64,000 bases of DNA from Podarcis tiliguerta (taxonomy: Eukaryota): the NCBI GenBank assembly GCA_965153285.1, contig OZ229121.1. One strand, 5' to 3'. The number at the start of each line of letters is the position of its first letter. The first letter of the stretch is position 1. The notes under the pieces are model-generated. The model ran no database searches. It was given only the letters and a program-made list of their open reading frames with translations, and was not told the DNA's origin. Made by a program: the position numbers and the translations under genes. Positions 1-64,000 of this stretch are shown piece by piece.

Positions 1-1252
1 GAACAATGACAGGATTGTGTTTAATTATGGGGATTTGCACACAGAAGAGGCTTAATTACTGCGGTTAATGTTGTTATATTATTAAGAATCCAGTACTAGA
101 CTGCTACTGTTATATGACACACTGATACAAGGCAATGGGAAGCACCGGATACACCTTCACTGGTATTCAGAGAGCAGGGTGCTACCAGGAGACATCGAAC
201 ATGCATGGTATAGGCATGTTTCCTGCTTTTAAAATACATATTCTTTAACAGTAAAATAGTATCTACTCCCATCCCAGGAGGGATACCAAGGCAACCAGTT
301 GGGTTAATGTGTGAGCACAGGGGGAACCAGCCTGCTGTCCTCCAGATGTTGGACTTCAACTCCCACAAGGCCCCGCTAGCGTGGCCAATGGTCAGGGGTG
401 ATGGGAGCTGAACTCCAAAAGTGTTGGGAGATATTCATGGCACATTTGATACAGGCTTAAGCCTGCGCTGATCCTCCATTTCCCCCAAAACTAACTCTGG
501 TGAGGACCCTCAGGCCTAGGGTTCTAGGCCTCATTCTCTTCCCAATGCCAACCCAGAAAACCCCCTCAAGCAGCGGCTCTTACTTGTAAGTAAGAATGAG
601 GTATTCATTCAGGCAAATAACACTCCAAGCTTTGCGGCAGGCACAAGGTTCATGGTTCAGGAATTCAAGAGCAGGGCAAGAAGCTGAGAACAGGATGAAA
701 GCCACAAAATTATCCCAACGAGTTTCCACACCTCTACCGCCAAGCTTTTAAAGGCAAGGTTTGGCATACCCACTTGCAAGGCTTGCTCACTTTACAAGAA
801 TGCCGATGTGCACTCCTGCAGGGAAGGTGGGCCTGCTCCCACCTGCAGAGGTGGTGCCTGGTTCTAAGTGACAAGACTGCTCCATCCTCTTCAAGTTCCT
901 GCTCAGCTGTTGCTGCCTCTAGTTCAGCCGTCCCCGTGGCTTCTCCAAGCCCTTCTGAGTCTCTGCTGAAACTCTCCACTCCGAAGGAAAGTCAGGGAGG
1001 AGAACTGACATCTCTGTTCCTTCTTCCCAGCTGACAGAAGATTGGGTGGAAAGGGGAGATCACCACTCCCTCCAACTCAAGTTCCCACCTTTCAGGTCCC
1101 GCCATTGTTTCTTCCTCTTCCTTCTCCTGCACCAGAGCCTGACTGATCCTGACAGCAGTGTAGGGCTCAGGACACTCTCTATCCAGCCCTTAAGACTCTC
1201 CCTTTCACTGGTCCTTCATCACAATCATGTCATCCTCATATGCCCTGAACTA

Positions 1253-2006
1253 TGACAAGGCCACTTGCTTGCTTGCCTGCCTGCCTGCATCATTCTCTGA
1301 CTTCTGTACAAAGGGAAGAGTCGCATCCATTTTCCCACCCACCTTTTGCCTCTGGCCTTGTCCACCACAGGCACACAGTGTGCTGGTCCCATGGGTTACC
1401 CGAGAGGCGAGGTCCAAGTCTAGTCCGCAGTCAAAGGTGCAACGAGGAGGCAGTCCGTAGTAGCTGAAGCTGGGTGCAGGGCAGGGAGCCGGGTGAAGTC
1501 AGGAACAGGCTTGCAAGCAGGGAGCCAGGACGGGTCAGGACCTTAGGCAGCAAAGCAGGACAGGGTTCAGACAGGAACCAACAATGTTGCTCTCGCAGCT
1601 TGGGACTGGGGCTGGCCAGCTTTTCTCTCCCCCGAGGCATAGAGCCTCTGGTGACTCGCCTCTCCTGGCCTGGAGGTGAGCACTCTTCCTGCGGGAACTT
1701 AGTTCCCTCCGCCTCTCTGCCCTGAGCCCCTGTAGCTCAGGAGAGGCTGGAGGATTACTGGACCCAGAGGCAACCTCAGCTTCCCCTGACGGGGCTGAGA
1801 GTGAAGCACCTGCAGGCAATGGGTCCTCCATCACCTCAGGAGCCAGAGCAGACTCAGCTGATGCCTGCACCTGAGGATCCAGCACAGATGAGGACCCTGC
1901 AGGTTCATGCCCCAGCCCTGGCTCAGCTGGTTCTGGAGGTGGGGAATCCTGTGCAGGCTGGGATCCCTCAGGTTCAGCATCCGTGTCCGAATCCCAGGCT
2001 ATCACA
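1253..2006 (-). mobile_element. Probable solo LTR-like element (a second, different one adjoins at about 440-1223)
   Basis: Minus strand begins TGTGAT and ends CA; GC-rich P/E/S-rich pseudo-ORF; no clean TSD found. Confidence 0.4.
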
Positions 2007-2078
2007 CCCAGTCCTCTAAGAAGGTTACCCAATGCAGTTCTCAGGCTGCAAAATGTTCCCCACCTTTGTTCTCTGAGG

Positions 2079-2225
2079 CAGTGGCGTAGCGTGGGTTGTC
2101 AGCACCCGGGGCAAGGCAAGTAATTTGCACCCCCTAACCCGTGGATTTGCGCCCCTAACCCTAACCCCCAGATGTTGCGCCCGGTGCGGCCGGCCCCCCC
2201 TGCACCCCCCCACACTACGTCACTG
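2079..2225. mobile_element. hAT (Tip100-like) MITE
   Basis: TIR CAGTGGCGTAG / CTACGTCACTG; 8-bp TSD CTCTGAGG/CTTTGAGG. Confidence 0.78.
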
Positions 2226-2512
2226 CTTTGAGGGTCTTCTGGCAGTTCCCTCACCTCGAGAAGTGAAGTGTACATTGTGGCAGTCTTTGGCTAGGTGCAA
2301 TAAAACTGAGTGAGACTGAGACTGAGAAGTGAGGTTGCAGGGAACCAGGCAGAGGACCTTCTTGGTAGTGGTGCCTGCCCTGTGGCCCACCCTCCCATCA
2401 GATGTCAAAGAAATAAACAATTATCTGACTTTTAGAAGACATCTGAAGGCAGCCCTCTTTAGGGAAGTTTTTAATGTTTGATGTTTTGTCATGTTTTTAA
2501 TATCCTGTTGGG
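2226..2512 (+). mobile_element. L2 LINE 3' fragment
   Basis: Near-identical to 29785-29995 (CCCTCCCATCAGATGTCAA...AGAAGACATCTGAAGGCAGCCCT). Confidence 0.8.
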
Positions 2513-3526
2513 ATATTATTATTATTATTTTATTTTTATTATATTATCCACATATATGGGACCATGTCACAAGTTTCATTATGCCAGGATTGGCCACTGA
2601 GCTGCCCTCCAGATGCAGTTGGACTCCAAGTACCATCATCCCCAGCCAATGGTCAGGGGTAATGGTAGGTGTAGTTCAACAGCATCTGGAGGGCGCCACA
2701 TTGGCTATCCTTGCATGGTGTTCATGCTGGTGTTGGGTACACATTCCCAAGCCAGAGCAGGTGGAGGTTTAGCTTGGTGGTTAAACATTTTAAAGAGGCC
2801 TTCATCCTTAGGTTACAAAAATATTTTAGCATTTTAGATCTTTGCCTGCTGACATTCAGGAAGTGTAACTGTTTCCATGGATATAGTAAGAAAGAGTTCC
2901 TATGCAGACTATTATGGGCTGTTTTCAAATAATAAGCTGCCTAAGTCAAAGGCATAAAGTGGCGATAGGTTCCTTCAAAGCAGGCAAACAGAAAAAGTGT
3001 CCTGCAACCTATTTGTCTTAGTTGTTGACTCAAGCACATACTAGATATTACAGTGCCACCTGCTGTTTTACTGCACAATATTGCTACAAATTAAAAGCAG
3101 TCCTTGAATTTTATACTGCTCAGGTGGGGAATATCCCTTCTCTGGATTCATTGCTAGCAGAGCAAAATGCAGCCCCTGGAGCTACTGAATTTATGCTTTC
3201 TGAACACAGAACTTGCAGTGTATGTGGCACAGGCGATGAACAATGCTGTCCTGAGTGCTGCATAAGGTGGAGCTTAAGCTCAGAGGAACAGCTTTTCAGG
3301 ATCAGACTAAGGGCCCATTATTATTCAAGGTTGTATCCAGCTAAGTTCTACTCAGGGTAGACCCACTGCAATTAATGGACATGGCTAACTTGGGTTGATT
3401 CATTTCAATGGGTCTGTTCTGAGTAGAATTTAGTTGGCTATAGCCCTCTAACTGTGGCCAGCAGAATGCCTTCAGCAGCTCCCAAGGAGGCAGTGGTGCA
3501 GCTGGTAATCTGAGACAGTGCACTTG

Positions 3527-3801
3527 TAGGGTTAACCTGTGTCCTCTTTTTCCAGGACACATCCCCTTTTTCAGGGGTAAAATCTCTGTATGGGTAGTTT
3601 TTTTAATTTTCGAAAATGTCTGGCTATACTTTCTGGATGAGACATAGCCATAACTAGTGGCTGAAGACTTGCTTTCCTTTTCTCTTCTCCTGCCCTCCTC
3701 AACAATATATCACAGCTTCTATAGCCTCCATATAGTAGGGGCATTTAAAATGAGAGTCGTCATAACGTCCTTTTTTTGCTCTTCAAAATATGGCGACCCT
3801 A
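3527..3801. mobile_element. hAT (Blackjack-like) MITE; a relative lies at about 5395-5567
   Basis: TAGGGTT(AA/G)CC...GGCGACCCTA-type termini with GTCCTCTTTT subterminal motifs. Confidence 0.6.
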
Positions 3802-3999
3802 AAAGGGTCTTATGGGGCAGAAGGGGGCTGACTTCTTTAGATTGTCCTGTGTATTATTTCAGTTGCCCAGACATCTGCCCTAAACTCCTGCTTGATGGCA
3901 CCTTGATGCAAACAAGGCATCAAGGTGATGGACCGCTTTTGCTGCTGTTGCCCTGAGCCTGTAAAACTCTGAAGTATACTCTCTCTGAACATGACTGTA

Positions 4000-4350
4000 A
4001 AGGTAAAGGGACCCCTGACCATTAGGTCCAGTTGTGACAGACTCTGGGGTTGCGGCGCTCATCTCGCTTTATTGGCCGAGGGAGCCGGCGTACAGCTTCC
4101 GGGTCATGTGGCCAGCATGACTAAGCCGCTTCTGGCAAACCAGAGCAGCGCACGGAAACGCCGTTTACCTTCCCGCCGGAGTGGTACCTATTTATCTACT
4201 TGCACTTAATTGTGCTTTCGAACTGCTAGGTGGGCAGGAGCTGGGACCGAGCAACGGGAGCTCACCCCGCCGTGGGGATTCGAACCGCCAACCTTCTGAT
4301 CAGCAAGACCTAGGCTCTGTGGTTTAACCCACAGCGCCACCCGCGTCCCT
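4000..4350 (-). mobile_element. Full-length Sauria SINE
   Basis: tRNA-derived head GGGACGCGGGTGGCGCTGTGGGTTAAACC, B box and (ACCTTT)n tail; perfect 14-bp TSD TGAACATGACTGTA at 3986-3999 and 4351-4364. Confidence 0.92.
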
Positions 4351-7300
4351 TGAACATGACTGTACCATTTAAAATAAACAAAGTGCCGCACACCACCACA
4401 GAGGCTTGGGACAGCAACAAAGATATCTGTATTTGTAACAAAGATATCTGGATAAAAAGGGATTCTTTACACTTCAGAAGAGAAGAGTCTTAGTGCTCCT
4501 CTTCTTCTCTTCTTCTCCTTCTTCTTCTTCTTCCACCATGTTTTCCACAGATTCAATCGCAAATTCCAAAACTGTAAAATTAAATTCAGGAGACTGTCAA
4601 AACATATTGCTAAATGGAGTGCCTACTCTCCTGGCTTGATTGCAAATGAACTACTGTAAAAACCAATCACTTCTTTTCTTCAAATTAGCAATGGTGTGTG
4701 ATGAGTGAATTTCTCAAAATAAAACCCAGCGGTTAAAAGTCTCTACTTTCCCTACGGAAAACCCAGTCCTTTTAGGAAAGGGAAACGCAAACAATTCCAT
4801 CTGTATTTCCAATTGCACAACCTAATTTACTGCAGACATTCTTCTGTTTACTGTAAACGGGCATATTTCACTACAGAAAACAACATGTTGCAGTGAACAA
4901 GAAATTATCTGCATAGTCTAATCAGATTTAACTCAGAGGCTTGCTGCCCCTCAAATGTCCTGATTAAAATGATAAAACTTTCTCCTGCTGGGTCTGTCAA
5001 TTAAGATGCAAAAGAGCAGAGCTGGTAAGGGGAAGCTTCCTAAGTTGGAAGAGGAAAGTAACAAGGTCACTTTAAGAAAGCCTAGAAGCAGCACATCAAT
5101 CATGTTTCGCTGATGATTAGAACACAAAAGACAGATCTGACAAGCAGATCTGAGCAGGGGGAAAGACCTCACCATTAAGGATGATATGCCTAAAACATCA
5201 CTATGTTCATAATTGCGGGTTATAAAAACCTGAAAGACGTTTTCAGTTAGGAAGGCACCACAGACTGTTCCCATGTTGGTCCAGCAATTTGGCTCCCATG
5301 ACATCATTGCAGAACTGCTTTTGCTATTTAACAGGTTTTCACTGATTTTGCAGGTTGCCCCGAGGGCTTTTATACTGGAAAGGTGGGTTGAAAATAGGGT
5401 TGCCATATTTCGAAAAATAAAAACCAGGAGACATGCTTCCCAAGTTGTTGAGTTTTTTTGTTTTTTTTTTACAAAAATGCCCTAAAAGCGTCATCTTTCA
5501 GAAATCCCCCCCCCCTCCTTTGATATCCCAGTAATGTCCGGGAGAATCAAGATGTATGGCAGCCCTACTGAAAATACCTTTTTTTAAGTAACAATATGAG
5601 TTCTACAAGCTAGAAACTCTGTGTATATAAAGAGAGAGAAAAGGGATGGAGCAACCGTGTATCTTACATGACACTGTTTTAAGGGTACCCTTGAAATTAA
5701 AGTGTGAATGTGACAGATAATGTGTTTGCAAACATACGTATCAGGGCCAGCCCAAGCTCTGAAAAGACACCCAGGAAAATGACACTCCCTTATGTCAATG
5801 GTCCCTGCTAGGCACACTGAGCAGCAGAGCTCTGATCAACACCAGGTGGCTTGGGGAGAGCTGCCATTTGAATTCCCTACAATAACATGGAATTGTGCTC
5901 AGATGGGAGGCATTCTGGGAAATTGAAATGGTGGCTCCAAGCTGCTGAGAAAGTGGGAAGGGGAAGGCAGGGGCTAGCATTATAATCAGGAAAATCAATG
6001 CAATATTCCCCACCTCTGAATGTACCTCGGAAGGGCAGGCAGGTGGGGACTGGTTGAGGGCAGATTGAGATTGGTGGGGCAGCGCCCCATTCATCCTAAT
6101 GGACCATCTTCCACCGTCAGGCCCTTCTGCATGTAAGCCATGTGCTCTATGCCTGAGGTACAGCTTCTCCCCATATGGTTCTATAATACCATTTTGTCTT
6201 TAACTACCTATTCCTTATCTCCAGATTTTGTTTAAACCAGTGTTTCTCAACATTCTCTAGCAGGGAAAATATGTTACATAGGCAACAGATGATACCAACA
6301 GAGAGCGGGGGAAGAGAAGCAAATCTGGCTTTGATTTGTGGAATGCAGAAGGAGAGATGGAGTGCGGCTCCATCCCTGAGCGAAGAGGTCAGGCCTCCCA
6401 AATGTTTTGGGAATGCAATTGCAATTAATCATTTGGCAGCCATTGTTCAGAATCGGAGGTCAACGAGGCCACGGCCAACTGAAACAAAAGCCAGCATGTG
6501 TCCGCACCCAAGTGCTGGAATTCAAGCGGGTCTGCCTCTTTGGGCAAAGGAGGAGGCCAGTCATAAATTTGACGTGCGCCTCCTGTTTTCACTCTGCCAG
6601 GTTAGGGAAACGGGGTGCTTTGATATTTGATCCTATAACCTTTCACCCAACATCTGGCCCTAATCAACATCTCTCTGGGAGAGGAGAAGCATTGGCCTTG
6701 ACAGAAAAGAGGGGGAAAGTGAGCTCTGGAATAGAGGTTGCAATCCACAGCAGGTTCTTCAATCATAGGCGGGGCCCAACGAGGTAGCTTAAGAACATAA
6801 GGAGAGCCCTGCTGGATCCCGTCAATGGCCCATCTAGTCCAACATCCTGTTCTCACAGTGGTCCACCAGATGCCCAGGTATACTACTGTTATAAATGTAC
6901 ATTCCACCAAGGGGAATGCTGGAACAGCTATTGCTTTTGCCGTTCCCCTTGTGAATTCACCAGGGGAAGGGGAAAATGCTCACAATTACTGTTTGAAGTG
7001 GTATGTGAATATTTGAGTCCATCCTTTACTTTGCACCCTTCCCATCAAAGGCATCAAAAACAAACAAACAAAAAAGCTGCAAAACCAGCCAGGGGACAGC
7101 AAATTGGGGGTGGAGGAGGGAGTGAAGTACTCACCTAAGAATACTTGCCAGGAAAACTCCTTGAGCTCTGTGGGAGTTTCTTGCAAGTAAAGGTGATTAA
7201 GGCCTATCCCATCTTTTAAATGATTATTAGAAGCTGCCCATTTCGGGTTCTCTCTCTGTTTCTTATTTTTCCCATCTTAAGTTCAGTTTTCCACATATCC

Positions 7301-7809
7301 ACACCAGTTTGATTTTCTTTCTTTTTTTTTAAAAAAAAACTCATCATGAAACTTCATAAGCATTCCAGTGCAAAATTTATCCTAATTAATACGTGTCAGG
7401 ATGCAATTTTGCCTAATAGGCACATTCTTGCAAAGCCACGTACCCTAATGAAATGCATTTTTGTAGGTTATTTTCATGAATATACACATTTTTACTCAGA
7501 CTTCCCCTCACTATATGCATTTTTGTATGCATTACTTGTCTGGAGAGCTGCATATATTGCTATAATTAGAGAAGTGTAAATTTCAAAGGACACCTGCGTT
7601 CCAATTCTTACATTGTTTCGGAAAATGCAGTTGGGTAGGCTTGCCTTTAAATGGAAACTGGACGAAATCTCTTCCCTAACCCTAGTGTACACCCAACAAC
7701 TCACGCTCCCTTTTCCAAACCACTTTTGGCTGTTTACACCAAATGGAGCACGCCCTCCCACACTTTACCTCGTTGCACTCCTTAGCTGTTAAGCTGTTGC
7801 CCCCCAACT

Positions 7810-7945
7810 CAGGCATAGGCAAACTCAGCCCTCCAGATGTTTTGGGACTACAACTCCCATCATCCCTAGCTAGCAGGACCAGTGGTCAGGGATGATGGGA
7901 ATTGTAGTCCCAAAACACCTGGAGGGCTGAGTTTGCCTATGCCTG
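7810..7945. mobile_element. Palindromic hAT MITE
   Basis: CAGGCATAGGCAAACTC...GAGTTTGCCTATGCCTG; nearly fully self-complementary. Confidence 0.85.
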
Positions 7946-8529
7946 GCCCTAACTCCAATACCAGAAGAGGAGAAAGGTGCCTAAATCTACAGAGTACAAT
8001 GGGATAAGGCGAGGGAGAGGCTGGATTTACTCCCCTCTCTGGCACGCTCCATTTTAGGTAAAAATACACTCCACTGCCTCATGTGAACGGTGCACACGCA
8101 TGTTTAGCATGCGTGCATTTCCCATCCAGCCTAGTTTGGCCCTAAGTTGCTGCAAATATAAGCAACTCCTGCTGAGAGACGGGTAAATGCAGCCAACTTT
8201 TGCCAGGAGGCTTTGCTGCTGCGGGCCAGTAGGAAATGAAGATGATCGTGTGTTAATTGAGGAGAGAAACCTCATTAGCTCATGTGCAGCTTATTAGCTC
8301 TTTTAAAGGGAGCAGCCCACAGAGGGTGACCCAAAGCCACATGCAGCGCAAGCGCAAATAATGGAGCAGCAGCATGCGCAGCAGCCCATGGTAAGCCACA
8401 AGTCTGGTTTCTGTCAGCAGAGACAAGAGACTCGTTCTCCCCTTGCAAAGCCCTCCAGCACTGCCGAGCATTAAAACTTCTGCCTCATGCCAGATATATT
8501 TGACTCCCATTTTACAACAACGTTAATTG

Positions 8530-8666
8530 CAGGCATAGGCAAACTTGGCCCTCCAGATGTTTTAGGACTACAACTCCCATCATCCCTAGCCAACAGGAAC
8601 AGTGGTCAGGGATAATGGGAGTTGTAGTCCCCAAAACATCTGGAGGGCCGAGTTTGCCTATGCCTG
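8530..8666. mobile_element. Palindromic hAT MITE (degenerate relatives near 317-432, 2585-2712, 9855-9905, 10140-10235, 12920-13043, 39050-39183, 60823-60953)
   Basis: Same TIRs; perfect 8-bp TSD GTTAATTG at 8522-8529 and 8667-8674. Confidence 0.88.
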
Positions 8667-9214
8667 GTTAATTGCCTCTCCTCCTTCCAGCTCTACTTTT
8701 CTGTCTCTTTTAAGACACCTTAGTCCCCAAAAGCCTGACCTTTCCAAAGAATGATACATGAAAGCTATTTTTCAAGTTAGAGTCTCGGGATTGCCGTATC
8801 TTTATACTGAATGTGCAGATGAAGCATCTCAGGGTGTCAGCTATGCCAGTTCTCCTCCTTGAAGAGCTTGCATGATGGTTTTTTCAGGTGATGAGTTTGT
8901 TTTTCCAATACAGTACCATTTTGGTATGGGTGAAGCATGGAGGGGTGGAATCCTCAGCTGGATATATCACATGCTTGTTTGCCCCACATCACAAGGATCT
9001 TCCAGGATGAAGTGAGGTGTACAACTTCACCGGGTTACAAAACCTAGATGGTGTTGCCTTGTCAACATCACGAAAATTGGTCTGGGGTAAAGACAATAAA
9101 AACGGGACTTCTCATAAGTCAACATTATACTCTCTGTGGTGCTATTTACACAAGCAAATGTCGTGCCTTCAGATGTGTTTGGACTACTATGGTCCAACAA
9201 AACTCCTCTGAATA

Positions 9215-9342
9215 CTTCTTCTTCTTCTTTGGTGATCACTTGTAGCCGAGTAAGATTCAGCTACAAGTATTCGGTTGGGAGCCGCCCAGAGTGGCTGGGG
9301 AAACCCAGCCAGATGGGTGGGGAATAAATAAACAAATAAACA

Positions 9343-9381
<39 letters not shown>

Positions 9382-9590
9382 TGCCTTCTGTTAAACACGG
9401 TTTTAACAGTGAGTCCAAAAATGACTGTGGAGGCCAATTCTGGATCCACACGTCCTTCCACAGTGGGGACATAGGTTTATGGGAGTTGATCACGGTGAGG
9501 GTTTGCCAAGCGTGCCTTCCTCTTAGCGTGTTTCTCCCTTTCATCCTGAGTTCGAGCGTCTTCAAAGCCCACGACACCACCACTACTACA
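9215..9590 (-). mobile_element. RTE-clade LINE 3' fragment interrupted by an L2-type tail (about 9260-9381)
   Basis: FEDARTQDEREKHAKRKARLANPHRDQLP resembles the RTE ORF end; (GAA)n tail; inserted segment ends in (AAT)n. Confidence 0.65.
9343..9381. repeat. (AAT)n microsatellite (retroposon tail)
   Basis: Read directly from the sequence. Confidence 0.9.
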
Positions 9591-10728
9591 GCTCAGAACT
9601 TGCTGGATAAACGCAGGACGAATTTCTTCCACAAGAGACAAAGGAGCAAAATCCCAGTGCTGTGGCAATCTCTAAATCCAGAATAATCCCACAGATTAAA
9701 TTTTATGTACTTATTGCACCCTCATCAATGGCGCTACCTAGTGATTCAGGAGTAAATTTAGAATAAATGGAAGTTAAAACACGAGGGGCAAAAATATCCC
9801 TGACAGGTTTCCTCCCCACTCAGGATATTAATTTGAATGAGTGAACTGGGATAGACAATGTGGCGCCCTCCAGATGTTGCTGGAATACAACTCCCATCGT
9901 CCTGCCTGATGCGCCATACCTAGACCGCGTCCTCCCTTTGAAATCCAAGCATCAGTGACTCCTGAATGATTTATATTTTCAGCGTGGAATGCAAGACACC
10001 CTGTAGCCTAGGAGGCTCTTCGGCATGGAACAGTCCTGTGTTTCAGGGAACGTGTGTGAATGACATGCCATCAGTAGTGGGTGTGTTTCTGACATTAATC
10101 TGCCTCTGGTTGATGATTCCACAGGAAAGAGCCATGGGAGGCGTGGGGAACCTTGGCCCTCCTGCTGTTGCTGAACTGCAATTCCCATCAGCCCTTGCAA
10201 GCCTGGCCAATGACCAGGGATGAGTAATGTCCAAAATGGAGTGGCTGCTTTGTTCAGCTGCCTATCCTTGAGTGCGCCTGCAAACAGGCCTAGGCAGCAA
10301 TTTCTGTTCTCTTGCTGCAAGCCACAAGCCTTGATTGGTTAATTATTGCCCATTAACCAGCACTCGTTGCAGCGGCCAAGCCATTAAGCAGGGCAACATA
10401 TGGTTCCTAACAGCGCTATTAACATACCTTTAGGGAGCATTTCCTGAAGCAGCAGGGCATTTCAAGGGGAAGAGAGTGGCTTTGCTTCTTTTTGAAACGA
10501 GCTCACTGGTTCAATGCTTGGGCCCAGATGACAAAAACCCATTTCGCGCCTGCAAACAATAGCAGGTGCCCTTGGCTGAAACAAGCATGTGAACATGCAG
10601 CAGAAGAGCTACATTGGGAGATAATGCCTTGATTTCTCCTGCAATAAATGTGTGGCGAGCAATGATGGACTCAGCTACATTGGTAAAGAAAAAACGATTT
10701 GTATGCGTTTTATATGCGATATATCATT

Positions 10729-10747
10729 TTGCCACCAGATGGTGCTG
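10729..10747 (+). promoter_or_regulatory. Candidate CTCF site
   Basis: TTGCCACCAGATGGTGCTG is close to the CTCF core consensus; TGCGAT upstream at 10715. Confidence 0.45.
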
Positions 10748-13700
10748 TGGAGCTGTGTTTTTCTCTACTTGTTTTCCCTGTTTAAATTTACAACATGTTT
10801 CATTGAAGCGCTTCTTTGAAGTGCCTTCGATCCAGCCTATGTATTTACTGCATGGGGGGAAGGTGTGAAAAAAGTCCAAAGACTGAAAGTTCAAAATTAA
10901 TTGAAAGCACGTATACTCTGCAGATCTTTGGGAAAGAGCAGTTGAAGATGCTTCCCTTTCCTGCCCGCCCCGTTCAGCTTTTAACATGATCTGATTCTGC
11001 TGCCACTCTGCATTTTGATTGATTATTTCTTTGCTGATGTGTTTTGGTTTCATATATTGACATTCTGCAGTACCCTTGGGAATGTGCATGATTAAGAGGT
11101 GGGACATAAATATATATAATAATAATATATAATAATAATTCCTTCACATCTGAATTGTGTCATACTTGGAAAAAAGGATAGCAAACAAAATGCATAAATA
11201 AGAAAATATTCCTGCATTTTCTCTTCTCTTTGTGCACAGATTATCTTCAGGATCAGATCTGAGCACTGCTCTTCTTGCCTTTAACCATCAATGCCCCCAT
11301 TTTTAAAGCAGCAATGCTTGCTCCCCTTAATTACAGAAAACACTGTTTGCAGAACATATCTGATAGTTTATGCTCTACTTCTGTTATTTTACTGACACAG
11401 TTTTCTGTTTTGTGATATATGCAAAACACTTAAGCAATGCAAAAAAGAGGGAACTCTCTTCTGGAATTCTTCAGTCGCAAAAATTCTTAAACCTCTCTGG
11501 GTTTTCTCTTCTGATTATCGTCTCCTTTTCCAACATCTATCTTATTCCTAATCTCTCCATCATGTCAGGCAGATCGTTAATCATGCTGCACATCTGCTTT
11601 GGGTTTCAGGATGATTCTAGTTCAATAAAATATAGTTTCTTAACCCATGTTTTTCTGCTTTGTACTCTGGATTTCTGATAATTTCTTTTGGCATCTCAGA
11701 TTCTATGGAGCCCAGAGTGTATAAAACGTATGTTATCTACACATACTGGTTTCATAAACTGGAATTGTTTCCATATCTGTTTATATAGATTGCACAGATC
11801 CATTATAAATAAGAATTCCATTTGTCACCTTGCAATCCTTTCTTCTAAGGATGGAATACATATATCTGTTCCCTACTGCTCCAGAGCACTGACATCTTAG
11901 CTCAGGGCTGGGCAGTGGCAGCTGGTAACATTTTGATTTCATAGGGCTGCTGTTTTCATCTCAACAGAAATTGCACAGTACTTATTTAGTCACTGTGCAT
12001 GTGCAGAGTGTCATTGTCTCCTCCGCTCTAAATCCCACTCCCCAATTGTTCTCTCCGCATATATTGACAGAGAAACAGCTCCAATGTAAGAGGCCCAAGT
12101 ATGATTTCCAGACAAGATTGACTCCATACCTCTTATTTAGAAATTAAGCCGTGACACACAGCATAAGTTTTCAAAATTTACATCTATGCATCCATTGCCC
12201 TCAAAAAACCTAAACATAACAAACTTCTAAAACACAACAAAGGCTTTCTTTCAGTTGCATGTAGTTTTCCTTCCCCCCAAAATCTAAGTATTCATTATCC
12301 AAAACACTGTTTTCCTCTAAATTAAAAGAACAGAGTATTCCAACCAATAGGGGAAAACGTGATTGTGTCATTTGAGTCAGGATACAACAAAACACACCAG
12401 AAAATATTTGCCATGCATGACTCAGTCCTGAAAATGTGAAGCAACAATCTCTGTTCATGTGCAAAGTTCATCATACCAGAGGGATTGTAGCCAACTCTAT
12501 AATGTCTGAGTTTGGGGAGAATGTTTTCCAGGTTTGGGGATGGACATGAAATCGTATCCAGAAAGGCAAAGAGCCCAAACTATTCACTTCAAAAATTCAC
12601 TAACAAACTCACAAAGAACAAGGGAGAAATAATAGGGAGCAGGGAAGTGGTTTACTGATAAAACAGATCCACATACTTTTTCTGAAAACGAGTCTGGAAA
12701 ACTCTGGAAATACAAATAATCTGGAATTGCAAATGGCCCAGTATCTACCTTACCTGCCCTACTCCACCCTGCAGTAGTTTTTAATGAGTGAATATAGGAA
12801 AATGGTAGATACAGAGCTTATTGCAACACACAAGCCACCCTTTCAATGCCCCAAACGTCTTTTAAAATAAAAATAAAATAAAAATATAGCTATTTATTGT
12901 AGAGACTCACTGTAGTTCACAGTGGTCTTTGAGATGCTCTTGGACTACAATTCCCATAATCCCTGACCATTGCCCTTGCTGGCTGGGTCTGGTGGGAATT
13001 GTACTTCAACAGCATCTGGAAGCCCCCATGTTCCCCAACCCTGCTCTAATGGAAGTGACTGAACTGGACTGCAATTTTGTGCACGCTTAACTGGGGGCAA
13101 GCTACCGTGGGACTAACTTCCGAGGAAGCAAGTCTAGGCTAACACTGTTAAGCTTAGCAATGAAGAGGGCTTTGATGAGAGAGAAGCATGCAGAGCCCTC
13201 TCTAAAGTGTCTTCTTAGGGGTGAGAAGACAACAGTTGGCCGGAGGCTTCTCTCTCCATTCAGCGAGGGATACTCAGCAGCTGCTGTAATCATGCGCCGC
13301 AACTCTTAACATGACCTCATTTAGCTTGATAAATTAACTGAGTCTTGCAAGGCTTTCTTAAGAGAGCAGCAGGATGCTTATGAGTGATGTAAGTACACTT
13401 TATTCCACAGACTTATTTATGTAGGCAGCGGATTCCGAGAGCGTATTTATGGCGCAGACAAATTTGGCTTAGGCAGCTGGAACTCCGTACTTTTTTCGCA
13501 AATAATCACTGGAATTATCACATTAGTTTTGGAAGATGATATGAGTGAAACTGACAGACAGAAGACCTCAGGGCTTAGGAGGCTTAATTTTATCCTAAAA
13601 CCCATCCCCACCAAATGTTTTCAAATTGACATCACAGGCTTCGGGATTATGCGCTATTGGCACTTCCTTGTGAGCAGAGTTGGAAGTGGAAAATAAAACC

Positions 13701-14117
13701 AAGAGTTACCTAACTGCTTGGTTTGATGGGTGCAATCAATCAAAAAGTTTTGAAGTGACTGGTTAAATGTGCCTTATTAAATCAAAATATACCTTGAGTG
13801 AATCAAGTGGCTGCATACTTAAGTCACCATCCTTCAAGAGACGCTTCTCTGCAAAAAGTGCCGGACCAATATATTTTACTGCCTGAGGCGAAGGACAAGG
13901 TGGCGCTCTCCCTCTTCCAGACGTTGAGAGAAGAGAGTTGACTCTTATGTCAACATTGCCAACAGGACTTCATGCTCCACAGCAGGCACATATTATTTAT
14001 TGTTATTATTTTAAACTTATTTCTTTCATTTGTTTCCCATAAGGCGTCCCAAGGTGATTCACAATATAACCACCTATATAACTTACATATATAAAATCTT
14101 TCTTTTTTTTAAAGTAC

Positions 14118-14305
14118 TTACAGCGCCTGAAGCTATAGACACAGATATGGGAGGCACATGCTTTATTGTCGGTAGGGCAGGTGAAGGTGTCTGGTTTTGC
14201 TGCCGCAGATGCACCATAGCATTTATTTTCTCTGCGCTCCTCCCAGCGGTCATTTCTCCACTGCTCACTGCTCTGGATGCACAACCTGACTGCCCGTTGT
14301 CAGGC
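14118..14305 (-). mobile_element. RTE LINE 3' fragment (a similar relic at about 54910-55170)
   Basis: Degenerate C-terminal zinc knuckle FTCPTDNKACASHICVYSFRRC. Confidence 0.6.
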
Positions 14306-14486
14306 ACATCAATAATTACAAGCACAATTTTACTAGAATTAGATACCATCCTGAAAGGCAGAAAATGAAGCTTCAACGAATAGGGAAAATGGAAATTTAG
14401 ACAGCAGTTCTTTATACAGCTGCTGCCCACAACTACCAATATTTTGGAGGCATAACAGACAGCAGCAATTTGGCATGCTGGAATGC

Positions 14487-14522
<36 letters not shown>

Positions 14523-14535
14523 AAGAGAGATAGAT
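14487..14535. repeat. Compound (TA)n(GA)n microsatellite
   Basis: Read directly from the sequence. Confidence 0.9.
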
Positions 14536-16007
14536 AGGGAGGGAGAGCAGCTTTTCCTGCAGTTGTTGGGACCTCGAGAATGACTTGAGAAAGGATGCTG
14601 CCAGCAGATTCCATTTTTTCAGAGCCGTCAGCCAGAAGTCCCTTACTCTGTCATATGCTGATCCGAGGACATTTCAGTCTCCTTACCTTCATTGCCCCTG
14701 CCCTCCACCGCTCGCAGTGTTTTACAAGTTAGTCTTCCCAATAATACATGCAAGTGGGAATTACAAATGAGGCTGGTTCTTAGTATTTTTTTTGCAATAG
14801 GTTATGAAAAGTTACTATATATATGTGTGTGTGTGTGTAACTTTTCATAACCTATTTCATAACCTATATATATATATATATTATGAGTTATATAAAAATG
14901 TGTATGGCATCTATGCATAATCATTTTTTTTTGGCAAGGAACTTTTTCATTTGTTGGTTTAAGTATTTTTCTTAAAACACTCTGTGGAATTGAAGGCTTC
15001 AAAAACATGATCAACAGGTATTCAGTTTTGAGATTTCAGTGCACATTCTAGAAAACAATATACAGCATTCCTTTTCTCAATACAGGCAAGAATGTCAACT
15101 CTGTCCTTCTGCATCAGTAACATCGCCTTCACATTCGTTAAGCAAGACTTCACTGTGGGGTTATTCCATGACAGCTACCACGATTGCTCAGACAATCCTA
15201 TTCACTTTTCCTGGGGTGGACAATTTTCAACCTCCAAGGACAATTCAAGATGCAGGGCCAATTCAGAAACACAACATTCAGGACTAAGACAATTGCCATG
15301 GGCAGGGTATTTCTCCTGAAAAACATATTTAACATTGTATGACGTGAATTGTATTGTACACAAACATTATACACCTTTGTTAGAGGACAACTGTTGCCTC
15401 TAGAATTGTCATCTTCTCTCTTTTTTTGCAGAGTTGTTTTTTCTGCAAGGAGGGGCATTGTTGTCTTCTGAGGTAACGCCTTGCCATCGGCTTATACCTC
15501 AACGCTGGTGAGGGCTGGGTACTTTGCATAGCTCACAGGTGAGTTTGGTCACTCAAGGATAATTCCAACAGCTTGAAATGACTTGAGACTGGGACCCCAG
15601 AACCACCGGCTGAGAGGCATGTCCCCGTTTTCCAAGAAGCTCCTTTGGAAGTTGTTGTTGCTGGTGTACTACAGCTGTGAAGGGACACAGTAAAAGCTTG
15701 CAACAAAAAAGTGGACAAGCCCTGCAGGATTTACCCAAGTGTTATGTCCTAAATCCTGCCCACATTGCCCTCAGACGCATTACTGGAACCACAAACATTT
15801 TACAAACCAATTCTTTCCTTTCTGTTCCAAAAATAGTAGATGCTGCATGTTACTTTAAACGCAGCCCGTGGTATGCTGAATCCCAAGTACTCTGTTCAGT
15901 GATCCAGCAGCTGCTAGGCTCCTTGGATCATGTGTCAGTTGGCTCTAACATGTAGTCCTTGCAGCATCTAAAACAATCTTAGGATAAGCAGTTAAGTTTT
16001 AAAGAAC

Positions 16008-16028
16008 TTTATTTTCAACTTGTTTATT
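16008..16028 (-). terminator. Two AATAAA polyadenylation signals for the SSNA1-like gene
   Basis: TTTATT on + at 16008-16013 and 16023-16028, about 115-135 nt past the stop. Confidence 0.6.
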
Positions 16029-16142
16029 GCTTCCATGATATTCTTTATAAAAAGTAACAATTGATACATAATAAAAACATTAATAAACCCACCAATACAA
16101 GATCAAAGAGTGAAATTTCTTGCATATAACTTTTCACCAAGC

Positions 16143-16526
16143 CTAGTGCTGCGTTTGTTGGAGCCCAAGTGTTTGAATATCCCCAGTCACATTTCTATTT
16201 AGCATTATCGTTTTGTCTAAATTCCCCGTTTCAGCTTTCAAAACATTCAGCAGCATCCTAGAGCTTTCCAAGATCTTCTCATAAGTCAACGCTGCTTCGC
16301 CAAGGACTTCGTCAAGTTTCTTCTGTGCAGCATTTTTCTGTGCTAAGTTTTCACACACACAATCCAGTTGTTTTGTCAGTGTCTCAATTTTATCCTGGAG
16401 CCTATTCTTTTCCTCTTCCGCTTCCCTGATCTGCTTGCTCACTTCTTCTCTTTGCATATACAAGTCTTCTATATGTTTCACAAGTTCGTTATTATAGCCT
16501 TGCAGAACAGCCCCCTGATGAGTCAT
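16143..16526 (-). CDS. SSNA1/NA14-like coiled-coil microtubule-associated protein; intronless paralog (probable retrogene), 127 aa
   Basis: MTHQGAVLQGYNNELVKHIEDL...ENLAQK...YEKILESSRMLLNVLKAETGNLDK aligns without gaps to recalled SSNA1 ([22 protein letters not shown]...[22 protein letters not shown]), about 55% identical by eye; ATG with A at -3; intact to TAG 16145-16143. Confidence 0.88.
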   Translation of the reverse strand: MTHQGAVLQGYNNELVKHIEDLYMQREEVSKQIREAEEEKNRLQDKIETLTKQLDCVCENLAQKNAAQKKLDEVLGEAALTYEKILESSRMLLNVLKAETGNLDKTIMLNRNVTGDIQTLGLQQTQH

Positions 16527-16598
16527 CCTGCTGGCTCCACCCTTCGGAGGAGAAGGAAATGATCCCTGCTTCCACCAGCTGATCTCGCCACCGTCTGC

Positions 16599-16640
16599 CT
16601 GTATTTTATAATTTAAATGGAGGAAAGAAAGAAAAATTGC
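16599..16640 (-). promoter_or_regulatory. 3' splice acceptor in the 5' UTR of the SSNA1-like gene
   Basis: Minus strand reads tttttctttctttcctccatttaaattataaaatacag|GCAGACG, 72 nt upstream of the ATG. Confidence 0.55.
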
Positions 16641-19600
16641 TAAGTGCTTTTGAGCAACACTGTAAAACCAGCACATACATAATGGAAACGTCAATAGCAA
16701 TTGTAGAAAATGTGATTAAGGAAACCATCTGAGTAAGTTTCCAAGTATCCTATTTTGCCATTACTTTAACTTCTTCCACTGACATTCAAGTGGCCAGTGG
16801 TCTTTTCCAAGATGTTATGAAGCTGCTGATATTTTGAGACGGCTCTAAAATGTGTGCACTTAAGTGCTGCTGTGCAAGAAAATGTGTAGATGCACAACTC
16901 CATGTATGAATGATGCAGGGGTGAAATTATATGAATGCATATGCCTTGATAGGCATGGGAGAGGAGCACTGAGGAAGAACAGAATAGGGGAAAGAACTGA
17001 AGGAAAGTTTAATCTCCCCTTGTCCTCCCTGCTTCTCTCACAAGGTTCTCATGCTGCTTTGTTATTGTTGTTGTTGTTAATAAGAAGTCTCCTCCTCCCT
17101 TTGTCCTAGGATAGGGCCATTAAGGTGCTCTCTAGCTATAGGATGGCTTAGAACAGTAAATACACTGGCAACATGTGCACCAGACTATCCAGGATTGATT
17201 TACTGCAGTTTAATTAAGGTTTCTGGGGAGATTTGCAGGGTTTGAGGGTGCTGAGAAGAACCCAAGCCTGCCTAAGCATTTGCTTCCTTACCTCTACAGT
17301 GCCTGCTTAACTTGTACGTTTGCTGGTAACAGAAGGTAATGCACCACTTAGGCTACCTGTACTAGTAGAAGCTCAGCAGTGCTTAACTCCTAAATAAATA
17401 TACTTAGGATAATACAGCAAGTCTCCGGAACGGTTGCCTTAGGATTCTGACCATGGGGTTGAAAAGGAGGGGAGTGAGAAATAGGCCAGCTACCAGAACT
17501 TTTCTGTCTGGAGGGCTCAGGCGTCTAACCTTCGAGGGAGAGGCCCCTTGTGCAACCCACAAGAGTAGTCCCCAAACTCATCCAATCTCAGCCTGCAAAC
17601 AGGGACTCTACTACTTTTGATTTTGTTGCTAGAGGGATCCTCCAGCACAGGCGCCTGCGCAGGAGTAAATTTGGCTTTTGGGAAGCGCAGCTCTTCATGC
17701 GAGCTTGAGGGGAAACGTCCCTCTTTCCTGCACATCCATAAAGGAGAATGGGAGCTTTGCGCTGGCTGCCTTTATTCTCTCTCCCCTCAAAAGCAAGCGG
17801 CGGCGGCGCCGAGCCACCAGTTGGGGGAGATGCCTCCCCGGCAACCCGCCCTCCTTGCTTCGCCTCCGCGCTGCGGGCAGCTGTTTTCCCCCGGACCCAG
17901 AATAGACCAGCGGCCGCCCACGTGCCTCCCAGAATAGCTCCGTTGTCACCCTCCTTCCTGCCGCGGATCGCTCGGAATGAGGCGCCGGGAGGGGGCGGGG
18001 CCCGCAGTAGCCCCTGGGCACCTCGGCGCGGGGACCGCGCAGGAAGGGAAGCGAGCACCTCCGCGGCTGCGCACTGCGAGCATTGAAGCCGCGGCGGCCC
18101 TTACTTCTTCCCCTTCCGCAAGCAAACGCCCGGCGGGTCGATGCGGCGTCAGCCCCGCCCAAGTCAAGCGTTGCGCGGGCCGCGCGGCGCTTACTTGTTT
18201 GGAAGGAAAGGCGCCCTTGGGGCGATCTCTTGCTTAATAAGCCCGCACGGGGCAGTAGGCTCTGCAAAGGCTCGCTCGGAAATCTGTGCCCCGCTTCAGC
18301 TCGATGGGGCTTGGAGTAAATCCCATTCAGGTCCATAGGCGCTCACTCTCGGGCAAGCGGGATGGGATCGCGCCTTAAGTGCCCACAGAGGACTCTAGGA
18401 GAAGCGTGCCTATTGCCTACCTAGTTACCTGGGAACACGCATAACTGAACGCGTTTTACTCCTGGATAGGCATGCAAACAGGACCTTTCCGTGTCCCCAC
18501 GCCAGAAGGCTTTCCTTGGAGATTCAAACTATTGTACAATCTACACACAGTGCAGAAATGGTTCTGGTGACGTTTTGTTTTAAATTACAGGGGCTTGGAC
18601 TAGATGACCTTCCAACTCTATAATTCTACGAAAGTCCCATTCATAGCTACATTTTTCTAGTTCTCCATCCTCACCTTCGGTAACGCCCACTAAATAACTC
18701 CGGTAACTTCGGCTTCGTCGGAGATGGAACAAAACGCGTTTCAGTTATCCCAGCAGAGAACGTTCAGCGGATACAGGAACGAAAGACAAACTCCAAGCCA
18801 CCTAGCTTGAATTTATCCACCACTTTACGAGCGTATTTCCGGAGCTCATTCTCGGAGGATTAAGATGGGGGGGGGGCGTTTCTCCTTCCCCTTGCGGAAA
18901 TAGTCGAAGTGGAGATAGCGATCCGTGACGGAGACAGCCGGTGCCGCCCGAATGCGAGGGCTGCAGGCTGCACGGAGACCACCGACGTTTTCCGAAACTG
19001 CAGCGACCGCACAGAGAGCGAAGAAGGGAGGCTAAAAACACACACACACAAACCCAGGCGAGGGCTTGTCGGAGCCTGACGGAAATGGCCGATGTTTCCC
19101 GAAGGAAACCGCCTTAGCATCCGGAAGGGAGGAGGCGGGGCATAGACTTAAGAAAGAGGGTGGGTTCAAAAAAGAAAAAAGGACTGGATGGAATGGGAGG
19201 AGCTTTGGCGGAAAGAGCCGATATCAGCCGACGTTAAGCGAAGGCGGCGGCGTCCGAGTTTCCCGGATGTAGTCGGACGGCGGTAGTGTTGGGAGCTGGA
19301 GCTGTAGCTGAAGGGAGGGGGGAGGAGGTGTTGGCGGCGGCGGCGGAGGGCGAGCGAGCGAGCGAAGGCGGCCAGTGGCAGCAGCGGAGGGGACGCGGCC
19401 GCCTTGTGTCTCCCACGCCCCGCTGTGCGCGTGTGTCCGTCCTGCGGGGGCGCCTCTCCTTCTCGCTGGTGCGGAGAGGAGGAGATGGGCCCGTGAGCGC
19501 TGCTTCCCCTCACAGCCGAGCTGCCTGAGCCGCCCCTCCTCCGCCTCCTCCTCCCTCCCTCCCCCTCCTCCTCCTCCTCTTCCCTGTCCCCGGTCGGAGC

Positions 19601-19688
19601 GCTGCCTCCCCCTCCCCCCTCGGCGGCGCCCGTGGCCCGGCCGCGCCCTCCTGGTCCCCTCAGTCTCTCACACACAGGCCGGGCATTG

Positions 19689-19729
19689 ATGGTAATGTAT
19701 GCGAGGAATAAGCAAAGACTCAATGATGG
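19689..19729 (+). CDS. WAC: WAC coding exon 1 ([14 protein letters not shown])
   Basis: ATG 19689; GG|gtaaat donor; 41 nt. Confidence 0.95.
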
Positions 19730-22700
19730 GTAAATAACCCCCTTTCTCGTTCCGCCCTCCTCCCGTCTTACTCTCTCTCTTCTCTCTCTCTTTTTCCTAC
19801 CCCCCCCCCCTCAATACCAACGGCCAGTAACGGTCGCTCGCTAACGTAAAGTCTTTTTCTCCTCTCTTTTCCAGCTGTCACGACCGCAAGGGGGACTCGC
19901 AGCCCTACCAGGTACCGACTTCTTCGCCCGCCGCAGCCCCACACACCGATAGGCCCCTGCGGCGGCGGCGGCAGTAACTGGAGTGTGGGAGGGCGAGCGA
20001 AACTACTCGAGCGCAGGCCTCGGCCGCCGCTGCAGGCCGCGGGGGAGGGGAGCCAACCGCTTCCCTTCGCTCTGCTCCGAGCGCGGCGGGCCGGGAGGGG
20101 GCAAGGGGGCGGCGGCGGCGGCTCTTGCTCTCTCTCTTAGCCCCGCGACCGCGAGGGCTTGAGCGCGAGCTGAGGCGGCGAGAGGCGCTTGGCGGCGGGG
20201 CAAGGAAGCGAGAGGCCTAGGCCCGATGCGGGCCGCAGGAGGCGGAGGGCGGCATTGTTTTTTCTTTTTTTCCTTTCCCCCCGAGCGAAACCCATGGGAT
20301 GGCGGTAAGTGGCCGGAACCCGAGTCCGAAAAGGTTTCCCGAGTGCCGCTGACCGTCTTCCCTTCCCTTAGGAGACGAAATAGGAGCCGGGATAGATTCT
20401 AGGCCTTGGGCTTGTAGTAAAGCCCGAAGGGAATTCTAGTTCCTCAAACCCTTTCTGTCAACTGAGAAAACTTTAAATTGGGACAGTGTTGAAGGTACCC
20501 CTGAAGAAATTTGGGAAATGGCCGGTGTGCAGCAGTGTGTGTGTGTGGAAAACATTTGAGGTTTTCCCTTTGTCATCTCCCCAGTGTTAAAAGGATTGGG
20601 AGGGCTGGAGGTGTAAATGTGGTCATTTACAGTGGCTTATTTGACCACTACACTTATATACCTGAGTGATCAGATGAAAGAGGCAGCTTTGACAACTGGA
20701 GGCTGCAGTCAGTGACAGCACATCTAATGTAAACATTCATCACACAGCCTTGTGAAAAGGGGCAGATGGAGAGAGGCCCTGTTGTGTTTCGTATAACACA
20801 AGGTGGTGTGGATGCTACAAAGCTGCACATTCCACTCGTACTACTACAAAATCTATCAAGCCCTTTGATTCTTTTGCCAGAAATCTCCCCGCTCTTTAAA
20901 GTGTGTAACAATTAATCTCAGTTCATAGTGGTACCACTGGTTAACTTTTACTATTTGGTTAGATTGTGTGGGATATATTTTTAAGGGGGTAAATGGAGAG
21001 GATATGTTATTGAAACTGGTATCAAATGCCTTAAAGATTTTTCAGTGTCACCTGTATATGGTAAAAGGTATTCTCCATTTAGTAAATAAATAGAAACATC
21101 CTCCATCCTGCAGATGAAATAATTCTGTTGGACTGTATGCATAGTCCAAGGTGTTTCAGCCAAGGTGGTCCTTAAGACTTATTTGAGACTAGTCTCCCAT
21201 TAAACACAATGAAATATACATAGTTATGATGTAGCACATCAAAAATGAGCTTGACTTGGTTGAAGATAGGCATCGTGTTAATTGTACTACTCTGAATAAA
21301 TCCCAATACTGTATTGGAAATAGAATGCTTGTAATAGATTGGAATTAGGGTTGAAAAACCCAGAATTACTTGCTATTAAGTTTGTAAAATGACACAGCAC
21401 TAGTTAGGATCTAGACAATTGTGAAACTAGTTCTATGTCTTAAGAGGATTTCTAGGCTTGATTTATTTTGGACAGCAGCTTCTCCATGCTGCATGGCAAA
21501 CTGTTTAAAAAAATATATTTCAAAATCTGTACCTGTTATTTCTTTCAGGCTCTTAAATACTCATCAAAGAGTCACCCCAGTGGTGGTGATCACCGGCATG
21601 ACAAGATGCGAGACACCACAGACCCTTCACCACCAAATAAAATGTTGCGGCGATCTGATAGCCCTGAAAACAAGTATGGTGACAACACTGGACACAGTAA
21701 AGCTAAAAGCATGCATACTCACAGAGTTAGAGAAAGGGATGGTGGTGAGTTAAACTTTAACTGATTTGTATTCAAAATACTGCTAGTAATTGAAATAAAT
21801 CTTGCACCAAAACAAAGCACATTCATTGAGGTGAAGAATTTACCTCACCATTATTTCAGTTCATTCACAACGCTGCCACAGGTTCCGTATCCCTGTGTTA
21901 GGGGGCTTTAGACCTGGCTGCTTTTGTTGTCTAGTCAGGACGGCTTCATAAACCTGGGCTTTTTGTAGAAACTGCCCACCAGTGCAATCTAGCATGGTGG
22001 TGTTTGAAGGAAATGATACTGTGTCTTTTGGTAGGCAGGCCTTCATGTGCCTCATATAAAATTTGTTCTTCCCGATAAGTACAGTTTACAAAAGAGACAG
22101 TGTAGTGTAATGGCCCTGTACTGGAGGTATCTGGCTTCAGATACCCTTACTCAAGCTTAAAGCTTGCTGGATGGTCTTGGGAAGCTACACATCTCACTCA
22201 GCCAAACCTTGCATTCAGGGAAATTATGAAGATAATGGGGTTTACCATAAATACTCTGAAAAGAGCTATATGTCGAAAGATAGGGATACAAATGTTATGA
22301 ATAAAATAAAGTGAACAATTAGTGAAGTAAACAACATATAAAACAAATTTTTAATGCAGTGAGATAACACAGTTCTTGTGTCTTGGTTTTATTAAACAAA
22401 ATTTATATACCATGTTATTGTAATAAAACCTATTACGTAGTTATTTGAGATTTGCAAGTATAGAAATAACAGTAATTCCATGAAGCATTTTCTTTCATGC
22501 TAAGGCTATTACAAATCAGCATTTAAGTTTCTTGGGACAGTGAGGAGGTTTTTGTTTTTGACAAATTATCATGTTGGGTATCCTTACTGTCACACAGCTA
22601 TCATATTGTTGTGGTTAAATGCTCTGATAATGACTGCACCCTAGTGCTATAGAAGAAGAAACTTTTCAGGTTCTGTTATATTTCATATTCGCCACTGCAC

Positions 22701-25700
22701 TTTGAAGGTTGTAATTGACAACCCAAATCCTGTTCTTATCTATAGCTGTTGTGATGAATGGACAACTACAGTGTCATCTTGCATGAAGTGTAACTACATC
22801 TCAAGAAGTCTGATTCTAAAAAGAGAAAGTCTCATTCCAATACTCCATTGGAGATTCTCACTAATGCTGGATGAATGGGGCTGCTTCTGAAACTGTATGG
22901 GATTGTGTATGTCCCATGTCCCCACCTTCTCCTTGCCCCTTGCTCCCTGTTCCCAAGGTTTTCATGTGATGTTCATGGGTAGTGTTAGGACTTTCCTCCA
23001 GTACTGGAATAGCAGTGATGAAGCTGCTGATCTGGTAAAGACAGCATCTGCCTACAGGCCTGTGATGCTTTTCTGCCACACTATAGTAGAGTAATGGGCC
23101 TTTAGTAGTTTTTACTAGAGGTGTGCAACTGCCACAAAATTCAACTTGTATCTGTAGCTTTGAGAAGTGGCCAATTCTGTTACTCAGAACTAAATTATCC
23201 ATAACCACCTCCCCCTTCACAGAAGCAGATGGGGTTTTCAGGTACAGCAGCCCCTCCAGAGTGGATTTTTTGTATTTTTTAATGCATTTTTACAACTTAT
23301 AAATACATCATACAATATTCATCATTCTCTTGTCCTCAGACTTCCCAGTCCATCTCTCCATGGCATTCTAGGTAGTCTTTTGTCGGCTGCATAATCTATT
23401 ATTCCACCCAATTTTGTCTCAAATCTTCCTTTATTTAATGTTATCTGCTGCTCATATGTTCATTCCTACTTGTAGGTTGAATTGACTATTATACCCTCTA
23501 AGATACTCTCTAAAACACTTTGAAGAGTGGATCCAGAGTGGATTAAGCCTGCCAATTTAGAGGCAGATGCATCCGGGAATATTAAAAGTTTGTTATAAGA
23601 AAAAAATCCTGTTATTTTCTGCCAGGTGTGGTTGCAATTTGCAGGCATGCTCCCCGCTTTGGTGGGGGTGAAATTGCCAAATTTCAGCTGCAGTAATTCC
23701 CGTTCAAAGCCATGATTTTTACTATTTTGGGATGGTTGTGGTAGGAATCATAATATGGTAGCTGTGGTGGAGAAACACCCCCAGGAAAGACTGGAGTGGG
23801 TAAAATATCACCCTGAAAGGATTTTATTACACCTAGGGTCATTTGTAGATTTGGGGTGGGCTTCTGCCCCCATCAATGATTTTTTGGGATATAACCTTTT
23901 CTTTTTGTGACATATTACCATTGACTTGCATAGAGAAGGGGTGTTGGCATGGGGGGGGGGAATAGCATAGGTTAAAATAAACAGCATAGATTGAAATGAG
24001 CAGCAGTTTTTAATGTTTTCTTGAACATTTCCCCCCCCCCCCCCATTGGTGTGCTCTAGAAAATAATTAATTGTGATTAAAATCTAGACCTCTTCTTCAA
24101 ATGGAAAGATTCTCCTTGCCCTCCTGCTCCCTCCCCATCTGAGCTTAGTGTTTCTCTAGTCAGCTTGGCTTTACAGTGGTACCTCTAGTTATGAACTTAA
24201 TTCGTTCCAGAGGTCCGTTCTTAACCTGAAACTGTTCTTACCTAGAGGCGTGCTTTTGCTAATGGGGCCTCTTGCTGCTGCTGTGCCACTGGCACACGAG
24301 TTCCATTCTCATCCTAGGGCAAAGTTCTCAACTCGAGGTAACTTCCAGGTTAGCGGAGTTTGTAACCTGAAGCGTTTGTAACTCGAGGTACCACTGTACT
24401 TAAAATAATAATAATAATAACAATAACATGCACTTTAAAAATGCAGTGCTTTAAGGGCAACTGAGTCCACAAAGTGAATTGAGACTTTAGGGAGTCCGTC
24501 ATCTGACTCAAAGTGCCTTAACAGTGCTTGGGACTATGAAAAGCTCACACAAATCACCCCTTTTTGACTCATAATTTTGGAGGTACACAGAGATGATGCA
24601 CATCTCCAGTATTTACCTTTTAAATTCACCTGTGTCACGGATCCATGCTTCAAGGTATTAGATGTTTAGACTTGCATGGATTCTTCATTGTTCATCTTTG
24701 GTTAGAAAATAGGGGTAGCAGTATTAAAATATAAGGTAATGGGTTATGTTTGCCAATATCTTAGTACTGTACATCAAGAATATTTCTGTGGGGAGCTTCA
24801 TTTTTAAAGGATGGTATGCAATTGTGACTTTACTAGCATCAGTAGAATGGGGAGGGAGACAATTATTAGGGAGTTGAGTAACTCTCTGGAGCAGATTTAG
24901 GAGGATCACCAAAAATTACTTCCCTCCCTGTTCTGCCGATGGATCCCTTCAATCAGTGGGCAGTCACCATTGTATATAGTACCACTGTGGGAATCATCTT
25001 GTTCCCATAATCCATGTAGAAATTAATACAGATCATCTTGACCAATTTGCTTGGAAGTAAAGTCAAAGGTAGTAAATGTGTGCTTGTCATTTTAAAAATA
25101 GTAGAATAAATTTAATCTTGGGGGTATTCATCCTTTCCAGAAAATAACGTGAGGCCTAAACTTAAGTTGCTTACAATTCAAAGGGCTTGCTCTTAATGGT
25201 GATCCCCATTTTGAAACTGAGATACTGGTATGATCACTTTGTACCTGGAGCAGGGGCATGTCTTTCTGGAAAATGCCTTTCTGTGGCTAGAACTTGGAGT
25301 GAATGAACGTACTGTACTGGGTAGGTGGGTATAAACTTGAAAATATGAAAATTGGGGGAAGGTAGCAGAAGCTGTTAGGTTGAACAGCCACTCCAGAAGT
25401 ATATTGATCCATTTGGTTGTACAGTAGTACCCAAGTGGGCTCTTGCATGTTTCCTCGTTGACAGGAATGAGTGTGAACCTTTGTATGTAACCATGTTGGG
25501 TGTAAAAAAACAGGACTTTTATGTTACTGCCTCTTGGAGACCTTTGTGGGGTCCCTGAAAGTTCTGTGTGATATAAAAACCACAAGAGACACTAATTGAA
25601 TGCCTGATCATGGGGCGGTTTCCTAGTGGATTAGCTTCCCGATGATGATGATAATTATTTAATTTGTTTGTCTATTTGCTTGCTTACCACCCACCTGACC

Positions 25701-28700
25701 GGGTTACCCCAGCCACTCTCTGCAGCTTCCAACAAATTAAAACACACTAAGACATTAAACATTAAAAACTTCCCTATACATGTACAGTGCTACCTTCAGA
25801 TGTCTTCTAAAAGTAAGATAGTTGTTTATTTCCTTGGCATCTGATGGGAGGGTGTTCCCCAGGGCTGGTGTGACTATTGAGAAGGCCCTCTTCCTGGTTC
25901 CCTGTTACCTTAATTTTTGCAGTGAGGGAACTGCCAGAAGGCCCTCGGAGCTGAATCTCAGTGTCCAGGCTGAATGCTGGATTTAATTTTTCATAATTCC
26001 TAACACAATTTATTTAGAACAGAATGGTAGGTATAATAGTAGGCAGGGAAGTTTGATAAATCTGGAAGTCATCCTTTGAAATGTTAAGTTGTTTAACATG
26101 GCTGTTCTGATCTTCATTTGCACTTTAATGAATTAAGTCTAATTTTATATCCATTGAACTTGTTAGAACATATTTGTAAGAGTAGACATGTTTAGGATTT
26201 AGCTGTCAGACATTTTTCAATTTTGGCTTCAGTTGAATTAATTTTTAAAAGGAATTATATAAACATATAAAGAAAAATATATTGTCTTCAGTTAAATCCA
26301 TCCTTTAAAAATTATTGAAAACTAAATATCAAGTATTAATAAAATTATAAAACAAAGACAAATGTAATCTTCATAAATTCATATTGACATAATTGCCAAT
26401 AAGCACAGACCAAACAAAATAGAGAAAATTAATACTTGTTGGGCTATTTGTATTTTTATTATTCTGCCAGGAAAATAGATGTAGCATTTGCTTTCTGTAA
26501 ATCAGGTAAGTTAATTCTGCTGGGCAAATTTAGTTTTGTAGCTATTGTCACTTAGTGACTAAAAAGTTTGAATCATAGAGATTGCCCTTCTGTAAGCTAA
26601 ACTTTTAGAATTAGAGAGTTCTCAAACTCAAGATTCAGTTTATGACACAGCTAATATTCTTAGCCTAGCTTCCCTCCCCCTCTTACTGCACAAATTATTA
26701 ATGTGGAAATATTAAGCCTCAATGCCTTTTTGTGCCATTGAACTTAACATTTTTGCTTAAGCTTGGAAAATGATGTAGACCTCTTGAAAATCTTTATAAT
26801 TTGTTCCAAGGCAAGATTCCAGGTTCAGGTTATCTGTACAGTGGTACCTCGGGTAACAGGCGCTTCAGGTTACAGACTCCGCTAACCCAGAAATAGTACC
26901 TCGAGTTAAGAACTTTGCTTCAGAATGAGAACAGAAATCGTGCTCCCTCGGCGTGGCAGCAGCGGGAGGCCCCATTAGCTAAAGTGGTGCTTCAGGTTAA
27001 GAACAGTTTCAGGTTAAGAACGGACCTCCGGAATGAATTAAATTCTTAACCCGAGGTATATGCATGGGAAATTTAGGACTCCTTTCAAGCAGCAGCCATC
27101 CATACGCATAAAAAGCCTCTAATAAAGTTCAGAGGCCCATCCTACAGCAACAACCCAAAATGTATGGAGGGCTGTTATTGGAATGTGGTTTTGACCCTCA
27201 CCCCAATGCAAGAGCAGAAGCAGTTTATGCTCATGCCAAGTTTGGTTTTTAATCTCATGTTTTAAAACTCTTATCATTTATATTGAAAATGATGCGTAGC
27301 TGTTGAATATCGTAAAGGGGTGTGTGTGTGTGTGTGTATTGATCCAGGAGTAAAAACAAGCTTCTATGTGCAAACCTTGTATCTGGCAGGCACATGTGTT
27401 GGATACAGTGCTGTTGCACTAACTAATGATTGCTACTGGTGTCAGGTCCATCAAATATGATGGTGACTGATCACTTGTTTAGAGAGAAAAGCAGTGAAAG
27501 AGCACTTGTTTAGAGAGAAGCATTCTGGTGATGAGTACTTTTAGAGTGGTTGCTGCTAATCACATTTTAGGTCATATAGGCAAGTACAGCAGTGGATATA
27601 GCTGCACATTCTTCAATGTTTTTGGATCAGCAACGGTATTTTCTTCTCCAGTGCAAAAAGAGTATGAGTATTAAATATACTTAAGGACAATTTCAAATAA
27701 TATCCCTTAGAAAGCATTCCCTAAAAGAAGAGCTGCCAATTTGTTGTTTTGGCAAAACATTGATCTGTGCCATTTTTCCCCCAACTCCAGAAGTTATACA
27801 AGATGGAAGTAGGGATGTATTGCTTTTCTATAAAATTAAAATAGACAGCTTCCAGAGATTAAACAGGGATAATAGGAAAAACTATTATAATGTCCAAACC
27901 ATCATTAAACCTACCAGTTATTAAACACACAGAGAGATCAATATATATAAAATAGGAATCTGGTTAGGATGTTTACAGGCTTGATCCCGGAGAAGTCTCA
28001 TATTATAAAAGGTGTTCCCTAAGCTTTCCTGGACCATCTCGTGTGGATTTTAAGGCTCAAAACCAAATTGAAATTCAACTAATTGGCTTCCAGGACTGTC
28101 CCCATATGTTTAAAGTAATAGGATCATAGTGGACTGTAACTGTATAAAAACTGTGTGTTTATTTTGCTTAGTCTCGGTAGTAAAAAGTTTGTGTTGGTTT
28201 GTCTGACTTTTTTGAAAACGAAGATGGTTGGTTTGATTTTAATTAAGAAATTTGCCATCTCACAGTTCTTTAATTACTAGTAGTAAAATCACTTCTATAT
28301 ATGTTGGAAATGGTTCAATGAAATCGCATCTGTATCTGGTAAATCATGGCCTCAATTTCCAAAACTTCTTTCACTTATTGTTCAACTAATCCAGTGTATT
28401 ACTAAGCCTAGCAGATTTGCAGAATGGTTCCGTTGCGGTTCTGTTTTTTCTCAGTATTTCATATAGCATATGTTTTATTACCTCTGGTGCTAGCTGCCAT
28501 TTTGCAATGATCTATAATGTGCATCTCAATATAATGGAGAACATATTTGACTTACAATAAAAAGGACATAATATTATTTGTCCTGCAAGTAGACATCTAG
28601 ACCCTTTCCAAAAACTTTGACCCATCCCAGTGCAAGAGCAGAAGCATTTTGTGCTCTACTACAGAAATGGTCTTGAAATTATCCCTTTCTGAAGCGTTCC

Positions 28701-31700
28701 CCCCCCCCAAAATTTTTTATTGATTTTTCACTAACTCTTTCTGAATTGTTATATTGAAGAATAACTTAAAAACAGACAAGGTTTGCCTGTGCAATCAAAA
28801 CTTCTGCTTATAAAAATACTTGTGTCTAGCACTTGAGTTGCTGAACAGCTGTAAAGTAGAGTGTGTATGATTTTAATTAAACACAGGGAAGACAGGATGC
28901 TGGTGATCATGGGTTCCTGCAGTATCAGAATATGCAGCTTGTTGTGGGCAGAGTTGTGGTCCCTCTGAAGCAGCTCATGTACAGATTTGGGATACTCTCT
29001 AACTTAGTGTTTTCCTTGGATGCACATGTAGGAGTGGCTATCAGGGGTGCCTTTCCCTAGCTACAGCTTGTTCACTAGCATGAGTTCCTAAAGAAGGTTG
29101 GCCTGGTATTAGTTACTCATAGCATAGTTTGGTTACTTCCAGACTAGATTACTGTAATGCTGTCTATGTGGAGTTGCCTTTGAAAACCAGAGACTTCACT
29201 TAGAACAAAATACAGCTGCCAGACTCCACGCCCCCCGTAGGAGAAAATGGATGGGAAAAGATGGTTATTTGGGAATACGGTTGGGCAGGCAGGTTAAGTT
29301 CCCACGTGTGACTTCTTACTGGTATTTAGTTGTGAGATCTATCCAGGCTTGAACTAAGGCACTTGCCAGCAACATTTTCGGTTTCGTAAATTAGAACTGC
29401 CCACATCTCCTTAACAAGGAAACAATGCTTTGTGAAACTTGCAGCCTGATTCCATGCAGAATTAGACAGAATGTCTTGCCAGAGTGGTGCATGCTTTAGT
29501 TATCTCCCACTTGGACTACTGCAATGTGCTCTACGTTGGGCTACCTTTAAAGGTGACTCGGAAACTGCAGCTAATCCAGAATGCGGCAGCAATACTGATG
29601 ACTGGGAGTAGCCACCAAGACCATATCACACCGGTCCTGAAAGACCTAGATTGGCTCCCAGTACGTTTCCGAGAACAATTTAAAGTGTTGGTACTGACCT
29701 TTAAAGCCCTAAATGGCCTTGGCCTAGTATACGTGAAGGAGCATCTCCATCCCAACCCTTCAGCCCGGACACTGATGTCCAGCTCCGAGGGCCTTCTGGT
29801 GGTTCCCTCCCTGCGAGGCTACAGGGAACCAGGCAGAGGGACTTCTTGGTAGTGGCACCCGTCCTGTGGAATGCCCTCCCATCAGATGTCAAGGAAATAA
29901 ACAACGGTCTGGCTTTTAGAAGACATCTGAAGGCAGCCCTGTTTAGGGAGGTTTTTAATGTTTGATGTTTTATTATGCTTTTAATTCTGTTGGGAACTGT
30001 GGCTTTAGGTGCACCTAATCTGCATAGGATTGGATTGCCAGCACAGCCAGGTGATGGAGGTTGTTAGCAATGTGTGCACTTGTGTTGGATCAAGAGGGAG
30101 CTGTACCCTGCTCTTAGTAGACAGAGGCAGTTAGTAGCCCCTACATTGAATCTAGGGTGAAGGGTGAACTTGACATTTTAACTGGACAGCAAGAGACAGG
30201 CCCTCAAAATAAACAGTTGTTTTGTAGTTAAGTGCTACATAAACTAGCAGAAGCAAATTGCAAGCTCACAAATTCACCCCTCTTCCAGCATTGCTATGAG
30301 AAGGAGGAGATTGGAAGCATCTGTTTCCTGTTTTAAGCTAACTGCACTACATCATGTCTGAACTGGGGAAACACTGATTAAACATGGTTTTGTTACAAAT
30401 CATAAACCACAGTTTGATTCTGATTTGTTTCAACAAGCCATCATTTAATGTTGTGTCCAAAACATGTCATTCATTGTCAACAGCATATTTGGAGGTTGTG
30501 CCATTTAGCTGAGCCCTAGTAGTGGCAAAAGAAAGAACCTAAAAACAGACATCTTTCTGTGTTTGGGAGGGAGCTTGTGCAAGAGAAAGGGAATGGCAGT
30601 ACAGAGGTAGGTATTAAAGAGGACCTGAAACATAGGGGTGTGGTGCAACATTCACCAGCCTAACAGGAGGCCTAAAAACTATACTGTTGGCATCTGTGGC
30701 CATCCTCCCATCATTCCATTCAGAAGCATGGGTGTTTGGCCATGGATTGGGTGAATAAAATTAACAAAAGATTGGCAGAACATGTTGCTTGCTGTACCTG
30801 TAATAATTTTGCTTAGTTTTGCATTTAAACAAATTAAGTTATGATTAAAATCCAGATATTGAATAAAGACATTTTAATTGGCTTGGGTTCTATCTCTCCT
30901 ATGTGTTGGTTTTCATAAAAATAATACCTGCTGAGTTAGGAGTATACATTAATGTAAATGTGCATAGACATGCAGATTCAGCAGTACAATCTTATGCACG
31001 TTTACCTTAAAGTAAGTCCCACCATGTTGAATGTACTAATTCAAGGTAAATTTGCATGAGAGTGAGCCTTTAATAGTAGAATAGTTGGACATAGACAATA
31101 AAGAAGTATACAGCTAGACAGATCTACAATTTTTTCTGTCTAAACTGGAATAATTTTTAAAGCAAGGGCCTTGCCTATTTTAGAAGCTAGAACAGAGATG
31201 AGCAAAAATCTGGAACTGCAGTTCATTCCTTTCTCGTGAACTTGAATAAGTTTAAGCCTCTACCTCCTTCTGATGGCGGTGGGGGATATTAAGATGGCCT
31301 TTCCTGTGAGTTTTACGGATTTGGTTGCTTTCTAACATATTTTGGGGTTTTCCTAATGTTCTTGGTGCTCTTGGTTAAACCATAGGAAATCATGGTTTGT
31401 AGATGCCCTCTTTTGTATTATAAACCCTATTCATCTCGGTATTCTGAGGATTTGAAAGTGAAGAAATAAGCACGTTGTTGGCTAGAGAGCAAATTATGGA
31501 GAACAGATTAAATTTGTAAGAAACTGATGGCAAATAACATGCTATATCTCTGACACTATTGTGTCTGTTTTATGTTGTCTAGAGGAGTTGTCCTGTGTGG
31601 CAAAAGGTCTGTTGCAATCTTGCCAGCAGGGCGAAGAAGTCTGGCTGTGCCAAGTTTGCAATAAACAGTACAAATAATCGCACTTTGATTCAGTGGCTAT

Positions 31701-34700
31701 TTCAGGAGTGGTGGTCACAAAAGTGTTCTCTGGTTGGTCTTGTTGGGTACTTTTCAGCTTGTGCAACTTGAGGATATGGACAAGTTATTTGGAAAGATGA
31801 GAGCTACCACATGCACTCTTGATCCTTAACCTTCCTGGCTTATTAAATCTGTCAGGCAGTTGGTTCAGATAAGATAGTAAATCCTTTATTGTGGGAAGGA
31901 GAAGTTCTAATGACCCTGAAAGAGGCTGCAGTGAAAAACCATCTTAACACATAATTTACTCCCCTCCACATGCTTTTTCTTCATGTTATCAGTATAATTG
32001 TGGCGTGTGTTGCCATTTTGTTGCCATTGCTTAGCAATGATTTGACTCCTAATTGTCTACTTCAGATTGCCAGAAATCTACCAGTAAATTCCTATCTACC
32101 TTTGGTCCATCGTGTATTGAATTTTCCTTACCTGGTTAAGGTGATGAACATGTGATGACAATATTGCACTAGGTTTTCTTGGGTGAAACTGATAATTGGG
32201 ATCCTTTCCAGTCTGGTTTCCAGGCTTGGTTTTGGAACTGAAACTGCTTGGTTGCCTTGGTGGTGGTTGTTTACTGGGTGATAAATTGGGGGGCGGGGAG
32301 TTGGCATTTGTCTGTCTCGAGACAATGGAGTGTACCTCCGGGGTTGTTGTCAGACCACACAGAAGTGACCTAGGGGCACAAGCCTGGGCAGTGTGTATGG
32401 AGGAGGTCCTGGGCCATCCAGAAGACACAACCCCTGATGTGGTCTAAAGGAATTAAAGCAATATGTTTGGCACCAGCTTGGCTGCAGGGGTTGCTAGGAG
32501 GTGGTGTACAAGGTGCAATCCAGCTGTTTTAGGGACTTCACTCCAGATTTGTGTATGATTTATTCCTTAGCCTTTTCTTCTTCCAAAGATATCTCACAAA
32601 GCAGCAGAGGTTTAGGATCAGAGTTTTCCTTCTCCTGGGTGGACTACCTTCCTAGGTTGACAAGTCCCACCTGCCCCTCACTTCCCTCTGCAGCACTTTC
32701 AGAAACTTCCTTCTTGACTGTAGGACCCACTATTGGTCTCATCCGCTCAATCCACTGGAGCCTATCTTTGCATGCAGGGGAAGTCCCTCGTTTACCTGGC
32801 TTAGCTGGCCTGTTGAAGCAGTTTCCTGGGGTGTGGCCACTGCCACATGCTGACAGCTTCTAGGAGCCAGAGGTGAGAGTTGAGTGCCAGGTGGGAACCA
32901 AAGGTAGACACTCCAGAAGGAGGATGACGAGTCCCCTACAGGAGGTATTATCTCTCACTTAATGCCCCATATACCCCTCCCCAGAACCCCTGGGAAGTGT
33001 ATCCCTGTTAATTCCCTTAGTCCTCTTGGTAGCTTTTGATGCCATCAGCCATTGTATCCTTCTGGGTTATTTCTCCAGGTTAGGAGTGGGGAGTCCTGTT
33101 CTGAAGTGTGTGCTCCAGAACATCATGCTGGGAGACTGTTAACATGACCATTGGCCTGTGGGATGCCACAGTATTTCAGCCTGTCTTCCATGTTTTAACA
33201 TCTACATGAAACAGATGGAAGATGCTTTCCAGAAATTTGAGCTAAAGTGTCATTAGTATGCAGATGATACTTGGCTCTTAATCTCATTTCTAATTTCTAA
33301 TCTCAGGGAGGCAATGGAAATACTGAATTGTAGACAGGCAGCTGTTTTGGCCTAGATGAGGGTGAACAAACTGACAATCTGGACAAGATGAAATAATCAT
33401 GGATTAGGTATTCTGTCTGTTCTGGAGGTGCTTTCAGTCCCATTGAAGCATCACATTTGAAGTTTAGGAGTTCTCTTAGGCTCAGATATGTGCTGGATGC
33501 TAAGGTGCAGGCAATGACCACGAGTGATCTTTACTGATTCTGTCTTGAATGCAGACTGTGTCATTTCCAGGAGAAATTAGACCTAGTGTCAATCATTCAT
33601 GCTCTTGTCAGCACCCTGTTGAATTATTACAATGCACTCTACATGGAGCTGCCATTGAGTACAGTCTGAAAGCTACTGTTGGTTCACAATGTGGCTGCCC
33701 AGATTCTGACAGAGTGCTTGTTTATATTGCTTTCAGGTTCAATTTAAGGTGCTGACTTTGATCTTTTAAAAATCCCTAAAGTGGGACCAGACTATATTGG
33801 GAATCACATTCTTCCATATGAACCTACTTGGGACTTTAACACCACTTCATAGATTTCTTTTAGTTCTGCTGCTGTCTGAAATAGGTTATATGAGGACCCA
33901 GGAAAATGTGGTGTTGGCAGAATAATCTCACCGCACCCCTTTCAGTGGGCAGTGAAGATTATTTTAAGCAAGTTTTTGTAAGATTCTGACTTTATCAAGT
34001 GTTTTGCTGCTATTTTTAAATGCTCGACTGTGGTTTTGCTATAATTTATTGTGGCTGCCAGTGATTATTTTATCTCTGTATTATGTTTGAGCAGCCTTGT
34101 GTGCATGGTTCAGTAATATAAATAATAAGCATTCTGAGAATGTTTTCCTGCCTTGTACATTTAACACATACCAGTGAGCCATGGGAAGTTGGTGAAATCA
34201 TCCCATTCATGAATTGGAAGTTATGTTACTGGGTTCTGGTAAGGTGAAATGCTTCAGCAGATGCATGTGAGGCAGAGTAAGATAGTTGAAAGTAGGAAGT
34301 GGTAGCATAATACTAAAATGTCACTTATTTTTCTACTTGACTAGATGTAGTACTGCTTGGGAAAGAAACTGGGCTACTTGCATTCTTCCATTCTTGTATT
34401 TCTTACCTTTATCTAGAAGATGCTTGGCAAAAATTTGTTGCCTTTGCTTTACCAAGGGTGCCTGTACCAAGCATATCTCTTATATATAATTCAGGGGAAT
34501 CTTTTCGTTTCCTTGCCTGTTCTCTGTTGAAGTTCCTCCCAACCTTAATCTTTACCCTGCACTTATAAGCATGTATGTACACAGCCAGAGGGAAGAACAA
34601 GCCCATGCTGGTGTGAGAAATATACTGTGTTTTCTAAACAACTGTTTAGGTGGAGTCTCTCCATCCTGAAGAGAAGCATTACAATTATTTAATTATGCAT

Positions 34701-36735
34701 GCATGCATACATGCATACATGCATATATACCCCGCCCATCTGGCTGGGTTGTCCCAGCCACTCTGGGCAGCTTCCAACACACATAAAAATAATAATAAAA
34801 CATCAAACATGAATAGTAACAATCTAATCCAATATAAAAAGTCATAGTAACTTTAAAATAAACAATTTATATCAAATAAAGCAGTATTCAGTAATCCAAT
34901 AGAATCCAATAGTAAATAGTAAAATTAAACATCAGCACATAATAATTAAACAGTTTACACCTACCAGTTACAATAAAGAATTACTAATCTATAATCAGTA
35001 AAAAATTACAGCAAATCACAATGCATAAAATACTACAAAACCATGTAAAATGATCAAATTGAGAAACAAGGACACACAACTTACAAAATTATTTTTTAAA
35101 AATATCTCTGAACTCCTCTTTTCCCAGCTGCTTTTGCTGCTCTCAAAAGTCATGGTCTGATAGACTCCCAGGGCTGGAGGGTGGGGCAAGGCAGATGGAA
35201 AAGCCATTGCCTGCAGAAAGTCTCTCTCCTCTCACTACTATGGTAGTATAGGATCTATAGTCTCCCTCCCCACCCCCTCAGTATAGAATAGCATTAAGAG
35301 CTCTTGCTGTGCCCTCTCTCCATGTCGGTGCCAACCCTTGGGAAACTGGGTTAGCATTCACGGGGTGAGGTGACATTTATGGTTCAGGCATTTTTGTAAA
35401 CCCAACAGTACAGGAAAACATAGTGCTACTATGGCTCCCACATTTTCAGAGCAATGCAAATTTTGAGCCCTGTAAATGGTGTCTTTACGGCCACCGATAA
35501 AACATAGTGGTATCCTTTCACTATTTTTCTACCAAGAGAAAGTTTACTTGTGCAATAGTGACAGAACTGCTGTGATCATCTGTAGAGGATGCTTATTAAG
35601 CTAAGTATTAAAATAAGTGCTTTGTTTTAGGTTTGGATTACTAATATACAGTTGACTCGCCACTTCTGTGGGAGTTACTTTCCATGTATGGCATGTAAAG
35701 CTGAAATAACCCTGAATCTGCCCCCACCCAAGCATCCCTACCTTTCTGAAGCTGGCGGTCTGAACAGGCCTTTGCCCTCCATGCAGTGTGGAGAGCTTTT
35801 AAACTGTCCACACATTTGTGCATTTAAAATGTTCAATATTAACAGGCCAGCCACCAAGTGTGTAAAGCTGTGATTGTGGAAGTTAAATGCCATGCAGGGT
35901 GCAAGTTGGCTATTACATTTGAAGGATATATTTGGTGAGGTCCAAAACTTTTGGAGAGGATGCTTTTGTTCTTTCTCCTAGTTCTTGGCATTGGCTTACT
36001 TTGAGAGAATTCAAGATGCTGCTCGCATTCTTTCAATAGAGAGCATTTGTTTTAAAGCCATACCTCGGGTTAAATATGCTTCAGGTTGAGCGTTTTCAGG
36101 TTACGCTCCATGGCGACCTGGAAGTAACGGAATGTGTTACTTCTGGGTTTCGCCGCTTGCACATGCGCAGACGCTCAAGATGACGTCATGTGCGGAAGTG
36201 GTGAATTGCGACCTGTGCACGCGCAGATGCGGGGTGCGTTCGCTTCAGGATGCGAACAGGGCTCCGGAAATGATCCCGTTCGCATCTAGAGGTACCATTG
36301 TATTTATAGCATAAAAGCATTTCTGGATACTACATAAGGTGGTAAAAAATAAAATTAGAAGTTTGGATAACGTAATGCGGGGGTAGGGAACTTCTGGCCT
36401 ATGGGCCTCATTAGGCCTACCAGGTTTTTCTGTTTCACTTGCAATGCCATTTTGGGCAAGCCATGCCTATTTGCCCTATACCTGATGTCACATCTTAGGA
36501 AATGTATGCTTGCAATACAAACACTATTTACTAAAATAATGCAAAATTGTAGTTTACATGTGATAGGCATTCAAAATTAGGAAACATAAGCTACGTGAGG
36601 TATGTTCATTCGCTTATTTTTTTCAGTTTTGTTAATGTTTTATCAATTATAAATGCCTTATTGATTTGTTAAACATATAATATGACTTATGCTGTAATTC
36701 TGATGTTTTGCTTATTTATATAATATATAAATATA

Positions 36736-36770
<35 letters not shown>

Positions 36771-37466
36771 GCAGGTTTTGGTGTCCTCGGGTGTCTTCCC
36801 GTGTAAAAGTTGGGGTGTCTAGGCGACGTTTCGACGAGGTCTCACTCGTCATCTTCAGGCTGGTGCTTTCGGCTTCTTGTTACTGGAACAGAGCAGGATC
36901 TCAGTGTTTGAGTTCCTATAAATACTGTTGAGGAGGTGTGGTGTATGCTGCACCCCCCTGCAATCCCTACACAGATCTGGCTGGCACAGGCCACAAAACC
37001 ACAGCTCGCCCCTATACACGAAGCCAAGCCAGAGCACAACCAAGTGCAGTACAGCCATCTTCTCAGAAAAACTCTTCACAAAGTTCAAGAGTTCAAAACA
37101 CGAAGGCTTTAGCAACTAATCCACACCTAATGACCCACCTAAGTGGGATTCAGGAAATCACTCAAGAAATCACTCAAGATATCCCTCAAGTAATTAAGGA
37201 ACAAAAGAAGAAAAGGCACACTAGCCTGGGAACCTCCTCTCTGCCCAGAACATTGGAGGCTATACACCACACCTCCTCAACAGTATTTATAGGAACTCAA
37301 ACACTGAGATCCTGCTCTGTTCCAGTAACAAGAAGCCGAAAGCACCAGCCTGAAGATGACGAGTGAGACCTCGTCGAAACGTCGCCTAGACACCCCAACT
37401 TTTACACGGGAAGACACCCGAGGACACCAAAACCTGCATTCCTGTACCCGTGAAAATCTACGAAAG

Positions 37467-37508
<42 letters not shown>

Positions 37509-40500
37509 TTTGAATGGAAAGCGGCATAGAAATACAATGAATCAGCAGTCAAATCAGGTGTGCAGCAAGTAACAGTCTGGCTCAGCCAAAATGAGATTTG
37601 AAGGCACTGCTGATCAGAGGTGGTTGCTGATTGTCTGGTCTTGAGGAGAGCTTTGCAAGACTTCACAAGACTTGATAGTCTGCTGATCGTTGGGTCTTGT
37701 GAAGCCCTTTGCGCTACACTGAGATTGAATTGATTATTTTATAGGCCTGTCATATAACTGGGTTCTTTATATTGGTGATTACAAGACTAAGTTATTTGAT
37801 TAAAAAATACCGCTATAAGTATGTGATGAAAGTTGTGTAGGAACACAGAAAATAAGATGCAAGCAAATATGGTTCACTTGTATTCAGTTTATGCAGCAGA
37901 GTTGAGAAATGATAGTGCTTCTGTAGTGTTTTTGTTTTGATGACTCAGCAACTGCGTCAGTAACGGTGTGTTGTAATGTTGTTTAGCAATTAGCAGGTTT
38001 AATATTCAGCATTTCCAGTAATTATTGGAGAAGAAATATAAAAGCTACCTACCTGAAATTCATTTTTATAACTTCTGTTTTTGAACACGATACCTTAACA
38101 TTTTAAAAATACTAGTCTGTTTAGACATGCTTACAAATAATAAAGAAAAACTGGTAGTCTTGAAAATGTGGCTTGAACAGTTCACCTGACTTGGCTCTGG
38201 CCTAGAAGCCTCACCAAAAGCTTTTACTAACTGTTGTGTCTTTTTCTTGGCATCAGTAGGAACAAAGTTAGTTAATACAACGTTGTGCTCTCTGGACTTT
38301 TATCTAGTGGTTGCTATGTTTCATAAAACTCTTTATATACCTTCTGTACAAAAGCAGCACATTTACCTTTTTACTTCTGTACTATTTTTAATGCTTTTCC
38401 AGGTTTTATCATTTAAGTGTTCTGATATTTTATGGGATTGCAATATTAAACTTATAGACGTGTTTATAGAAATCAGCTTAAAGTAATTTAAGACTGCAAT
38501 CAGCTGCACACTTACAAGTAAGCTTGTGCAACACAGTTAGGTTTACTTATGCACGGTGTTCTGCTGTGCATTGTGTCTTGATAGGAAGATGCTTCAGAAC
38601 ACATTTAACCATTTGAAGAAGCTTTTATTCAGTTCTTCACTGTTGAAAGAAAAAGAAATATTGCACTTAAAATGACTGACATTTTAGTACAGCGGAACCT
38701 CGGGTTACCTACCATCCTCCTTATGAATGCTTTGTGTAACGAGCTCCGCTAACCTGGAAGTAGGTGCTCCTGGTTGCAAACTTTGCCCCGGGATGCGATC
38801 AGAAGTTGTGTGGCAGCAGCGGGAAGCCCCATTAGTGAAAGTGCGCATCATGTTAAGAACAGTTTCAGGTTAAGAACAGACCTCTGGAACGAATTAAATT
38901 TGTAACTGGAGGTACCGCTGTATAGCATCTGTGGTTGAAAGTTTAAATTAAGCAAAATGTTTTCAACATTAGTTATTTGAGTTGTTAGTGATGAAGTTTG
39001 ATACTATTTGGGAAGTCTAAACTCTAAAAGATCCAGTTGCTCTTTACACCAGGGGTGGCTAATCTGTAGCCCTCCAAATGTTGGACTCCAACCCCCATCT
39101 GCCACAACAAGCATGTTCAGGGGTTGGGGTTGAAGGGAATTGTAGTTCCACAACATCTTAAGGGTCAAAGGTTCTCCACGTCTGCTTTACATAGTTTAAG
39201 ATGTGATAGTATTGGAAAACATCACTTCCTCCCTCATCCAACCATTCACATTGGTTAGAATTAATACTGTTGTACCTTTTAAGGCCACAGAAACATAATA
39301 CAGACATTGAGCTTAATTATTATATATGATAGTAGCCCTTGCCCATTTTATTGGCACCAATAAATCTCTTGCTGCTAAGGCTGTGATAGGGGAGTGATAC
39401 TGGATTTATTTTCTAGCAAGAATTTGAATACTGTACGTGCAGATTAAAGATAATACAGAACCAGAAAGAGGTTTGCTTGAAATATATTTCAGTGTACGAA
39501 GAGGAACAATTTCCTTTTCCTATTTGAACATGCTGCTTTGTAGCTAATAAAAATAATCACAGCTTATGTATGTGATAGGTTGGGCTGGCTTGCTCTTCTC
39601 GTCCTTTCATATGGCTGGAAGGTAGGTATTCTGTTAGGTTTTGATTCACTTGCAAAGAAATTTGGTTTTGTGTTACATATGAATTGAGGATTGTGGCTTT
39701 CAGCTAACAGTGATTACCAGTGTTCTGGCAATGAGCTACAAAACCATAAATGACTTGGGGCCTTTATACCTGAAGAAGCACCCTGGAAGCATTGATGGAG
39801 AACTTCTGACCCTTGTTAGCATCCCATCTTTGTGTGTTGCACATAGTGTGATGTGGGAGAGAGCCTTCTCTTGTGGCACCCTGCTTGTAGAACGTCTGTT
39901 TCACTTATATTTGACTGGCATTAGTCTTGTTTTCATTTCGGCACCAGGTTAAACTTGGTTATTTGCTTAAGCTTTAGTAATTGTTAATCTCACTGATTAA
40001 TTTGTATTGACTGTTAATTGTATGTTAAGGTTATTTATTTTATCAACTCCTGATTCATTGTTGGCTTTATTACAAGATTGGTGTATCCTGCCCTGAAATT
40101 CTCGGATAGAGGACATATTATTTGATGTAAACTGGTGCTTAGCTCATACTTGATCTAAAGCCAAGATTCTTTGAAAGTGAAACTAAGCTCTGCAGAAGAC
40201 TTCCTGACCCTCCAGAAGGAGCAGAGAAATCCATGGACCTGATCGTTTCCCCTTGGTGTGTGGAGGTTCATGCATATAATGCTGAACCATGGTTTAGCAT
40301 TTTATGCAAACCGGGCTTATATTTTGAGTAGCAGTAGAGCTTCTACTTCATAATGGATCTTAATCTATAGTTTGCTGCTTTAAAATGCTTTTCCTGGAAT
40401 TCTATTGCTTCTTAGGCATTGCTATTTTGTCCTAGTCTTGCAAATGCATAATGTTTTCCAGTATGTCCGATACTGGACGTTTTGCCCCTAGACAATCAGG

Positions 40501-43500
40501 GGGCTTTGCAGCTCAGTATAACATTAGAAATGCTGGAAGTTGATGGTTTCGAATAAAGAAAGAAATAGACAGTTTTCAGGTAAAATATTGCATACTCTCA
40601 TTTATAAGGCTATGGCACTCCTGGTTCTCAGTGTTAGGTGTGAAGCCTGCTGCATCTCCATCATGGAGGTGTTTGGCTTCCTAAAATAAAGCTTAAAAGA
40701 GGAGTTATTTCTTTTCCAGAAACTAGTTATGTCTGCACCTTTACAGAAGGTGTGTCCAGTGGTATGTGCAAATGAGATTTCTGTCTAGACCAGCCATTGT
40801 TCCTGCCTTGATGGCTATTGTTAATCCTTTTACCCAGAATCCAATTGCTGGATGAAATGGGTGTGATGCATAAGACCCCACCTTTTTCACTTTGAAAACC
40901 TAAAATTTCAGGGGTCTAGATCAGGGGTCAGCAACCTTTTTCAGCAGGGGGTCAGTCCACTGCCCTTCAGACCTTGCGGGGGGCTGGACTATATTTTGAA
41001 AAAAAAAAAGCATGAACAAATTCCTATGCCCCACAAATAACCCAGAGATGCATTTTAAATAAAAGGACACATTCTACTCATGTAAAAACAACAGGCAGGC
41101 CCCACAAATAACCCAGAGATGCATTTTAAATAAAAGGACACATTCTTCTCATGTAAAACATTTTGGTTCCTGGACCGTTCCCAGGGCGGATTTAGAAGAC
41201 TATTGGGCTGAATCTGGCCCCTGGGCCTTAGTTTGCCTACCCATGGTCTAGATCAAAGAGTGAGGCAACTGAGTTCTGTAGCATAGACACTGTGAGATTG
41301 GTGCTATCTGGTGTGTTCCTGCTGTCTTCAGAGATTATAACGGGTTCCCTCAAACTTTGTCACACTAGAGCAGTGGTTTTCAACCAGTGTGCCATGGCAC
41401 CCTGGGGTGCCTTGAATGATGGTAAGGGGTGCCACGGCCAACACTAGCCTGTCCCTCCCCCCCCCATGCACTCTCGTGTCCTCCTTCCAAAGGCTTGCAC
41501 AGCTGTTTGTTGCAGCAGCCCTGACTACAAGCTCCCCAGGCAAACAGTGCCTCGGGGTCTGGCCAGGGGTGCTGGTTGTCAGGAGTAAGCAAGCAAGTGG
41601 ACAGACAAGTCCCAGGCCCCTGTGGGGCAATGTGAGGAGATGTCTTTCTTTGGGGCAGGGGTGGGGCGGCTCAGAGACCAGGGATGGTAGCAGCAGCTGC
41701 CTGGAGGACTCCCAAGGAGAGGGAAGAGGAGCAGAGGCTGAGGGAATACTCCACAAGGGAGGGTCCTCTAAAAAGGATGAGAGGCTGCTAGCTCTGCAGG
41801 CAAGGGGTGACATAACTGGGCACCTGAGTCCCATAGGGGTGCCGCAGAAAGAATATAGTTGGTCAAAGGAGCCGTGGACTCAAAAAGGTTGAAAACCTCT
41901 GCAATAGAGGATAACTGTGCCAGCTCATTCCCCTTCAGTTGCTATGGAGAGTGTTATATGCTTTCCCTATCAGAACAGACAGGGTTAAGAGCACTTTGGG
42001 CAGAAAGATTATATAGTCTTCTAGCTGGAGAGTTTCTTGCTCCCCCCCCCCTTTTTTTTTTTTGAAGGCCTCAAAAGCCACTGGGATGTTTCGAAACTCA
42101 ACAGCAAAAGAACCCGTTGGTTCCAGAGCGCCCGTCAAATTTGAATTGCCTCATGAGTTTTCATGAAGATGCAAGGTTTCTTTTAATGCCTCTGTGATAT
42201 TTATATTTGGAAGCATTTTTTAAGTGTAGCAGTACAGAGTCCCAGTTTGCTCTTCTGAATAGCTGCAGTCCAAAATAGGTGAATGAATAAATTTACATTG
42301 TGAATTATTGAGGAGTTTGAAGGGTTTCCCTAAAGAACGGCCTTGCAGTTACCTTGCTAAGTAAAAATTAAAGATGAGCTTGTTTTTATCCCAGCTTTCA
42401 TGAGGCTTCTGTCTTATCCATTTCAGTGGCATAATCACCTCTCTTTTTACCAGAGTTTCAGTTCCCTGGCTAAAGGAACTCCTGGAATAATAATAACAAT
42501 AATAATAATTCAATTTATTACCTGCCCTTCATCATCAGGTTCCAGGGTGAGTTCGAACAATTTTAAATTCAATTTTAAAACCGTGAAATCATAGCTTGGT
42601 ATAGGGCTTAATTCTCTGTATTGTATGTGTAATACACCTTTTAATTATATATTATGCTGAAATCCTAAGAAGGAATGAGAAAACCCACTCCTGTTAGCGA
42701 ATGGGCTTGACTGTATCAGGTTTGTACACCAAGGGGGGCGGGGATTATGTTTGTTGCTTGCAGAGAGCACAGAGTGTTTTCTATTGTACTTTATCAGATA
42801 GCGACTTGGTATTCTCTTAATATTTTCCTCAATATTAAGGAATGTGCTTGGTAAATGAAATCTGGAATTCACAGTGTCCAGCCTGTTTTCTGGGTCTTCA
42901 TGCCTTGATTACTTCATCTTAGTATTGTGAGCTTCTTAAATCCATATGTTGTATTTTAGCAAAAGTAGAGACTGGTGGAGTGAATCTGTTAATAGGCAAG
43001 CTTCCTGTAGAAAGACTTTCCTGTTGAAGAGCTTCTGGGCTGTTGCCTCTTTTTCTCCTGTTTTGTCTAGTGGAGCCTTTCTTACATTGATTTAAATCAG
43101 GGTTTCTGAACTTCTGAGTTCATTGTCTCCTTGTTGAACTTTTAAAGTTGCCATCAACCCACACTTCCATTATTAGGAATGTAAAGGAAATAAAGTAAAG
43201 GAATAACAGTATATATTCAACTTTTATTAGTTACCCATCACTATTACTAGGAATATCAAATGTAAGAAAAGGAAATAGAACAAGTGAAAATAACGATGAA
43301 ACCATGCCATTCTGTACATGCCCATTATTTCTGAGCTTAATAGTTTCTATTTTTTTTGTTCTGTACCATGTAAACTTGCGTTACACCCCTAAGAGTGCTG
43401 TTAGCTCAGGTCCTGCTTGCATGCTTCCCACAAGCATCTGCTTGGCCACTGTGAGAACAGGATGCTGGACTACATGGATCATTTCCCTGATCCAGCAGGC

Positions 43501-46500
43501 TGTTATGTTCTTATTGCCCTTTACGACCCCATGGTCTTTATTCACATCCTGCATCGTCCCATTTACCCCAGGAGGTCAATGTAAACTGCTTTGAGAAACC
43601 CATAATTAAATTGCAGGGTGGAATTGCCCTGTTTTTCCTCTTCCCCACCCCTAGAGTTTCACATTCCTATTATATATTTATTTATAAATTTATTCATAAA
43701 ATGTTTGTTAAAAGTATGTATCAAACTTGAACTTTTCACGTCAAGAGCAAATTTGATATCCTTTTGATTCAGTGAGTGCGTGACACATTATCATCTTTAT
43801 ATGCTAGCAAATGAAACTTGTGTTTTGCTAATATGAGCAGAGGTCTCCCAAATCCAACTCTGATTCAAATCTATAGATAAGTGTTTGAATTCTACCAGGG
43901 TGAATTGATGTAAATTAAATAATGATTTAAATCAGCAAGAGAAAAAGTTGGAGTTCCCACTGATACGGCATATATTTCTTAAAACTTAATGGTGTTTTAT
44001 TTTACAACTAACAATAGTTACTGTATTTATCTGTGTATAAGACCGTCAATCTCCCCAAAAAAGCTCAACAAGTTTGGGTGCAGTAAATATATTGGTGCTT
44101 TGAATATTTAATAAAAAAAGCAAAGTTGCTCTGTTTGAAGTTAAAATATTGATTTCTTAATTTTGGGTTCAAAAAAATAGGGGTTGTCTTATACATGGGG
44201 GCATCTTATACATGGGAAGATATGGTATTTTCTTACAACCAGGCCTTTCATCTATTTATTTCATGTTATACATCTTACAGACTTTGTTTTTTTAAAAACA
44301 ACATCAACAACAACAACCCCTATATAGTTAAAAATGTTGCTGTACAAGTCTCTCCTATGACTGGCAGCCATGACAATTGATTAAGTACACCAGATGATTT
44401 TTATTTTCTTTCTAGTTATGCTCCTTTATATTTCTCTTTGCCTTGGCTTTGCAACCCTTTGGTTGCAAAGTAGCAACCAAAAATGAAATACCAGTGACTG
44501 ATAATTACTGGCAGACTAGAGCAGTTTATATTTACAAGGTGATGGTGGTTATGTTGAGCTGGTACAGTGTAAGGGCAGTATTCTACCAGCTTCTCCATCA
44601 GCATAAGATTTGCCACTAGCACAATGAGACTTCACCCATCCCCCTCTATGCACACCCCACCACCCTACCATTTCCCTGAATCTGCTCTGGGGGGTTGGGG
44701 AAAATCTAGAACAGATTTAAAGGGGTGTACGAGAAGGGGGATAGTTCTTCTGTGCAAGCTTTGTGCTGATGAAACTACTTAGCACTAAATTGAATACAAT
44801 CCTAAGTATTCGTAGGTGAGAAATGATCAGATTGGTTCTTTTACATAAAAGTCCTTTGGCTCAAACGTATCTGATAGAGGGTCTTGATTTGGCTTAGAGA
44901 TTAACTGTAATGCTTATATCTAGATATTTAATATTAACTTATTTAAAAGAAACGTTGGCTGAAATCCAACACCATGTGAGTTGGCATCTGCAATCTGACT
45001 ACCCCTTCCTTTTCTGTCTGCCTGCAGTCCCCCACCCACCTGCTCCAGAGGTTTGAAAAGGCATAGTGTCAAGGGTTAGCTGCAGAGGGAAGAGAGAAAA
45101 GGAAAATTGTGTTGTGCAAGCAGAAGTCTGTAACGTTGGCAGATACACAACTGAATATCACCCTTAGTATATATACTTAAAAAGCAACACACACCATTTT
45201 TATACACCCTGATTCTCATAGCCCAGCATTTGTGAGTGTGTCTTTGAACTTATATTGCAGTGGTGGTCTTTAAGGCATACTTAATATTCTGCATTTGACT
45301 CCCAGATTTTATAGTGCTCCGATTTTAGATTGTTCTAGTGGTGAATGTGTTGACCTACATTTATGCTAACTTTTAGCTTTCAGAATAGAAATGGCCTGGC
45401 CATTTTGAAGTACACATAGTATTTTCTCATTTGGAGGGATTTTTGTACAAATAAGTTGCCTAGTAGTATTTCATGGATTGTCGTAATTTAGCTGTCAATG
45501 TGGTATTAGGATTACTTTTGATTTAGGTCTCCCATTTTGAGTGAGAAAAATGCACATTTCCTACTTTTATAGTAATTGCGTTTTTTTGGGATAATGATGT
45601 ATACTTCAGCACTCTGGATCATGTGAAAATGCTCTACTTTGAAATATCTGTAAATAGGTAGTCTCAGATATTATGATGCATGAAAAACGGACTTAAATGG
45701 ATTTTAAATGCCTTAATATAGATATAGGTTGAATAGTAAGTTCCTCTTTGTGTCTTGTAGAAGTTTGAGTCATATTTAGGTAAAATCGTTTCTTTTCATT
45801 GGTTATATAGCAACATTACAGGCTAATCCTATTTAGCTGAGCTAACAGAGCCATGCATAATTTTTAAGGGAACAGGAAGCACTTGTACAAATCAATACAT
45901 ATCAGGATTATAATTTTATATTGGTCTGTCATCTGCTACGTGATATAGTAAGTATTTTTACTTGTATCTGAAAATTAATATAAACTTTTAATTTTATTTT
46001 TTAGGGACCAGTTATTCTCCACAAGAAAATTCTCATAACCATAGTGCTCTTCATAGCTCAAATTCACACTCTTCTAATCCTAGCAATAATCCAAGTAAAA
46101 CATCAGATGCAGTAAGTATCTATGGTGAATTATGCAACTTTGTTTTACTTTATTTAACCCACAGACAGTGCGTTCTCTGGTTAATTTTCAATTAATGCAA
46201 ATTATTAGAGCAAGACTGGTCAGGCTGTGTTCCACATTCAGTATTTGAGTTCATAGCACGTAATATGAGTGATAAATACACATTTCAGAAAGCTATTCTC
46301 TTGCATATTGCTTTGAACCTATTGTTTCTTCAAGTCTGGTATGGCAGTAGGTTTAAAAACTATGGCAAATAGAACATCCATGAAGGAAGATGTAGGTCTG
46401 CTGTTGGAAATATTTTTACCCATTGCAGATGTAACATTGGTGTGTGTTTAGGGAGTAGACTATGGGATTGTGCATTCTGTCTCTTGGTTTGTCTGATTGA

Positions 46501-49500
46501 ATGTTCAATTCCAATTTAAAGAAATTTGGACAATCCCAGATTCCTTTTCACAACATTGATTCAACCCAGTTTGGAAACGGAATTTGGATTGTCCTCAGAT
46601 TGAGCTAGAAGTAATTATGATCAGACTTAAACCAAGGTAGGTGGGAAGGCATGCACAAAAACAAGATCCAGTGCTGGAAGCCTAGTTAGCATTGTCTGCA
46701 CTGACCTTAAATCTCTATGAACACAAGGGTTCCTCTTACTAAATTAAAGTATATGTTAAAGGACAAACTGGAAAGAGGGGTGGTGGTTTTTTTTTGGTAT
46801 AGTATATTAAGCTGATTCCATCACTTTTGCCCTCCCTTCCCCAAGTCCTATGATTCTGCAGATGACTGGTCTGAGCACATTAGTTCTTCTGGCAAAAAGT
46901 ACTACTATAACTGCCGAACAGAAGTTTCCCAGTGGGAAAAACCAAAAGAATGGCTTGAAAGGTAAGTACTAATATAAGAGGTGAAATGCAGTGTGGTACT
47001 GCATTTGATATGATTTAACTGTTTGCTTTTTCCTCTCCAGAGAGCAGAGACAAAAAGAAGCAAGCAAAATATCTGTCAACAGTTTCCCAAAAGACAGAGA
47101 TTACAGGAGAGAGGTGATGCAGGCAACTGCTGCTAGTGGGTTTGCTAGTGGAAGTATGTATGTTTTAATACAATAAAAAAATCTGCCTATCCATTTTCTA
47201 TGCTTTGTCAGTAATTTCACATCAAAACAAATTTTACAGATATGTTAGACTTTATATGTGTTTTCTTGATGTACTTGTGCCTGATTCTTGCATAGACACT
47301 GAAATGGTTCCTGTGATATATTTTATGAGCATGAATTGTACTCACAGGTCTTGCACAAAGCACTATAAACTGGTGCTTTCCCCCTTTTCTTCAATGACAA
47401 GTTCACCAGCATGTCTAAAGTTCTCTGTTTGGGTTGAGAATCTAGGTTGCTTTCTGTATTAATTTCAAAAATGGGTCAGTTTAGGAATTGTTTATAAATG
47501 TTGCACATTCCACCTTTCTCATGAATTTCAAGCACAATTGTAATGTCAGTATGAAAGCATATTGAAGATGAAACCTTTCATTTTTATATTAAAAATATTC
47601 TCCTATATCCCTTTACAACTTCAATGTTGTCCCTTTACAACTTCAATGTTGTGTAGGTTTGAATACAAATGCTTCTGAGTTTTCAAACCTGGAGTAATTA
47701 ATTTAGAGATGTGTCATTAGTTTTTATTATTTTATGTTGGAATACTAGATGCAAGTGTGTTTAACTCCCTATAACCCTTGAAGGCAGTAATGTCATTGCT
47801 TCTCAAGAATATTTTAGCAGCTTGTCCCCAGAAATGGTAGTTCCACCTCCCTCAGAAGTTGAGGGGGGGCCTGGGAGAGGGCAATCTTTGTGGCAGCCCC
47901 TCTTTCCTCCCCACAGAGTTGCATTTGGTTTCTTCACTATGTAGCTTTTTGCAAATTTGGAAGATACATCTCATTACCCTAGCCTTTTGACACCTGAGAT
48001 GTGCGTTTCCTGTAATTAGAATCTGTTTTCATTTTTTAAATTTATTATGAAGTGTTCGTATTGGGCTGTTCCTCTTGCAAAAGACTCTGGCAGGAGCACA
48101 TAATTGTGTGAGGTAGACTGCTTCTCAGTTTTTTCCTCCTGCCTAGGACAGAGCTCTCACTATTTTGTTGGCTGTTAGTCAGCTGAGTCCTCTTTAACTC
48201 CTTTCTTTGTTATTCTTTTGTTATTTAGTAATCTTCCTCTTCTTTAGTTGTAGGATACTTTTGCCTGTCTTTGTTACTGTTTGGTGTCTGTCCATTTTTT
48301 TACTGTTTGGTTTCTGTCCTTTTATTTGTCCTCCACTGAGGTAAAAACAACAACCCTTGCCTCCTTGCTAAATATCTTTTGCTATTCTATGCTCAGTGTT
48401 TTACTTCTATTTAATTCTTTACTTCTGGTCTTTATTTCTTGTTGCTGGTCGTTTCCGTTTTGGCGGTGCCTTTGACACCTAAGAAGTGTGCTTTTGGGGC
48501 CCACTCTATTCCTGTGATTGGAATCTGTTTTAACTGTTTTTAATTTTATATTGTTGTAATCCCCCCCCCCCCGGGACCTACTGGTAATAAATTTAACAAC
48601 AACAACAAATAATGGAATTTGGTACTGAAGCACTCAAACCTTGTAATGTGGCATTTGTAGATATAATATGAATATTAGAAAAGTTAAATTTGATAAGTAC
48701 TTCACAGCATCGAGTATTTTATGAAATAATGTTCATTCTTTACAATTGGAGCTAGAATAGGATTAAAGTTCAGTAAATGCAGATATATTTACTTGGTCAG
48801 TATTGGAGCTCTAATTTGGTCTTTTCCGTTTCTCATTGCAACATTGTGAATGATAAACAAAAGTGGAAGAGAAGCATTCCAGTGATGCCGCTAATATGCT
48901 CCCACAGAATATTTTGTCTCAGACAAGCAGACACAACGACAGAGACTACAGACTGCCAAGAACAGAGACTCACAGTAGTTCGACCCCAGTACAGCATCCC
49001 ATCAAAACAGTGGTTCACCCATCTACTACCCCAAGTTCTGTTCCACCTAGTCCATTTTCTCTACAGTCTGACCACCAGCCAAAGAAATCGTTTGATGCAA
49101 ATGGAGCATCTTCCTTATCAAAACTGCCTACACCCACCTCTTCCATCCCTTCACAGAAAACTGAGAGAAAAAGTTTGTCAGGTAAAAACGTTTTTGGCTT
49201 CTCCATGTTGTTACGTCAGATGACTATAGAATACACAACCTTTAGAGCTGTAGCCTGCTTGCCCTATGCAGAGGAGTTGAGGTTTACATTAACCACGAAT
49301 TTTAAACCTAGAGCTCCAGCTCATATATTTGGTTGTCACCTAATGACATGTGTTGCTATTTTTTATTTTTTTATTTTTGACATGACATTTTCAGTGATTT
49401 ACTCATTTTCTTATATCTGAAAAGTATGCTTAAACATTAAATTGCTTCAAGCCTTTTCAGGAAAGCATAAGTGGCATAACTAGCTTGTTTGACATATTTG

Positions 49501-52500
49501 TGTGATTAGTATTCCTACACAGCCTCTCTGAAGCCACTGTGTTAAGAGATCTTGACACCTGGCATTGAAACTTTAGAATACTGTGGAATGTATATGATTG
49601 GTGCTCTTGTGTAAACACAAGGTCTGATCCAGCAGCAGGTGTCCAATAATGGGGGAGAACGAGAGATTTTTGTCTAGGCCCTTCCCCCCTCCACCTGTAC
49701 GTACATAATTTCATTTGTGTATTCTGAAGTCTCTGATATTCTCCAACATCAGGATACCTGACCAAATAAACTCTTAATTTTGAACCTGTTTGACAACTGT
49801 GTGTCCTGTTCCTTGCTGATACCATCCAAATTATGTATGCTTACAATACTGTACAAACCCATACATTAAGGTTTTGCAGGTGCCACCAAATCCAGTAAGT
49901 TTCACTTCTGCAGGTAACATTGGTGGTGCTTTGCCCTTTCGGGAGTGATATAAAGACATTAGAAACAGGCTTTGGGTCTAAATTCAGGAACTGTATCAGT
50001 TACACTGTCTACAGGCATTATTAGATTTGTATGTTAAATATTAATAGTTTGAGCACAGGATGTTTGAGAGTTTGATAGATATTTTTTTCTGACAGTGCAC
50101 AAAGTTTAGCAGATGCCCTAGGGTGTGCACGACATCTTTCACAAGCACAACACACCCATTGAATTTGCTATGTGCTGAGAAGTAGAATGGCTGTTGCATG
50201 AGTGGGCTGCCACAAATATCACCCTTTGCTTTTACTTTGTAGCATTGTTTTTATCTCATTAACCACTTTGGAAATTCAAGTGTTCTGTAATGCATTTTTT
50301 TTTAACCCCTATATAATGGGAGAAATTTAAAACCAGCCACAAAATTTTGTATAATTTTGTCAAGTTTGATTTATTACTATATTTAGAGTATGTGAAAGAA
50401 TATGGGTTATGATGGGAAGAAACATAAATATCTCTGTTTCTTCAGAATCTATGTCAATGGACAAGTCTCTATCCCACTCGTGCACAACTCCTTCCACATC
50501 ATCTGCTTCTGGGCTGAATCCAGCTTCTGCACCAACTTCATCGGCTTCAACAGTTCCTGTTTCACCTGTCTCACAATCCCCAATTCCTCCATTACTTCAG
50601 GACCCAAATCTCCTTCGACAGTTACTACCTGCTCTTCAAGCCACATTGCAGCTTAACAATTCAAGTGTAGATATATCCAAAATAAATGAAGGTAAGGCAG
50701 ATTTTTAATAGTTTGTCCTAATACTGTATTAAACAAAGTGACTACATATCTAGAAGTTACACTTCTACATAAGGTAGATTTAAAGTGTTAGTTTAATGCA
50801 ATGACTGTATCGTGCACTTTGCAAATATGTGTCCAAGCGAACATTTACTAAGGTGATGGGCAGGAAGGAAAGATTTACAGGGATGAATTAGAGACATAGA
50901 GACTGACTTGGCAAAATATGAAGGAGTGGCATTTGTAGGGGAGAATCCAGCTGGTGATTCACTGCTATAAATTCCTGCCACTGTATTCGTGTAACATGAC
51001 AAATGGGGTTGAGAACCTCCATGTTTTTCTGCCTTTTATCTTGCATGAAGCCAAGACTGGCTGTATTAATGAATTGGAAATTATTTTCAATGTACTATTT
51101 GCATTGAGCTTAGGGGAAAGTGGGGGCAACAAATGGAACTACTTGCATTTCAGCCAGTGAAAGTTGATTAACATCTTAAATTTGATTTTAGTACAGTGCA
51201 TTTTAAACTGCAGTGCTGAACTTAACCATTGACCCCAGTGTGGCATACATCTTAGTAGAACACACACAGGATTGCACTACTGCAGATCCCTGCAGATTGC
51301 TACAATTGCTGCTGCACTTACAGGAATAATGTGTACAATTCTGGTCACTGCAGCTCAAAAGATAGATCTGGAAAACGGGATATTCAGGACTTTTTAGTTT
51401 TGGGGAAATGGAAAGTAGGGAAGTCATGATAGAGGAGAATAAAAATGTGTAGACTGGAGAAAGTGGATAGAGAGAAGTTTTTCTCCCTTAACATTCAATG
51501 AAACGGAATGTTGGAAGATTCAGGACCAAAAAAACAACAGTGCCACTTTGCATAATACATAGTCCACCTAAACATTAGGAAGAACTTCCTGACAGTAAGA
51601 GCTGTTTGACAGTGGAATTTGCTGCCAAGGAGTGTGGAGGAGTCTCCTTCTTTGGAGGTCTTTAAGCAGAGGCTTGACAACCATATGTCAGGAGTGCTCT
51701 GATGGTGTTTCCTGCTTGGCAGGGGGTTGGACTCGATGGCCCTTGTGGTCTCTTCCAACTCTATGATTCTATGATTCTATGATTCTAGTCTTATCCTCCA
51801 TTACTTTGTCATTTAACTATCAGTGGCTATTAGTCACAATGTCTATGTTCTGCCTCTACTGTTTGTGCCAGTATACATCTGAATACCAGTTGATAGAGAA
51901 CAGAAACGGGGAGAGTACTACTGCTCTCATGTGCTGCTTTTGGGCTTTCCTTAAACATCTTGTTGGCCACAGAAGAGAACAGTATTTTTACTAGAGGGAC
52001 CTTTGGTCTGCTGCAGCAGGGGTGCTCTTAGGTTCTTATGAGAAACTGGATCAGGAACTTAGTTTTAGGGAATAGTATTTTCTTTCAAAAATAAGTACTG
52101 TAGATACACTGTTGCTTCTTTTCAGGGAATGAAAGTGGTAATCTTAATTTGTCTGTTAGTTCTTACAGCTGCTGTGACACAAGCTTCTCTACAATCTATA
52201 CTTCATAAAATTCTCACTGCTGGACCATCTGCTTTTAATATAACTTCCCTGATTTCTCAAGCAGCACAGCTTTCCACACAAGGTATTTTGGAAGCTTCTT
52301 TTTGTCTCCATGTAAAATTGCCTTGTACGCTATGAAACTTCGGTTCATTTTTCTGTAGAGGGATTCAGTTAGGAAAAATGTATCAGGTGTTAGTCCTAGT
52401 CAGAGTAGACATAACTAACTTATATAGATATAACCTTTAAAGTCAGATTCCTAAAGGGTGTTCAGAAAAGCTGGTAGCTTCCACTGCAGCAACAATTTGT

Positions 52501-55500
52501 TGTTCTGTTATTCTGAACATATTTATGGAGGATGAGATTCAATTGTTTGGTGCATTCAGTCCAAATGTTTCTGGACCAGTCAAGCATAATAGCATTATAA
52601 ATAATCAGCATTTACTAAAGCCAACAAAATTGACACTGCATACATTTTGTTGGACTGAGCTGCATGTGTGAAGATGTTGTTATTTCTCTTAACAAGTTTT
52701 ATTGCTTATTCAGATTCCGGAAGGGGAGACCAAATCTATTCCAACTATAAAAAAGTTAACACTGTAGTGATCTAGTTCAAGTTCTTACTATGCAATACTT
52801 ACTATGAATACCTAAAATAGGTTATCTAGAAAACTCCTGCTATGCACTATATTACTTTGAACTTAGTGGAAGCATTGGGAGTTTGATTAGTTCTATTAAA
52901 AGCTAATAATCATAAGCAGAAAATGATCCTGACTAAAATTAACTTTCTTTAGTTTTTGTTGTTTGGTCTTCTGGGTCTATCTATGGACAAAATGCCCTCA
53001 CTGAAAAAAATCGAGAGCTGAAATTAGAACTTCTTAAAGAGAGCTCTGTGGTCAGTGGTAGATGTCAAAAATTAAGTAGTGCATGGCCTAGAGGCTGCAA
53101 CTAACGAATTGAATAATTAATAATATATATTGAAAAATACACTTTGCATTTGCAGGTATATAAATATTTTGTTTGCCATTTAAAATATCCCTTTGCCCCC
53201 CCCCCCAGTCTAAAACTGGCTCAGTGTGTGAAGTGGGAATTCTTATGCCCATCAATTATTATTCATATGCAACTTGACTGCCTGCTACTTTAAAGTAAGC
53301 TTTTTTGTGTAGTTCCACATGATATACAGTATATTTTCAGACTCTTCATGGGCAAATATATTTGACTATGCATGCCATGTGATAAGCCAGACTATGGCTT
53401 GCTGGGACCACATGAATATGTGGTCTCCTAAAGAGGAGTTCAGTTGTTTTGCTCCTCCCCAACCCTTTTTATTCCCATGCTAAGCTAAGTCAAGATTTGG
53501 CTTAGCGTGGCATCGAAACCAGTGCTTGTGGTCAAGTGCTCTCCTTGCTAACCACAAACTATAGCTAAGGTTTGTTCCATGACTTAGCTTAGTGTGGCAC
53601 AGGAGTGAAAAAGAACAAGGACAGTATGTACTTAAATTCCTTGTTTAATGTCTGAGGCTGAAGCATCTGTGTATGTAAGTACAGGATTTACACTCGATTA
53701 TATAAATTGGTGTGTGAGGCTTTAAATAGTTAACTTTAAGTAAAACCATTTCAGCAGTGAAAATTCCATACAGATTTAGGTGCTGAAGGAGCAAAAGATA
53801 GTCCAAAGCTTTTAAACCCTTCAGCACCTAGTTTCAGCAAACAATAGAACGGCATCATCTGGAGATGACTCCTGTTACAGCATAAAAAGTTGCTGAGTTT
53901 GTAATTTTTAGTCCTTCATGGAGCAACTGTTTCATGTCTCTTGGCTTTCTCATTTGGTCACAGCTCCTCTTCCCCCTTCCATTGCTTAAGTCTTCCAAGC
54001 TTTATTTCCCAAGAATATTTTTTAAAAAAACTTAGATTGAGTAAGATTTTTAAAAATTGTCATGGTCTTATTTACAGCTCAGCCATCTAATCAATCCCCA
54101 ATGTCTTTAACATCGGATGCCTCATCACCAAGGTCATACGTATCTCCAAGGATAAGCACGCCTCAGACTAACACAGTTCCTCTGAAACCTTTGATAAATA
54201 CACCCCCTGTATCCTCACAGCCAAAGGTAAGATTTTAATGAGTTACAGCAGGAGTAAAACTCTGCTTCTGTTGTTAAAGCAGACACAAGACTCCAACATT
54301 GTAATGCTTTAAATATTTTTAAATATATATTTTTGGCTGTTTCTTGTATTAAGAAACCCAAAGGATAAGAATCTCAATGTTTAGTACTTAAACAGTTTTC
54401 ATTAGATGACCTTTAATGGGTGCTCTAGTTTCTGGTGGAAAAAAACAAGTTGCTTTAATTATTATTATTTTAGTCTATAACTGTCACTGGTTGGACTTGG
54501 TAACAAAGTGGCTAAGAGTGAGCTAGGAATTCCCAGTACAGATCTTGCCTTCGTTATATTGGTAGGCAGCCTCAAGCAAACCACTCTCATCTTCTTCTAC
54601 CTTCAACATGGGCATAATAATAGTGGCCTACTTTAAATGTTGTTAGCAGGATTTCTTTTCCAAAAAAATATTAGTCACTATTCTGTGCTTACTTAGCACA
54701 GTCCTTATCGGGCTTTGTGGGAGGAGGTTTAGACAAACTGGTGTCCATCTATTACATTATTAGTTTTCTACAATACTTTTAATAGACAGCTTTCACTTCT
54801 GTCCTTTCCATACCACCCACAGTTCTCTGAGCAGTTTGACAAAGTCTAGCATAAATTTTATCATATCAGCCAGTCCCAGTTAATCTAGCTGTCCTTGTTG
54901 GCATCCATCTATCTTGGGAAACAATGGAGGAGTGCACCTTTGGGGGTAAAGTCAAATTTTGGAGAGTTACAGCATCTGCTGTGACTGTAGAGACCACTAA
55001 AGAAGAGACATGTTTTGTTGCAGCTAGGGCAGATGTGTGTGGTTGTGGTGCTTCAGATGCACCATGGTCTGACTGTCTCCAGGCACTGAAGTAGTCTGCA
55101 AGGGATTCCCACATGGCAGGATTGATGTTGCCAGCCTTGTTTTCAGGATAATTGAAGATCATGGGTTGTTTTGAAAGTTGGAGTCTTGTATAATGCACTA
55201 ACGTGGTGCCTATACGGCTCCCTCCTCCTGCTGAAATTAGACTTAAAAGAAGCATTCTGCTGTAGCCAATAGACTAGGTTGAGGTGTGTGCTCAGTTGTG
55301 GTGTGTGCGGTGCCCACAACAGTTTCTGGGGTTTGCAAAGGTGTCTATTGGCGGTCCCTGCTGTAATTCAACTAGGAAGTTACCAATAACAATAGCAAAG
55401 TACCCGCTGTCCTTGTTATATACCTGTCTCTTCCTCTGTCCTCCTTTTAAAGCAGCTCTATTCCATTCCAGTTTTCAGATTTATCCTCCCAACAGTTGGT

Positions 55501-58500
55501 CAGCATTCCGTCAACACTGAACATGCTTAGTCTGTACTGAACTGTGTCTTGGTCTCTTAAATATTGTAATAAAGTTTTTGTTTTTGTAGGGGTACTTCTG
55601 CAAACCTTAGGATTAGCCTCAGTCTTCTGATACCTTCTTTGTATGGGGATTGTGGGTGTACAGTTTTGAGTATCTTTGTTCATGCAATTTGAGTTAAATT
55701 AAATTAGAAGACATCCTTCCTTCCATTTCTGTGTACTATGCCTGAAATAAGTTGCAGGAGGTATCCCACTTCTAATCCTGATTGATAGCTCTTCAGTTTA
55801 AGGTTATTTGAAGTAATACTGAAATGTGGTCAAATTTTGAACCTTCAGGTTACTACTTCAGGTGTTAAGCAAGGACCAGTTTCACAGTCAGCATCTCAGC
55901 AGCAAGTGATTGCTGACAAACAACAAGGTCATGAACCTGCTTCTCCTCGAAGTCTTCAGCGTTCAAGGTATATATTACATTGGTATTGGCTTTTGACTTC
56001 ACCATATCCTATTCTACCAAGTGTTGCTTTTTGGAGCTGCATGCTCTCATCTGCAAATACTGTCTGTAAAGTGGTACCGCGGGTTACATACACTTCAGGT
56101 TACATACACTTCAGGTTACAGACTCCGCTAACCCAAAAATAGTACCTTGGGTTAAGAACTTTGCTTCAGGATGAGAACAGAAATCGCGTGGCGACAGGGG
56201 GAGGCTCCATTAGCTAAAGTGGTACCTTAGGTTAAGAACAGTTTCAGGTTAAGAACGGACCTCCAGAACGAATTAAGTACTTAACCCGAGGTACCACTGT
56301 ACAGTATTCTTGCATTCAAAGTTGGGGAGAACATTACAGTCTCAGTGCAATTGCAGGATAGATTATTTACACATGGCCAGTTACTGGAGTTAGTGGCCTA
56401 TTAACTGTAGTGTCTAGATTTGTTTTATGTTTGTACAGGTGAGCTAACACCTGTACATCCTGGAATTCTGTTGCCTTAAGTTATGCAGGAAAAACAGGAA
56501 GGACTTCACAAGCTGCTTCTTCACCACAAGTGTGTGTATTCAGTTTTGAGACATGAATGGAAATCTTGGGGGCTTTTTGTGTATTGTCTTTGAAGCCAGC
56601 ATAAGCTATTCATGTTAACAGATAGAAATGTGGCAGTGCTTAAACACATCTCTGCTGTTGGTGAATGTAAAGATAAATTCTTAGTCCCATTATTAGAAGG
56701 TGGTACGGGGACAGAATTTCCATATTAAATTCCTAGTATTGTTTTAAAACCTGTATGTTACCATTTTAAGTAAACAATTTGAATACAGTTGCATTTCAGA
56801 AATTTGCTTGGTGCTTTTTAAACAGCTGTGGCTTTTTTGGTTGTGTGATAGTAGCAGATAAGCTTATGAAGGCACACTAAAAGTTTGAATTAAAGGAAAT
56901 CTGTCATTTTTGAGCCCTCCTTTTAAGTGTATGATTTCATTGAGATGAATCAGCTCAGATTTTTAATAATGGTAGTTCTGAATTGTTCTTTACGTAGCTT
57001 TGAGCTTCAGGTTTGAGCTACATTTTGTCCAGTAGAATGCATCATATCTTGAAAAAAGGTGCTTTTTTAAAAAAAAAATAGAGCTTGGAGACTAAAAGGA
57101 AATGTTTTACATGACATAAATATCATGTTTAAAAATAAAAATAGGGATAAAATTATTATTGGCATTGTTGGTTAAGATTAAGGCAGTCAAATTCTGGAAG
57201 TGCTTTGCTTCAAAGTTGTTTGGTTTCTAGGTGGTGTTTTTCCCCACCCCCTGGGATAGGGTTGCCAAAGAAATACTAGGAGCAAAACAGTTTTTATGTG
57301 TGCAGGGCAAGGTTTCAACAGCCATCATAGGGTTAGGAAGTGCTTAATGCGAACAAAAGTACACTCGTACACAAATACACTGACTGCAACTGATAGAAAT
57401 AATTATGTATACTTGAATATGCTATTCATTAAATTGTCCTAGTATACCCAATATTGTGCTTTGGTCTGAATTAAGGCTCACTATTGATGCATAACGTCAA
57501 CTCCTAATCTTATGCAAGTGGCTTCTCAGGATTATTTTCTGCTCTGTGCCTACTGTTGGATTGGCTTCTGGTTGGTGTAGAATACATGTGTGTGCTAAGC
57601 CATAATTGACTTAGTGTGACATGTGATCCCCAGGCCACTGGCCACATGTACAGCTCTGTTCTGAATCAGAGCATAACCCAGTTGCCTGGAGTAATTGTTA
57701 CTTGCAGAGGTGACTAGTCAAGTGTCTTCAGTACAAAAATGTTCAACCACTGAGCACTGGAGAAGCATAGATACTAGGCATGGTGTCCTTTCATTTCACT
57801 TCCCAATTTGGGGCAAGTGGGACTTTGGGCAAATCCCTGAAACAAGAGTCTGAGAGACTAGTAAAAGAGAACAATTCTATTAAAAGAATTGTTGCTTAAT
57901 ATAACGTTCCATGTTTGCTGTTCCTATTTGCCACTCTAGCCAATATGAAGAAAATTCCTGTGTTTAAGATGGTGTGGGTTCTGCAATCAGAACTAATGCA
58001 GGTGGTGCCACTATCAGTATACTAGTATAATATCCTGGTTTACAGAACTGTTAGGATGCCTTTTGTGGAATTGACAGGCAGTGTGATGTGGATTGTGAAA
58101 CTGGTTGTAAAAGACAAAAGGTGCTAGGCACATGCACTTAATATGTAGGCCTGTGGAAGTGATTTATAAAACCTGTGGCACCTGCTTGTCATAGGAAGAA
58201 AGTTACTGGTGTGTTCTTGGAAAAGAATGGGGTTACCTGCTGTTGGGACTAATGACACCAGGGAGGCACATAGAAGACATTAAATAAACTTCCTTTTTAA
58301 ATAAACTTCAGGAGAGTTTGGTTTCTCCCCCCCCCCCCAATACCCATGTCAATTGAGACAGAATTAGTTTGAAATCCATTGAAGCCATGAAGAAAACACT
58401 CCTCCCTAATGACTTAGTTATTGTCTTCTCACAGACAATTCGCAAAATGATAATCTCATGATTTAGGGGACGCGGGTGGCGCTGAGGGTTAAACCACAGA

Positions 58501-61500
58501 ACCTAGGACTTGCCGATCAGAAGGTCGGTGGTTCGAATCCCCATGACGGGGTGAGCTCCCGTTGCTCAGTCCCTGCTCCTGCCAACCTAGCAGTTCGAAA
58601 GCACCTCAAAGTGCAAATAGATAAATAGGTACTGCTCCAGCGGGAAGGTAAACGGCATTTCCGTGCGCTGCTCTGGTTCGCCAGAAGCGGCTTAGTCATG
58701 CTGGCCACATGACCTGGAAGCTGTACGCCGGCTCCCTCGGCCAATAAAGTGAGATGAGTGCCACAACCCCAGAGTCTGCCGCGACTGGACCTAATGGTCA
58801 GGGGTCTCTTTACCCTTTACCTTTAATCTCACGATTACTGGCTATGCAACTTTCAGGTGGGCATTTTCCCATGGAAGAGATTGGAACTATTCTATATAGT
58901 CTTCGTAGAGTTGGAAGGGACCTTGGACATAACAATCCAATCTATGCCGAATCTACTGTGCAGGGTGCAGATTAAGCATCCCTGACAAGCTAACTCAACA
59001 AACATTCATTCATTCTTTTTCTTTTAGTAGTCAGAGAAGTCCATCTCCTGGTCCAAATCATACCTCCAATACAAGTGCTTCTAATACGACAGCACCACAG
59101 AATGCATCCGCACGACCTACGTGTTCATTAACACCCACGTTAGCGGCACATTTCAATGAAAACCTTATAAAGCATGTCCAAGGGTGGCCTGCAGATCATG
59201 CAGAAAAGCAGGTGAGTGTACATTTTGTAGTGTTGGGGCAGAATCCAGTGTTGTTTGAGTAGATTTCCGCTTGCACAATAGGATTTCACTTTCCTCTCCT
59301 ATCCCCTGCACACCTCCAAAATCTGCCTTAGACTTTTGGAAGCAGATTTTGACAGTCCATAAGGGGGCTGCAGTAAGGAGGAGGTGGAGATGAAATACTT
59401 TTTTGCTTGCAACCCTTTGGATTACAGCACTTTAGCTTCCTTTTGAATGTGTTTTAAATTTCCTCTGTTCAAATTCTTGTGAACACCAATGATCTTTAAA
59501 GCAAATTATTTAATGCTAGTGAATATTTCACAGCTTGCATTTCCATTTCCATGGAGGTTGGAAGCACTGGAATTGTTCTTATGCATGGGTGTAATACTGT
59601 TGTAGGTAGTTTTTGTTGGGGTATCCCAACAGTTTGGTGGGGGAACCAGGTTGTAGAATAGGTATGGTGATTTTTTTATATACTGGGAGATTGAAGTACC
59701 TTAAAATTGTTAGCCAAGAAACTTGTTGTTTTATTTAGATTTTCCTCATTTTAATCCCGTAATTTAGGGCAGTGTTACATTAGATAAGCTTTTATAATTT
59801 GTCAGTTACCTGGTTCATGGTTGTCTGCAACAATTGACCTTGGTAACTGGGGACTGTCTGACCTGGAAATTCAGTGACACTTTCACTCCTGCTTTAAAAG
59901 ATTACTTGCCCTTTAAGGCAAAAATGTGGGAGGGGAGAGTTCTATGTACCAGGCTACATAGCAATGCACTGTTACTGCCAGGTTTATGGTTCTGTTCTCC
60001 CTTTTTGGGAGGGTAGATGGCGAGCAGAGAATAGGACTAGTCACTGTTTTTGTCATTTGAAGCAAGGAGCCTTCCTATTCACAGCAAGTAGAGCAGAGGA
60101 TGAGTGAGTGTATTTGCAGGTTTAAAATATATTCCTCTATTATCCAGCAACCTTACCTTGTGAAGGAAGTTTAAGAGTTATATACACATGGCCCCCTTTG
60201 TTTCATGGCTTAATAAGATTTGAAGCTGCCTTAGCTATTCAGATTCAGTCATTTGTTTTCAGGCAAACTTGCATGGCTGTTGAAGCAGAAAAGAAGCTGA
60301 GAAGATTACAGTGGTGTTAGAAATCATTGTTGGGGTTTAGAAAGGCTTACAGAAAAATATTTACTTTTCAATCCAATGCTGTACAAATTAAAAGTTAAAC
60401 GTTGTTTTCTGTAATTCTCAAAACCAATAACCCTTTTCTCCGTGTCAGTTTTATAAAGTTGAATGAAAAAATAACCAGTTAACTGTAAAGTATAAAAGAA
60501 TAAAGTTTATTTTTAGTTGTGGTTTTTAAATTTTAGCTAACTGGGCCTTTCTGTTTTGACCTTTCAGACTTCATAGTAATTCTTGATAATGTTGTAAGAT
60601 AAGGCATTGCAGCACAGATGCAGTGTTTTAAATATTGCAGTTTTAACATGAACTCTAGTCAGTGTAACAGAAACATCCTGTAGCAGAGAGGACTGAAACT
60701 TCATTACAGTGTATATATAATGTAGTACTGTCAGTTTATAATTTGTTCTGGTCAGACAACAAATTTTACCAGAGCACATGAACTTCACAAAAAGCCATAC
60801 AACACGAATATCTTACCTAGATAAGGGATAGGGAACCCCAGAAGCTGTTTGGACTCCAACTCCCATCAGCATCAGACAACATGGCCAATAGTCGGGGGTA
60901 ATGAGGTTAATAATCCAACAACAACTGGAAGGGCCACAGGTTTGACATCTCTGATCTAGATGCTTTGTGCAAAAGTTAGTATGAAAACATGATGAAAACA
61001 CCATGAAAGGGGATAGGGAAACGTTCTAATAACAATCCAGTGAGGACTGAATATGCTCGGGGGGGGGGGGGTAAGAATGCTAATGAGTGTTTTTTGTCGG
61101 TGTGGTGGAATATGGAATGGCGTATGCTGAAAGAGAGCATTGTTGGTATCAGTCTGTCTTGAGAGACAATGGAATGTGCCTCTAGGAGTGAAGTCAAACC
61201 ATTGGAGAATCACAGTGCCTGCTGTGGCTGCAAAGACTGTTAACTCATAACTGCTGCCTCCCAAGCCTGGGCAGTGTGTTTGGAGGTCCTGGGCTGCCCA
61301 AACAACAACACCCACTCTCTTCTCAGCCAATACACCATACAACCATCTTAGGGATTGCACTCCAGATTGTGTAGGATTTGATGCTTAGCCTTTTCTTCTC
61401 CTGAGGATGTTCCACAAGGCACTGGGTTTTCCTCAGGTTTACGGCCAAAGCCTTTCTCACTAATGAGTATAGCCACAAGGCAGCAGAGGTTTTAGAAGAG

Positions 61501-63170
61501 ACCATCGCTGGCTGGGATCTTGATCACAGGAGTACTCCTTGCTGTAGTGTTTTGTGGCAGCTCCCACTTCATTCTTCTGGTTTCCATATTCGGGAAAATG
61601 CTTGCCCAGATCCTTGACTTTTCAGTCAATCTCTTTCCAATCCCAGACTCAATTTCAGTCAGTGTACTCCGTTAAATCTTAGTAGGATAGCAGTTCTTCA
61701 TGTTGCCTAATCCACATTTGATGGCTGTACTTTTAGGGTACTGATTCTCGCCCATCTTTTGTAGTTGTAACCCGTACAGGAGAAGTGCTTTATGCACTCT
61801 GATGGAAGGAAACCCAACTTCCACATGCAACATTGCAGCCAGTGTACCATTTGGTAGGCACAGATGGACTTTTAAGAATTGGATTTGGATTACTCCAAGG
61901 CATTTTAACTCCAAATTTCTACCTCACACTGTATTTGGGCAAAGATCTGATAAATAAAAATTATAATGGTTGAGGCCAGTAAATTTTTATCCATTCCCTA
62001 TGAGAAGTCACAACATTTCGTATAGCTACTCTGCCTAGACAAACAAATTCATTAAATACCTAGGTATTTAAAAAAGATGTCTTAAATGTCTTAAGGGCAG
62101 GTGGGGAACATGCTGTTGAACTTGGGTTCTGCCATGGGCTTCCCATGTGTATATGGTTGGCCACTTTGAGAACAGTGTTGGACAAACAGACTGTTTGGCC
62201 TGATCTGTTGGGCTCTTCTTACGTTCTTGCTGTAATGGACAGTTCTGGGTTCTTGCTGACAAAAAGCACCAGACTTTTAGATACCCATTTGAATTAAGTA
62301 GGAGAAGCACCATGTTGCTGGCATATAACAGGACTGGGATTTTACCATTTTGAATGAATGGCAAGAAACTGAGGGTTCTGAGATTCTTTTGACACCAATA
62401 CCATACTTTGTGTTTATGTCCAGAAGTTACTCCAAAAGCTGCAACACACTTTACAACTCCTCCTCTTAACTCTTTTAGGCATCGAGATTACGTGAAGAAG
62501 CTCATAACATGGGAAGTGTCCACATGTCAGAAATTTGTACTGAATTAAAAAACTTAAGATCTTTAGTTCGAGTATGTGAAATTCAAGCAACTTTGCGTGA
62601 GCAAAGGTAAGAATTCTGGGTTTCTCATCTTGATTTCCCAAATCCTTTTCATCAGTGTTTTTGTTTCATAATGTTTTATAAACTTAAGAGCTACTGAGCA
62701 ACTTTCCCTAGCATACAGTCAGGGGCTAAAAACTGTTACAGCTTAACATATAGGATGACATTGACTTAAACAGGAATAATACCTCCCTCCACAGCCATTG
62801 AACTACTGAAGGTGCCCTTGTGTGTTCCTGGATCTTGAACAATTATTTAGTCCATTATGTGTACCATTAAGGTAGGTCAACTATTTCTAGGCCCAGCAAT
62901 TTTGTCCTTTTTAAAAATAAAAAATAAAACGCATACAACACTGTGTTTATCACAGTATTATCCCTTCAACCTATTGTAGATTGAATAACTAACTTTAAGA
63001 ATGTGCATGTCATTATTAAAGTACTAATTCATGGAGTAAATTACTCATCTAAGAATGGATTTGACATGCCAGTACTAATTGCTTTCTTTTCCCTTTGTAG
63101 GATACTATTTTTGAGACAACAAATTAAAGAACTTGAAAAACTAAAGAATCAGAATTCCTTCATGGTGTGA
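19689..63170 (+). CDS. WAC: WAC, WW domain-containing adaptor with coiled coil; spliced CDS join(19689..19729,19875..19911,21549..21744,46005..46111,46846..46961,47041..47153,48864..49172 or 49181,50446..50691,52160..52282,54078..54226,55849..55967,59028..59211,62479..62606,63101..63170)
   Basis: Manual translation of 14 GT-AG bounded, phase-compatible exons gives [36 protein letters not shown]...WW domain...[19 protein letters not shown], matching recalled vertebrate WAC end to end; 1938 or 1947 nt. Confidence 0.97.
19875..19911 (+). CDS. WAC: WAC exon 2 ([12 protein letters not shown])
   Basis: Polypyrimidine tract + ccag acceptor; CAG|gtaccg donor; 37 nt. Confidence 0.95.
21549..21744 (+). 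CDS. WAC: WAC exon 3 ([10 protein letters not shown]...RVRERDG)
   Basis: tttcag acceptor; G|gtgagt donor; 196 nt; visible in ORF 21468..21764. Confidence 0.96.
24174..24396 (-). mobile_element. Tc1/mariner (pogo/Tigger-like) MITE
   Basis: TIR CAGTGGTACCTC...GAGGTACCACTG; TA TSD; inverted relative to the other copies (strand labels arbitrary). Confidence 0.85.
25655..25977 (-). mobile_element. L2 LINE 3' fragment
   Basis: Reverse complement of the same L2 3' region including its tail. Confidence 0.8.
26839..27058 (+). mobile_element. Tc1/mariner MITE, same family, right TIR truncated
   Basis: TA-CAGTGGTACCTCGGG start; shared GGTTAAGAACAGTTTCAGGTTAAGAAC. Confidence 0.82.
29470..29995 (+). 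mobile_element. L2 LINE ORF2 C-terminal and 3' fragment (older relics near 29110-29225, 33020-33800, 39700-39960)
   Basis: Translation [13 protein letters not shown]...LQLIQNAAA...[14 protein letters not shown]...[13 protein letters not shown] is typical of L2 ORF2. Confidence 0.88.
32300..32800. repeat. Interspersed repeat shared with about 61150-61505 (possibly an RTE-related 5' region or SINE)
   Basis: Shared blocks GTCTGTCT..AGACAATGGA, CTGGGCAGTGTGT, TTAGCCTTTTCTTCT, GCAGCAGAGGTTT. Confidence 0.55.
36061..36300. mobile_element. Related Tc1/mariner MITE
   Basis: TACCTCGGGTT...GAGGTACCATTG-TA ends; CpG-rich interior. Confidence 0.7.
36769..37470. mobile_element. Non-autonomous Penelope-like foldback element: 178-bp inverted repeats, hammerhead-like cores, inserted in (TA)n
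   Basis: 36769..36946 is the reverse complement of 37262..37439; (TA)n on both sides; CTGAAGA-T-GACGAG-loop-CTCGTC-GAAACGTC in each arm. Confidence 0.7.
37345..37389 (+). ncRNA. Minimal type-I hammerhead ribozyme-like motif (mirror copy on - strand at about 36819-36863)
   Basis: CUGAAGA 37350-37356; 6-bp stem II GACGAG/CUCGUC; GAAA 37376-37379; palindromic ACGU in place of stem III; GUC triplet 37381-37383; stem I weak. Confidence 0.55.
38690..38920 (+). mobile_element. Tc1/mariner MITE, diverged copy
   Basis: TA-CAGCGGAACCTC...GAGGTACCGCTG-TA. Confidence 0.8.
40922..41245. mobile_element. hAT (Charlie-like) non-autonomous transposon
   Basis: CAGGGGTCAGCAAC...GTTTGCCTACCCATG; perfect 8-bp TSD GTCTAGAT; internal direct repeat of about 59 bp. 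Confidence 0.85.
41371..41901. mobile_element. hAT (Charlie-like) non-autonomous transposon
   Basis: TIR CAGTGGTTTTCAACC / GGTTGAAAACCTCTG; TSD CACTAGAG/CAATAGAG. Confidence 0.82.
46005..46111 (+). CDS. WAC: WAC exon 4 ([35 protein letters not shown])
   Basis: ttttag acceptor; GCA|gtaagt donor; 107 nt. Confidence 0.95.
46846..46961 (+). CDS. WAC: WAC exon 5, WW domain ([35 protein letters not shown])
   Basis: W...YYYN...SQWEKP WW signature; ccaag acceptor; AG|gtaagt donor; 116 nt. Confidence 0.96.
47041..47153 (+). CDS. WAC: WAC exon 6 ([37 protein letters not shown])
   Basis: ctccag acceptor; A|gtatgt donor; 113 nt. Confidence 0.95.
48864..49181 (+). CDS. WAC: WAC exon 7 (MEEKHSSDA...QKTERK[SLS]); 3' end at 49172 or 49181
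   Basis: ORF 48863..49420 matches the WAC low-complexity region; atypical AAG acceptor; two in-frame donors 9 nt apart. Confidence 0.88.
50446..50691 (+). CDS. WAC: WAC exon 8 ([15 protein letters not shown]...[33 protein letters not shown])
   Basis: ttcag acceptor; G|gtaagg donor; 246 nt. Confidence 0.96.
51563..51787 (+). mobile_element. CR1 LINE 3' end, apparently nested in an older CR1-like relic (about 51430-52040)
   Basis: AGGAAGAACTTCCTGACAGTAAGAGC...TTCCAACTCTATG followed by an (ATTCTATG)n tail. Confidence 0.85.
52160..52282 (+). CDS. WAC: WAC exon 9 ([41 protein letters not shown])
   Basis: gttag acceptor; G|gtattt donor; 123 nt. Confidence 0.93.
54078..54226 (+). CDS. WAC: WAC exon 10 ([32 protein letters not shown]...SQPK)
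   Basis: ttacag acceptor; AAG|gtaaga donor; 149 nt. Confidence 0.95.
55849..55967 (+). CDS. WAC: WAC exon 11 ([14 protein letters not shown]...SPRSLQRS)
   Basis: ttcag acceptor; AG|gtatat donor; 119 nt. Confidence 0.94.
56069..56299 (+). mobile_element. Tc1/mariner MITE in intron 11
   Basis: TIRs and TA TSD; internal tandem duplication of GTTACATACACTTCAG. Confidence 0.85.
58466..58823 (+). mobile_element. Full-length Sauria SINE in WAC intron 11
   Basis: Same family as 4000..4350; B box GGTTCGAATCC 58530-58540; TSD TAATCTCA(T/C)GATT at 58451 and 58824. Confidence 0.92.
59028..59211 (+). CDS. WAC: WAC exon 12 ([11 protein letters not shown]...[21 protein letters not shown])
   Basis: TAGTAG tandem acceptor; CAG|gtgagt donor; 184 or 181 nt. 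Confidence 0.95.
62479..62606 (+). CDS. WAC: WAC exon 13 ([42 protein letters not shown])
   Basis: ttttag acceptor; AG|gtaaga donor; 128 nt. Confidence 0.96.
63101..63170 (+). CDS. WAC: WAC terminal coding exon 14, coiled-coil end ([22 protein letters not shown])
   Basis: tttgtag acceptor; TGA 63168-63170. Confidence 0.96.
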
Positions 63171-64000
63171 AAAAGTTGTGAATAATTGCACATGGGTTTT
63201 GAGTACAGGAACTGTAAAACTGATTGCCCAGTCTTAACATTTTTGAGCTGCATTTGAGTAGACTTTGGACCGTTGAGTTGGGCAAAAATAAAAAAAAAGA
63301 TAACATGGGAAAGGGGACAGGAGGGGTGTCATTCAGGGGAANNNNNNNNNNNNNNNNNNNNNNNNNNNNNNNNNNNNNNNNNNNNNNNNNNNNNNNNNNN
63401 NNNNNNNNNNNNNNNNNNNNNNNNNNNNNNNNNNNNNNNNNNNNNNNNNNNNNNNNNNNNNNNNNNNNNNNNNNNNNNNNNNNNNNNNNNNNNNNNNNNN
63501 NNNNNNNNNNNNNNNNNNNNNNNNNNNNNNNNNNNNNNNNNNNNTTAGTTAATTTATCATTCAGAAATCTTGCATTTCCTAAAATTCAATGCAAGCGCCA
63601 GGCGATCTGTGTCTCAAGGCTGCAACAGTTTGAAACAGTTTGGGTAATGTACAAAATATCATGAAACAACTGTTTCCACACTTGCACCGAATCAAGAGCA
63701 GTGCTTCTCCATTTCTGTTTTACAGAGCAGTGTTTTTCATTTTCTGTGTTCATTTCCCCCTTAAAATCCTAGATCTGAATTTATCAGTTTTTTTTTTAAT
63801 TCTAATTTCCTCCTTTCCTAAAGCACTGTTGCTATGGCACTTTTCTATAATCTTTTCATTCCTGTGTACAGTAGCTTAAAATTGCAGTGATTGAGCATAA
63901 CCCACTTGTTTGTATAAATTATTGAAATGTATTTCCATTTGCACCCTGTAAGAATGGACTGGTAGTACTGCTGGGCATGTGTGCTGAAAGTACATCCCTT
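63171..64000 (+). other. WAC: WAC 3' UTR (probably continues beyond the window; N gap at 63342-63544)
   Basis: Follows the stop codon; U-rich and repeat-free. Confidence 0.75.
63342..63544. other. Assembly gap (N run)
   Basis: Run of n characters. Confidence 1.

Follow-up and report, generated by a model that had tools for sequence, protein, structure and literature searches.

The sequence analysed here, referred to in full as the window, is a 64,000-nucleotide stretch of Podarcis tiliguerta DNA (contig OZ229121.1). Its minus strand carries the coding sequence of a WAC-linked SSNA1 paralog, an uninterrupted run of 127 codons at 16526-16146. According to the open reading frame list and its translation, the start codon ATG occupies 16526-16524 and the stop codon TAG 16145-16143, giving a product of 127 aa; the start codon lies in the context GCCAGCAGGATGA, with an A at -3. 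Two AATAAA polyadenylation signals are found on the same strand at 16028-16023 and 16013-16008, close to the points at which transcript contigs end, and a splice acceptor (...aaaatacag/GCAGACGG) at 16598/16597 is used by those contigs. The first-pass annotation of this DNA had described an intact SSNA1 paralog with an intronless coding region, an unbroken 127-aa frame on the minus strand, an A at -3, an upstream acceptor, and two AATAAA signals. All of these are present, and the whole coding sequence lies inside one mRNA exon. Elsewhere in the window, the GC-rich kilobase 1001-2000 (GC 0.576) holds a 165-aa minus-strand ORF at 1535-2032 that is rich in proline, serine, and glutamate; a Pfam scan of this ORF and of the ORFs at 4954-5406 and 10727-11107 gave no match.

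A joint between 16597 and 18674 is found in transcript-like contigs of runs X1, X6, and X13, which represent three studies and two close relatives. These are assembled contigs from relatives about 95% identical to the window, and their RNA nature is a classification guess that is backed by the canonical splice joint. The 2076 nt skipped by the contigs have CT..AC ends on the plus strand, which correspond to GT..AG on the minus strand, and the contig of the DNA-like run X19 is colinear over 15700-18624 and lacks the joint. On the minus strand, non-coding exon 1 extends from 18674 to at least 19250 in the contigs, with the X6 contig reaching about 52 nt further, to about 19302. It is followed by a 5' UTR intron of 2076 nt (18673-16598; donor GAAG/gtgagg, acceptor atacag/GCAG) and by exon 2 (16597 to about 16020), which comprises 71 nt of 5' UTR, the coding sequence, and the 3' UTR. 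Contig ends fall at 16022 or 16019, with one contig extending to 15934. Exon 1 contains three upstream ATGs, each terminating within the exon, and in the frame of the coding sequence it carries a stop codon six codons ahead of the junction, so that the 127-aa product has no N-terminal extension. The WAC-linked SSNA1 copy is a real, transcribed gene, and its present form is that of a two-exon gene in which a 2.1-kb intron separates a non-coding exon from one that holds the entire coding sequence and the polyadenylation signals.

Two further segments of the 5' UTR intron deserve mention. One X6 contig (depth 2.9) covers 17789-17949 on the minus strand, and this segment resembles the extension at the N terminus of gene model P0002 from Rhineura floridana (TTxLFWEARGRPxVYS...QLPAARR). 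It could represent an alternative first exon, retained intronic RNA, or a conserved promoter-proximal element. The other segment, about 45 nt at 18584-18628, is a piece of a high-copy interspersed repeat; its word depth in the DNA-like run is about 4000 vs. about 90, and numerous short contigs carry it between unrelated flanks.

WAC lies on the plus strand. The coding part of its exon 1 occupies 19689-19729, with the ATG at 19689 and a gt directly after the exon; a small exon follows from 19875, and a third, encoding ...RERDGG, lies at about 21.5-21.75 kb. A CpG island at 17500-20500 (GC 0.49-0.64, CpG observed/expected 0.69-1.06) covers exon 1 of both genes. The paralog exon 1 at 19250 is less than 450 nt from the WAC ATG, and the end of the X6 contig brings the distance to at most about 390 nt, which places the paralog and WAC head-to-head in one CpG island. 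The island is presumably the bidirectional promoter region of the two genes, and we infer that the paralog shares its promoter with WAC. A head-to-head arrangement with WAC had been read from the DNA letters at the outset, and the contigs bear it out: WAC runs on the plus strand, the 5' exon of the paralog is inside the WAC CpG island, and minus-strand transcription appears as spliced contigs in three studies of close relatives.

The encoded protein is a member of the SSNA1 family. In a phmmer search against solved structures, residues 10-99 matched C. elegans SSNA-1 (9dsm, 9dsm_A) at E = 1.2e-7, and annotated sauropsid SSNA1 proteins, all with precomputed PF27720, match the window protein at E values of 1e-30 to 1e-71; these matches together exclude chance resemblance. 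A Pfam-A scan with a Pfam copy that does not hold PF27720 returned only sub-threshold coiled-coil noise. A large protein database contains the Podarcis muralis 'microtubule nucleation factor SSNA1', at 98% identity, and proteins of 13 other squamates at 61-79% identity, as well as those of turtles and birds at about 63% with lengths of 114-115 aa. The window protein in its exact form was absent from the protein collection searched. Identity to canonical SSNA1 amounts to 52% for Lacerta, 50-51% for gibbon, and 54.5% for P. muralis. The alignment with the canonical protein is gapless over residues 1-113 at 50-55% identity, in keeping with the gapless alignment at about 55% that had been estimated initially; the distinct C-terminal tail noted at the same time is also real, as the sequence differs from the canonical tail from about residue 104 and is 10-13 residues longer.

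Across the alignment with canonical SSNA1, 37 residues are invariant, and they cluster in an N-terminal stretch, QGAxLQxYNNELVK, and a C-terminal stretch, YxKILxSSxxLLxVLK. Residues 9-22 and 89-104 of C. elegans SSNA-1 form triple-stranded junctions for fibril assembly and microtubule binding (PMC12350680). With the +3 offset of the 9dsm phmmer alignment, these segments correspond to window residues 12-25 and 92-107, and both gene types are invariant at N12, N13, E14, L15, V16, K17, E20, and L22, and at L92, L93, V95, L96, E99, and L103. The key worm residues R18 and Y97 were considered as functional markers and set aside as uninformative, since canonical vertebrate SSNA1 also lacks them (PMC12350680).

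AlphaFold2 predicts a single helix from residue 3 to about residue 110 with pLDDT above 90 (96-98 over most of it), and residues 111-127 have a pLDDT of 49-60. In this prediction, the window protein fits the SSNA1 shape of one continuous helix with a short low-confidence C-terminal tail. When modeled in complex with the canonical SSNA1 of Podarcis lilfordi (P0089), it forms an antiparallel staggered coiled coil over residues 15-82, in which residue i pairs with about 97-i, a geometry like that published for C. elegans SSNA-1 (PMC12350680). The heterodimer model scores 0.61, a mark attained by 51 of 78 complexes with solved structures and by 2 of 108 mismatched pairs and one that family likeness alone may be enough to pass; the best control scores 0.00, at least 98% of the contacts are shared between runs, and the partner pLDDT is 86. 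It is possible that the WAC-linked copy co-assembles with canonical SSNA1, and the model makes this a reasonable hypothesis. Given the retention of the N- and C-terminal junction segments, the most likely role of the WAC-linked protein is that of a coiled coil of the SSNA1 type that assembles with itself at centrioles, cilia, or microtubules. In comparison with canonical SSNA1/NA14/DIP13, the window copy is alike in length class, in its single long coiled-coil helix, in its gapless alignment, and in its terminal segments. It differs in being only 50-57% identical to the canonical protein of the same species, in its rewritten central heptads (QLDCVCENLAQKNAAQKKLD in the window, KLSRVNESLARKMASRNEFD in the canonical protein), its longer low-confidence tail, its intronless coding sequence, its location on another chromosome, and the faster evolution of its squamate copies.

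Searches with the bird protein and with alligator SSNA1 reveal a separate canonical SSNA1 of about 117 aa in many sauropsids. It is found in Podarcis muralis, P. lilfordi, P. raffonei, Lacerta agilis, Zootoca vivipara, Anolis, and Sceloporus, as well as in geckos, skinks, snakes, turtles, tuatara, and alligators. The lacertid canonical proteins measure 115-139 aa, are 74% identical to primate SSNA1, and are encoded on contigs other than those of the WAC-type copy, by which we mean the counterparts of the window gene. In a comparison within species, the two types are 54-63% identical (54.5% in P. muralis), and they lie on different chromosome-sized contigs in Podarcis, Sceloporus, Anolis, Hemicordylus, Heteronotia, Eublepharis, and Dermochelys. 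The contigs of the WAC-type and canonical copies measure 63.5 Mb vs. 30.4 and 51.0 Mb in P. muralis, 170 vs. 51.8 Mb in Sceloporus, 171.7 vs. 16.6 Mb in Hemicordylus, 120 vs. 41 Mb in Anolis, and 272.7 vs. 26.4 Mb in Dermochelys. Because the canonical copy coexists with it there, the WAC-linked copy is a true SSNA1 paralog, and a second SSNA1, in squamates and turtles. The first-pass annotation had expected a second SSNA1 in sauropsids at large. That expectation holds for squamates and turtles, in which canonical SSNA1 is also present, and may not hold for birds, in which the WAC-type copy is possibly the sole SSNA1.

The WAC-type ORF is undisrupted in at least 14 squamates, with lizards and snakes among the carriers of the gene, in numerous turtles, and in hundreds of bird entries. 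The protein databases searched contain no intact WAC-type copy from mammals, including monotremes, or from amphibians, and none was seen in sharks, ray-finned fishes, or lobe-finned fishes in the protein database searches. The 78-aa UniProt 'SSNA1' entries (46-48% identity) were considered as a further gene and rejected; they represent the same intronless gene with a spurious internal intron.

In an IQ-TREE tree of 75 proteins and 117 columns, rooted on Lingula, the window protein groups with every WAC-type copy of squamates, turtles, and birds in a single clade (100/99), whose stem measures 0.41. The clade shares the derived residues V7, Q25, QLxCVCE, LDxxLAE, and SSR. As a single clade unites the squamate, turtle, and bird copies, the gene predates the split between lepidosaurs and the turtle-bird lineage, and by this tree it is older than the crown group of reptiles alive today. 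Without constraints, the tree puts the WAC-type clade outside all vertebrate canonical SSNA1, a placement that we read as long-branch attraction typical for a stem of this length. The AU test does not reject a constraint that groups it with all amniote canonical proteins (p-AU 0.19), and one that joins it with the sauropsid canonical proteins only costs 9.9 log-likelihood units (p-AU 0.054, borderline). Such protein trees are compatible with an origin on either side of the split from mammals.

We consider it likely that the gene in the window is functional, that it descends from an SSNA1 (NA14/DIP13) retrocopy that landed upstream of WAC before the divergence of reptiles and birds, and that it is transcribed from the WAC CpG island. 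Under this proposal, a processed SSNA1 mRNA would have been retroposed upstream of WAC before living reptiles and birds diverged. The retrocopy would then have captured antisense transcription from the WAC CpG island, gaining a new 5' exon and intron, and a burst of sequence change would have been followed by long purifying selection. For the parent gene, introns are documented in the mouse, where Ssna1 uses alternative 5' splice sites (PMC4222953); the coding sequence in the window is uninterrupted within its single mRNA exon. No A-rich tract that could be a poly(A) remnant was found past the 3' end of the gene, and no flanking direct repeats that could be target-site duplications were found around it. 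Their absence is not decisive, since neither would be expected to persist over some 280 million years or longer.

Surveys of mammalian retrogenes describe a class of functional copies that take over the CpG-island or bidirectional promoter of a neighbor and acquire an intron in the 5' UTR. The lizard gene resembles these promoter-capturing retrogenes in several respects: its coding sequence occupies one exon, its first exon is new and non-coding, an intron interrupts the 5' UTR, transcription begins in the CpG island of its host, the ORF is long-conserved, and pN/pS is low. It differs from them in being much older than most, as it is common to squamates, turtles, and birds, and in that the WAC-linked copy may have replaced its parent in birds.

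It is also conceivable that the gene is not a retrocopy but an old duplicate made at the DNA level, such as an ohnolog, that shed its coding introns and was lost in all but sauropsids. In favor of such a history, the clade lies outside all vertebrate canonical SSNA1 in the free tree, and 9.9 log-likelihood units (p-AU 0.054) are lost on grouping it with sauropsid canonical copies. However, that placement follows the long stem (0.41), as is typical of long-branch attraction, and the AU test does not exclude a grouping with all amniote canonical copies (p-AU 0.19). A DNA-level duplicate would further need to have shed all its introns and to have vanished independently from sharks, ray-finned fishes, lobe-finned fishes, amphibians, and mammals, and the protein database searches showed no such copy in any of these groups. 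We therefore regard this history as improbable.

A related proposal concerns mammals, in which human WAC-AS1 is a divergent lncRNA at the WAC promoter. If the gene arose in the amniote ancestor, mammalian WAC-AS1 could be its decayed non-coding remnant, as the first-pass annotation proposed. The lizard transcript, by its contigs, and human WAC-AS1 occupy equivalent positions and the same orientation, each being divergent from WAC, and the AU test leaves room for an origin on the amniote stem (p-AU 0.19). The two differ in that the lizard transcript encodes a conserved protein. Weighing against descent, no intact WAC-type protein of a mammal or monotreme was found in protein databases, and divergent lncRNAs emerge readily at CpG promoters that never had a coding gene. 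Neutral decay over more than 300 million years would not be expected to leave a remnant, and we think such descent an unlikely account of WAC-AS1.

Selection on the coding sequence bears on a third alternative, according to which the locus is a dead processed pseudogene whose ORF is intact by chance and whose transcripts are antisense promoter noise from WAC. In its favor, CpG-island promoters often yield divergent non-coding transcripts, and exon 1 carries three upstream ATGs. However, the transcript contig of organism A, a sister species, differs from the window by 12 listed coding changes, of which 9 are synonymous and 3 non-synonymous. These give pS 0.116 and pN 0.0099 over 77.3 synonymous and 303.7 non-synonymous sites, and thus a pN/pS of about 0.085, a ratio that rests on the 12 listed substitutions and leaves out one further X1 difference in exon 2. 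Under neutrality, the probability of at least 9 synonymous changes among 12 is below 1e-4. The three amino acid differences of the organism A contig are identical to those of the P. muralis protein. An ORF kept open in at least 14 squamates as well as in turtles and birds, together with a spliced transcript and rightly placed polyadenylation signals, also speaks against a dead copy, which we hold to be very improbable. The low pN/pS and the intact ORF in all three groups uphold the initial view that the gene is old and under purifying selection. The squamate WAC-type copies diverge about 1.5-2 times faster than the canonical ones (65% vs. 80% identity between Podarcis and Anolis), and those of birds and turtles are conserved like the canonical protein (83% vs. 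84%). The faster squamate divergence could reflect a relaxed or changed function.

The least credible alternative, that the WAC-adjacent gene is the relocated sole SSNA1 ortholog of the lizard and not a paralog, can draw on the RefSeq name 'SSNA1' for the WAC-type copies of P. muralis and Anolis and on birds, which show WAC-type SSNA1 only in the database searches, but it is refuted for lacertids by the separate canonical protein on other contigs in the five lacertids named above and by an identity of only 54.5% between the two P. muralis types. RefSeq and Ensembl hold gene models for dozens of species, under inconsistent names. The WAC-type copy is called 'SSNA1' in P. muralis, Anolis, Phalacrocorax, and Colius, and 'SSNA1-like' or 'SSNA1 homolog' in most others, and it is the canonical copies of P. 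muralis that carry the RefSeq name 'SSNA1-like'. The WAC-type gene is already in public annotations and is not new to databases. A full-text literature search returned no paper on a sauropsid SSNA1 paralog or on its link to WAC.

With the retrogene origin as our preferred reading, the distribution of the two types raises a further point about archosaurs. Among the best 120 matches of either search, one with a bird query and one with an alligator query, no canonical SSNA1 of a bird was found, and the matches extended to invertebrates. No WAC-type protein was seen in crocodilians in the protein database searches, in which tuatara showed the canonical type alone. As judged from these absences in protein databases, the archosaur pattern looks complementary, with the WAC-type alone in birds and the canonical type alone in alligators. 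We tentatively suggest, with less than even confidence, that the WAC-linked retrogene is the only surviving SSNA1 of birds and that the intron-containing parent was lost there, that alligators show the reverse, and that squamates and turtles keep both. If so, a retrocopy about 300 million years old would carry an essential centriole or microtubule function in birds.

SSNA1 is regarded as a deeply conserved factor of centrioles and microtubules that exists in a single copy; reptiles appear to have two SSNA1 genes. Because RefSeq names swap between species, orthology tables are affected, and so is the interpretation of SSNA1 experiments in chicken or lizards. The locus would be a clean and very old example of a retrogene with a captured bidirectional CpG-island promoter. 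It may also be viewed as a natural experiment in which the terminal junction segments were frozen and the central heptads and tail rewritten.

Finally, we note that P. muralis has two canonical-type entries, P0092 and P0227, which are identical at 138 of 139 positions and lie on contigs of 30.4 Mb and 51.0 Mb; in other lacertids, a 47-51 Mb contig carries the canonical gene. Parts of the Z chromosome of lacertids share homology with chicken chromosome 17 and human 9q34, and P0092 and P0227 may be the Z and W copies of the canonical gene.
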